Shown here one piece after another: positions 1 through 64,000 of a stretch of DNA of 64,000 nt. Origin of the DNA: Mobula birostris (lineage: Eukaryota); contig NC_092371.1 of assembly GCF_030028105.1 (NCBI RefSeq), positions 53,992,439-54,056,438 of the forward strand, read 5' to 3'. A program made the position numbers and the translations under genes. Position 1 is the stretch's first letter. Each line of letters starts with the position of its first letter. The notes under the pieces were generated by a model, which saw only the letters and a program-made list of their open reading frames with translations, had not been told where the DNA came from and made no database searches.

Positions 1-546
1 CTCAATCTTCTGTCTTCCTGCTAAATTTTGCTTTGTTGTATGCCCTCTCTTTTGCCTTTACATTAGCTTTGACTTCACTTGTCAGACATGTTTGTACTAT
101 TTTGCCATTTAAGTATTTCTTCGTTTCTAGACTACATCTATCCTGCACCTTCCTCATTTTCCCCAGAAACTCAAGCCATTGCTGCTCTGCTGCCATCCCT
201 GCCAGTATCTCCTTCCAATTTACTTTGGCCAGCCCCTCTCTCAATACCACTGTAATTTCCTTATCTCCACTGAATACTGCTATGTCACTTTCTCCCTATC
301 AAATTTCAAGTTGAGCTCAATTATATTGCATTCACTGTCTCCTAAGTGTTCTTTTACCTTAAGATCCCTAAACATCTCCAGTTCATTACATGACACCCAA
401 TCCAGTAAAGCTGATCCCCTAGTAGGCTGAACAACAAACTGCTCTAAAAACAATCTCATAGGTATTCAACAAACTCACTTTCTTGAGATCCATTTCCAAC
501 CTGATTATCCCAATCAACCTGCACGTTAAAATCTTCCATAACTATC
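1..546 (-). mobile_element. CR1 LINE ORF2 fragment (end of APE endonuclease and linker)
   Basis: ORF 2..250(-) 'LAKVNWKEILAGMAAEQQWLEF' is homologous to ORF 63740..63970(+); the reverse complement contains a degenerate GDFN motif. Confidence 0.9.
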
Positions 547-1015
547 AATTCCTTGGTTTTACTGATGTTGAGTGAAAAGTTTTTGCTGTAACACCACTCA
601 ATCAGCTAATCTATCTCACTTCTGTATGCCTCCTTGTCACCATCTAAAATTCTACCAACAATAGTTGTGTCATCTGCAAATTTATAGATGGTGTTTGTGC
701 CATGTCTAGCTACACAATCCTTGGTGTAGAAAGAATAGAACAGTGGGCTAAGCACACATCCATGAGATGCGCCAGTGTTGATTGTCAGTGAGGAGGAGAT
801 GTTATTTTTGATTCAAACAGACTGGTCCCCCATGAGGAAGTCAAAGAACCAGTTGCAGAGGAAGGTACAGAGGCCCAGGGTTTGGGGCTTGTTGATTAAA
901 ACTGAGAGTACGATTATGTTGAACGCTGAGCTGTAATCAATAAACATCAGCCTAATGTAGGTATTACTATTGTCTGGATGATACAAAGCCAAGTTGAGAG
1001 TCAGTGAGATTGATC
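547..1015 (-). mobile_element. Rex1/Babar LINE reverse transcriptase fragment
   Basis: The reverse complement encodes FIDYSSAFN and GASHGCVLSPLFYS; it is homologous to 59750-60010. Confidence 0.85.
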
Positions 1016-1425
1016 CACAGATAATGTTCAGCCTTTAAACAGTGTTTTCAAAAAATGCATTTTCAAATCTTCATTTTAATTGTAACCTTCAAAATGATTG
1101 TCGATACCTTCAATTTCATCATAGTCCTAACTTGTTAAAGTAGTGAAATTGTTTCATATACTCTCCTATCTGTTTCAGGCATTTCTAAGCCTGAACACCT
1201 GAAGCCGCAGTGAGTAATGCAGTTCTGAATTGCCTTACTGCTTATTTTCGCCAACTATCAGTGGGAAAAAAAATCACAGCTTTTGAACACAAACACACAC
1301 AACTGACGCTATTTTAAAACTGTTCCCTCTAAGCACAGTGTAGTGTCTAACGCCCATGTGATGTGAACACAACCCACGGTAGTTACAAAATGTTCGGCAC
1401 AGTCTTCTGCCCCAATTAGGTGGCA
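1016..1425. mobile_element. Tigger/pogo-like DNA transposon relic (internal and distal part)
   Basis: Shares 'cctaacttgtt(a/g)aagt.gtgaaat' and 'ttctgaattg..ttactgcttattt' with 48137-48514; the family call is from recall. Confidence 0.6.
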
Positions 1426-1462
1426 TATACACTTATACACAGTGGCTTCCAGTTCATTGTAT

Positions 1463-1515
1463 TTTATATATATATCGATAGATAGATATAGATATATAGA
1501 CATTAGATATATATG
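1463..1515. repeat. (TA)n/(GATA)n microsatellite
   Basis: Directly visible in the sequence. Confidence 0.9.
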
Positions 1516-3255
1516 CATTACTTAAATGCTTGTTTGCTATTAAATATTATATTTTTTTATTTTATTCATGACACTACCTGTCTAATAGTGCATGAACTCC
1601 TTTCTAAACTTGGAGACAAAATGAAGTTTTCAGTATCAGTACATTTCTAATGGAATGTGGAATTGATTCAGGAGATCCTTACCGCGACTTTTGGGATGAA
1701 GTTCATAATCCTTGCATGTAAAATTTTAAAAAAAGCCACTCTCTGTCTTGCATGGGAAAATAAATACAATACAAAATATATAAGCATATAGATGACAATT
1801 GAAAGGGAATCATGTCAAATATGAGTATGATGGATCTTGTTTCAAATAGACATAACATATGGCTTTGTGCAATACATCTTCTCCTTGTCTATCAAGTAGT
1901 TTTTCAGCATGCTGGCTGAAGCTGTGCTGCTATTTATTTTTCAGAGTTATTGGTGACGGTATTTCACAGCTGCTGTATTTTAGCGACCATTCTGTCGCAA
2001 GCCCTCTTCATCCAGACTCATACACTTTCTAATCAGTTTACTAGGAATATAATGTATTTGAAAATAAAGGAAGAAATTGTAACCAGATATTCATGTTGTA
2101 CATTTCAGAAAATATTGAAGTAAATGAGCTGGTTGCCACCGATTACACCACACTGAATCATCAATAAAACACATCACAGAAAGCTGTGTTTCTATTTTTG
2201 TCATTTTTTAAATTCCCAGATCATCAGTCCATGCAAGCTTTCATCTGTGGGAAAGAATCTGGTGAGAATCCTGCAACGCCAGTACATCTTCAACTATTAT
2301 GTTTAATCAGGTTGACCCAATGTGAATCTCTAGAAGGCAAGGTTGCGAATTTATGTGATCCCCGAATGTCTATGTAGCAGTGATTCAATGCTCAATGGGC
2401 ATGGAGGGTTCTGTTTAGTCTTGCCTACAATTAATGAACTATAGTTTCCAATTAAAATCGTTTTTTGCCGTTTTACAACTTATGTGTGAATATTCACAAA
2501 GAATAATCTGGATGGTGTCCATATTTCCTTCTTTCACTAATAATTAATGGTCGGTTTACTGAATCTGGGTTCCTAGCCGGGAGCCAATGACAGTGTCTTC
2601 CAAGAATCTGCACGTATTCTGCCTGTAGTTTTCTGATCTTCATTGCTGGTGGTGAAGTGCTGTTTCAGGAGCCTATATTGATAAAATCATTTCTTAGGTG
2701 TAAAGATTATTCATACCTTTGCCTTTTTAGTTCTGCACTGTGGAATAGAAACTAAAGTTACAAGAAACTCCATTGTTTGTATCATCAGTGGCAGTACTAT
2801 TCATACTGCGATACCTCAGCTACTCCATAAAAAGGTTAACTTTGCACATCTGTATTCCCAGCATGAAGTTCCACTTGACCTAATGAAATAGCATTACCTT
2901 TTCTCTTAACCATAATCACAGCTAGGTAGTTTCAATACTAAGGAAAAAAATTCACATAACTTGCTTGTGCTTTCTCTGATCCCTGAGTAGTATAATTAAA
3001 ACTTACTGTATTTAAAATGAGAGATTAAATAATAGTAGATAAATATAAGTTATAAAAATTGTTTAATACCAAAATTCAGAGATTCATAAGTAGCAAAGCA
3101 TTGGTTTTGTGATCCTGGACATAGTCAAAGAGATTTATTTGAATTTATGCTGTGCAATTCGCAAAAAAAATACCATCAATGTTATATGCAGCACCAATAG
3201 TTAAAAGGAAATTGCCTTATAAACTCACGAGAGAGCATAGGTCATCAACCTTTTA

Positions 3256-3412
3256 CTGTTGATGTTTCTGTAGCAGGTAATACGAGGTCGAGTTGCTAAC
3301 TCGACGCTCAACCCAGCACGGATGGAAAGCGTGCCTGGGGAGCCGGCTGGGTTCGAACTCTGGAGCCTTCGCTCCAAAGTCTGGCGCTGATGCCACTACG
3401 CCACCAGCCGGC
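3256..3412 (-). mobile_element. tRNA-derived SINE
   Basis: The reverse complement has A box TGGCGTAGTGG and B box GAGTTCGAACC; the core 'acccagcacggatggaaagcgtgc' is shared with 50821-50844. Confidence 0.85.
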
Positions 3413-3489
3413 TAACCAATGGTTATATTAGTGCTAATTTTTGGAAGGTAAAATGTCACTAACACCAATGTTTCAATGTTGACTTCCTC

Positions 3490-4436
3490 AAAGGCATAGA
3501 GTCAGTGTGGATCAATGGTAATATCTCCTCCTCACTGGCAATCGACACAGGTGCACCTCAGAGATGCGTGCTTATCCACTGTTCTCCTCTATCAACTCTC
3601 ATGACTGTGTATCTATGCAAACACCATTTATAAATTCAGAGATGCCACCATTATTGTTGCTAAAATCTCTGATGGCAATGAGGAAGTGTATAGGAATGAG
3701 ACAGATCAGCTGGTTGAGTGGTGTCACAAAAGCAAGTTGCACACAACACCAGCAAGACCGAGGAATTGATTGTGGACTTCAGAAAGGGGGAGTCAGGAGA
3801 ACATGCACCAATCCTCTTTGAGGTGTCAGCAGTGGAAAGGGTGAGCAGCTTCATGTTCCTGGATACCAACATCTCAGGAGATCTGTCCTAGGCCTAACAC
3901 ATTGATACAGTCATGAAGAAGGTTCACCAGTGACCTTATCTCCATTGGAGTTTGAGGAAATTTGGTATGTCACCAAACACTCCTGCAAATTTCTATAGAT
4001 GCATGGTGAAAAACATTCTGACTCTTTGCGCAGGATTGCAAGAGGCTGCAGAAGGTTGTGGAATCAGCCAGCTCCAACATGGGCATAACCCTTTCCACCA
4101 TTGAGAACATCTTCAAGAGCAGGTGCCTCAGGAATATGGCATCCATCATTAATGATGTTCACTGCCCAGGAGATGGCATCTTCTCATTATTTCCATCCGA
4201 GGAGTTATAGGAGCTGGAAGACCCACACTCACTGATTCAGGAACAACTTCTTACCCTCCACAATCAGATTTCTGTACAGTCCATGAACTCATGAACACGA
4301 CATCATTATTCCTTTTTTTGTGCACTATTTATTTATTTTGTAGCTTACAGTAATTTTATGTCTTTGCATTACACTGCTGCTGCAGAATACACTTCATGTT
4401 ATATAGGATGCCAATAATAAACTTAATTCTGATTCA
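3490..4436 (+). mobile_element. Rex1/Babar LINE 3' portion, degraded
   Basis: Contains a TGAPQ motif, KTEELIVDFRK and FMFLDTNIS, and ends in aataaacttaattctgattc. Confidence 0.85.
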
Positions 4437-5188
4437 TATTCAGATCAATTCAAGATTACACCACTGTAGGCACTTGTGCTCTGCAGCATACTGAGTGATT
4501 AGGCATGGAAAGTTTTAAATGACCCTAAGCAAGTCCTTAACCCTGCTGTTCAGAAAAAAAAAAGTGTTTTTGCTCTGTACTAACTTTGGTAAGTACAACA
4601 TCACAAATGACCTTACTGCTACTGAGAGCGAAGAGAAAAGGACAGAGGAAAGCTTAGAAATACCTGTAGCTTTAACTTTAATCTCTTGTAGCGTCTGTAG
4701 AAATAATTAACCTTGCAAGAAGTTAAATCAGAATGATATATAATTATTTCACAGCATCTTGGATAGATTGGAATTTAATATCAGTGGCATAGGTTTGTTA
4801 ATGTGGCTTATAAATTTATTTTATTTCTTCTCAACTGTTGGAATTAAGGAAAAGTATACTTAAATATCTGATTTAGAACTCTTGATTGTCATAATGTCCT
4901 GGATTGTGTCACTAACATAAAAAGAAAACAAAAATACACCGGAGTTGCTAGAACCAAGACTTAAATATAGACAAGAGCTCTGCTAACCATAGGACATGTT
5001 ACATGATGACCATAGGACATGATGAACATCTTATCTGTTCTAAGTTATGTGTATAATTTGGGTTCTCCCTGCATATTCTGAAATGTCAGCAGCCAAAAGG
5101 ATCACCAAATAAATGTGAACTTATAAGGGAAGAGAAGATGAAAGATAAAGCTAATACCTTCTTCTCAAGGAATAGTAACATATAATAT

Positions 5189-5526
5189 GGTGATATGCTA
5201 TCGTAGCGGTTAGTGTAATGTTATTACAGCACCATTGACATGGGTTGAATTCCACTACTGTCTGTAAGAAGTTTGTACGTTCTCCCTCCCCATAACCACA
5301 TGGGTTTCCTTCGGGTGCCACGGTTTCCACCCACATTCCAAAGGCAAACAGATTAGCAAGAGTTAGTAAGTTATGGGCATGCTATGTTGGTGCCAGAATC
5401 ATGGTGATGCATGGGGGTTGTCTCCAGCAGATTGTCAGACTGTGTTGGTCGTCGACGTAAACAAGACATGTCTGTATGTTTCGATGTAGATGTAGATGTG
5501 ACAAACACACCTAATCTTTATCTTTG
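5189..5526 (+). mobile_element. V-SINE (HE1/HER1-like tRNA SINE)
   Basis: Degenerate tRNA head, V-domain 'gggtttccttcgggtgccacggtttccacccacattccaaag' and an (ATCTTT)n tail. Confidence 0.85.
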
Positions 5527-5919
5527 TACTTATAAACCCATGAATACTGTCCATTTGGAGATAGCTGGGAACTGTGGAGGAGTGTTAAAAGATTACAGTT
5601 TTTATTGTTTTATTTACTCATGGCGTGTAGACGTCTCACTCAATCTCAGCAATTATTGTCTGTCTCTAATTGTCCATGAATAGGTCTGAGCTTACATAAT
5701 AGAGTGCAGAGTGTGGCGTGCTCAGAGTTGGAAAAAATCAGTAGTGAAGCAGATGGGTTTTTTGATGATCTGACAGTCCATGGTTACTGTTAATGTGATT
5801 TATTTTTTATTTAATTATGTGAATTTAATTTTCCCAACTGCTACACTGGCTTCAAACGGATGCCCCTGCATTATGGTCCAGACCTACAGCTGCTAGTCCA
5901 GTAAGTTACCTACTACAGT

Positions 5920-6565
5920 TAGACACACAAAATGCTGGAGTAAATCAGCAGGTCAGGCAGCATCCATAGAAGTGACTAAACAGTCGATGTTTTGGGCCGA
6001 AACCCTTCTTCAAGACTGAAATGGAAGGGCGAAGATGCCAGAATGAAAAGGTGGAGGGAGAGGAATGATGCTAGCTAGAAGGTGATAGGTGAAGCCAAGT
6101 CAGTGGGAACTATAAAAGGCTGGGAAGAAGGAATCTGATAAGAGAGGAGCGGACCATAGGAGAAAGGGAAGGAGGAGGGGAGCCAGGTGGGATGTGATAG
6201 GCAGGTGAGGAGAGGTAAAAGGTCAGAGTGAGCAGGAGAAGAAGAAGAGGGGAGGAGGAAGGGAAGGTTTTTCTGCTGGAAGGCGAAATCAAGGGTGGCC
6301 TCGATCTTGGCACAAGAGAAGGGCATGGACCAACATGCTGGAATGGGAATGGGAGTGATTGACTACTGGGAGGTTCCACTTTTAGCGGATGGAGTGAAGG
6401 TGCTCAGCAAAGCGGTCCCCCAAATTATGACGCCTCTCAGCAATGTAGAGGAGGCCGCATCAGGAGCATCGGACACAGCAGAATTGGGGGTGAAGTGTTG
6501 CTTCACCTGGAAGGACTGATTGGGGCCCTGAAAGTGAGTGAGGGAGGAGGCGGCCCAACATTGCC
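5920..6565 (-). mobile_element. Penelope-like element 3' fragment (GIY-YIG remnant plus hammerhead tail)
   Basis: QGPNQSFQVKQHFT in ORF 6363..6599; homologous to 13340-14089; degenerate hammerhead at 5981-6018. Confidence 0.85.
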
Positions 6566-6619
6566 ACCTATGTACTTGTGCATATAACAATAAACTCAAC
6601 TTTGACTTTGTAGTTCACA

Positions 6620-7810
6620 AACTGCAACGGCTTTGTCACTTGCAAATTTAAAAATTGTGACTCGCACCTCCGAATCTAGGTCACTAATACAGATGTAAAA
6701 AGGCACAGGCTCAGCAACTAATTTCTGTTCTCTTTAGAAATCTGAAAAAAAAACTATTCAACAATTATTCTCTGCTGTCTTTTACTTATCCAATTTCATG
6801 GGCATTTTATCAGCCTCCTTTTTATGATGTGTGCTTCACCTTTGCTGATAAGTGAGTTATGTTGCAACTTATTAAATACCTAATTGAATGCTATGCACAC
6901 CATATCAACTGCATTACTCTCATTAGCACTATCTCTCATCCAAAAATTCTGTCAGTTTGATTAAATATAATTTTCCCTTAACGAAAGCATGCTTTAATTA
7001 ACCCTATCCAGATCAATGATTCAAAAAGTTTTCCTACTATCCAGCTAAACGGAACTGGCCTGTAGTCACTATGCTTATCTTTACTGCCTTTTCTGAACAT
7101 TTGTATTCTTCAGTCCTCTGACACTACACCCATATACAAAGAGCATTGGACGATTAGACACTACCCTGAAAATCTTAGGATGTGTCTTGCCTTATCTCCA
7201 TTGATCTCCTGATTTTCATATTATTTTTTAACATGTGTGATGTATTACTCTACACCTTAGACTCTAACTCTTTGCAGTATATAGCATCCACATATACGTG
7301 AAGGCAGTTCATCTGCACTGTTGCAAGGATGACCAGAAATCAGAATTATAAAATGGTTTTGTCATTGATGCCCACATCATGCAAGTGAATAAATATAAAG
7401 TCTCTCATATATTAAGTACAATCCCTTAAATCTAAAATCATTGGTGAGTATTCTGTAAGCTAACTTTAGTTCTGGAATGTCCTTTTACATCGGACATTCC
7501 AGAATTGAATACAACACCTAAAACTGTGATCTAACCATTGCTTTGCTTTAGTATATTACCATCTCATTAAATATTTGTTCACTTGCCCTTTTTCTAAAGC
7601 CCAGGATCCCATTAGCCATTGTAATATGTGTATTTACTTGCAATTGCCTGCCTAGAGACACTTCAGACCCACTGTTCATTGAAGTCCTTTCAGTGTTCTT
7701 CCATTAAATGGATGCTCCCATCTTTTGCCTTTTCTTCAAAACATATCAAATCACACTTGCCTATGTTAAATTTCATCTGCCACCTGTCTGTCAAGTCCAC
7801 TAACACATCA
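6620..7810 (-). mobile_element. Heavily degraded CR1 RT fragments
   Basis: Residual CR1-like antisense phrases such as 'gtcacttgcaaatttaaaaatt' and 'ttaaatttcatctgccacctgtctg'. Confidence 0.5.
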
Positions 7811-8417
7811 ATGTTAATAACAGAAAAGCTGAGATTGAAATCTTCTTGAATTAGCAGTGCATGACAGATAAAGAATATTTTAGGCTGATATTGTGGAAGT
7901 GATGTGCGGCTTGTATTTAACTGTCAGCAAAATTCGGGTATATCATAGTCAAAAACTATTTCTCTGTGTAATAATGGTTTGTTCCACTTGCAGTGATATA
8001 ATAATATTCAAAGAGATCTCTCGATTTTTGATCTAACCTGTGGTTTGGAAATCAGTCTTCTTTACCTTCTAGTTTGTAGATGCAAATGAAATAAAGAGGC
8101 AACATTTCCCATTGGACAAAGGGACCTTATGTCAAAATTTAGGAGACAACCTCTTCAAATTAAAGTCCAAATTTTGATTGTGCTTTCCTCTCTGATTTTG
8201 TTGAATGGTTCTCTGTTGTAAATTCTGCCTTCCCCTCCATATAGGAGCCAGTCAGTTCTAGAGTAACCCACAAATATCTCTAGAATTGAAGTCAAAGCAT
8301 TTAGCAGAATGAGATATTTTAATGATGCATTTAACATTGGTATCTCTTATAGTCTTTCTGTTGTTTTGTAGATGCATGCAGCTGCTCATTGAGAACAGCA
8401 AACTGACCTCTTCTTCA

Positions 8418-8550
8418 CAAACAAGAGAAAATCTACAGATTCTGGAAATCCAAGCAATGCACAAAAAATGCTGAAGAAACTCAGGAGGCCACGAAGCATT
8501 TCTGAAAAAGAGCAGTGGAGATTTCAGGCTGACACCCTTCATCAGGACTC
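8418..8550 (-). mobile_element. Penelope terminal repeat (hammerhead tail only)
   Basis: Homologous to 11080-11216. Confidence 0.8.
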
Positions 8551-9584
8551 CTATACCAAGTAGTTTTCAGTAATGTGGGGCCATAAATTTCATGCTCCTG
8601 ATCATTTAGTTCATAAGTGAAGTTTCAGCTAACTGCTAACATTTGCCTACCTCAGGTGACTTCACAACACCGAACAACTATTGCAAGTATGTTCTGAAGC
8701 AGATTAAGGAGAATATTGCACTGAAAACAATATGCCAATGAGGTGTGTGTACTTCGGAGCAGGAAATAACAAGAAGGCAAGAAGACTGTCATTTGGAAGG
8801 AGATGGAAGTACACGATATTTCAAAGAGTTTGCAACAACATGAATTAGCCCAGGCAAGGTTGTAAATATTCTATAATTGATTAACCATATTTGGAAAAGA
8901 AGTAAGTACTTTTATTTATGTGAAGCAACAAGTTAGTTCATTGTTTGAATTAACTACACACATAATATAAAAATTATACTGAAGAGATTGGCAAAGGTAT
9001 AAGTAATAATGAAATGGATATAATGAACACATTCATTAAGTCGAGAACAATGACTGCATTTTCAGGTATTGCTCCTCTCTCTTCAACCTTGTTATTTATT
9101 TGTATTTTATTTTTCCCATGACAGATTTCACTTTATTAAGCAGGTTCCAAATCATAGAGGAATGGACATTTCAGGCGGCCTGTGTTTGGTCTCCTCACAA
9201 TTAATTATAAATATCAACTATTTTTAATATAAAATGTTGGCTGTCAAACATGGAAAATTGATGGAATATTGCATCAAGGAATGTCTTTTTGAAATAAAAA
9301 AAATAAGGTGACAGACACCTATTAATTAAATGTTCTCTGTTTAAAATTAGTAGCCAAAATGACTATTTTATGGTCTTCTTAACTTAGAGTTTTGTTTTGA
9401 GCTTTCATGTGTTTTATTCAACTTTTCCAGATGATGGGCATTCAAAAGTTTGCAAGTTTTAACAATATTTTCCAAAGGCATTCCTTGAAGCTATTGCTTA
9501 AGATGTGGGGCTGATATGACATAATTACTTTTTTTTCCAGAGGCCTGGCGGAAATTCTTCCCTCAACAAAGACACATCATGTAG

Positions 9585-9745
9585 TCATTGATCATATTTG
9601 TTCTTTGTGGAGCATTATTGTGGCCAGTTGTTTGTTTGTTTGTCTGTATAACAACAGTGATGGTGCTGCAAGTTAATTGAGTGATTATGTAGCTTTCTGG
9701 AAAACTGCAGAAATGCAATCTGATGAAACATAAATCAATTTCTCC
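9585..9745 (+). mobile_element. Deu-domain SINE (SacSINE1-like) 3' part, degraded
   Basis: 'tttgtggagcattattgtggccagttg...ataacaacagtga' resembles 48623-48672 and the recalled consensus. Confidence 0.45.
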
Positions 9746-10185
9746 TTTCACACCCTGTAGTCCAGCGACCTGCTCTAGGTTTCAATGTGTTGCTCTTCAA
9801 ATGGCACTTCGTGTCTGAATGTGGTCAGGGAATTATTTTCCAATTTTCTTCACATAGTTCCACAGCAACATGGTTTTAAAGATGGGTTGCCTGTTGAGAG
9901 TAGAGTCAAGCTGGAAATGTGTAGTTTTGCAGAACAAAGCACTTGTCATAATAGTGCCAGATAAATAAAAATGTTCTGGGGCTCTAATAATAGCTTGGAC
10001 TCAAGCAGCATTCAAATTTAACACCAAAGTCATAGATTGGCAACATAAGCTCCACTCCTTGATGATAGGGATGCCTTCCAAACATCATTTTTTTAATGTT
10101 CTGATATCTTAGCTACTTAGCATAGATGATTATCATTCATTGGGGTAGATTTTCAGCTTGCCCCTGGGATATTGAAGATTGGTTG

Positions 10186-10199
10186 GTTGCTATGGAAAC
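10186..10199. promoter_or_regulatory. Candidate RFX X-box
   Basis: GTTGCTATGGAAAC is close to the palindromic consensus GTTGCCATGGCAAC; this is a motif match only. Confidence 0.35.
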
Positions 10200-11178
10200 C
10201 AAACAATCTTTGATGAAAAGCAGAAAGTTTCCTTTAATGGCTGAGCATAAAGGTTAGTTTTACATGCTGGGAAAAGATTTAACCTAGCATTATTTCCTTT
10301 GAAAACTTAACCCGATTTTAACCAAAAGTTAATTTTGAAGATTTGTGTAATATTGCGAAATAATATGATAATTTTAATAACCCAGATATAAAGAATATTT
10401 GAAATCCAATTGCTTGGTTATCATGATTCAGCTATTTAAATTCTCCGTGATAAATCTAATGACTTACTCACTTTATTTGGCTTAGCTTAAAGCTACAACA
10501 TCTAGGTGCCCAGAAAAATCTAAAGCCAGTGGAGCAGGAAGTCTGTGGTAGTCATCAACACATCATTTTACATGACAGAGTTAAGACTCTGAGCACTCAC
10601 GTGCGAAAGAATTTCAATTAGAGAAAGGCTGAAATATGTAAGTGGATATGTTATAATTGAAATATATTTTACACACAGTTGCACAAAGTTTAGATTTTGA
10701 CTTATGCAAGGGCAGCTGATGTTAATAACAGAGTCTTTTAACTCAGGCTTGAATAAGCAAAAAACCCTTCCTCAGTGCAAAGAGTATAATGGGCTAAAGG
10801 CTATTAGAAATAGGCAGAAGAAACATTTCATTCTTTGTAATAACCTAGTCATAATGAAAGATATATAACACTTACAATCAATCCTTTCCATGATGTCTAA
10901 TATACTGTATATCCAAAATTAATTAAAAGGCAAAAATCAAAAATGGAGATCAGAGGAAATCATAATTATTTACAAAGATAATTGATTGGTTTAGAATCAG
11001 CAACTGAAGCCTTAACTGGTATACCTTCCTGGAATTTCTCCCTGGGAATGATTTTAAGTCCAGCATGAAGCCAGTACATGCAAACGCGAGGAAATCTGCA
11101 GATGCTGGAATTTCAAGCAACACCCTTAGAAGTTGCTGGTGAATGCAGCAGGCCAAGCAGCATCTATAAGAAGAGGTA

Positions 11179-11216
11179 CAGTTGACATTTCGGGCCGAGA
11201 CCCTTCGTCAGGACTA
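11179..11216 (-). ncRNA. Minimal type I hammerhead ribozyme (Penelope), slightly mutated
   Basis: Reverse complement reads TAGTC-CTGACGA-AGGGTCTCGGCCC-GAAA-TGTC-AACTG. Confidence 0.7.
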
Positions 11217-11452
11217 ACTGAAAGAAGAGATAGTAAGATTTGAAAGTGGGAGGGGGAGGGGGAGATCCAAAATGATAGGAGAAGACAGGAGGGGAGGGAT
11301 GAAGCCAAGAGCTGGAAAGTTGATTGGCAAAAGGGATATGAAAGGATCATGGGATGGGAGGTCTAGGGAGAAAGAAAAGGGGGAGGGGGGAAGCCCAGAG
11401 GATGGGCAAGGGGTATAGTGAGAGGGACAGAGGGAGAAAAAGAGAGAGAGAA

Positions 11453-11457
<5 letters not shown>

Positions 11458-11484
<27 letters not shown>
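11458..11484. repeat. (TA)n microsatellite within the Penelope left arm
   Basis: Directly visible; the right arm has no equivalent expansion. Confidence 0.9.
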
Positions 11485-11490
<6 letters not shown>

Positions 11491-12084
11491 ATAAATAAAT
11501 AGTGGATGGGGTATGAAGGGGAGGTGGGGCATTAACGGAAGTTAGAGAAGTCAATGTTCATGCCATCAAGTTGGAGGCTACCCAGACGGAATATAAGGTG
11601 TTGTTCCTCCAACCTGAGTGTGGCTTCATCTTGACAGTAGAGGAAGCCGTGGAAAGACATATCAGAATGAGAATGGGACGTGGAATTAAAATGTGTGGCC
11701 ACTGGGAGATCCTGCTTTCTCTGGCGGACAGAGCGTAGGTGTCCAACGAAACGGTCTCCCAGTCTGCCTCGGGTCTCGCCAATATATAGAGGGCCACATT
11801 GGGAGCACCAGGCGAGGTATATCACCCCAGCCGACTCACAGGTGAAGTGTCGCCTCACCTGGAAGGACTGTCTGGGGCCCTGAATGGTGGTAAGGGAGGA
11901 GGTGTACGGGTATGTGTAGCACTTGTTCTGCTAACAAGGATAAGTGCCAGGAGGGAGATCGGTGGGAAGGAATGGTGGGGACGAATGGACAAGGGAGTCA
12001 CGTAGGGAGCGATCCCTGTGGAAAGCAGAGAGGAGGGGAGGGAAAGATGTGCTTAGTGGTGGTATCCTGTTGGAGGTGGCGGAA

Positions 12085-12531
12085 TCAACAGAGTCAACAA
12101 ACTCATTCATAAGGCCAGTGATGTTGTGGGGATGGAACTGGACTCTCTGACGGTGGTGTCTGAAAAGAGGATGCTGTCCAAGTTGCATGCCATCTTGGAC
12201 AATGTCTCCCATCCACTACATAATGAACTGGTTGGGCACAGGAGTACATTCATTCAGAGACTCATTCCACCGAGATGCAACACTGAGCCTCATAGGAAGT
12301 CATTCCTGCCTGTGGCCATCAAACTTTACAACTCCTCCCTTGGAGGGTTAGACACCCTGAGCCAATAGGCTGGTCCTGGACTTATTTCCTGGCATAATTT
12401 ACATATTATTATTTAATTATTTATAGTTTTATTTTGCTATATTTATACTCTATTCTTGGTTGGTGCATCTGTAACGAATCCCAATTTCCCTCGGGATCAA
12501 TAAAGTACGACTAGACTATGACTATGACTAT
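12085..12531 (+). mobile_element. Rex1/Babar LINE 3' end inserted in the Penelope arm
   Basis: ORF 12126..12368 'ILDNVSHPLH...RCNTEPHRKSFLPVAIKLYN', AATAAA and a (GACTAT)n tail; Penelope sequence resumes collinearly at 12532. Confidence 0.9.
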
Positions 12532-12607
12532 AAGTTACGGAGAATTATATGCTGGACCCGAAGGCTGGTGGGGTGGTAGGTGAGGACAAGGGGAACCTTA
12601 TTCCTGT

Positions 12608-13693
12608 CCCCCACTTTTCCTTCGCTACATCGACGACTGCATTGGCGCTGCTTCCTGCATGCATGCTGAGCTCGTTGACTTTATTAACTTTGCCTCCAAC
12701 TTTCACCCTGCTCTCAAGTTTACCTGGTCCATTTCCAACACCTCCCTCCCCTTTCTGGATCTTTCTCTCTCTATCTCTGGAGACAGCTTATCTACTGATG
12801 TCTACTATAAGCCTACAGACCCTCACAGCTACCTGGACTATTCCTCTTCTCACCCTGTCTCTTGCAAAAACGCCATCCCCTTCTCGCAATTCCTCCGTCT
12901 CCACCGCATCTGCTCTCAGGACGAGGCTTTTCATTCCAGGATGAGGGAGATGTCTTCCTTTTTTAAAGAAAGGGGCTTCCCTTCCTCCACCATCAACTCT
13001 GCTCTCAAACGCATCTCCCCCATTTCACGCACGTCTGCTCTCACTCCATCGTCCCGCCACCCCACTAGGAATAGGGTTCCCCTTGTCCTCACCTACCACC
13101 CCACCAGCCTCCGGGTCCAACATATAATTCCCCGTAACTTCTGCCACCTCCAATGGGATCCCACCACTAAGCACATCTTTCCCTCCCCAACTCTCTCTGC
13201 TTTCCACAGGGATCGCTCCCTACGTGACTCCCTTGTCCATTCGTCCCCCCCATCCCTCCCCACCGATCTCCCTCCCGGCACTTACCTTTGTAAACGGAAC
13301 AAGTGCTACACATGCCCCTACGCTTCCTCCCTCACCACCATTCAGGGCCCCAGACAGTCCTTCCAGGTGAGGCGACACTTCACCTGTGAGTCGGCTGTGG
13401 TGATATACTGCGTCCGGTGCTCCCGATGTGGCCTTCTATTTATTGGCAAGACCAGACGCAGGCTGGGAGACCATTTCGCTGAACACCTATGCTCTGTCCG
13501 CCAGAGAAAGCAGGATCTCCCAGTGGCCACATATTTTAGTTCCACATCCCATTCCCATTCTGACATGTCTATCCACAGCCTCCTCTACTGTGAAGATGAA
13601 GTCACACTCAGGTTGGAGGAACAGCACCTTATATTCCGTCTGGGTAGCTTCCAACCTGATGGCATGAACATTGACTTCTTTAACTTCCGTTAA
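12608..13693 (+). CDS. Penelope ORF, 5'-truncated: RT C-terminal half plus GIY-YIG endonuclease
   Basis: LFLRYIDDCIG lies in frame upstream of ATG 12659; the ORF contains LPFLDL, VYYKPT, CKRNKCYTC and VIYCVRCSRCGLLFIGKT, with no stops over about 360 codons. Confidence 0.9.
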   Translation, partial: PPLFLRYIDDCIGAASCMHAELVDFINFASNFHPALKFTWSISNTSLPFLDLSLSISGDSLSTDVYYKPTDPHSYLDYSSSHPVSCKNAIPFSQFLRLHRICSQDEAFHSRMREMSSFFKERGFPSSTINSALKRISPISRTSALTPSSRHPTRNRVPLVLTYHPTSLRVQHIIPRNFCHLQWDPTTKHIFPSPTLSAFHRDRSLRDSLVHSSPPSLPTDLPPGTYLCKRNKCYTCPYASSLTTIQGPRQSFQVRRHFTCESAVVIYCVRCSRCGLLFIGKTRRRLGDHFAEHLCSVRQRKQDLPVATYFSSTSHSHSDMSIHSLLYCEDEVTLRLEEQHLIFRLGSFQPDGMNIDFFNFR

Positions 13694-13988
13694 TGCCCCA
13701 CCTCCCCCTCGTACCCCATACTTTATTTATTTATATACACACATTCTTTTACTCTCTCTCCTTTCCTCCCTCTGTCTCCCTCACTATACCCCTTGCCCAT
13801 CCTCTGGTTTCCCCCTCTCCCCCTTTTCTTTCTCTCTAGGCCTCCTGTCCCATGATCCTCTCATATCCCCTTTGCCAATCACCTGTCCAGCTCTTGGCTG
13901 CATCCCTCCCCCTCCTGTCTTCTCCTATCATTTTGGATCTCCCCCTCCCCCTCCCACTTTCAAATCTCTTACTAACTCTTCTGTCAGT

Positions 13989-14026
13989 TAGTCCTGATGA
14001 AGGGTCTCGGCCTGAAACGTCGACTG
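13989..14026 (+). ncRNA. Minimal type I hammerhead ribozyme (Penelope), intact core
   Basis: TAGTC-CTGATGA-AGGGTCTCGGCCT-GAAAC-GTC^GACTG gives stem I AGTC/GACT, stem II, a palindromic ACGT stem III and a GUC cleavage triplet. Confidence 0.8.
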
Positions 14027-16224
14027 CACCTCTTCCTATAGGTGTTGCCTGGCCTGTTGCATTCACCAGCAACTTTTAAGTGTGTTGCTTAAAGCCAGTA
14101 CAAGTAGGTATCAATCCCTAAAAACAAGCTATCAGCCCAGAATCAGCAACTAAATCCAGCTATAAATAGCATTTGTATTGGAGGCATAGGGAAGTGAGAA
14201 GGAGTTGGTGATTTGATGTGGTTGTGTTGGACTGCGAAGTGTTTCATAAAGTTCCCATACATAGTTAGGGAAAGCCTTAGGGTTATTATACATGGCTTTA
14301 TGGAAAATAAACCTGCACATCACCAAAGCCTATGGGGTTATAATTATAGAGCTGTGTGATAGCTGCAGGAAATACAATGGCTCCATTTCAACTGTTCCTT
14401 ATTATTTCCAATTAATGAGGGAAAGGTACAGCTGCACAACATATCCATTAGTTACTATTTTAAAAATAGTTTATGCATCAAACTCTTGGAATTTCAACTA
14501 AAATTATTTTCATCTGCACAGAGATTCCTGCTATCTTTCCAGCTGGATTAAAAAATTATAAACCTAGATGTTGCAGTCAGCTGCACCTACTTTCTGCTGG
14601 TGTATAGGTGAAATTTTCACTTCTTCATGGAACTTCCTGGGCAAAGCCAATGTAAAGTAACATCTGTCTGCCAGATTCTACAGTGAGGTAATGCCCTTGT
14701 TTCAGAAACACTGACACATTGTGGGGGGGGGGGGCACAAAATAGTGGGGTGAGGGTTGAGAGACAATTAAGGTTGCTGGTAAAATCCTCTTCCAAGAAAT
14801 TGTGGAGAAAGCTGTGAGAGATAATTAATCTTTATCCCTTGTTTATCCAGCTTTCAAGTTGTCAAACAATTAAATGTTTCTGACAATAAAAGTACTAAAC
14901 ATAAATCTAATGTTTAGAGTATTGAATATTAATAAAAAGAATCTCAAGCAATTAAAATCATTCAAGTAAATTCAAAAAGAATCTAAAATATAAAAGCCCT
15001 GGGAATAACTTAAACTATCACAGTTAATAATTTCTATTGAAATTAATGGGGTACATTTTCCTGTGTTGTATATGTAGTAGCAGTATAAATTATCCCAGAT
15101 TCCTACCTCACGCGTAAACTTCTCAAGAACCATAGTTAAAAAAAAGAGCTGTGGAATTCAAGTTTCATTGCTAAAGCAGAAAGCAGCAAACAAACATCAT
15201 CAAATTACTTGGCTTCATCAATAAATGATAAAGAATAAATCTGACATCTCAGAAATCTGGGTATAATTTCTATGTGGACCACTGATTTTGTCTAAAATGG
15301 GAAATCTACCTTATTAAAGAAGTGTATATTCTACTTAGAAAGTCTAAAGTGCAAATATTGTTCTATGCATTGACAATTATGGATTTATGCTAAAGGAGTC
15401 AAATTTTGAAAGGAAAATTCAAGAAAACTAAGTTGAATACAATTTTTCCTCAAAATGCAAAAATGCACATTTAATGTCCTTATATTTAATTATCCTTATA
15501 TAAATAAATTAACTTTTATGAATTTTAGCTAATTATATATAATAATTGCTTCGTATTTATCTACATATTTTAAGAAACTATATATATATATATATCAAAA
15601 ATATCAATGGCATATGGTGACTATAACTGAGTGGAAGTTAGTCCTCAAAGACTCAAAGACTCAAATATTCTTTTTGCTTATTTGCCGGTTCTTCTGGCAG
15701 AGTGCTACACAAGAAAGAACTGCTGTGTTGGACAAAAAAAACATTTTATTATTCTTTTCTGTTTGCTCTGTACTTGTGATGGTATTGACTATAAAGCTTA
15801 CTTCTGCATTCTTCGACTGAAGCAGCTAGAAAAAGTCATCACAGAATCTGCGGCGTCTGAGTCTGCGATAGATGAAAGCAAATAAAGATAAGTGCAGACT
15901 ACTAATTTTATTTGAACACTATCATCTAGTTTTCGGGTAGAAATAAAAACAAAATTTTGAAAACTTCTAATGAATACTTGAAACAGAAAATAAAGCAATG
16001 TGAAGTGCACAAAATAAAACATTCTCTTATCCTTCGCTGGCAACTGATGGAACCAAAGAAAACACAGGACTAAGGAAAAGAATTAAAATCATTATATACC
16101 AGTTCATTTAAATATATGGTGAATAAATCAATCCTTGCTAATCATTCGTTCCACTTGAGATTTAAATAATTTAAATATCAGAGGCTATAAGTACATGCTG
16201 AAGAAACACTGGAATGTTTGACAA

Positions 16225-16490
16225 GTGACATTGAGATTCCTTCTGCCTTTTAGAATAGGTGTCTGGATTCCCATGATACAATGGAAAGGGCAGCTAGGAG
16301 ATCACCTTGTGTTTTGTGCAAGGCCACCAGAAATAGATGAACAGGTTCTTTGTTTAGTGTCAAAAGTTTAGTTTCCATATTAATCTACTTGAACCTGTAT
16401 AAGTCAAACATATAATTCACAATGCACAAAATGCCTTTGAATCTTCACAGACTATGTTAAGGTGCTGTATGAATGCAAGTCCGTTCTTAA
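16225..16490 (+). mobile_element. Degraded Deu-domain SINE with L2-type tail
   Basis: 'gattcccatgatacaatggaaagggcag' and the tail 'aaggtgctgtatgaatgcaagtc'. Confidence 0.45.
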
Positions 16491-19400
16491 TTGCAGGGCT
16501 ACAGCAGGTGCATCCTTCTGACTGCCTACCCTCCTTTCACCTTTCATCAATCAATATCAATGTTATCATCAACAGAAGAATTCTTAACTTTTGGAAATGG
16601 CCACAAGAAGAAGATCCTTAATTGTGTAAGCAGATGAACAATAATTACCTTTTACACAGGAGCTCAAAAATGTGTTTGGAATGGTGTGTAATCTTTCAGT
16701 ATAAAAAGGTTGAATCAACAGTAAACTTGTTTTAAAAATTACCCAAAAACTGAATGTTACTTTGCAGAATTATGGACTCATTGTAGAATCATTCAGCGAA
16801 TTCCATCTGCAGATTCTCTTTTATTTTTTTCAGAATGAATTGGAAGTGTTGGTCAATTAGTTATTTATACAGTGGAACATGATTAGCAATCACCATTTGG
16901 AAATACCAAACAACAAAACAATCATTGACCCCTATAATTAGGCTTACAAGTCTGTAGAATTCATTACCAATTAGATATGTTTTTTTTCTTTTTATTGGAC
17001 TAGTGCTGTCTTTAAGGTCCATTGCTAATTATGTACTGTCTTATTAAGTATCCACTAAACAAATCAGTCCCGTGACATATACTTATAAAATCACTGATAT
17101 TTATTTAATAATGTACAGTAAATTCCAATTAGTAATTGCACAACTATTCACAATGCAACAAACTACACCGACATCAATTACTCGGCATTTTAATGATTAC
17201 TTTACGAACGTTGGAAGTATGCTACCTTTCACGTAAGTCAGTATCCTAATTCAAGCACAGAAAATATATTACATATTCTGTGTTATAATTCTTTTTTTCT
17301 CAAATCGCTAGCTTCAAATTACTGGAGTTTCATGTTTTAATTTACAGTACAAAAAAGTTTTGCCATAAACTAGTTCACCAGAGCCTATGTTTTATTGTCC
17401 AGTGTTTGAAATACCAATTGATATGACTTACTTCATCATGATCGCACCGCAAGGAGGAGTGTGATGTTTTATTGTGACCTCATTATTTTGATGCAGCCTA
17501 GAAAATTATAAATCTCACAGCACTGCTTGTAACATGTAAAAGGGACAATGAAAAATTGATCTTCTTTGGGTGGCAGTATAATCATAAGGAAATGAGCATT
17601 GTACATCAATGATATTGGCTTAAAAGTTCACATTGATTGTTTTGACCTTTTTTGTCAGCTCAAACCCTACTTAAAGCTGCAGTGTGCCTGCATGTCAGCC
17701 ATTACAGTTCCTTTCAACAACGAGCAGAAATGTTTGCAAATGTGACTACACCAGCAATTCACAAGCATTTAAATTCATGTACTATATGCTTTCACATTAA
17801 TAATTAATCTCCCACTATCCCACCATCACATTCCAACAGCAAATTCTGCTCTCTGCAAAAGCTGCATTTGATTTTGCTGTCACTTATAATTAATAATTGT
17901 TTACATTTCGTGGCAGAACACCATTCCTATTCACATTTTCTTCATGCACAGAATATTGAAACGGGATTTAATGTACAAAGGCGCAAAGCTATCACTGCAT
18001 ATGCATTAAAAACTTGCGATATGTGGAAGGTAGCTGATTAGACTTGGAATAGCATAGGGTGTTTCAGTGAACATACTGTACAATTGTGCAAAATTAGGAA
18101 AATAGGAAATGCACTGAGCTTGTGAAAATAAACTGGCAGGCCTACTGGGAGCCTCTCACACAATTGTAATACATCTTTCCCATTATACTGTGAGGTAAAA
18201 TAACACTGCCGCTGTTCCACTGGAAATGTACTTTACAGAAGCTTATTTCAGATAAAGAAAAACATATCATAGAAATGCTGTTCGCATTCGATGTTTCAGC
18301 AGTTTGCTGCTCAGATTTCATTAAAGCTAAAGCAGGAAACAATGCCACAGCTACGTATATTCACTTACCCTGTCAATCATTGGTACTCTGCAGTTCAGTT
18401 GTATGTATAAACACAATCTGTAACCTGTGAAATTCTAATACTATCAGGGCAAAAACTAGAAAAAAATATGGAAACGATTTCAAAAACTCATTTCTTTCGA
18501 GGCTTGAAATTTCATGTTGTTGTAATTTTATAGAAAAGTCACCTTGATCCTGAAAATGGAATACTTCTACATTTTTCCTCCATGCTGATATTTTAAGTTC
18601 TTGGAATAAAACTCACTTCATGCTGATGCACTGCCCTTTGGTGCATGTGATGCTTGATAAACTTGCGCACAGGTTTTGTCAAAAGTTTGAGTCTGATGAA
18701 AGAAGATAGGTATGAATACTGATATTTAATTCAACCTCACTGACTGTGCAAAGCACTATCTATTTAAAAGAAAATGTTCATGGTGCAAAAATTATATTAA
18801 AATCTTAGGGAGAGAAATCAAAGAAAAATGCATGGTTCTGTCCAACAATAATCTGTTAGAGCCAGCATTACAATGCACGTAGAAACAAGAGGCAAAGTAA
18901 AAGTGAACTACAAAAACATCAGAATTCAATGGTCTTCTGCTTTTTTAAAATTTTGCTTGTGTCAGCTGGGAGTCTCTGTGCACTAAGACATGTCACATGC
19001 TCAACGCCAAGCAATTTTTAGTCAACTGCTTTCAGGTTTCTATTAACACAAAATATTAATGTTTGAACAAACAAAAGTGTAACTGAAAAATGAAGACATT
19101 TAATTGCATGCAAAAGTGAAAAATTAAAGATGGAAATGAAAATAACTTACTAAATAAATATAAACAGAGAAAAGATAATAATTCTGTGAAAAGCAAGCTC
19201 GTGCTTTCATTGATGCTTAAATTCCAGTGAAAATCCAGTCAGATTGCAAAAGTTTAACTACGTAAAAATCACATCTTGTGAAATTGCATAAAATATTAAA
19301 ATACTCTGTGTCCATAAAGCAAAGCTACAAAAAGGATTGAAAAATACAGCTTAAATTTGCAGAACACTTATTTGCAAAATCCAAATGCAAAATATGCTGC

Positions 19401-19967
19401 CCTTAAAATGCACATTGTTTACTGAACATATTTTATGTGCACATTCCTATACACTTCTTTTCCACATGAAATATAGCTAGGCTAATTGAAATCAGTTTTA
19501 TGCACTCTCAGAGTTAACTTTGACACCTAGACATTTAAGAAAGTTACATGGCAAAAATTTATGTCTAAAAAAAAATTCCATCTGCATTGCCTGAAGATTT
19601 AAAAAGAAACATCTGGGTGCCAATTTCCATCTGTGTGCATTCTCTTGGGCAAAGGAGGTACCTTCTCACCTTTGAACTTGAGCAATACTTTTATGTGATA
19701 CCCGTGAAATAGTTTGCAGTGTGCCCACAACCTGCTTTAAATACAGAGGTGAACATTATAATGGTTATTTCATTTTAAAAGAATGTAGACAAATCTTTGT
19801 AGGTTCCCCATGATCTATAAGTGCAAGTAGATAAACAGCAGCAAACCCTAGTATTCAAAACAGAGGGACAAGTATCATACACCCTTAACAGCATCATTTT
19901 CCAGATCAACTTCAATTGTAGCATGGAATCAGCAATGGAAATTTCTATTATGCTGCAATGTAACATA

Positions 19968-20962
19968 CAGTGCCTGTAAAAAGTATTCATCCCCCCCCCC
20001 CGGGAAGTTTACATGTTTTATTGTTTTACAACATTGAATCACAGTGGATTTAATTTGGCTTTTTTGACACTGATCAACAGAATAGCCTCTTTTGTGTCAA
20101 AGTGAAAACAAATTCCTACAAAAGTGATCTAAGTTAATCACAAATATAAAACACAAAATAATTGATTGCAGAAGTATCCACCCCCTTCAAGTCAATATTT
20201 AGTAGATGCACATTTGGCAGTAATTACAGCCTTGAACCTGTGTGGATAGGTTTCTATCAGCTTTGCACATCCAGACATTACAATTTATCCCCTTTCTTCT
20301 TTACAAAGCTGCTCAAGCTCTGTCAGATTGCATGGGGATTGTGAAGGAACAGCCCTTTTCAAGTCCAATTTTCAATTGGATTGAGGTCTGGAATCTGATT
20401 TGGCCACTCTAGGACATTAATTTTTTTGCTTTCAACTGTATACCTTTGGCTTTATGTTTAGGGTCATTGTCTAACTGGAAAACAAATCTTCTCCCAAGTT
20501 CTGCCAAATTCTAGCTGAGATTTCATGCAAATGTTTTTCAACAGTGGCTTTCTTTTTGCCACTGCCCCACAAAGTTGTGATTGGTGAAGCTCCCAAGCAA
20601 CAGTTGTTGTATGCACAGTCTCTCCCATCTTAGCCACTGAAGCTTGTAACTCCTCCAGAGTTGTCATAGGTCTCTTGGTGGCCTCCCTCACTAGTTCCTT
20701 TCTTGCACAGTCACTCAGTTTTTAAGGACAGCCTGCTCTAGGCATATCTACAGCTGTTCCATATTCTTCCCATTTCTTGATAATTGACTTAACTGTACTT
20801 CAAGGGATATTCAGGGGCTTGGAAATCTCCTTGCATCCATCTCCTAAATTGTGCTTTTCAATAACCTTTTCATGGATTTGCTTGGAGTGTTCTTTTGTCT
20901 TTGTGGTGTAGTCTTTGCCAAGATACTGACTCACCAGCAGTTGGGCCTTCCAGGTACAGCTG
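19968..20962 (-). mobile_element. Tc1/mariner transposon, internally deleted, one TIR retained
   Basis: TA|CAGTGCCTGTAAAAAGTATTCA terminus with an inner DR near 20171; transposase HTH fragments 'TKEHSKQIHEKVIEKH...ISKPLNIP' and 'REATKRPMTTLEELQ...AKRKPLLK'; most of the DDE region is missing near 20500. Confidence 0.9.
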
Positions 20963-21004
20963 CAGCCCATCTCATACATGTTCAAGGCAAAGATCAGGAA
21001 TAAA

Positions 21005-21120
21005 GTCTTTGGAATATCTGTTGGTGTTTCTGTAGCTCTGAGCTTTTACAGGGTTGGTCACTAGTCCCGCGCCCAATCCTCCTCCTTTCACAGTCCAGTT
21101 CGGGCCGTCCATGGGGTAGT
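21005..21120 (-). mobile_element. RTE-related SINE or 5'UTR fragment
   Basis: Reverse complement 'ggattgggcgcgggactagtgaccaaccctgtaaaa'; shares 'ctgttg.tgtttctgtagc' with 3257-3275. Confidence 0.55.
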
Positions 21121-23837
21121 TAAATTATTTGATTAGCAAAGAATAAATAAAAACCTACTTTCAGCACACATGCAGGAAAGGTTTTCTAATTTACTTTTGA
21201 AATAATTACTGCATAGGCCCCTCCTTTTTCATGAGTCTTTGCACCGTGGAAGGTTATTGCACAAAGTGAAAACATAACAGAAAGACTTTTGTACACATTG
21301 TAGAATTTTCACAAAAGCTGAAAATAGCAGTAATAGTCCATGTGACTCTATGCTGATGTAATAAAACAAAGGAGACAGCAATTGTAAAAAGTGTTCAACA
21401 AATTATTTATCCACAGGAGTAAACCACAGAGCTGTGAATGGCTAATATTTGAAAGACCAGATGCAATGTTAGTTTATATTCAATGCTTGTCTTTTATTTG
21501 TTCAAATTATGGCATTCAGACACCAAGAATTAATCTCAATATTCAAGATCTTAAAAAATAAATTAGATCATAATGCAATTTTGGTAATTGTTCCCTGTTG
21601 TACTAACTAGAATAATACTGTAATCCAATGAAAGTATCAAAAAATATTATTGCTGCACTGCTGAAATGTCATTAAAGCATTGGATCTTTAAGACATTTTG
21701 GCAGATAATACTCATATCATTGAGATGTGACAATTGTTAGCATGACTATTAAAATATGACACTTAACATGAGATCTTTATTAATTTGTATACAGATGTCA
21801 TATAATACACTGTCACATTTAAACTGATCTATTAATAATATTATTTCTACTGCCTGTTCAGAAAAAAATTACTCTGAGGGTACTAACACTTTGATTTTCT
21901 TTCCCTATCCTTTGCAAAATATGTGGAGAAATCTGCAAAACATTACAATCACTCAAGTGAATGCAACAGAAAATCAAGCTCTGGATAAATGATTAACTCT
22001 TTCCTGATAGGTCTTCTACATGTTTACTACCACAGCAGTTACAATCACATTGCATTACTTTCCAATCAACGTGGTTTTATAATGATAAATCTGATGTCAA
22101 CATTGGCCACATCCCAGGTTTCAGCATAATGCTTTCCGTCAAGGCTACTGCAGCACTTTCTAGCAATGACTCAACCACACTGCATTGCAACACAACAGAT
22201 TCAAAAATGCTGTAGTTTGCTGATTTGTGCATTTCACTTGGGGCTTGCTGATCTCAAGGCTTTTTTTAGGTTGTACTAGGTAAGAGTCATTATGGCTCAC
22301 TCTAATGAAAGCTCTCATGCACATAGAACGTTTGGCAAAGACTATTTTCATTACTAGTTATACTGATACAGTATAAACCAAAAAATATATAACTCAAGAT
22401 AAGTTAAGACATAATTAATAATATGTTTATTCACATCTGCTACTTTTAGTTCTATTTCTAAAGCAATGTGTTTTGGGATGTATTTAGGTAAAACTGACCT
22501 TTTAGTTTGTAATTTCACTTTATTCTTTGAACTCCAAATGTAAAATCCTCCCACTAACAAAATGCTGCCCAAATGAAAAAAAAATGGCCTCACAAACTTC
22601 AATCCAATTACTTATAAATTCAGATCAATTTCATAGATCCCAATAATCCCAGTTTTCAGAAAATTGATAACAAAAAGGATATATATTTAATTTTATATTT
22701 ATGCAATTAAGACAATAATGAAGTTCAACATTAATATTTGAGAAAAAAATTGGAAACACAGAACATAATGTATAACTGTAGTTGCACTTGAAATCGCTTA
22801 ACAGGAAGGCAATCTTGTTGAATGTCAACCTTCAGCTCACCCATATTCAATTACAAACAGAAAATTTCATTTAAAATAGAAAGGTAAAGGGTGAAGAAAA
22901 AAATAGGCCATTGCAATTCCTCTCAAGTATCATAGAGGATAATTAGATACAATGGCAAGCTGTGGTGGGTCTACTTTACAGTGTGGTTTGGAGAGCTGTA
23001 TTTGTAATTACACAGCCATCATACTGAATGCAACAACCAGTGCTTGACTGCACCATGGCAGCCCATCAAACCACCAGCAACAAAATAGCTTGAGAATCTA
23101 TATAAACCAGGAGTTAAGATCAATGAGTATCACAAAGTGTTTATGATGAATCCTGTTGGCTTGCAAGAAGGATTGTTCTTGTTGATCCATTATCATTCGA
23201 AAATAAAACTGGCCACAATAAACCGTGATCAAATACACATTTTTCAACTGCAGACCTCTAAGAAGGTCACTGTAATGTATCATCTGTCCCATACTGACTG
23301 TCAACTGAAAATAAATTCATTACTTGAATTTTCAAGTTGAGAAGTACATAACCTCCATTCATTTCTTTAGCTTAATGAGAATATAACATAATTCCCATTT
23401 TCTTAACAAGTTAATCATGCTGTTTAGGCAGTGGACTTCTCCCTCACCCAACTTGAACTTCAGGCCTGTCCAATGTACTTTAACACTGAGTATTGTCTTC
23501 TGTCGATACTTTACTCGTATTTAGAAATTCAAGTATTTTTAATGAGAAGTGAAAATGTAAACTATCACAAAAATCACAGAATAAATTATCACCTAAAGCT
23601 CAATTGGCTCACTTCAAAGTAGATTTAGACTTGCTTATACTCAATGTCAGCACATGATTGATTCTGCTAAAACAAAGACTGATTTGGTAACTCAAGAATA
23701 ACTACAGAAGTAAAGTGAACAAAGCCCAGACTTCCCCTTGCACAGTACAACACTTTAATGAACCACACATATCATACAGAGAATTAATTGACATTTTGTA
23801 CAATACACAATGTATTTCCAGACATTCATTTAGGTTA

Positions 23838-24058
23838 ACAGACACAAAATATGGGGGAACTCAGCAAGTCAGGAAGCATCTAAGGAGAGGAATAAAGAGT
23901 TGATGTTTCAGGCTAGGGCCCTTCATCAGTACTGTATGAATGGTCGTGACCTGCCCCAAAATGTCAAATCTCCATAGATGCTACCTGACTCGTTGAGCAC
24001 CTCCAGCATTTTGTGGGTGTTAATATTGATTTGCAGCATTTGCAGAAACTCTTGTGTT
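23838..24058. mobile_element. Palindromic pair of Penelope hammerhead tails
   Basis: A minus tail (23838-23934) is immediately followed by a plus tail (about 23935-24058). Confidence 0.75.
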
Positions 24059-24749
24059 AACTCTCTTAGTACTATTGAGATTTAGCATGGACATGGGTCT
24101 TAATAACTCGGTTGTGATTTGCTTCATGATTAGGTGTGTTCAAAAGATTTACATCTACTTGAATACCATTGGGCAATCCAAGGGGCCCATCTTTCTTAAG
24201 GTAGATTGCTTCTTTAAGTTTTTATCTTTGATTATCAGGCTATTTACAGTTCCTATATATTAATGCCCTTATTCTCCCTTGGGTTGTTTTCTTGTTCCAC
24301 TTCTCAAAGTTCTTCTTGAATCCTTCCATAAACAGTGCTCAATCTACCTAGTCATATTTTCAGGTCTCCAAGTGATCTCTTTAGTTACCTTCAGGCCCAA
24401 TGATCTCATTGTGATTTCAACATCTCAATGATTTTCCCTCCCCTTCTTGTTCTTCTCCATGCAATCCACCCTTCTCACCCTCACTGGAAACATAAACCCC
24501 ACTCTAATATTTTTTCCTGACATCCTCCACAATCTCATCTCTCCCCGATGGAAGGTTATAAGCATTTGTGTGAGAAAGGCTTATCTATTATATAACTGTA
24601 CCTTAGGTACCTTGCATGGTGAGTATTGGAGCCTACAGGGTATTGCAAAAAAATGGAGTGGTCACCAGCACAATTCCACTTCAATGAACGTTTTATGTGA
24701 TGAACAGTTTCTAGACCAGAGTCTTTCAACTCGCACCAAAAGCTTTATT

Positions 24750-25025
24750 GATTTATTTTATTCAGAGATACAACGTGGACCCTTCTGGCACAAGAAGCCA
24801 CACCACCCAGCAACCCACCTATTTAACACTAGTCTAATCACAGGATAATTTACCATGTCAATTAACCTGCTAACCAGTATGTCTTTGGAATGTGGGAGGA
24901 AACACATGTGTTCATGGGGAGGCCATACAAACACCTTGGTGACAATGTTAGAATTGAACTCCGAACACTGATACTCCAAGCTGTAGTTGTGTCGCACTAA
25001 CCACACTATGCTGCCATGACACCCC
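24750..25025 (-). mobile_element. V-SINE
   Basis: Antisense V-domain 'gtctttggaatgtgggaggaaac' with the tRNA head at the right end. Confidence 0.8.
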
Positions 25026-27637
25026 ATGGTGGGGGATAAAATCATCACTCATCCAACAACATCGCAGTGGGACACAAATTCCATTCAAATACTGGCCAAT
25101 CTTTGCAATCAGCATAAATGCTGGTAATTGGGCCCATGAACTAGAAGGGTGGCTAGGAATGGGGAGATGGAGCATTTTGCAGCAATTAGATGATTAAGGA
25201 ATAATCCTCCTAAATAAAACTGAAACATTTGGACTTTGACTGCAATCTATTTGTATAATGTAAGGCAAAAATGACAGACAGGTGGCTTCCAGATTTTCTG
25301 GCAATACACTGGAGCAGAAGGAATATTTTATTTTCATTTGATGGGGGAGGGATGCACCATCCCTGGCTGAGAACGTCAGCAGTGAAGACAGCCAGAATGA
25401 AACAATGAATGGAATGCCTCCTTCTCTGATGGCAATATCTGTGATTCTCGGCACACAAAGTTCATCAACCTGACTAGGGCAAAGGATGATTTGTTCCCAG
25501 TGCAATCTCCCGCAGTCTTCATATCAGATCTTTAAGTATCCTTCAGTATGCTCTTTAGTCCCACAACTCACAGTTAGTTCTGCTATAACACAAACAGTCG
25601 TGTTTCTAAAAAACCTTGCATTGTAGAAAGTTGTGCCAAAGCATAAGAGGCTGTAGTTGTCTACAAAGCACAGATTTAAATAGGTTTCCATGATCATGAT
25701 CACACTATAACCAATGCAGATGCTTTTTCCTAATTCATCATTCATATTATATATAACCAGTTCACATAATGGAAACTTCAAAATGCAGAATAACCTGCAC
25801 TAACACAATAAGTGATGCTTGTTTTGGATCTTCATGATGACATGCTGAAATTGAAAGATGTATCAAACTCCCAAAAGGGAACACCCCAACTCAATGCCCT
25901 AAGCTCATGAGCAGTGTGCAAGTAAACTCTGGGCCTCTAAACTGCTCACAACCACCCAATGCCAAAACTCAAAAAGCTGCAGCTAACCATCAATTAAAAT
26001 CATCCTTTTCTATGATAAAAAGCTTAACTTGCATGTTTATCAACAGTACAATAAAAGAAGTTTTATTTGATGTGCAATATCTTGCATGATCTCAAGGCAG
26101 CGGACTGCCCTTTTACAAAATATTAAACTTTTAACCCCTTTCAGAATGGTTAGAGGTGATCATGATATTTTTTGCTGTTGGTGCTTTTCATTTGCCAGCA
26201 AAACTGAATCTTAGAGGCCCATCACACAGCTTTCCAATCCTTCTGCTTCACAGTAGGCTTTGCCAAGGGAGCAACCAGCCTCACAGTGCCCCAGGCAATA
26301 TTAATGTCCGAGACCGGGCATTCCAGTACATCTGCCAGGTGTCAAGCCACAGTACAGGGAAAGGAAATCTGTCTTTACAAAGGGTAGGGTGACTTTGACA
26401 GGATGAATATTTTCTTCTACCCTTGTGATAATAAATGAACAGATGAAATTGTTTACCTGCTACAAATTTAAACAGATTATTTAAATTTATTTACCGGAAA
26501 AATATATTTCATAACATTTCAACTCATTAAGTGAAGCTGGAATAGTTGCATCTTTTTTTTAATCAATTTGCACATTGAAACAAAACCTGAATGCATTCCA
26601 AGTGGAGCTCATTGCTTGATTTCTAGATTACTAAAGGAGTCAGTAAATCAGTCGTAAGGCAGAAATGAGCCAGCACTTTCCCGAGGTTGAGAATATGTAA
26701 TCCCTTCTAAATGTCAAATTCTAAATAAATGATAAAACACAAACTGTTTGTGTTATAGGCAGAGTGAAAAAATATTAAAGACTGACCAAAAGGATTTCCA
26801 CTATCAGCTCCCAGAGATAAATGAAATAACTACGCTGAAGACATTACCCAGATATTTATGAAAAAATTAGCACCTTTCACCAAATATTGATTTCAAGATT
26901 ATTCTGTCTACCTCTCAATTATTTTTATTTTATTCAATTTATGATAAATTTGAATATAGTTATGTTGCATTCACAATCTTACTAAGTGAGTAACAACAGC
27001 TGAGAGAAGTAGGATTGGGATTACTCATTGTCGACAAAATCTATCTACCTCTACACTGTCCCAGACTCCCAAGAAGCAGCTTGGGGCTCTAGGAATAATG
27101 CCAAAAGAATCCCGAAAATGACCTTGTGTCTGTTGCTGATAGTTCTGGCTTTTTAAATATCTATGAATATTTTAATTCAAATTAATCCTAAATTTCTTAT
27201 TATTCTTTTCAAACGAGAGACAAAGCATTAAATTCTATTACCACAGTAATGGTGTATTTTGTTCTTCAGTATTTAAAACAGACAAGCAAATAGGAAAAAT
27301 GTATTAAAGATATCATAGATAAACATGATTAATTGACCTTCTTCATGGGCTGGAACACCATACTTCATTGCAAAATCCTTGCAACTCTAAATACACCTAG
27401 GAACCAGGTACTATAAAAATAGATAGGTGCCCAGATGGACAGTGGTTGGGGATGGGGCCAGGTGCATTGATGGACTGGCCTTATAGTGGGCAGATGCAAC
27501 TGGAAAGGAAAGGTGTATAAGGACTGAGTGTACGTGGGAGGGCAATGGGAGGACAGAAGGAAGGCAGAGAGCACTGAGGTGTGGAGGAAAGATACTCAAA
27601 CAATGGATTCAGGAGCAGGGGTTGTGAAGGGCCAAAA

Positions 27638-27696
27638 CAGGAGCTCCCAAACTGGGGTCCATGGAACCATTCCATAAAAAATGTTAGGAACCCCTG
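27638..27696. mobile_element. 59-bp hAT-type MITE
   Basis: Imperfect TIRs CAGGAGCTCCCAA / TTAGGAACCCCTG; 8-bp TSD GGCCAAAA / GGCTAAAA. Confidence 0.75.
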
Positions 27697-27767
27697 GGCT
27701 AAAACGCGTGTGTTTGCTGAATTGGATGGGGAGCAACATGTGAGGCTATTGACAAGGGTTATGAAAG

Positions 27768-27840
27768 AGAGAAGGAGAGAGAGAGAGAGTGAGTGAGTGA
27801 GAGTGAGTGTGAGAGAGAATGAGTGTGGGTGTGGTGGGAG
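27768..27840. repeat. (GA)n/(GAGT)n microsatellite
   Basis: Directly visible in the sequence. Confidence 0.85.
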
Positions 27841-29507
27841 GGACACGATATGCTCCAATATATCCAATAAGAACAGCTATATATAATCTGTTATGTAACA
27901 ATTCTTAAAACTGTTACTTAAACAGGGGCATTTTTAATTCCATATACATTTTTATGTATAAAAGGAGTATTATTTCATTTTCTGAGCATATCTTGGTTTG
28001 GTAACATAAGTTACTCTGTAAAATTACATCATTCGGCTGATTTAATTCAACAGAATTAATTGGGCACTCACTTAAAAGATTTTGGCTGAAGTGGTCTCCA
28101 CTTGAAAAGCAGTAAAGGTCATTAAGTAATATTTCAAAATTCAACTCTACAGGATGACGTTTTTTTCAAATAAAAGAATATGTGGTAAAACAATTTAAAA
28201 AAACACTTTAATGCAAATATAGAATAGGAAATGGAAACAATCCATTCTTCAGTCAAAATCCATTTCTATTTCTTACAGTGGTTATTTCATAAAATGTGTG
28301 GAATAGTGAAGAATGACAATCAAAGGGTTAATCAGAAATAAGCAGTTAGATAATTACATTTCAACCTCACTTTCATGAAAATGATGTAAAAGATATAGAT
28401 GTGGAATGAGAATGCAAAATAACAAATCAAAACAATTAATCAGTCATGTTAAATAGCCCAGGCAAACAGTGTTAGAGTGAATGCTGGGTATTCGACAAAA
28501 TCAATTATACAATACTTATTGATAATTTATTCAGTCATTTACAATAAAACTAGCTTTTACTTTTTATGAAGGAAGAATTAATTAAAATTTATGTTTAGAT
28601 AGCATTAGTTAATATTTAGGAAAAAATTATGGTGCTTTTAACATGGACAGATTCCCAGAGCCAATAAATAAAATATTTAATATTTTATTGTTCCAAATTA
28701 ATATAAAACAATAAATCAGACTGGTTAAGTATGGTCTACATTGTAAAAGTATTTAATTAACACAGACCACATACTGTATTTTTTTTGTAAAACAGATGCA
28801 AAGATACTGTATGTACTTGACCATGATTAATAATTCAGCTGCAGCAATGCACATTAATTCAAAGGTAATAATTTGATTTTCTCTTATACAAATTATGGAT
28901 AATTTGCCATTTTACTACAACACCGAAGTACAATTCACACTAATATAATTTTTCACTGTTGTGCTGCAATAGAATGTGATATAAGATGTTTGCACACGGA
29001 TGGTTTTCCTCAATTAAAATAAGGATACAGGGAAGACACTCACATTCGTCCACCTCATTTGCCAATTGTAATTCCGAAGATCTATGCACTTCCTCTGTTA
29101 TCATAATATTCCATAAGCTTTTACTCAAAGGATTTCAAAATGGAAATCATTAATAAGTCATTGCAATTTATTAGTTAAACTGTATTAACTAATATTTAAT
29201 AACCTTTTATTTTATATTTTAAAATATATAATTATTATTCATAATTATACAATTGAAATTTACTTCTTTTTCAGGCACGTAATGGATGAAAACTAATTTC
29301 AGGTTGTTTTGCATCATTTTAGAAATCTAACAAGACATGCTTGAGCATGAGATCCACTTGCATCAACATTAGTAGCTCTCTGTTCATTTTTCCCTTTCTT
29401 GTTTCCTGACCAGCAATGTTAAATTTGTTGATTTTCTGATCTCTTCTTACCTAAGGAAGAAATCCCAGTCATTTTCATCAGTATTGCTAGACAGCATATA
29501 TTAAAAG

Positions 29508-29700
29508 CATAGAATCAGAGGATCATAAAAATATACATTGCAGCCCATCAAATCTATACCAACTGTGATACCTATCTAATCTCAGTTGTCCATATTAGGC
29601 CTGAATCCCTCTATGCCTTTCCTATTCAAGTACCTGTCCATATAACTTTTAGACATAATTGCATCTGCCTCCACCATCTCTTCTGACAGCTTGTCTCTCA
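29508..29700 (-). mobile_element. CR1 3' end
   Basis: Homologous to the other CR1 tails at 48672 and 57536. Confidence 0.7.
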
Positions 29701-29867
29701 CCCCTAACAGTTCTAATGTACCCTGATTCATAATCTTTGAATTGAATTTAAGGCAGAATAATAGATGTCACTGCTACTATGAACTTCTGTGCAACATTGC
29801 TATACTGTTGATAACATTTTAAGCTTCTTTGTCATTCATATACATACATAGATAAAAAAATAACATG

Positions 29868-29902
29868 CTCTCTCTCTCTCTCTCTCTCTGTCTGTCTGTC
29901 TG
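29868..29902. repeat. (CT)n(CTGT)n microsatellite
   Basis: Directly visible in the sequence. Confidence 0.9.
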
Positions 29903-29940
29903 TAGACTTTTAATAGATGTACTCAGTCACAGAAAACTAT

Positions 29941-30078
29941 GCCTGAAGAAGGTCTTGGCCCAAAATGTTGACTGTTTATTCTTTTCTATTGATGTTGCCT
30001 AACTTGCTGAGGACCTCCACCATTTTGTGAGTATTGCTTTGGACTTCCAGCATCTGCAGGCTTTTTCATGTTTGTGAT
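29941..30078 (+). mobile_element. Penelope hammerhead tail, degraded
   Basis: Homologous to 13990-14089. Confidence 0.8.
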
Positions 30079-30411
30079 AAACTATCCCTGTACTGTATTA
30101 CCTTGAAATGGTAAGAATTATGAGCACACATATCAAATTCTCATCAGTATCTTCCCTTGTTTTCCATCCTACCATTATATTTCTACTCTTTCTCCTTCTA
30201 CAACATTTTTCCAAAAAATATAACAACTAATGTACAAATTAAGCAAAACGCTATAAGTATACTGTAATTCATTAGGAATGGAAAAATAGAAACATGTGAG
30301 AACTTTATACGATCTGAAAATACTCAATTTTAATGAACGGCTAGAGTAGATTATTTTGTCATGAAGGATATAATTTGTATTTGTCGAGGAAATATTAAAC
30401 AAATGTTTGTT

Positions 30412-30540
30412 AACATAAGAACATAAGAAATAAGAGTAGAAATTGGACATCTGGTCCTCTGAGCCCACACTGCCAAGCACTGAGGTTGTGGATGGTCTTT
30501 CACCTTAATGCCACTCTTCAACACTATATCCACAAACCTT
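30412..30540 (-). mobile_element. CR1 3' tail
   Basis: An (AACATAAG)2 octamer tail followed by CR1 3'UTR-like sequence. Confidence 0.7.
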
Positions 30541-32529
30541 AAAATAAATCGTGGTTAGTTGCAAAAAATTCAAGTGAAGACTTGTGAGGGGTAGACCTCA
30601 TATTTACAAATTTAAAAACGGTCAAGGATAAATGTGACTTTCTATCAGGAATTTTTTAAGTTCCAAAGACAAAATTATCTCAAAAACAAAATAACAGACA
30701 TATTAAAAAATACACTGCAGTGAAAATATATTGGAGGTCATTTTTATCCACTCGTTTGCTATCTTTCTCTCTAAGGTTGAAGTGCCAGAGTTTATATGGT
30801 TGTGTTGTTTTGTTTTTTTTCTTTTTAGACAAAGTCGTCTGGTAGACATTGATTTAGTGACTGCATTGATGAAACTGGAGGCAGTTCGGCTGGTGGCATA
30901 ACTGAATAAATTGTTTGATGATTGCCTTTTAGGGCAAGTACCAGCATAGAAGGAAATAGACTGATTATCTTTCAGGTTGATGTGTTAGCAGGGTGAATAA
31001 ATCTAGGTCATTCTCACTCGCTCTGCCCTGCTTTTCATACCACAGGAACAACTGCAAATAGATGCTTCTTTATGTTTCCATGGGATAAATTTGAAATCTG
31101 TGCTGAAATCCTGTTTCACTCTGCCTCCTTCACCCCCAGAATCTGTGATGTTTTAAGTGGAAACGCTTGCTCTCCAGAATCTCTGTGTGAATTTGCCTCC
31201 ATAAAACATCCCCGCCTCCCCAAAACTTGCCTCTAGATTGATTTCTACATGAAAACATTATCCTCAACTTCAGATTTAGTTTTAGCAGCTCAATTCAGAA
31301 TAACGCTTTCCACTCATAGTAACTTCCTAAATTCTATTCTTCTTTCTACTGGGAGTGAAGCAAATCCAACTGTATTAGACAATAATGTATTTTACAAAAA
31401 TGGATTGCAGAATTTCTAAAGTCCTCTTTCCTGACTCTTTGGCATGTTATCCAATATCAAGTGAGAGGATTATGGGATTATAATTGTGTGTGTTACTGTT
31501 ATGACAGACAAGGAAGTTGACATCACTCACCTAATGACAAATACTTTAGCAAAATAGTCATAGCTAGACTTATAATTATAATAGAGTCTCTCACAGCTCA
31601 ATGTGGCTGGAAGTGCTTTAAAACCAATGAAGTACTTCTAAAGCACAGTCAATACAGAGTAGGGAATATAAATTAAGAATTAAGGACAATGAGAAAGTAA
31701 AGAGAAAATGGTCCTGCCCCTTTAAATAAATTGTTTTTACCTTGACCTCATTAGTATTAATCTGGCTTTGCCTCTCATTTTATGCCGCAGGCTGACAGCA
31801 TTGAACAGTGCTGTATCCATAGCATTTTTAACAGCAATGTGAACAGACAGCCACTATTCTATAGTGCGCTCACATGATTGTAGCAAAGCACAGGAACAGA
31901 CTCTCAAAGACACCTACAGGATTCTGCTCGCCCCACACCCCCCTCCATCCCACTGCCTGCAAAATTTCCAATGGTTAAAAGCTCAAGTGGACTGATCAGC
32001 TTGTTCTCTTTTTGGTATAGTTGACCAGACAAGTTATTAAAGATTACACCACTTGCACAGGCATCTTTGCAACAGCTGCATGAAAGGTCACACTGTCCTT
32101 GCACAAGTATAATATATTGGAGTAATCTGCAGTCTGCAGAGAAAAATTGACCCTATTTTGTTGGGAAAATGAGCTGGATAAAATTCACTATTAGCTGCTA
32201 TTGACTGTTTCCTCTAGGTACAACCAAATGATTGTTTTACAAAAGCTGATCTTTCTGCTTCTTTAGAAACCTGCAGTATCAATTTGATACCTTGTGATGC
32301 AACAGAGTTTCCACTGAAACCTGACCTGACTCAGAAGTGAAGATACGGTCTTCTTTTCGGGATTGTTCAGTTTGAATTGCTCCCCATCAGGTGAGCCCCT
32401 GAGTGTTGAGCTACCCTGCACTTAACCTAATGTCAAAGCCGTGATTGAATGAAACATGAGTATGACATCAGAATATTCCCGGACATTCACAGTCATTGAG
32501 CATGTCTTCTGGACTGCTTTTCCTTTGAA

Positions 32530-33213
32530 TTGACTTTATTTCTTACATCCTTCACATACATGAGGAGTAAAAATCTTTACGTCACGTCTCTGCTTAAATG
32601 TGCAATGTAATTTATAGTTATTTATAATAATTTATAATAAATAGAACAGTCAATGTAACATAGAAATACACTCAAATCAGCGTGAGTTAATCAGTCTAAT
32701 GGCCTGGTGGAAGAAGCTGTCCTGGAACCGGTTGGTCCTGGCTTTTACGCTGTGGTACCACTTCCCGGATGGTAGCAGCTGGAATAGATTGTGGCTGGGA
32801 TGACTTGGGTCCCCAGTGATCCTTCAGGCTCTTTTTTCACACCTGTATTTGTAAATGTCCTGAATCATGGGAAGTTCACAACTACAGATGCGCTGGGCCG
32901 TCCGCACCACTCTCTGCAGAATCCTGTGATTAAGGGAGGTACAGTTCCCATACCAGGCAGTGATGCAGCCAGTCAGGATGCTCTCAATTGTACCCCTGTA
33001 GAAATTTCATAGGATTTGGGGGCCCATACCAAACTTCCTCAACCATCTGAGGTGAAGGAATCACTGTTGTGCCTTTTTAACCACACAGCTGGTGTACAGA
33101 CCTCATGAGGTCCTTGGTGATGTGGATGCTGAGAAACCTAAAGCTGTTTACCCGCTCAATCCCAGATCCATTGATGTCAATAGGAGTTAGCCCATCTCCA
33201 TTCCTCCTGTAAC
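32530..33213 (-). mobile_element. Rex1/Babar 3' portion
   Basis: Antisense 'gaagaagctgtcctggaacc' and 'gtgatgcagccagtcaggatgctctc'; homologous to 54240-54600. Confidence 0.85.
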
Positions 33214-34649
33214 CACCTATACTAAAGCATTAATGCAAAATTAATGCCACAAATGAAGGTATATCCTTTCTTTCCAAGCAGTATGCAGTAGCCCATGTAT
33301 GGTCTCCCCAGAGGCCTCTACATTTGCAGGAACTATTAGTCCTCCCTCCTACTGTCATACCTGCATACTCACTCTGTGTTTTGCATATGAGGATCCCCAT
33401 TACTCTCCAAACAGCAGCTCTCTCTTTATTTTAACAATATCCTACTTTTCTCTTCTGACTTCCAGAGTACATAATCTCACGTTTTGCCTTTTCACATTTC
33501 CCAATTCCAAATTTTTATTTAATATCCCTTTGCCTAGAAATTGGACCTTGTTGCAATAAACCAATCATGAATTGGGAAATTTGAAAATGTGGACAATCTT
33601 GACTTAAGAGAGCACTATCAGGCTTTTCTTCCATTTAAATAGATTTGAACTTATGCAATCACAGAAGGCACAGGCATATGAAAGAAACAACAGTAATGTC
33701 ATCTGGGCATTGCCCACTGCATGGATGTACAGCCGTCATTAGGATAAGAGAGAAAATAATGGAGCATGGTGAACAATCAGGGAAAACATAGAGCGAATGA
33801 CAAAAAAAATGAGGGTAGTTGGAGAAAGAAACGGTGAGGATGAAAGAAAATGAATTTTTGTTTCCCAAGAGAGAAGGAGAGACCCCTCTGAATTGTGAAG
33901 CTGGATAATTACAGCTCACAATATGGATGTCTCCACACAGTAATGGTGTAGGTGACCACTGGGTCTATGAATCTAACTTTCTACTTCTGACGGGATCAGT
34001 GTGCAGCTGCTTCAGTCTGTGGCTGATGTTGCTGGAAATTCCATTTTCAATCTATTTAAGATGACTGGGAGAAAGGAGTGTTTAAAACCTAAAAAATGTC
34101 TCTTAAAGGTCATTTTATAACACGCCCAGTTCCTGGCTGTAATTTATTCAGTGCTTTATTTGGGATAAGAAATGAAACTTGTGACTTATTGAGTCTATTT
34201 ATAGTAAGTTTTTAATGAAAACATGCACATTATTGAATAGCATCACACACACAAAATATGACAAAGAGGTGACAATAGCACCAGCGTGAATCATGACAGG
34301 AAGTGCAATTCAAACATTTTAAGATCATACCTTATGCACAACATACACATACCAAACAAGTTTCAATCAACTCTCAAATCCTATGGCAAGACACTCTTCC
34401 TCAAAACATTCTTCCACATTTTATGCATTGTTGTATTATCTCTCTTTATCTAAGTCATTAATACAGATTGGAAACAACTCAGGCTCTATCATTGATCCTG
34501 GGTATTCCAAAGGTTTCATATTACACTTTTACACTGATTCTAGATAGTCAGCAGCCTTCTTTATAGCTTTAAACATTATCCCCAATGTCACTGGAACTTC
34601 CCCTGCATAGCAGCCTGTACAAGGTATACACTATAATACCCTGTATAAT

Positions 34650-35450
34650 ATATGGCAACTTGTTGAGTTCCGTTGGAAAATCCAAATACTCTACATCAGC
34701 TGATTTCCTATTATCCCTCTTGCTTTAATAAATCTGTCAACACAGTTCCCCTCTCATCATTCTGACTATTTATTTGTAGGATATTATGATTTTGTGCCAC
34801 TTTAATCAAGGATCTCAATACATTCACAATTAGAACAGGTCTATTATTTCTTGCTTTCTATCTCCTTCCTTTTGTGAATATGATGTTATGTCTGTATTTT
34901 TTCAATCTGCTGGAAACTTTCCAGAATCCAGGAAAGTTTGGAAGGTCACAACCAATGCCTTTAAGAGTCTGGGATGCATGCCAATGGATCCAGGGAACTT
35001 GCCAGCCTTCAACTCCATTGGTTTGACCAGCACCAATTCCATTAGTAATAATGTTTTGATGACATTTCTCTATTTCTCCTTCCATTTGTTTTCAGATTTC
35101 CTGATATTTTTGGGACATATGCAGTACATGCTTTTCTACCATGAAAAGTGAGGTGGAATATTTATTCAATGTCTCTGGCACTTTCTTATTTCCCATTATT
35201 ATTTTTGCCCAGCTTCCAATGTTAAGTTACTGTCTTCCTTTTTGATAGTGCCATAGATCCATAGGGTAATGCAGCACAGGAATATACATTTCAGCTTATC
35301 ATGCCTATGCTGACCATTAACAAGCCAATTATATTAATCCTTCTTGCCAGTACTTGGTGTGTAGCCTTCTATGCCTTGGCAGTTTAACTTCTCATCCAGA
35401 TATTTGAATATGTTGAGAATAACAGCCTCCACCACCCACTCCCAAATCTG
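34650..35450 (-). mobile_element. Degraded CR1 ORF2 fragments plus a CR1 tail
   Basis: 'gggatgcatgccaatggatccagggaacttgccagc' is an antisense K.PG.DG.HP motif. Confidence 0.7.
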
Positions 35451-36029
35451 AGCTTCAAATCTAAGTTTCTTCCTCTTAACATGACTGAATTTCTAAGATA
35501 TTATGTTTGTTCTTCCCCAAAGCACCCTTTACAACAAAATAATTGATTAATCCTGTAATTTCCTTTTATTGTATTCACCACATATTGTCTTGAGAAAATG
35601 CTCTTATTACCCTCTATAAACTCTTTCTTGGATTTCTAGGCTGCAAAAATGCTATTTATATTTACAAAAATGTGCTATTCTCAGATTCTTTGAGCCATCA
35701 CAGCAAACCACATGATATCAATTAGACAGCAAAGATTATCCATTAGTGACAATGATTCCAGTGCATCATCCAGGTAAACACTGGCAACAAACATACAAAC
35801 AACGGTAGCACACATACAAGCTGTCATAAGAAACCTTCTTAGTTGCAATTCAAAGCCTCCCAATCTATAAATCAATTCATGAAATATCACATTTGGCAAT
35901 CAACAGATCTTTCTTAAGCATCACCTTGGTACTTGTCCTTGTGTGGCTTTACCTGTCTAAATGCTATTCTACAATGGGTCATGACATTCACAGGATAAAG
36001 CTGAAGAGCAACTTGTAGAATGTTCAAAA

Positions 36030-37830
36030 GCCCAGGAGGCAGAGCTGTGCAGTTCACTGTCTCAGCGTGAGGGCAGTGGCCTGAACTGGCTAACTATCAA
36101 ACAGTTGCAAAGGCACTGATTGTGAGGGGTGGGAGATGAGAGCCACCACCCTAATAGTGAGGAATGGGAGGATGAGAACTACCATCCTGGCATGATGTTT
36201 GGTGATGGCCCAGGTGCAGAGGGAGGGACGCAGTGCAGAATGAGCAGTTCACTGTGTTTTAATAAGAACAGAATAATAATTTAATAATAACAGAACCAAA
36301 GGGAAAAAAAATGCTGGGCCAAAAGGTCCACTACTTAGAACACTCAAACTAAAATCCAATGCCATCACTGAGGCTCAGAAGTAGTAATTTAATACTAAAT
36401 TAATACTGCTCCTTTGCAGCATCAATCTAAATTGCAGTCTTCTTTCCCAGAGCATAGACTAAGGTAAGCAGGGAGTGTTGCCTTTGCTATGCTTTGGTCA
36501 AGACAACATGACTGAAATGAAAGAAAGGGAGTTAAATGCAACCCTGGTGAAACACTAATTGGCTGCAGCATGCATATTCACAAGTGTGATTCCTGACCCA
36601 GTTCAGTTGTCTGCCTGCGAGGGTGTCAGACTCCATGGCTGAGTCTGTGGTGGTGGCACATCCTGCAAGAGGTTTATACTTCATAAATCTCCTGCCACTC
36701 TCCAGGGGCGATGGCTCCTAATAGTCTATTGCAGTTCAAATTGCTGTAAAACTCTCTACACACTGAGAGCCAAAATGGAAGCCACCTGTAGTGCTGCAAT
36801 ATCTCTCATCAGATTCTGCCTCATGGTTAGGTCCACAACTTTCTAATCAATGTTGTCACAATTTCCAATAGTCTCCTAGCTCTCAGGATGTTGCTGCCCA
36901 TTTCTTCCATATTCTTTGACCTTGAACTCTTGCCTGCTAGACTTCTGAGTTCAAGGTCAAGGAACATGGAGGAGGCTTTCTTCTTGATAATGCACCATTA
37001 ACATCCTCATTTGATTCCTCACTATCAGAACTGGAGTAGTCTTGTCCTTCAGCACGCTGGTAGCCTTAATCTCCTGCTGTTTTTCCCAGCCTAGGTAAGT
37101 AGATTTTCTTTAGGTTACTAAAGTGAGAAAGACACACACAAATGATTGTGGTGTGGGGCAAGGGGAAAGTAAAATGTGCAGGTCATCTACAACTTGTAAC
37201 TCAGTGGAGAGCATAAGTTGAAGAGAAAGTATGAGTGAGAACAGAAGGTGTAAATATACAGCCACTGTTCAGCTACTCACCCACAAAACTGACCACTTCG
37301 TTAGCAACTGTGTTCCTACTGATTTGCACCTTGACCTTTATATCTTGACCTGCAAGAGAGAGGTGTGCATGTCAGTGAGTGTCATATATGGTCATGGTTT
37401 AATAACAGCTAATAAGTTGCAGGAGTGGGCCAGGCACTAGTGTTAAGTGTGGAAGGCTGCAGGAGAACATGCAATATGAGTTCTGATTGCCTGGGATTAC
37501 TAGTATTAATCAAATATTACTAGATAATTTAGAATGGAAGATGTTGCATTTGAAGATGCCTTCTCTGAACATAGCCACTTTTCTGAGTTTATTAAACTCC
37601 TGCAGAACTGAACCTAGGCCCTCAGGCCACTCTTGAGCATTGCATTCCAGGGCCAGATCTTACTTCTTGGCATGTGCAAATAAGGCCTCTATAAGAAAGC
37701 AACAGACTTCTTTTTCGTCTCCTCCACCAAGAGTCTTAGTGTCGGATCCAAGCAATTTGAATTATCTTTTCCACTTCAAGAAAGTCTTACACCATATTTT
37801 CAAGAAAGCTCCATGATGCGCCACCCCTTT
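36030..37830 (-). pseudogene. Probable decayed PIF/Harbinger Myb/SANT-like ORF
   Basis: The reverse complement of 37745-37560 gives 'DPTLRLLVEETKKK...LRA*VQ' then, after a frameshift, 'EFNKLRKVA'; an acidic 'DYSSSDSEESNEDV' segment lies at 37045-37000. Confidence 0.4.
36188..36660 (-). mobile_element. Putative solo LTR
   Basis: TG...CA ends, about 470 bp long; the reverse strand has a TATA-like TTTAA followed by ATTAAA; CATCCTG overlaps both ends but there is no clean TSD. Confidence 0.35.
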
Positions 37831-37904
37831 AAGAGGCTGGCTGGGTTTAAAAAGAATTTCATGAGATAAAAACCATAAAGAAACTACAGTTTCTGGAAAA
37901 CTGA

Positions 37905-38130
37905 AACAAAAACAGAAAATGTTGACAATATTTAGAGCTTGTTTATTTAATATTATTTTTTATTTTATTTATTATTTTTTTCTCTGCTAGATTAGGTATT
38001 GCATTGAACCCTTGCTGCTAAGTTAACAAATTTCATGTCGCATGCTGGTGATAATAAACTTGGTTGTGATTCAGATCAGGCAGCAACTGTGGAGCGAATA
38101 TTTCAGGTCGATGATCTTTCATCAGAGCTG
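37905..38130. mobile_element. Penelope tail (-) interrupted by a Rex1 3' tail (+, about 37936-38071)
   Basis: 'aacagaaaatgttg...cagatcaggcagca...tttcatcag' is split by 'tttcatgtcgcatgctggtgataataaac'. Confidence 0.7.
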
Positions 38131-40149
38131 GTCCTGACCTCTCATGATATTGGTCTTTGACCGTAGTACCCAATAAATTAGTAGTGTGGATATTGGTGGA
38201 TGGGTGGTGTTATCACGATAGTTAGCAGGCAACACAACATTGGCAAACAGCCCACGTTAAAGGTTGTGGGTTAATCATGTATTGCGGAAGTGTGCTCATT
38301 TTCAGACTTCGTCAAATATAGCCACCACCATATTTAGCAATTAGCTGGAATTTTCCAAAATTTACTTATAACCACTTGGTTGAAGATTAGCCATTTGTTT
38401 TTAGATCATTGTATGAAACTTAAACTGAAAGTCTATTTGAAAGCATTAAACTGTATAGAATCAGAAATAAACATTCCTATGTTTTCTTGAACAATTATCT
38501 AATGAACTACTCCATTATTTTTTTCTGCCAAGCCATGTAAATGACTATTTATCAAAAATTCTTTACTCAGTTTTAAAGCTGCAGGAGTTTTAACAGAGGT
38601 TCAGGAAAATACATTCAACGTCTCATTATTTTAAGCATAATTCTTTACTATCTCATTTCCAGCATTAAATTCTTGAAAAAATTTTTTTTTAAATCTATTC
38701 TATCATGTCCAAAGAATCTGTAAAAAAGGTATTTTATATCTTATTATTTTCAGACAATGTTGAAAATGCATAGATTTACTTGAGCTCAGTCCATTTAGTT
38801 TTATGGTTTATTTGTGCTTAAATGAAATGTGATATAATTTTTCATTTTTAAAAATATTTTGAGATGAGTATTGGTAATTGATTGCATAATGTAGTGTGCA
38901 TTAATATACATTTAAATGTGCATTAAATATCTAAAATGATTACATTATTTCTTATTATAAATATAGAAAATACCACTACCAAATGCTATAGGCTAATCAA
39001 AGCCTTCAAAAGCCATTAAAAATTTGAGATGAATTAGTCATTTATAGATGACCTCAGAACTCAAAGGAACAAAATTGAGTGTCAAAGCCACTTTCTATTT
39101 TTTGTTATTTATTGAATGTATGGTATGTGTATGTTTTCAATTTATGCGGTTTCATTTTGTCTGTGGTCAGTTTTGTTGCTGGCAGCAGCTGGCAGTTTCA
39201 ATGCTCATTGCCAATATCCCATGTCCTTGGTGGCTGACATTTACAAAAGAGGATAGCAGTATGTGACATCATTACAGAGAGTTTATGGAGGAATGGTTTG
39301 AAGTTGATTACTTAGATTTTGAAGTCATTGTACCTCTAGTCTGTGCTAATGAAACATAAATTCTAACATTTCCTTAACTTCAGGGCTTCAGCAGTTTCCC
39401 ATCTGTTATTTTCTCTGTTCTTTCGTATTCCTGTAGCTAGGATATTCTGCCTCCCTCAGAGGGAGAAAAAAGAGAGCATGTAATAGAGGAATCACACCTG
39501 CAGGCAATATTAATTGACCAACACCTAATAAACTTATATGATTTCCTTTGTCTTTTTGAACTTAAAAAAATGACAAAATTGTGATATAAGTGCATTATTA
39601 AGTCAAGAGCTCTTCAGTCAGTAAATTGTTTTACTCCTTGCTCTTTTAAAAATGTATCCTCTCTCCTTCTTTAGTTCTACCACATTGCATACCTTCCCCC
39701 AGGCAAGCAAGTGACATTCTCCTGGGCTTCTGTCAATGTCACTGTTGAGTCAGCTGCTAGGAGGTGTATAAAAGTGGACCAGATTGAATCACAGTCTGCC
39801 TTTCCCCTCCCTGCCATATGTAGATGCACCTGGTCTCCATTCACCACCTCCCCCATAGCTTAGGTGGAGTAGAGAACTCACTCTGTGCTGTTCTGCAAGT
39901 GTGAACTTCTAACACAGCATTTGTCCATTAAAGTGGTCCAGTATCAAGCTGTTCAAATAAATATGACAGCCATACTATTAGAATGGCACAATGAAATACA
40001 CACTGACTTATGTTTTCAAAGCAAAATATTATCCACTTAATCGATATTGCAGTATTTCACCATCTTCAAACATTGCAAGCTGCTTCACACCACTAACAGT
40101 ATTTTGCAAGCAAACAGCATTCTGTTAAGGAAAGCATGTTGGCCAGAAT

Positions 40150-40305
40150 ACCAGAAGAACTTCCTGCACTTCTCTCAACAGTGCCTTTATGATCTTTAAC
40201 CTGTGCCATTAAAACAGGCAGGTGGTGTCTCAGACATCCCTTGTGAATGAAGATGCTTCCAACAATGTAGCACTCCTTCATTCTTGCACTGTAGAGTCAT
40301 TTCCG
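40150..40305 (-). mobile_element. Deu-domain SINE (SacSINE1/AmnSINE1-like) core
   Basis: 'aacttcctgcacttctc..agtgcc...gatcttt...ttccaacaatgtagcactccttca'; antisense homolog of 47125-47250. Confidence 0.65.
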
Positions 40306-40623
40306 ATGCTATTTAAAACCAGACCAAATGGTGATGTTAACACAAAAACTCCAAATCAACTTTAAATAATATTGCACAGAATTTACTGCTCATATTTTAT
40401 TGAAACAAAATTGAATTTTCTCAGCTACTATTTAGATGGCCGTGTAGATAAATATCAGAAATTTTAATGGAGTTCAGAAATCTTAAATAGTAAGTAATAG
40501 AGTCAACTCAGGGCTGAGGAAGTTGGCAAAGGGAGTTATACTGTCTACAACAGCAAAAAGTCAAAACCTATGGTCATAATTCTCAGAATATATTTGCTTC
40601 TAAAATAATGTTATGTGAGCAAA

Positions 40624-40728
40624 TACACTCAGTGGTCATTTTATTAAGTGCACCTGTACACCTGCTTGTTAATGCAGATATCTAATCATGCTCAATGTAT
40701 AAAAGCATGCAGTCATGGTCAAGAGGTT
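40624..40728. mobile_element. Tc1-like terminal fragment
   Basis: TA|CACTCAGTGGTCATTTTATTAAGTGCACCTG terminus. Confidence 0.7.
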
Positions 40729-42530
40729 ATAAACACGAGAAAGTCTACAGATGCTGGAAATCCCAAGCAACACATACAAAATGCTGGTCGAACAACATTC
40801 ATGGAATTGAATAAATAATCGATGTTTCGGGTTAATATTTCAGGACTGGAAAGGAAAGGGGGAGATTCCAGAATAAAAAGGTGGGGGAAGGGGAAGGAGG
40901 TTAGCTGGAAGGTGATAGGTGAAGCCAGGTGGGTGGGAAAGGTACAGGGCTGGAGAAGAAGGAATCTGACAGGTGAGGAGAGTGGACCATATGAGAAAGG
41001 GAAGGAGGAGGGGACTCAGGCAGAAGTGATAGGCAGGTAAGAAGAGGTAAAAGGCCAGAGTGAGAAATAGAAGAAGAGGGGAAGGGGAGGGAAATTTTTA
41101 CCAGAATGGGAAATTGATATTTATGCCATCAGTTTGGAGGCTACCCAAATGGAATATCAGGTGTTGCTCCTTTACTCTGAGGATGGCCTCATCTTGGTAC
41201 AAGAGGAAACCATGGACTGACATATCAGAATTGAAGTGTTTGGCCATCAGGAAGTACCACTTTTTCGGATGGAGCGGAGATGCAGAGATGCTCAATGAAG
41301 CGGTCCCCCAATTTACAATGGGTCTCACCAATGTAGAGGAGTCCACATAGGGAGCACCGGACACAATAGACAACCCCAGAAGATTCTCAGGTGAAATGGT
41401 GCATCGCCCAGAAGGACTGCTTGGGGCCCTAAATGAAGGGAAGGGAGGAGGTAAATTGAAGGTATAGGACTTAGACCGCTTGCAGGGACAAGTGGGGAGG
41501 GATGAACGGACAAGGGAATCACAGATGGAGAGGTTCCTGCGGAAAGCAGGGTGGGGGGAAGTAAAAGATATCTTCAGTGGGAGGATCCCTTTGGAGATGG
41601 CGGAAGTTGCAGAGAATGGTGTGTTGGATGTGGAGGCTCATGTTCTTAGAGGACAAGAAGAACTCTATCACTGTTAAGACGGTGGGAAGATGGGGTGAAT
41701 GTGGATGTTCCGGAAATGGAGGAGATGCAGGTAAGGGCAGCATCAATAGTGGAGGAAGGGAAACCCTGTTTTTTGATGAAGGAGGACATCTTTGATGTCC
41801 TCCTTCATCAAAGAACAGGGTTTCCCTTCCTCCACTATTCTTTGATGTCCTGGAAAGGAAAGCCGCATCCTGGGAACAGATGCAGTGGAGACGAAGATAC
41901 TGAGAAAAGGGAGTAACATTTTTACAGGAGGTAGGCTGGTAAGAGGTAGCCAAGTTAATCGTGGGAATTGCTGAGCTTATAAAAGATTTTAGTTGACAGT
42001 TTGTCTCCAGAGATTGAGAAAGGGGAGGAAGGTGTCAGAAATGGACCAAGTGAATTTAAGGGCAGGTTGGAAGTTGAAATTGATGAGCTCAGCATGAGTG
42101 TGTGAATGCAGTCATCAATGTAGTGGAGCAAGAGTTGGAGAGTATTACCAGAGGAGGCTTGGAACATTTACTGTTCTACATAGCCAACGAAGAGGCAGAC
42201 ATTAGCTGGAGCCCATGCGGTTGACATGGCTACCCCTCAAGCCTAGAGTCAAAGGAAAAATTGTTCTTCCATAGCCTCTGTCCTCTCCTATCAGACACCC
42301 CCCCCCTTCTCCAGTCCTGTATCTCTTTCACCAATCAACTTTACTTCATCCCTCCCTTCGCGGTTTCACCTATCACTTTATGTTTCTCTCTCACTTCCCC
42401 ACCTTTTAAATCTACTCATCTTTTTTATTCCAGTCCTGTCAAAGCATCTGGGCCTGAAACGTCGACTGTAATTTCTTCCTAGGTGCTGCCTGGCCTGCTG
42501 TGTTCCTCCAGTATTTTGTGTGTGTTGTGT
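40729..42530. mobile_element. Older Penelope insertion: minus arm 40729-42245 and inverted tail 42266-42530
   Basis: LHYIDDCI, PFSQYLRLHCICS and KEQHLIFHLGSLQ in frameshifted minus ORFs; hammerhead relics at 40818-40848 and 42431-42468. Confidence 0.9.
41745..41839. repeat. 46-bp inverted repeat with a 3-nt loop
   Basis: 41745-41790 matches the reverse complement of 41794-41839 with 1 mismatch. Confidence 0.95.
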
Positions 42531-44504
42531 GCAATCAACCTTGGTTTTCCCCCTTTCTACAGGAAAGTTCCCATTTTAGCTATATCATTCATGCTCCTTC
42601 AGCACTAAGATGTCTCTCTGTCAATCAGAATTATATTATCCCAGGTACTGCAAGCTCATTATTATTAAGTTATCCATATATATGGTCTCTCAAAATTACA
42701 TTCCCTTTTATGTTAATTAAAATCTGAACAGTAAATTGTAGGTGATGTTAATTGATTTAATATTGTAATATGTTTATATTGGGATCAGTATTTTTGGGTA
42801 GTTTTAGTTTGCATTGGAGAAGGTAGAAAATAATGGGGTAGGGTAGACAGTCAAGGAAAAGGTTAAGTGCATGAGGGAGAGATGGTAGAACAAATAGCGA
42901 GGATAAATGAAAACAAGCTCTGGTTTCCCAAGAGAGCAGGAGAGTCCCCTCTGACACGTGGGACTTGCACAGGGCTCTTCCCATAGTGGCTCCACTCTGT
43001 AATGGGAGTGCAAAAATGAAGAAGTGCTCATCCCTCTCAATCATTCTTTCACTTGCATGGTTGCAATTTACTCATCCCATGTGGGTTTTCCTTAGATGAT
43101 TTCATTTCCACCCATATTCACTGCCGGATTCACTACAGTTAGTTAATTTAATAATGTCAGAAGTCCCGCAACCACAATCCCAAAGGTTTACTGGCAAACT
43201 TCATTCCTGACTACCCAGTCAGTGTACCTGTTCATTCTATCACCAGTCCTATCCACTTTGTCATCTTTCTCATCCATTCCATCAACCTCCTCATTTATTC
43301 TATCTGCTTCTCCATCCGTTCTACCACCTCAAATACTTTATCAATCTCCCCAGCCATTCCATCAGCCCTCCCATCAATTCAATTGGGAGGAACTAAATTT
43401 TTAAAACCATTCAATCTGAGTAAATTGATTGATACACTCTCCAACAGAGAGCACTTGTTTGCACATTACTCTATATCTGACACATTATGTCTGCTATGCA
43501 AACCTTTTCCATTTCCTTTGCCATCTCAAAACTTCACTATTCCACTTATTTCTCATTTCCTCGCCTAAACAATTGTCAAACTTCTTCAGTTCATCCAAAG
43601 CTCTGCTGCACTTATTTTGTTCTATTTCTCATTCTCTCAGTCCTTGCTGACATACATTACTGTCGATCATGCTGTTCCCCCAATCTTCAAGTTGAAATTC
43701 CTTCCTTGTGGGACACATTCCCATCACTGTAACCTTCCAAAGCCCATCACATTCCTCAGAACTTCTTTCTTAATGTATCTCCTCCTCCTTTCATCACCAT
43801 TAGCAGTAGAAATCAGCCACACATTTGGGATTCTAACTCCACATCACCTCTATCATTTATGACCATTCTTAATTCCTATCCCATTAAGTAATCTTTTTGC
43901 TACTCTCTTATATACCTAGTGACCATTTTGCTTCGATCAAATCTGTCTGATTCACTTTGGGACTTCTCAATGCAATGGACAAGATTCAAATTGAGCAGGA
44001 GTGCAGAAGAGACATTATTATATCGATATCTAGTTATTCACCCAATTTAACAGAAATGAAGTTAAGACAGAGTATAAAATAGGCACTTATTTTGCTATTG
44101 TGTAATTTGCATGCATGCTTAATTAATATGCCATTCAATACCTAATTATTAGTTCTGTTGTAAACATCAAGTGGCACAGACTTCTCCATCTTTTTAGTTG
44201 GGATTTAGAAACATGCATCCACTCAAACATGCTTGAGTTAATCTTGTTTAATTAACCCATACAATTTCTTTAATTAGTTCGACTCTTTTACTCACTGCTG
44301 GGTAAGATGGAAGCTAAAGGATACTGATCACAGTAATTGAACAATGGGGAGGTATTGAAATTTAGATTAAGTAATCTTCAGAAAATGAAATTGTCCAGAG
44401 CATTGTTATAAGTTAATCAAGGCATAAGCAAACTTTTCTTTGGAGAGAAGCTGAAGATTGAATTAATTTTGAATTGTTTGATATATGTGGATGGCAATTG
44501 AAAC

Positions 44505-44625
44505 TTGAGCAACACATAAAAAGTGCTGGAGGAAATCAGCAAGTCAGGCAGCATCGATGGAGGTAAATAAGCAGTCAATGTTTTGGCCTGAGACCCTTTA
44601 TCAGGACTGGAAAGGAAGGGAGCAA
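44505..44625 (-). mobile_element. Penelope hammerhead tail
   Basis: Homologous to 11120-11225. Confidence 0.8.
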
Positions 44626-45059
44626 TTGAAATTATGTTCATTTGCAAGAAACAGAAGAAATTACAGGAAAGGGGCCTCCTGTTATCTACTCTTAAACTGT
44701 TCTTTAGGATTGAGGGCAAGTTATTTCTACTAAGGTTCTGTGGTTTCTCCGATGATTGATGAGGTGAATGTGGAACCCACAAACTCTGCTACAAGTGGAC
44801 CAGGAAGTGCTTGATAGATCAGACAAGTAGATAATGTGGGAGGTGGAGCACTGCCTCTAATGTTCATACTGGGCTCACAACAACTGGGCTTGACGTTCTC
44901 AAGTCCATCTTGAATGCTAATTCACAAGTTTGAGCTATGATGGACAAGAGATTCCCATGAGATAATGAGAGGGTTATATTTTTCAAGGAAGCTTTGAGAA
45001 CTACTGTAAATTGTATACTTTATTCATATAGATCATCGAATACAATTAAGCAGGCAGAA

Positions 45060-45375
45060 GGTACCGTGGCATTAGGACAAGGACTGTTAGGATGGGAAAG
45101 AGCATCTTCCCCAGGACACAAGACTACTGAACTCCCTGCCACCATCCAGGTCTCAGTACATACTGTATGAAACACTAGTAGTGTTATACTGTTTTGTTTT
45201 AACTTGAAACGTAATTCACCTAATAACCGTGAATTTATCTGTGGTAATATTACTTCATGTGCTGTGCATTAGTTATACCTGCTGGGTTGTGCACCTTGGT
45301 CTGAAGGAATGTGGTTTCATTTGCCATTATACATATGGATGGTTTAGATGACATTCAACTTGAACTTAAACTTAA
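45060..45375 (+). mobile_element. Rex1/Babar-type 3' end
   Basis: 'agcatcttccccaggacacaagactactgaac' (SFFPQAVRLLN-like) and an (ACTTGA)n tail. Confidence 0.7.
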
Positions 45376-45467
45376 TACAAACACCTATTTTTGATTCCTA
45401 TTTCTTTATTTTGTTTACGGTCTGTTAATTTTTGGTATAAGCACTTGAAAAAAAGACTATAAAGACA

Positions 45468-45792
45468 GTCATATAGTCATATAGCACAGAAACTGATTCT
45501 TCCCCACCATGTACACACCAACCATCAAGCACCCATCTAATCGTAGTTTCTTAATCTCTCACGTCCCATCATCTCCCCAACTCTTGCAACCGTACTATAG
45601 AAAATTAAAGTGGCCAATTAACCTACTAACCTACCAAAGGCTCTGGCACATAGGAGGAAAGTGTAAACAGGTAAAGGAAACCAATACAGTCACAAAAAGA
45701 ACGTGTAAACCACATACAGAGAGCAGCCAATGTCAGGACTGAACCTGGGTCACTGGAACTGTGGACAACAGTGCTCAACATTTTGCCACTCT
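45468..45792 (-). mobile_element. V-SINE, degraded
   Basis: 'tggccaattaacctactaacc' and antisense B box 'ggactgaacctgggtc'. Confidence 0.7.
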
Positions 45793-46467
45793 CTCCCCAT
45801 GATGTGTCACAACACTAGATTTCATATCATAACATTTGTTTGTCCAATTATGCATCATTACGATATTTAAGATCTATTTTTCCACCGTAAGAGGAAATGG
45901 AGGTTTGTGGTGAGTACAGCACATATCAAGGTATATTAGATGTACCACATAATGTGAAATAATAGTCTCGATCATGATGAGGATTTGGACATGGTGCCCA
46001 ATTGGAATTTGATCCATTGTGTTTTTATTCTGCACTTCTGCCAAAAATTTTCTCTCACTGTAATATTTTAAGACCTACACATGTAGCAGCCTCTTTATTG
46101 TTTCTACATTCATATTGAAATACAAGCAGAAATGATATATCACTCAAGCTGTTAATAAAATGTGTAATTCTCATGCTTGAGGTTTTCAGAGGAAGTTCCT
46201 TCAAATGAACACCTATCCTGTTTTTTATATAAATGACACCAACAATGAAGCATTTCTGTACAGCTTTACAGTGTTTTGTAGAAGATGCCCCAGAATTCTT
46301 CTCAATAGTTTAAGTGATTACAGAGTTGAGAAGGAAGGATTGGGGAAAATAATCAAAACACATTTTAAAGCAAAATTTAGTTAGATCCTCTTAGTGCAAT
46401 AGATTTGTGAGTCAATTTTAAGAGAGCGAGCAAAGCAGACAATGGCAAGAGAAAGGAAGAGAGTTCA

Positions 46468-46625
46468 GATTCACATTCATCTATTTAATACATGTACAAA
46501 GAAACACGCAGTGAAGAGTGCTATTTACGTTCAAAAACAATGCAAACTAGGGATGTGCTGGGGCAGCCTGCAAGTGTCGCCATGCATACCAGTATCATCA
46601 TAGCATCCCCACAATGCTTGGCAGA
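46468..46625 (-). mobile_element. SINE 3' part, same family as 5189-5526
   Basis: Antisense homology to 5375-5510. Confidence 0.6.
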
Positions 46626-47124
46626 ACAACACAGAACACAACAAGCAACAAAAAAAGCCTCTTTTCACTCTTCCACCAACCCACTTATACCTCACGCATA
46701 CAGATAGACCTCCAACCCTAGCACAAGCCTCCAGGCCTCCAGCACCTCCAACCTCCAATGGACTTGTGGACTTGCAGGTAACGGGACTTTAACTTCCCCA
46801 ATGGACTCTTAGACTCATAGATTCAGGGCTTCAGCCATCTGGTTTCAACATCCAGACTTCCAATTGACCTTCAGGCTTAAATCTTTGTTAACCAATTACA
46901 AGACTACTAGCATCAGGCCTAACTAATGACGGGACCTTGAGCTCTAGGCATTAAACCACAGACTCACCGACTTGCTCAAAAGTTCAAAAGGGCAATGGAG
47001 ATACATAGGTGAAGGGAGATGTTCTAGATATAAATTCTCAGCATTCAAACATAGCTGGTCTCAGAGTCCATCACGTCATTCCAGAGAAAGCTATATAAAG
47101 CCTGAACTGATATTTCAGGTAATT

Positions 47125-48672
47125 GTGATGGCAGAGGCACAGTCCTTTAGAACTGGTGTTAAAATAGGGCACTTTCTACTCTCTCCATTGGATGTAAGAG
47201 ATCCAATGACAATACTTTTAACAAGAGTAGAAAAATCACCCAAGGCGCACAGGCCATTGATAATCCTTTTTTCAACATCATACAACTGGTCAGAATCACA
47301 GAGACATTTTCAAAAGGTGATGCCTCAGGACGGCAGCATCCATCACTCAGGACCCCCATCACACAGGACATGCCCTCTTCACAGCATCAAGGATGAGGTA
47401 TAGAAGCATGAAGACAAATACTCAGTGTATAAGGAACAGCTCCTTCCCCTCTTCCGTATATACACAGTGCATCCCAGTAAATTAGTACACATCAGGATCA
47501 GAACACTTTGGTCAAGTTAGTTGAAGTTTCATGGAAATAGTAAAAAAGGTAAAAGAATGACAAACTACCATCTAACTGAGTGACAACTTATGGATTTAAA
47601 TGAAATTCAGAACAAATTAGAACACTACCTATACCACTGGTGGTTGCTCTACTGTCATGATGAGGCCACACTCAGGTTGGAGGAGACACACCTTATATTC
47701 TGTCTGGTTTAGCCTCCAACTTAATGGCATAAACATTAAGTTCTATAACTGCTGGTAATGTCCCCCTTCACCATTCCGCATCCCCATTTTCCTCTCTTAC
47801 CTTATCTTCTTACCTGCCCATCACCTCTCTCTGGTGCTCCTCCCACTTTTCTTTCTTCCATGGCCTTCTGTCCTCTCCTAATAGATTCCCCCTTCTCCAG
47901 CCCTGAATTTCTTTCACCAATCAACTTCCCAGCTCTTTACTTCACTCCTACCCCCTCCCAGTTTCACCTATCATTTTGTGTTTCTTTCTCCCCTCCCCCC
48001 ACCTTCTAACTCTGACTCCTCATCTTTTTTTCTGCGGTCCTGGTGAAGGGTCTTGGCCCAAAATGTCGACTGTACTCTTTCCCATAGATGCTGCCTGGCC
48101 TGCTGGGTTCCTCCAGAATTTGGATGTTGCTTTGTAGATCCTAACTTGTTGAAGTCGTGAAATCATTTCATTTTCAATCCCAGCTGTTTCAGAATCAGAA
48201 TCAGGTTTATTATCACCAGCATGTGACATGAAATTTGTTAACAGCAACAGCAGTTCAATGCAATACATAATCTAGCAGAGAGAAAAATAATAATAATAAA
48301 TAAACAAGTAAATCAATAACAGTATACATATATTGAATAGATTTAAAAAATGTGCAAAAACAGAAATACTGTATATTGAAATAAAGTGAGGTAGTGTCCA
48401 AAGATTCAATGTCCATTTAGGAATCAGACGGCTGGGTCTGAATGCTTGAAACTGCAATAAGGAAAGCATTTCTGAATTGTGTTACTGCTTATTTCTTCCC
48501 AGCTATCAATGAGTAGTTTGTAATTTATAGTGTTTTTATTATGCATTGCACTACCCTGCCACCACAAGACATCAACTTTCATCACATATGCCAATGATAT
48601 TAAACCTGATTCTGATTCTGATTGTAAATTGGCTGCTGCATTTCTTACCTTACACAAGTACACCACTTCAAA
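47125..48672. mobile_element. Nested cluster: DeuSINE > Rex1 3' end > Tigger-like > Penelope and Rex1 tail
   Basis: DeuSINE 47125-47300 and 48623-48672; Rex1 47301-47457 and 48515-48622; Tigger-like 47461-47637, 48137-48188 and 48435-48514; Penelope(+) 47638-48134; Rex1 tail(-) 48189-48434. Confidence 0.65.
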
Positions 48673-49225
48673 ATAGAACATTGAACAGAACAGCATAGGA
48701 AAGGCCCTTCAGCCTATCATAATTCCAATCTGATTGCTTCATCCGCCTGCACGTGGTCCAGACCTCTATTCCCTGCGTCTTCATGTGTCTGTCTGATTAC
48801 CTTCTCAACTTTCCAGCATTCCAGTCACCCACAACTCTCTGTGTAAAATATTTGCCTCACACATTTTCTTTAAGCTTTTCTCCTTGTACTTTTAACCTAT
48901 ACCCTGTGGTATTTGATATTTCCATTCTGACAAAAACACTCAGATTGTCTAACGTATCTATCTCTCATAATTTTCTATGCTTCCATCGGATTGTACCCCA
49001 TCCTTCAATGCTCCAAAGAAAACAATTCAAATCTGTTTAACCTCTCCTTACAGCTAAAGCTCTCCAATTCAGGCAACATCCTCTTCTACACCCTCTCCAA
49101 AGCCTCCATATAATTCCAGTAATATGATAATCAAAACTAATACTCCAAACATGATCTAATCTAAGTTTATATAGCTGCAATATGACTTCCCAACTTTTGC
49201 ACCCAAAACCCTGACTGATGAAAGT
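48673..49225 (-). mobile_element. CR1 3' end
   Basis: (AGAACAT)-type tail and antisense RT C-terminal sequence; homologous to 57536-58197. Confidence 0.85.
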
Positions 49226-49414
49226 AAGTATTATCTCATTGATTTTATCATGTTTTAGGACATTCTCGTGTAATGAACGTCCATGTTAATTGAAAAATTA
49301 GAGCAAAAAGTCTTTTAAATCTGAAACCAGGATAACAAGTACGAGCTTCAGGGTTTTCGATGATGCAGTTTCAGAAGGGATAAACAAAACTACGGATAAT
49401 TTATCTTTTTAAAA

Positions 49415-49680
49415 TCTCTGCAATATGGAGCTGCATGTACTCCCTGTCATTGTGTGGATTTCCCTTTGGGTTTTCCCGTTTCCTCCCACTTCCTAAAATT
49501 GCACTGGCTGGTGGGTTAATTGACTACTGCATGTTACCCTAGTATGGGTGGGTGTTGCAGAGTCAGGAAGGAGCAGATGGGCATTTGAAGGAGAACAGGC
49601 AACAGGAAAATAAATGGAGGAATGGGATTAAAGAATTGTTCTAGACTCAATGGAGTGAATGACCTCCATCAATGTTATAA
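49415..49680 (+). mobile_element. V-SINE, 5'-truncated
   Basis: 'ggatttccctttgggttttcccgtttcctcccac'. Confidence 0.7.
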
Positions 49681-50174
49681 GGAAATATTCAGAAATTGTA
49701 AATAGAACAGCAGCAATCATTAACCCAAAGGGAAACCTGTCAGGGAGATAGAACAAGAAAAAATAGATGCTGGGTGGGGAGAAGCTAGAGAGAAATATAA
49801 GTAAGCCTGGTATAAAATAAAACTTAGCTGGTTAAAACTCCTACGAATTAAAAGGAAGTTCTGACCATGCTGGGAAAATACATATACCTCTCTAAATACT
49901 CAAAACAATTTGTAACAATGACTTTACTTTCAGCAATTGCACTTGTAGTATATCAAGCCAGTAGACTATTACTAATACTATAGACTAATACTATGATCAC
50001 TTTGACCAAGCTGTTCTTCACCAGTTCCAATATTTCCTTCTTTGCCTGAGTGCTTTTATTTTAATTTTTGCCTCTGTAAGTCAATGGGGGTGTTTTCTAC
50101 ATTACAACTGTTAGATTTATATATTTTGTATTGTTAATTGGTCCAAAGAAGTGAAGCACAAGTAGTTACGGGGA

Positions 50175-50340
50175 AACATAGAAATCTACAACACATTACA
50201 GCCCCTTCAGCCCACAATGTTGTGCTGACCATGTAACCTACTCTAGAACCTGCCTAGAAATTCTGTACCACATAGACCTCTATTTTTCTAAGCTCCATCA
50301 ACCTATCTAAGAGTCTCTTAAAATACCCAACTGTATCTGC
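50175..50340 (-). mobile_element. CR1 3' tail
   Basis: 'gaaacatagaaatctacaacacattacagccccttcagccc'. Confidence 0.75.
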
Positions 50341-50687
50341 AAATTGTCAACCACTGAAATAAAGCAGAGTGTCTATTAACATTTAGTCAGAAAGTGAGTT
50401 GGATGTGGGATGAGGTGTGGGACAAGCTTCACAGAAAACAGGTCACTTTCACCAGGGCTTTATATCATTATGTGGATATTTTTGTTAGACTATTTTATAA
50501 ATTATGTAGCATTTTTCTGTGATCAATTTGAAATCTAACAAATGCATTAAACTACCCTTAAGTTTAATATTAAGAACTGCTCAGGTTTTCCCCAGGTGCT
50601 TCCACTTCCTCCCATATCTGGTTAGTGTTGTTCTGCAGTAAAATACCCTTCAGTGTAGGTAAGTGGCAAAGGAATGGAAAAGGAAAG

Positions 50688-50890
50688 GTTTCTCCGGTTA
50701 GCGGACAATTTCCCTCCACGCCTCTCTGACGTAGTGGAGAACCGTGTACGAGGCAAGTTACAGCAGTGGTTTGCCATTGCCTTCTGCCGGGTGAGTTTCC
50801 AAAGAGATCACCAGCTCGTAACCCAGCACGGATGGAAAGCGTGCAGGGGAGCCGGCTGGATTCGAACTTGGGAACTTTCATCCCGAAATC
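50688..50890 (-). mobile_element. tRNA-derived SINE with RTE-like tail, inside a V-SINE remnant
   Basis: B box rc GTTCGAATCC, core shared with 3311-3359, and rc AGAAGGCAATGGCAAACC. Confidence 0.8.
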
Positions 50891-51279
50891 CGCAAAGAAT
50901 AAATGAGGATTAATGTGTGACAGAACATGTTGCATGATTAAAGGGAAATAAGGAAAGGTAGTAGGACTAATGGGAAGTTGTCATGGAGTTCATAGGTTGA
51001 TTGTCCTCATTTTGTTCTGTAATAATGCAGAGCTTGGCCACTCCGCCAAAAGGTATTTAGTATCCCTGCCACTTTAGCTTAACTAACCTGCATAAATGAC
51101 AAACTATGTAAGATTTGCAAGCTTCCCTCTCAAATCTATACAAAAGATTTTTTTATATGTCAATGACTACATAGGGTATATAAGAATATAATCATAGCTG
51201 GGAAGATTGGCCATGTTTGGTTTGTTTGGCTCAAGTACTACAAACAACAAGAAAACTGGACCTTAAGTGCATTAAACTG

Positions 51280-51760
51280 AGATTGAAAAAGTACAAAGAC
51301 CCAAGTCTTGGAATTTGATGATAAGCTTTGAAGGAAAAAAAGTGTTAAAGGCTGAGCTGCAGTCAATAAACATCAATTTGACAATTGTATTCCACTGTCC
51401 AGGTAGTCTCAAGCAAAGTGGAGAGCCAATGAGATAGTGTCATCTGTTGACTTATTGTAGTGATAGGCAAATTTTTGCAGGTCCAGGTCCTGGCTGAGAG
51501 AGGAGATGATTCAAGCTATAACCAACTTCTCAAAGCCCTTCATTACAAAGGATGTAGATGCTTCAGAATGATACCATTAATGCCACCTGGAAGCAGATGG
51601 GAGCCTCAGACCACAGAAGTGAGAGGTAGAAGATGGGCATTATGAACAGATTTTTAGTACTTGACCAGGTACACTGTCAGGACCTGATGCCTTGTGGGGA
51701 TTCATCATGTGAAAGATGCTTTAATGTTAGCCTCCGAGTCTGACATCACAAGGTCGCAGA
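51280..51760 (-). mobile_element. Rex1/Babar RT fragment
   Basis: The reverse complement encodes MFIDCSSAFNTF. Confidence 0.8.
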
Positions 51761-52344
51761 ATAGAAAGAAACCTGAGGGGCAACCTGGAAATGACTGAGG
51801 AACAGAAAATCATAGAGAAGATCATGAGAAAGGGACAGGAGAGTATGGATGCTGGTGTAGGAGTTGTGGTAAGGCAAGGGTTAATAACAACTTTCTAGCC
51901 AAGGATAGACTGGAGCAGTATGTGTGTTCAACCCAGACAAGTGGGGCCTCTGAAGTGAGATCTTTTCTTGAAAGATATTTGAAGAACATAGCTCCCCTTC
52001 ACCTAGTAGGGGGTGCCAGAGACAGACAGAAGGAAGTGAAACACACCCAACAACTAAGGGGCAATTCCTTTACTAACTTCAAGGTATCATCTGTTGTCCG
52101 CCTGTAGTTTCAATTGACTTTTAACAACTCTATACGAATGGTGATTGACCTCAAATTCAAACATAGAATTTTTCAAATGTCTATAACTGATAAGCCAATT
52201 CTGTATAAAAGTAGCACTTTTCGGTCTTGTCCTCAAATCAGTGTGGGTGACAGGGGCCATACTGTTCTCCTTGTGCACAAGTAAAATAAAGTGTGACTGG
52301 GGATTAAATGTGTGTGTGCTCTGAGTTTGGTTAATCAGCAACGA

Positions 52345-52555
52345 CACAGGGATCTGCAGCAAAACGCCAACAACTGGAGGAACTCATTGGGTTCAGCAGC
52401 ATTTGTTGGGGAGAATGGATTCATCAACAATTTGGTTGAGACCCACATTAGGACTCACCGTTCATGATACCTTCAGCCCAATTGTCAACAATTCCATTTC
52501 CCCCACAGATTCTGCTTGAAATGTTCAGATCCTCCAGTACTTTTTGTTTTGTTGC
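52345..52555. mobile_element. Old palindromic pair of Penelope tails
   Basis: Arms 'actggaggaactca...cagcatttgttgggga' and 'tcccccacagattctgct...tcctccagt' are mutually inverted. Confidence 0.65.
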
Positions 52556-52943
52556 AAAAGATCAGCAGATTTGTGAATGGATCATGTCAGGGGAGGATGT
52601 GTAGAAGGGAGATGATTGTGGAAAGAATGTGGGGATTTGAAGATCTCTAGGATAAGGGAAAGATAAGAGGAGAAGATCAAAATAGGGAGGGAAAAGACTG
52701 GAGACACTTGGGGAGAAGAGTGTGGGTGGGGAAGATAATGGCAGATTAAGGATGAAACTGGAAGTAGAGTGGTAAAGGTTGTGAAGGGGAAAGGGGAGAA
52801 GACCAGGGTGTCAGTGAAAAGACACCAAGGAAAAGATCATGGGGAGAGTGTGGAGAGGTGATCGAGGGGCTGGAAGCAAGTGCGTAGGCAATAATTTGAA
52901 TCTGGCCACTTTAAGCATATGCATATTACATTCATATATACAG

Positions 52944-53333
52944 GTGGGGAGGTGGGGCTCGTCAGCCTTGGACGGCAGCCCACCTAAGAGAAGGAAAACT
53001 CTGACTTGAAACCTTTGCTGCCTTGTGGCCATACCCACTCATGGGAAAGGTTTCGGGAGTAAATCCCAAGGAAGAAATCAGAGGCCAGGATCCATAGGCA
53101 GTTTGATATTGTTGACAACTTCACTCTGGCAACCTCTGTGAAGAAACTGGTGCCAAGCTATATTGTTGCCTTCCCTTCCCTTGGACTACTTCAGTGACGT
53201 GGAGAGGGGGAACCCGCTGCATGGGCAACAGCCAGTTCTTCAAATCTTCCACCCAGGCTTGCGTCCTGGAGCGGACACAGTCCACCAGTGGAACAAACCC
53301 ATGATCCCCTAGAATCGACAGCTGCCTACTCAT
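52944..53333 (+). mobile_element. RTE-related non-autonomous retroposon
   Basis: RTE 5'UTR-like motif 'agagaaggaaaactctgacttgaaacc'; flanking direct repeat TATACAG at 52937-52943 and 53334-53340. Confidence 0.65.
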
Positions 53334-53684
53334 TATACAGTCATGCAGACTCTTCATGCAATGATGATTTTTGGGGCATCTACAATATGCCATTGGTGAT
53401 TCTCTCTCCTATTCACTGTTGAATCCCTGGAGAATTGTAAGTAAAAGATCAGGAGAGGAGATTAGAAAGAAGTCTAAGGAGCCATAGAGCACATTACAAC
53501 AACAGAATGAAGAAATGACGATGATGGACTGCTACTTGGAAATAATCAAAGACTATATCAAGAGAGAAGATGAACATACCTGAAAATAATTCTATCCTGG
53601 AAGAATAGAGCATATCCTTTGTGAACAGGCACTTCACAAAACATGGGAAATGACTTTAAACTGTTTTTTAAAGAGAAGATCTCC

Positions 53685-53755
53685 TATCCTGATGAAGGGT
53701 CTCGGCCTGAAATATTGACTGTTTATCCCTATGCATAGATGCTATCTGACCCGCA
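53685..53755 (+). mobile_element. Penelope hammerhead tail
   Basis: CTGATGAAGGGTCTCGGCCTGAAA is identical to 13994-14017; stem III is mutated. Confidence 0.85.
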
Positions 53756-54111
53756 TCTTAACTTCCAAAAATTAACACAAGTGTTAGTCATGCATGCCTT
53801 TTCAAACAATAACCTATACATTCCCAGCAGCCCCTATTTTCATGGTCATTTGTGTCTGCACACTAGTCAATAAAATTTTATCAACAAATTGATTCCAAAA
53901 CATCTTGCTAAATGTATTTTCAGTGTAGCACACAAAATTGCTAGCCTTTGATGTGCGGGGTACTTTATTAAGCACAATGGTGTTCTTATCAAGTTCAGAT
54001 GTCACTTCTGAGAAAATCAATTGCATATGTGACTTGCAAATGGCACAGATCCCTTAGACAGGAATTACTTTCTCATAAATGTGAGGTCTTTTTCAAAAAT
54101 TCCAGAAGAAA

Positions 54112-54853
54112 ATTAGAATTGGTATCAAATTTATTATCTTTGTCTTATATGATATGAAATTTGTTGTTTTGTGACAGCAGTACAGTGCAAGAAGATAGAA
54201 TTACTATAAATTGAATGGATTCATGGAGAGTTCAGAAATCTGATGGTATAGGTGAAGAAGCTGTTTCAGAATCATTGAGAGTGGGCTTTTAGGCTCCTGT
54301 ACCTCTTCCCTGACGGTAGTAAAGCAAAAGGGCATATTCTGGATGGTGAAGGTCCTTAATGATTGATGCTACCTTCTTGAGGAACTGCATCTTGAAGATA
54401 TGGAGAGGCTTGTGCCCGTGATCGAGCGGGCTTACTCTACAACCCTCTGCAGCCATTGGTGATCTTCTGCACTGGAGGTTCCATTACAGACTGTGACACA
54501 ACCAGTCCGAATGCTCTCCCCTCTACATCTATAGAAATTTGAAAGACTCTGGTGACAGACCAAATCTCCTGAAACTCCTGATGAACTAGAGTCACTGGTA
54601 TATCTTCTTCATAATTGCATCAATGTGTTGGAATAAATGTGTTGAGGATAGATTCCCTGAAATGTTGATGCCAGGAATATAAACCTGCTGAGTCTCGCTC
54701 AACCCCTGAGTGAGGACTGATGGTTGTTCTCCCAACTTACCCTTTCCAGATTTCACAATGAATTCCTTGGTCTGTTGATCTGATTATGAGTACAAGGTTG
54801 TTGTTGCAACACCACTCAGCCAGCTGATCTATCTCACTCCTGTACACCTCCTG
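54112..54853 (-). mobile_element. Rex1/Babar 3' portion
   Basis: Antisense homolog of 3700-4430. Confidence 0.85.
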
Positions 54854-56564
54854 CCTAGTCTAGGGCACGTCTTTCTCAGGCCCTTCACTGTTGTAACTCC
54901 ATCTGTGACATGACCACCATCACTATATCATAAGCTTCAACGTATCCCAGCATCAGTTTGTGATAGTTCCCTTTTAAACAACTTTGACTAACACAACACA
55001 CCACTTGACTGACCAACCATAATCTGGGCGCCTTTATGCAAATCCTAACAAACCTCCATTTCTGAGCCCCCGAAAAAAATCCAGAAATATCCTATTATTT
55101 ATGTACATGGCTTGATGGTGAAACAATTGAAAGGAAGAACATGCAATAAGTGGGAGCCTGTAGGGGCATGTCCTCCATCCCTATTAACATCCAGGAAAGA
55201 ATACAGCATGAGATTATGAATGCAAATGCATGTAATTGTCTTACAATATTAATGATGCACACATGTCCTGATCCCAGAGCAGAAGTGAACCATGTTAAAC
55301 TTGTAAACCCTGGACTATTGTACAAAATAGACAATTGCAACAGGGAGTCCTCGTGCTATTTTTCTTTGGCTAACCAAACATTACTTGTCTAATACACCTT
55401 TACCAACATTGAAAAGTTTGAAGTTTAAAACGACATCATGATTTAATTAAAAATTGAGGAGCTGACATAAAAAAGTACACAGTTCTTCATTATAGCTTTC
55501 AATGCAATCAACTCTAAGGCAACACGCAACCAATAAATGAAGGCCCAGGATAAATTGAGACTACACAGTCTTAATTCTTGGTGCTTTTCCAGAGTGGGTG
55601 AAAATGCGATAGAGAAGGGCAATGAAATAAAAAGACAAGCTGGAAGTATACAGAATTAAGAATGCTTAAACATTGAAAAGATTACTATTTCAAAATTTAA
55701 ATAGAAATTATGGATAGCCAACCAAAATAAATACGGGTTAATAAAAAACGAAGCTTCTTCAGGTTACTCCAACTGCTGCAAATTCTGAGCATTTTGGTTT
55801 AACAGGCACAAATTTCTTTCTCTTTCAAAATCAACGCTATTTCATTAATGCTTTTACTGCTAGGCTCTCGAATGTATATAGAAAATCATTTAAATGTTAA
55901 TTTTCTTTAGAAAACCTCCAAGGGGCTATATATATTGTGATCAAAATGAATTTAAATTTTGCCCTCTTTATGATCTAATAATTAGTCCACGCAGATTGTC
56001 CCAAAATCCCCAATCTGCTTGTGTCTTCATATTAAACTACAAAATGAACATGAATGTTGCAGTTCATAATGTGCTATTGATTTTTTTTTTAGTTTTAAAA
56101 TCTTTTCAATTATATTTTCAAATTATCCGCACATTTGGGCTCCTCAGTTTGGTCTGTTCTTCACAGCATCTGTAAGAATAATGAGGCAGATGATCTACCC
56201 TGAAGGTACGTGGAGCAAATGACCTAACCCAACAAAAACTCTGCACTTGTGCACCCACAATATACAATAAAATGAAAGGTCTAATCTGTACATGTTCAGG
56301 CACACAAAATGTACCATTCAGTTTTCAAGGCATAATGTACTACCTTTTCAGGAGAGAAATCCCCATCCTCAGTGTTTCCAATAGTTGAATCATAAGTCAA
56401 AGAGGTAGTAAAATTACGTTGAGCCAGTTGTTGCAGAAAACCATTCCTTTTTTCCATTTTCTTGATTGGTGATTGAAATGGGGAGCATGCAACAATTAAT
56501 CCAAACAGAATATTCATCCAGGCCTAAATTTGCCTTTTTGTCCATATTATACTTGCTGCTCTGC

Positions 56565-56850
56565 AGTCCTGCCCTTCATTCCAAACTGAATCCCTAAACT
56601 CTGATAAAATAGTATTTTAAATCCTCATTGTTATCTTTAAGTTGTATCATGTTGTTACCTTCCATCAAGGTTGTATCTTGCGTTGAAGATACAAGGCTCT
56701 TATATCCCTCACAGTCAGCGGATCCGTGCAAGTTATTCACCTCGTCATTAGTTAACTCAACCTTCAGCCACTCAGGCTTCTATTTCTAGACTTCTTCAAC
56801 TGCCACTCTTTTGTTTAAATTCTCAAGACCCATATCTTCTTTCTAGCTTC
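56565..56850 (+). mobile_element. Degraded L2-like 3' region
   Basis: 'ttttaaatcctcattgttatctttaag' (FKIL..VFK-like) and 'accttcagccactcagg'. Confidence 0.4.
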
Positions 56851-57024
56851 TGGTCATCTCTCATGAATTCTCTGGTTTTGACATCTAGTAATCCTGGAAA
56901 ACCAAAGTCCTTTCCTCCTATGAGAGTTCTGGTTCTTGCTTTCTCATTTCTCCTCTTTACCTCACGTACTTAACAGTTAATCTCCAAGTCATAATCAATT
57001 TATTCAATTAAACATAAGGGGGAT

Positions 57025-58560
57025 GTGTCTTTCATTCAACATCTGCATGACAGCAGCCCTCTACCAACCTAACTAGAGCTGTAATACACCCTCTCTAACC
57101 GTAAAGAATCATGCCAAAACCTCGGGAAATGCGGACTTCTTATTACCTCTTGGGAGCCATGTCTCAGTGAAGGTAGACGTCAATGATGCAATGCAATTCC
57201 TTTTGACTTCAACGTGCCAATATAGCCTTCGGCCTATTGAGAAAAATGGTTTTGGAAGATCAAGATCTCAGAACTGGCACAGAAGTCTGGAAACAGTGTT
57301 CCCTGTCTTCCATGTGGCTTGAGTTATAGACCATTTGCATCAGGTACTGAAAAGATATCACCAATGCTGTTTCTGCAAAATCCTTATGTCGACTGGAACC
57401 ATAAACATACCAATGTCAACGTCCTCTTTCAGACCAAAGTTCCCAGTGTTAAGCTCCCATTTACATTCAGTTGACTCTTCTAGGCAGACCACTTTGTTCA
57501 CTCTAGCACCACTTTCCAAAAACAAACTGTTCCATGAGACCATCAGACCATAAGTCGTAGGAATAGAATTAGGCCACCAGCAACTTGAGTCTGCTCCGCC
57601 ATTCTGTCCTGACCAATTTATTATCTCTTTCAACCCCATTCTCCTGTCCTCTCCCCATAACCTTTGATACCCTTACAAGGCTAGAACCCAACAATCTCCA
57701 CTTTAAATACATCCAATGGCTTGACCTCAATGGCTATCTGTGGCAATGAATTCCACAGATTCACCACCCTCTGGCTATGTAAATTCCTCCTCTTCTCTCT
57801 CCTAAAGAGACATTCTTCTATTGAGGCTGTGCCCTCCAGTTGTAGACTCTCCAGTATAGGAAACATCCTCTCTGTGTCCACTTTTTCTTGGCCTTTCCAT
57901 ATTTAATAAGTTTCAATAAGATTCTCCCCCCATTTTTCTAAACTCCAGCAAGTGTAGGCCCAGAGCCATCACACCCTCCTCATATGTTAAGACTTCCATT
58001 TCTGGAATCTTCTCTTGAACCACCTCTGGATCCTTGCCATACCAGCACATCCTTTCTTATCTAAGGTGGCCAAAACTGCTCACAATATTCCAAGTGCAGT
58101 CTGACCAATGCCTTATAATACCTCAGCATTACATCCTTGTTTTTAAATTCTAGTACTCTCAAAATGAATGCTAATTTTGTATTTGCCTTCCTTACCAAGT
58201 TCTAATACAGCCAGAGTAACAGCGTTAAGGATGTGCTCAAAGCCTTCTTCAAGACAAACACCATTGTAGCCCCGACTATTGAGAATCCCCAGCCCGTGAC
58301 CACTCAAAGTGAAGAAAAGTCTTCAGGATGTCATTGAAATCCTCAGATCCATGCAGTCTGGATCACACAGAAGCTAAACTTTAGTGGCAGAAGGGGGAAA
58401 ACAATCTATGCTATCCATCTGCTAGCCTCATCAGAACTCTACTGCCCCACCTGTAGAATAGTCTGCAGTTCCTTTATTGCTCCCATCGGTCATCTCAAAA
58501 TGCACATAACTGGAGTGGAAGCAAGCCATTCTCAATCACAAAGAACTATAGAAGAAGAAT
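57025..58560 (+). mobile_element. RTE-clade LINE 3' part interrupted by CR1
   Basis: Degenerate AFGLLRKMVLEDQDL, LKRYHQCCFCKIL and PKTNCS motifs; after the CR1 insertion come KDVLKA and CPTCRIVCSS..GHLKMH, then a (GAA)n tail. Confidence 0.75.
57536..58197 (-). mobile_element. CR1 3' end
   Basis: ORF 57681..57881 'FRREKRRNLHSQRVVNLWNSLPQ' and a (GACCATAA)-type tail. Confidence 0.9.
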
Positions 58561-58927
58561 ATGATGACAGTTTAGCAGTGGAACTGAATGTCAGCAGCAA
58601 GCGGACGGGGCTGATTCCATGATGCTATATTGCTATACAGTGATTTACAGATAGTCTATCCTACAATTATTGCAATGAAAGATGGTGCAATGCAGTTGGA
58701 AGCAGGGAAATATAAAAGTTCTCTCCTTGCTTCTGTCCTCTTTTACAATCCTTTTGACCAATTCCATCAAATATTCTCACAATCTATTCTCTAATGTTGA
58801 CAGTATTAACTGCTTCAATCACTATATCCAAGATCATGTTCAACAGCTTCTGCAGATGGAGTTTCCTTGTCTTAAAGACACTGCAGTCATTCTGAGCAAC
58901 CTTGACCTTTTTAAGCTTGACACATAA

Positions 58928-61883
58928 AATTCAAAGTTTAAAGTTCAAAGTAAACTTTATTATGAGAGTACATACATGTCACTATATACAACCCTGAAAT
59001 TCTTTTTCTGTGGGCAAATCTATAGAACAGTACCTGTGAACAGGAACTTTAAACTGCAACAGACTATACAAATGCAGATAATTAATAAATAGCAATAAAT
59101 AACAAGCGTAAATAACAAGATAGAAAAGTTCTTAAATGAGTGTAGTTCTCCCATTTTGTTCAAGACCCTAATGGTTGAGTGGTAGTAACTGCTTTTGAAC
59201 ATGGTGGTGAAGTCCTGAGGCTCTTGTACCTTCTAACTGATGGCAGCAGTGAGAAAAGAGCATGGCCTAGGTGGTGAGTATATTTGTTAATGGATGCTGC
59301 TTTTCTACAGCAACATTTCATGTAGATGTGCAGAATGGTAGGGAGGGTCTTACCAATGACGTACTGGGCCAAATCCACTACCTTTTGTAGGATGTTCCAC
59401 TCAAAGGTATTGGTATTCTCATACCAGGCCGTAATGCAGTCAGTCAGCACACTTTCCACCACACATCTATAGAAGTTTGCCAAGGTTTTCAATGACATGC
59501 CTAACCTCCGCAGACACCCTAGGAATTAGAGGCACTGACGTGTTTTCCTTGCAAATATGATGGATTCAGGACAGGTCCTCTGAGATAGTAACACCCATTA
59601 ATTTAAAGTTACTGATCCTCTCCACCTCTGATCCTCCAATGATTACTGACTCATGGACCTCCGGTTTTCCTCTGTATGGTCAGCAATCTCGACCATGGTG
59701 TTGAAGCTGTACTTAGCCACACAGTCATAGGTGTAAGGTGACTAAAGCAGGGGGCTAAGTACACATCTCTGCGGTGCTCCTGTGCTGATGGAGATTGCTG
59801 AGGCGATGTTTTTGCCAATTCAAACTGGCTCTGGTCTACAAGTGAGGAAATTCAGAATCCAGTTGCACAATGGGCTATTGAGGCCCCAGTCTTGGAGTTT
59901 ACTGATTAGTTTTGCAAGGATGATAACGTTAAATTCCGAGCTGTAATCGATAAAGACCATCCTGCTGTATGCATCTTCTCTGTCCAGATATTCCAGGGTT
60001 GTGTGAAGAGCCAATGAGATAGCATCTGTTGTAGACCTGTTGCTTCAGCAGACCAACTGGAGTGGATCCAAGTCGCCACTCAAACAGGAGCTGATATGCT
60101 TCAACACCATCCTCTCAAAACACTTTAGCACTGTAGATGCAAGTGTCAGTTGGTGATACTTATTGAGACAGGTTACCATGATCTTCTTGGACACTGGTAA
60201 GATTGAAGCCTGCTTGAAGCAGGTGGGTACCACACACTGCCACAGTGAGAGGTTGAAGATATCTGTGAATATACCAGCCAAGTCTTCAGAATTCAGCCAG
60301 GTATTGCATCCAGACAGGATGCTTTCCTTGGATTCAATCCCTTGAAAGCAGCCTGCAAGTCATCTTCAGATACTGAGACCAAAGGATCATCAGGCGACAT
60401 GGGGGTGCACGATGGTTCCTCCCCTTTCTGGTGATCAAAGTGAGCATAGAAGACATGGAGCTCATCTGGAAGTGAAGCTCTGCTGTCTCCTATGTCGCAA
60501 AATTTAACTTTGTAGGTGGTTGTGGCATTCAAATCCTGCCACAGCTGCCGAGCATCCCTCATTGATTCCAGTGTCGTCCAGGATCTCCATTTTGCCTGAG
60601 AGATGTCTTTCTGGAGGTCATACTTGAATCTTTTGTAGCATTCTTGATCTCCAGACTTGAATGCCTCTGATCTGGCTCTCAGCAGGTTCTGGATTTCATT
60701 GTTCATCCAGAGCTTCTGATTGGGGAAAACCCTGAACGATTTTGTGGATACACAATCTTCCACAGCTGCCTTAATGAAGTCTTTAATGACCTTGGTGTAG
60801 TCATTTGGGTCCTCAGATGGGTCCTTGAACAAGGTCCAGCCCACTGGCTCAAAGTAATCCTGTAACCATTCCTCTGCCTCCCAAGACAACCTTTTGGTTA
60901 TCTTGATCTCTGGAGCTTTGATCTTTAGGCTCTGTTTGTACGCAGGTAGCAGGAGTACAGCCAAATGATCCAACTTGTCAAACTGCAGAATCAGGATGGT
61001 ACAATAGGCATTCCTTATCATAGTGTGGCAGTGATCTAGTGTATTGGGACCTCTGGTGCAACAGGTTACATGCTGGTGATAATTGGGCAGGATTTCCTTC
61101 AAACAGGCTGGTTAAAGTCGCCAACTATAATTTGAAATGCATTGGGATGAGTTGTTTCTTGTTTACAGACAACATTGTGCAGTTTCATGAATGCTTGCTT
61201 GTAATCAGCTATTGGTGATATGTAAACTGCAGTCACAAATGAGAACTCCTGAGGCAAATAGAATGGCCTACATTTAATTGTTGGTTGTTCTAAGTCAGGG
61301 GAACAAGAAGGTGACATAATCTCAACATCTGTGCACCAACGAGAATTAACTAAAAAGCATACACTGCCACCTTTTTCCTTACCAGAGTTTGAGGTTCTAT
61401 CCATTCCAAAAATCGTTAAACCTTCCAGTCATATCACTGTATCTAGTGTATCCTTACTTAACCAAGATTCAATGAAACAGACAATTGAGATCGACCTCAT
61501 CTGACTCTGATACAGCAGCCTTGACCTGAGATTGTCAATCTTATTTTCCAGTGACTGTATATTCGTCAACAAGATGACCATGCTAAGTGGATGAGACCTC
61601 ATCCCTCTCTGATTCAGCATGGTTTGAGTTCCACCTCTCCTGCCCTGTTTTCGGCCATGGCGTTGACCCTTCAAGCCTCCATGCTTAACTACTCCGCATT
61701 TAACCATTGAACGTGAGATCTGATGATCATTGATGTAATTTCGTCATCCGCTGTTCTGAGGAAATTTACGTGCTGCAGGTTGCAGTGAAAGTAGTTCAAA
61801 AACAGTATATTTAAGAGGAAAACTGGTACAATTTCCTGTAGGCCACAGAGAGTTGCCCACAATGTACACTGGTGCCATCTTGA
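58928..61883 (-). mobile_element. Near full-length Rex1/Babar LINE, frameshifted
   Basis: Collinear APE motifs (LTNIQSLENK, CFIESWL, GDFNQ, TLDH, LDH) and RT motifs ([20 protein letters not shown]); 5' end rc TCAAGATGGCACC; (TTTGAAC)-type tail; deletion near 59675. Confidence 0.93.
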
Positions 61884-61939
61884 TTTTCTTTTTTTTGTCA
61901 AGCTGGCAAACTCACGACAAACTGGGAATCAAATGCAAC

Positions 61940-62105
61940 ATGTTTAAAAAGTCCAAGGTAAATTTCTTATCAAAGTGCGTATATGCCACAATATTACTAC
62001 CCAGAGATTGCTTTTCTTTCTGGCATTTACAGTAGAACAAAGAAATACAATAGAATCAATGAAAATACACGCAAGCACAGAAAAATAAGCGACTGATGTG
62101 CAAAA
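61940..62105 (-). mobile_element. Rex1-type 3' tail
   Basis: Homologous to 58940-59015. Confidence 0.7.
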
Positions 62106-64000
62106 GATGCAGCTCCTCAGAGACCGTGTTAGGGATCTGGAGCTGCAGCTTGATGACCTACTGCTTATCAGGGAAAGTGAAGAGGTGATAGACAGGAGCT
62201 ACAGAGAGGTAGTCATCCCTAGGCTACAGGGGTCAGAAAACTGGGTCACTGTTGAGAGAGGGAAGGGAAATGCCCGGATAGTGGAGAGCACACCTGTGGC
62301 CGTCCCCCTCAGCAACAAATATCTTGTTCTGGATGCTGTTGAGGGGGATGACCCAACAGGGGATGCCCACGGTGAACGGGTCTCTGGCACTGAGCCTGGC
62401 ACTGTCGTGCAGGAGAGAAGGAGGGAGAAAAGGAATGCGGTAGTCATAGGGGATTCCATAGTCAGGGGAACGGACAGGAGATTCTGTGATACCCACATGG
62501 TGTGTTGCCTCCCAGGTGCCAGGGTACAGGATGTCTCGGATCGGCTCCTGAATATTCTGAAGGGGGAGGGTGAGCAGCCTGTTGTCTTGGTACATGTTGG
62601 TACCAATGACATAGATAGGACAAAGGAGGAGGTCCTGAAGAGAGATTTCCAGGAGTTAGGAAGGAAGTTGAGAAGCAGGACCTCCAGAGTAGTAATCTCG
62701 GGATTGCTAACTGTGCCACGTGCTAGCGAGGGCAAGAATAGTAGGATCAGGCAGATGAATGTGTGGCTGAGAGACTGGTGTGGGGGCAGGGCTTCAGATT
62801 CTTGGATAATTGGGATCTCTTCTGGGGGAAGTATGGCCTGTTCAAAAAGGACAGGTTACACCTGAACCCAAAGGGGACCAATATCCTGGCGGGAAAGTTT
62901 AATAGAGCTGTTAGGGAGGATTTAAACTCATTTGGCAGGGGGATGGGAACCGGAATGACAGAGCGGAGGAAGGGGAAAACAGAAATAAATCTAAGATAGT
63001 GAGCAGTAAAGATGTCAGGTAAGACAGGCAGGTGATGGGGCAAATTTGTAGCCATTGGGATGAGTTGCAGTGCAATAAAGTTGCAGTGAAATCAAAGCGA
63101 AAAGTATCAAATACTGGTCTTAAGGTGTTATACTTAAATGCACGCAACATAAGGAATAAGTTGGATGATCTTGTCGTACAGCTACAGATTGGCAGGTATG
63201 ATATTGTGGCCATCACTGAGAAGTGGCTAAAGGATGCATGTCCAAGGATACACGGTGTATCGGAAGGATAGGAAGGTAGGCAGAGGGGGAGGCGTGGCTT
63301 TATTGGTAAGAAATGATATTAAATCATTAGAAAGAGGTGATATGGGATCAGAAGGTGCAGAATCTTTATAGGTTGGGCTAAGGAACCGCAGGGGTAAAAG
63401 GACCCTGAAGGCAGTTACTTATAGGCCTCCAAACAGCTGCAGTGATGTGGACTACAAATTACAACAGGAAATAGAAAAGGCTTGTCAGACGAGCAGTGTT
63501 ATGATAATTGTGGGGGATTTTAACATGCAAGTGGATTGGGAAAATCAGGTCAGCACTGGATCTCAAGAGAGAGAATTTGTAGAATGTCTGCGAGATGGCT
63601 TTTTAGAACAGCTTGTTGTTGAGCCCACTAGGGGATCGGCTGTACTGGATTGGGTATTGTGTAATGAACCAGAGGTGATTAGAGAGATTAGTTTAAGGAA
63701 CCCTTAGGAGGCAGTGATCATAACACGATTGAGTTCACTGTGAAGTTTGAAAAAGAGAAGCCGAAATCTGATGTGTCGGTATTTCAGTGGAGTAAAGGAA
63801 ATTACAGTGGCATGAGAGAGGAACCGGCCAAAGTTGACTGGAAAGGGACACTGGCGGGAAAGACGGCAGAGCAGCAGTGGCTGGAGTTTATGCGAGAAGT
63901 GAGGAAGGTGCAAGACAGGTATATTCCAAAAAAGAAGAAATTTTCGAATGGAAAAAAGATACAACCATGATTGACAAGAGAGGTCAAAGCCAAAGTTAAA
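62106..64000 (+). mobile_element. CR1 LINE: ORF1 (coiled coil plus SGNH/GDSL esterase) and ORF2 APE endonuclease; runs off the window
   Basis: ORF1 has VVIGDSIVRG, VHVGTND and DRLHLN (frameshift near 62785); ORF2 has LYLNARNIRNK, YDIVAITEKWL, YRPP, GDFN and SDH, with frameshifts and stops. Confidence 0.95.

What the first reader, a model, noticed from the sequence alone, without database searches (positions are those of the whole stretch)
13989..14026. Intact minimal hammerhead ribozyme at the Penelope 3' end
Seen: all core nucleotides (CUGAUGA, GAAA, GUC) plus stems I and II are present, and stem III is reduced to a loop-less palindrome ACGU. Known: Penelope-like elements carry such minimal type I hammerheads, thought to cleave as dimers. 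Inference: this copy may still self-cleave after position 14021. The ORF track cannot show this feature.
Basis: partly seen in the sequence, partly recalled or inferred. Interest (0 to 1): 0.7.

Follow-up and report, generated by a model that had tools for sequence, protein, structure and literature searches.

The report
Known Penelope hammerhead, likely silent copy
This is a real copy of a tiny self-cutting RNA motif already known from Penelope-type jumping genes and repeated over 30,000 times in this genome; this particular copy likely does not cut, although rare joins between sister copies fall exactly on the predicted cut site, which likely records the family cutting in living cells.

Summary
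The motif is real (13990-14025): a minimal type I hammerhead in the pseudo-LTR of a 5'-truncated, inverted Neptune/Nematis-type Penelope-like insertion, a kind described in 2014. It is not rare: 30,596 exact matches in the genome. 'Intact' needs a qualifier: in the best register stem II closes with G-U instead of the conserved G10.1-C11.1. This copy probably does not cleave: no same-strand partner nearby, a competing hairpin (predicted P 0.99) buries the core, and the upstream inverted arm would pair with it. At family level, ordinary copies start at the motif's first two bases (about 8% and 5% raw) rather than at the cut site (1.4%, control 1.25%), which suggests the transcript starts at stem I. 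Among 79 rare head-to-tail joins, 22 (20 loci) join C14021, the predicted cut, straight to A13990: a likely fossil of cleavage in vivo. The scan had already noted this family, the start peak and the cut-site joins on other DNA of this genome; I re-tested them here. Cleavage and transcription are untested.

The parts
13990..14025 (+). Minimal type I hammerhead motif (stem I 13990-93 with 14022-25; U13989-G14026 wobble extends it)
   Evidence: sequence
13994..14001 (+). Core CUGAUGA (C3-A9) plus unpaired A14001 between positions 9 and 10.1
   Evidence: A14001 in 26 of 26 young copies
14002..14013 (+). Stem II, 4 pairs around CUCG, closed by G10.1-U11.1 wobble
   Evidence: U in 18 and C in 8 of 26 young copies
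14014..14021 (+). GAAA core, loop-less palindrome ACGU (14017-20), C17 = 14021, predicted cut after it
   Evidence: 22 of 79 rare joins end here and restart at 13990 (hand tally)
13975..13987 (+). Strand predicted to pair with 13994-14005 and bury the core; includes private G13983
13989..13991 (+). Preferred 5' end of sister copies (A13990/G13991); inferred transcript start; also reads as the AG of a splice-acceptor-like stretch
12604..14091 (+). Sense arm: 5'-truncated Penelope-like element (RT C-terminal part, CX4CX2C linker, GIY-YIG to stop at 13693, then pseudo-LTR), lacking the tail
11079..12605 (-). Inverted arm of the same insertion, carrying the tail (about 11079-11111)
11180..11215 (-). 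Second hammerhead copy, opposite strand, decayed (palindrome AUGU, stem I mismatch; keeps G10.1-C11.1)
12085..12531 (+). Later insertion of another repeat's 3' end with a GACTAT-repeat tail (LINE-like; label recalled, not tested)
   Evidence: gap in arm alignment; similar sequence seen in L182
11068..11078 (.). Left target-site duplication, 11 bp
14092..14102 (.). Right target-site duplication, 11 bp

Best explanation
The motif is a minimal type I hammerhead in the pseudo-LTR of a very abundant Neptune/Nematis-type Penelope-like retrotransposon, and this copy is likely a passive relic that does not cut, while in active elements the motif likely forms the first 36 bases of the transcript and likely cuts now and then with a partner copy. 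Shown: the motif, its host element, its copy number, where sister copies begin, and where rare joins fall. Inferred: RNA polymerase starts at A13990; the element's reverse transcriptase starts in the tail 70-105 bases beyond the cut site and copies back to that start, giving the many ~100-135-base copies and, from a downstream pseudo-LTR, longer truncated ones such as this; two motifs pair through ACGU (possibly helped by the element's protein) and release a 32-base leader; reverse transcriptase occasionally jumps from the RNA's 5' end onto such a leader's free 3' end, leaving 13990-14021 repeated in the DNA.
For: Known kind: PMC4209133 describes these motifs in fish Neptune elements, with no monomer activity and low dimer activity. 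Abundance: 30,596 exact matches, 0 for the reversed pattern. This copy: nearest same-strand relative in the window is a decayed copy at 53689; in every context that included upstream flank stems I and II had probability 0.001 or less and the rival hairpin 0.50-0.996; the two arms would form a duplex of -264.6 kcal/mol over the motif region against -33.5 for the region alone; its twin arm and 3 of 3 other copies sharing T14039 have C at 11.1, so the U is probably decay after insertion. Starts: non-A at 13990 in 2,522 of 30,596, 18 of 20 inspected are true junctions; purine at 13989 in 1,375, 12 of 12 junctions; non-G at 13991 only 1,353; unbiased tiles 8 of 74 start at 13990-91; one of 20 ORF-start loci (L207) begins at the 13991 equivalent and runs on into the ORF. 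Cut site as 5' end: 833 of 59,215 vs 742 one base on; 8 of 20 flagged as junctions (7 by eye). Joins: 22 of 79 matches read C14021 then A13990; 20 of 28 loci with a direct join to 13990, P 1.4e-14 against an even spread over 10 places; the upstream piece is the 13990/91-14021 fragment in 4 of the 5 stored loci that join C14021 to 13990 directly or with one changed base (L300, L306, L310, L311; L302 is shorter).
Against: No cleavage or transcription was measured. Folding programs ignore the hammerhead's non-canonical core and any protein help; the anole element's ribozyme cut only with its protein and without a stated tandem partner, so a solo copy is not excluded. U11.1 is the majority state (18 of 26) in a family that spread widely, so the wobble need not be crippling. 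The rival hairpin exceeds P 0.9 in 9 of 45 copies and stem II is weak in most (median 0.06), so poor predicted folding is a family trait, not only this copy's. No copy simply ends at the cut: 0 of 25 inspected of 389 (only joins followed by C or T). No compensatory changes were seen in the stems among 78 older copies (by eye). The start peak could have another cause than a promoter.
Confidence: 0.72

Rival explanations
1. This copy still cuts when transcribed, by pairing in trans with one of the tens of thousands of sister motifs in nuclear RNA or with help from the element's protein.
For: All core bases, the palindrome and both stems are present; the isolated 38-mer forms stems I and II with P about 0.9; family sequence is abundant in four runs guessed to be RNA; protein-assisted cleavage is reported for the anole element.
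Against: Rival hairpin and antisense arm; wobble at 10.1-11.1; monomers inactive and dimers weak in PMC4209133; a double-hammerhead dimer scores -11.5 against -26.7 kcal/mol for the best other dimer (secondary structure only).
Confidence: 0.12
2. The family motif is kept for a role other than cutting (promoter, splice or protein-binding element at the transcript start); the joins at 14021 come from template slips tied to structure, not from cleavage.
For: Ordinary copies show no excess of ends at the cut; stems barely vary, so pairing is not shown by covariation; a second join peak at 14024; PMC11167929 found no RNA reads ending at the cut and no need for cleavage in vitro; PMC8557442 calls the function unclear.
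Against: Microhomology predicts joins reading GAAAC|GTCC (3 of 79 matches) or ending at 14020 and restarting at 13989 (0 of 79), not the observed 22; decay of a CpG cannot supply them, since the undecayed form occurs in only 3 matches; the peak sits on the bond that chemistry predicts.
Confidence: 0.2
3. The pile-up of 5' ends at 13990-13991 comes from a splice acceptor (branch-point-like CTAAC/CTCAC, pyrimidine tract, AG at 13990-91), as for the Drosophila Penelope intron that ends at helix I, rather than from a promoter.
For: Pyrimidine tract plus AG precedes the motif in young and older families; PMC4209133 places the D. virilis intron end at the 5' end of helix I.
Against: None of 32 inspected loci shows a shared upstream exon; junctions abut target DNA or an inverted arm; no GT..AG joint ending at 13991 was among the listed joints (279 more were not shown).
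Confidence: 0.12

Closest known systems
Minimal hammerheads (min-HHR) in pseudo-LTRs of metazoan Penelope-like elements (Cervera and de la Pena 2014, PMC4209133; parts 1-2 of 4 read, supplements and figures not seen)
   Same: Type I, no helix III, palindromic 15.2-16.2, extra base between 9 and 10.1, short helix I, thousands of dispersed solo or inverted copies, reported in fish Neptune elements.
   Different: Helix II is 4 pairs (7-8 in the Schistosoma families); 11.1 is U here; 30,596 exact copies against about 9,000 motifs in Xenopus (different search methods).
Hammerhead of the anole Poseidon element PAc (Frangieh et al. 2024, PMC11167929; parts 1-2 of 4 read, supplements not seen)
   Same: Hammerhead in the pseudo-LTR upstream of two internal reverse-transcription starts that make the tail; uncut RNA appears to be the main template.
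   Different: There the ORF starts within stem II; here the first in-frame ATG lies about 140 bases past the cut (read by eye). They saw no reads ending at the cut; here rare genomic joins do end there.
EN+ Penelope-like elements, Neptune/Nematis type (Craig et al. 2021, PMC8557442; passages)
   Same: RT, CX2-5CxxC linker, C-terminal GIY-YIG, 5' truncation, inverted partner, tail on one end only, partial tandems.
   Different: Clear 11-bp target duplication here; no tree was built, so Neptune and Nematis are not told apart.
R2 element HDV-like ribozyme (PMC3774820; search listing and start of abstract only)
   Same: A self-cleaving RNA at the 5' end of a retrotransposon whose action can be read from genomic junctions.
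   Different: In Drosophila R2 the cut is at the element's 5' junction; here ordinary 5' junctions lie 32 bases upstream of the cut.

Membership tests
PLE minimal hammerhead (min-HHR) | Core C3-U4-G5-A6-N7-G8-A9, G12-A13-A14-A15.1, U16.1-H17 | tested here: met
PLE minimal hammerhead (min-HHR) | Unpaired base between positions 9 and 10.1 | tested here: met
   A14001; register favoured; 26 of 26 young copies
PLE minimal hammerhead (min-HHR) | Highly conserved G10.1-C11.1 pair | tested here: not met
   G-U in this copy and 18 of 26 young copies; G-C in 8 of 26 and in the twin arm. A consensus trait, not part of the catalytic core.
PLE minimal hammerhead (min-HHR) | Palindromic 15.2-16.2, no helix III loop | tested here: met
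   ACGU 14017-14020
PLE minimal hammerhead (min-HHR) | Helix I of 4-5 pairs and a helix II | tested here: met
   Complementarity present; forms in the 38-mer but not with flanks
PLE minimal hammerhead (min-HHR) | Compensatory changes in the stems | tested here: inconclusive
   Stems nearly invariant apart from decay in 26 young and 78 older copies; no formal pair count run
PLE minimal hammerhead (min-HHR) | Lies in the pseudo-LTR of a Penelope-like element | tested here: met
PLE minimal hammerhead (min-HHR) | Same-strand tandem partner for dimer cleavage | tested here: not met
   Partner at this locus is on the other strand and decayed; tandem arrangements exist at sister loci
PLE minimal hammerhead (min-HHR) | Mg-dependent self-cleavage at C17 | not testable with these tools
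   Only indirect genomic joins
Rfam hammerhead families | Match to a curated covariance model | tested here: not met
Neptune/Nematis-type EN+ PLE | Single ORF, RT followed by C-terminal GIY-YIG endonuclease | tested here: met
   RVT_1 E 4.1e-05 and GIY-YIG E 7.9e-04 on P0002, both under curated cut-offs
Neptune/Nematis-type EN+ PLE | CX2-5CxxC linker between RT and EN | tested here: met
   CKRNKCYTC in P0001 and P0002; criterion
Neptune/Nematis-type EN+ PLE | Pseudo-LTR, inverted truncated partner, tail on one end | tested here: met
Neptune (as against Nematis) | Placement in the RT tree | not tested
   No reference proteins fetched
Non-LTR retrozyme | Non-coding tandem repeat with a hammerhead in each unit | tested here: not met
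   The copy is part of a coding element, not a tandem array; definition

The most novel reading that the evidence does not exclude
The genome holds a fossil record that a vertebrate Penelope hammerhead cuts in the germ line: the element's RNA starts at the first base of the ribozyme, cleavage clips off a 32-base leader, and reverse transcriptase jumps onto that leader and pastes it in front of new copies. With 30,000 natural variants, this makes the open question of what these ribozymes do for Penelope elements directly testable.
Probability: 0.55. Interest if true: 0.62.

Novelty: new member of a known kind. Interest (0 to 1): 0.33.

Why it matters
The motif itself is textbook for Penelope-like elements, and this copy is one of tens of thousands. 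What could matter is the family record: published work leaves the ribozyme's role open (PMC8557442 passages; PMC11167929 found no RNA ends at the cut). A fixed start at stem I plus joins exactly at the predicted cut would give in vivo evidence of cleavage and explain the abundant short copies. Four searches of the held library listed no paper whose title or abstract start reports such joins; the key dimer paper (Lunse et al.) and all supplements were not seen. The scan itself had noted these patterns before in this genome.

Tried and rejected
Rfam: no hammerhead match. Pfam on the window's ORF remnant: none. The reading A10.1-U11.1 without a bulge: rejected on energy and on family state. Cut site as the usual 5' end of copies: rejected. 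Cut site as the usual 3' end: rejected for joins followed by C or T, 0 of 25; control one base earlier 331 matches, 13 of 15 flagged as plain substitutions. L185 looked like a triple tandem but its 3,027-base unit includes unrelated flank, so it is a duplication, not an element array. Host gene: a crude exon scan gave 16 weak candidates, none followed up. RNA evidence: no RNA holder listed; contigs of runs guessed to be RNA cover the repeat but almost none of the unique flank, which says nothing for or against transcription of this locus. A cap-derived G before A13990 (59 G, 41 A among 100 listed, by hand) is confounded by microhomology with the inverted arm and is not used. Lunse et al. (dimer cleavage of PLE hammerheads) is not held; only its title was seen. 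A search for shark or ray Penelope papers listed nothing relevant. No notes near this window.

Full report
Observation. It is not chance: 3 pattern matches in the window against 0.00 in shuffles, 18 descriptor hits in 824 kb of genome tiles against 0 in reversed sequence. Rfam has no model that catches it. The better register leaves A14001 unpaired and closes stem II with G14002-U14013. That matches the published consensus of an extra base between 9 and 10.1 but departs from its G10.1-C11.1 pair (PMC4209133).

Context. The motif lies about 300 bases after the stop of a RT-linker-GIY-YIG remnant with a CX4CX2C linker, the mark of Neptune/Nematis elements. The insertion is an inverted pair, 11079-12605 on the minus strand and 12604-14091 on the plus strand, between 11-bp target duplications, with the tail on the left end only and a later insertion at 12085-12531. 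The sense arm is 93-94% identical to its closest sampled relatives. It holds 30,596 exact matches to a 34-base form of the motif and about 52 young repeat ends per Mb (74 in 1.424 Mb). Of 20 loci holding the ORF start, most of those with an upstream motif show the normal partial tandem, repeat-motif-tail-ORF, so the motif that ends one unit heads the next.

This copy. It has no same-strand partner closer than a decayed copy at 53689; its twin is on the other strand and broken. With flanks, predicted pairing of stems I and II falls to 0.001 or less, replaced by a hairpin 13975-87 with 13994-14005 that a private G13983 strengthens; the hairpin exceeds 0.9 in 9 of 45 copies, so it is partly a family trait. 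A plus-strand transcript through the whole insertion would pair the arms (-264.6 kcal/mol over the motif region). U at 11.1 is common in the family (18 of 26) but in this copy is probably decay, since the twin arm and the three other copies with T14039 have C. Published monomers did not cut and dimers cut weakly; the anole motif needed its protein. Whether the locus is transcribed is unknown. I put activity of this copy at about 0.12.

Where copies begin. In unbiased tiles 8 of 74 young copies start at 13990-13991 (6 of 57 with a second method). Genome-wide, 2,522 of 30,596 have a base other than A at 13990, and 18 of 20 inspected are junctions; 1,375 have a purine at 13989, 12 of 12 junctions; one base further in, the count drops to 1,353 of about 31,950. 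At the cut site the like figure is 833 of 59,215 against 742 one base on, and 12 of 20 inspected are plain substitutions. Contigs of runs guessed to be RNA show many loose ends at 13990 and 14026, so diverged relatives share the motif and part at its edges; 78 older copies agree, though they were picked with a pattern covering 13994-14025. The simplest reading is that the RNA starts at A13990, which sits in a YYANWYY initiator-like context (consensus recalled). A splice acceptor is the rival.

Does the family cut? My first tests found no sign: no excess of 5' ends at the cut, and 0 of 25 inspected 3' ends there. Earlier scan notes on this genome pointed to rare joins, so I searched for the motif's end joined within 10 bases to its start. 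Of 79 matches (tallied by hand), 22 at 20 loci read C14021 directly followed by A13990; other direct joins to 13990 end at 14017 (1), 14018 (2), 14022 (1) and 14024 (4). About 13 more are compatible with an end at 14021 and another restart, several ambiguous; 10 in all end at 14024. Against an even spread P is 1.4e-14, a naive null. Microhomology and CpG decay predict other forms, seen 3, 0 and 3 times. In L300, L306, L310 and L311 the upstream piece is the 13990/91-14021 fragment, twice over in L300. In L306 both pieces share a private base, so both came from one source locus or one molecule. These joins are about 0.1% of copies. Reverse transcriptase might also cross a cut without a scar, so 'uncut template' is not proven for ordinary copies.

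Comparison and verdict. It works like, and is filed as, a minimal hammerhead of Penelope-like elements (PMC4209133), with one consensus pair and the tandem partner missing in this copy. Papers seen: PMC4209133 and PMC11167929, parts 1-2 of 4; bioRxiv 10.64898/2026.07.22.740005, part 1 of 5 and passages; PMC8557442, PMC6765202, PMC2377424, PMC6155905, passages; PMC3774820, listing only. Supplements were not seen and may list cartilaginous-fish motifs. The finding as given is ordinary; the family-level start peak and cut-site joins add moderate interest and had already been noted by this scan. Interest 0.33; new member of a known kind.

Noticed in passing
window 13972-13991: Branch-point-like CTAAC, pyrimidine tract and AG directly before stem I; a pyrimidine tract plus AG also precedes the motif in older families, echoing the D. 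virilis Penelope intron end.
   Followed up: partly
window near 6013 (-), 8545 (-), 23929 (-), 38125 (-), 42436 (+), 44604 (-), 48040 (+), 53689 (+): Eight further decayed hammerhead-like copies from older Penelope-like families.
   Followed up: partly
window 41117-42527 and 47647-48105: Older Penelope-like fragments, 64-71% identical to the young element; 41117-42527 is also an inverted pair.
   Followed up: no
window 12085-12531: 3' end of another repeat with a GACTAT tail inserted into the inverted arm; a similar piece lies in front of the element in L182.
   Followed up: no
L207 (about 1254 onward, element sense): Copy that begins at the 13991 equivalent and runs through tail into the ORF; L189, L194 and L207 carry two same-strand motifs 600-800 bases apart, retrozyme-like derivatives.
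   Followed up: partly
L237, L245: Apparent junctions at the cut site that read as fold-backs through stem I from a cDNA ending at 13990.
   Followed up: partly
L185: Three identical 3,027-base units holding a truncated element plus unrelated flank: recent duplication or assembly repeat.
   Followed up: partly
one search matches, e.g. L309: Joins that restart at 13985-13986 (about 15 of 79), a possible second start in another initiator-like context; six read T14020, G, then A13986.
   Followed up: no
G000, one search list: Many sister copies keep open frames of 700-1064 codons, so the family expanded recently.
   Followed up: partly
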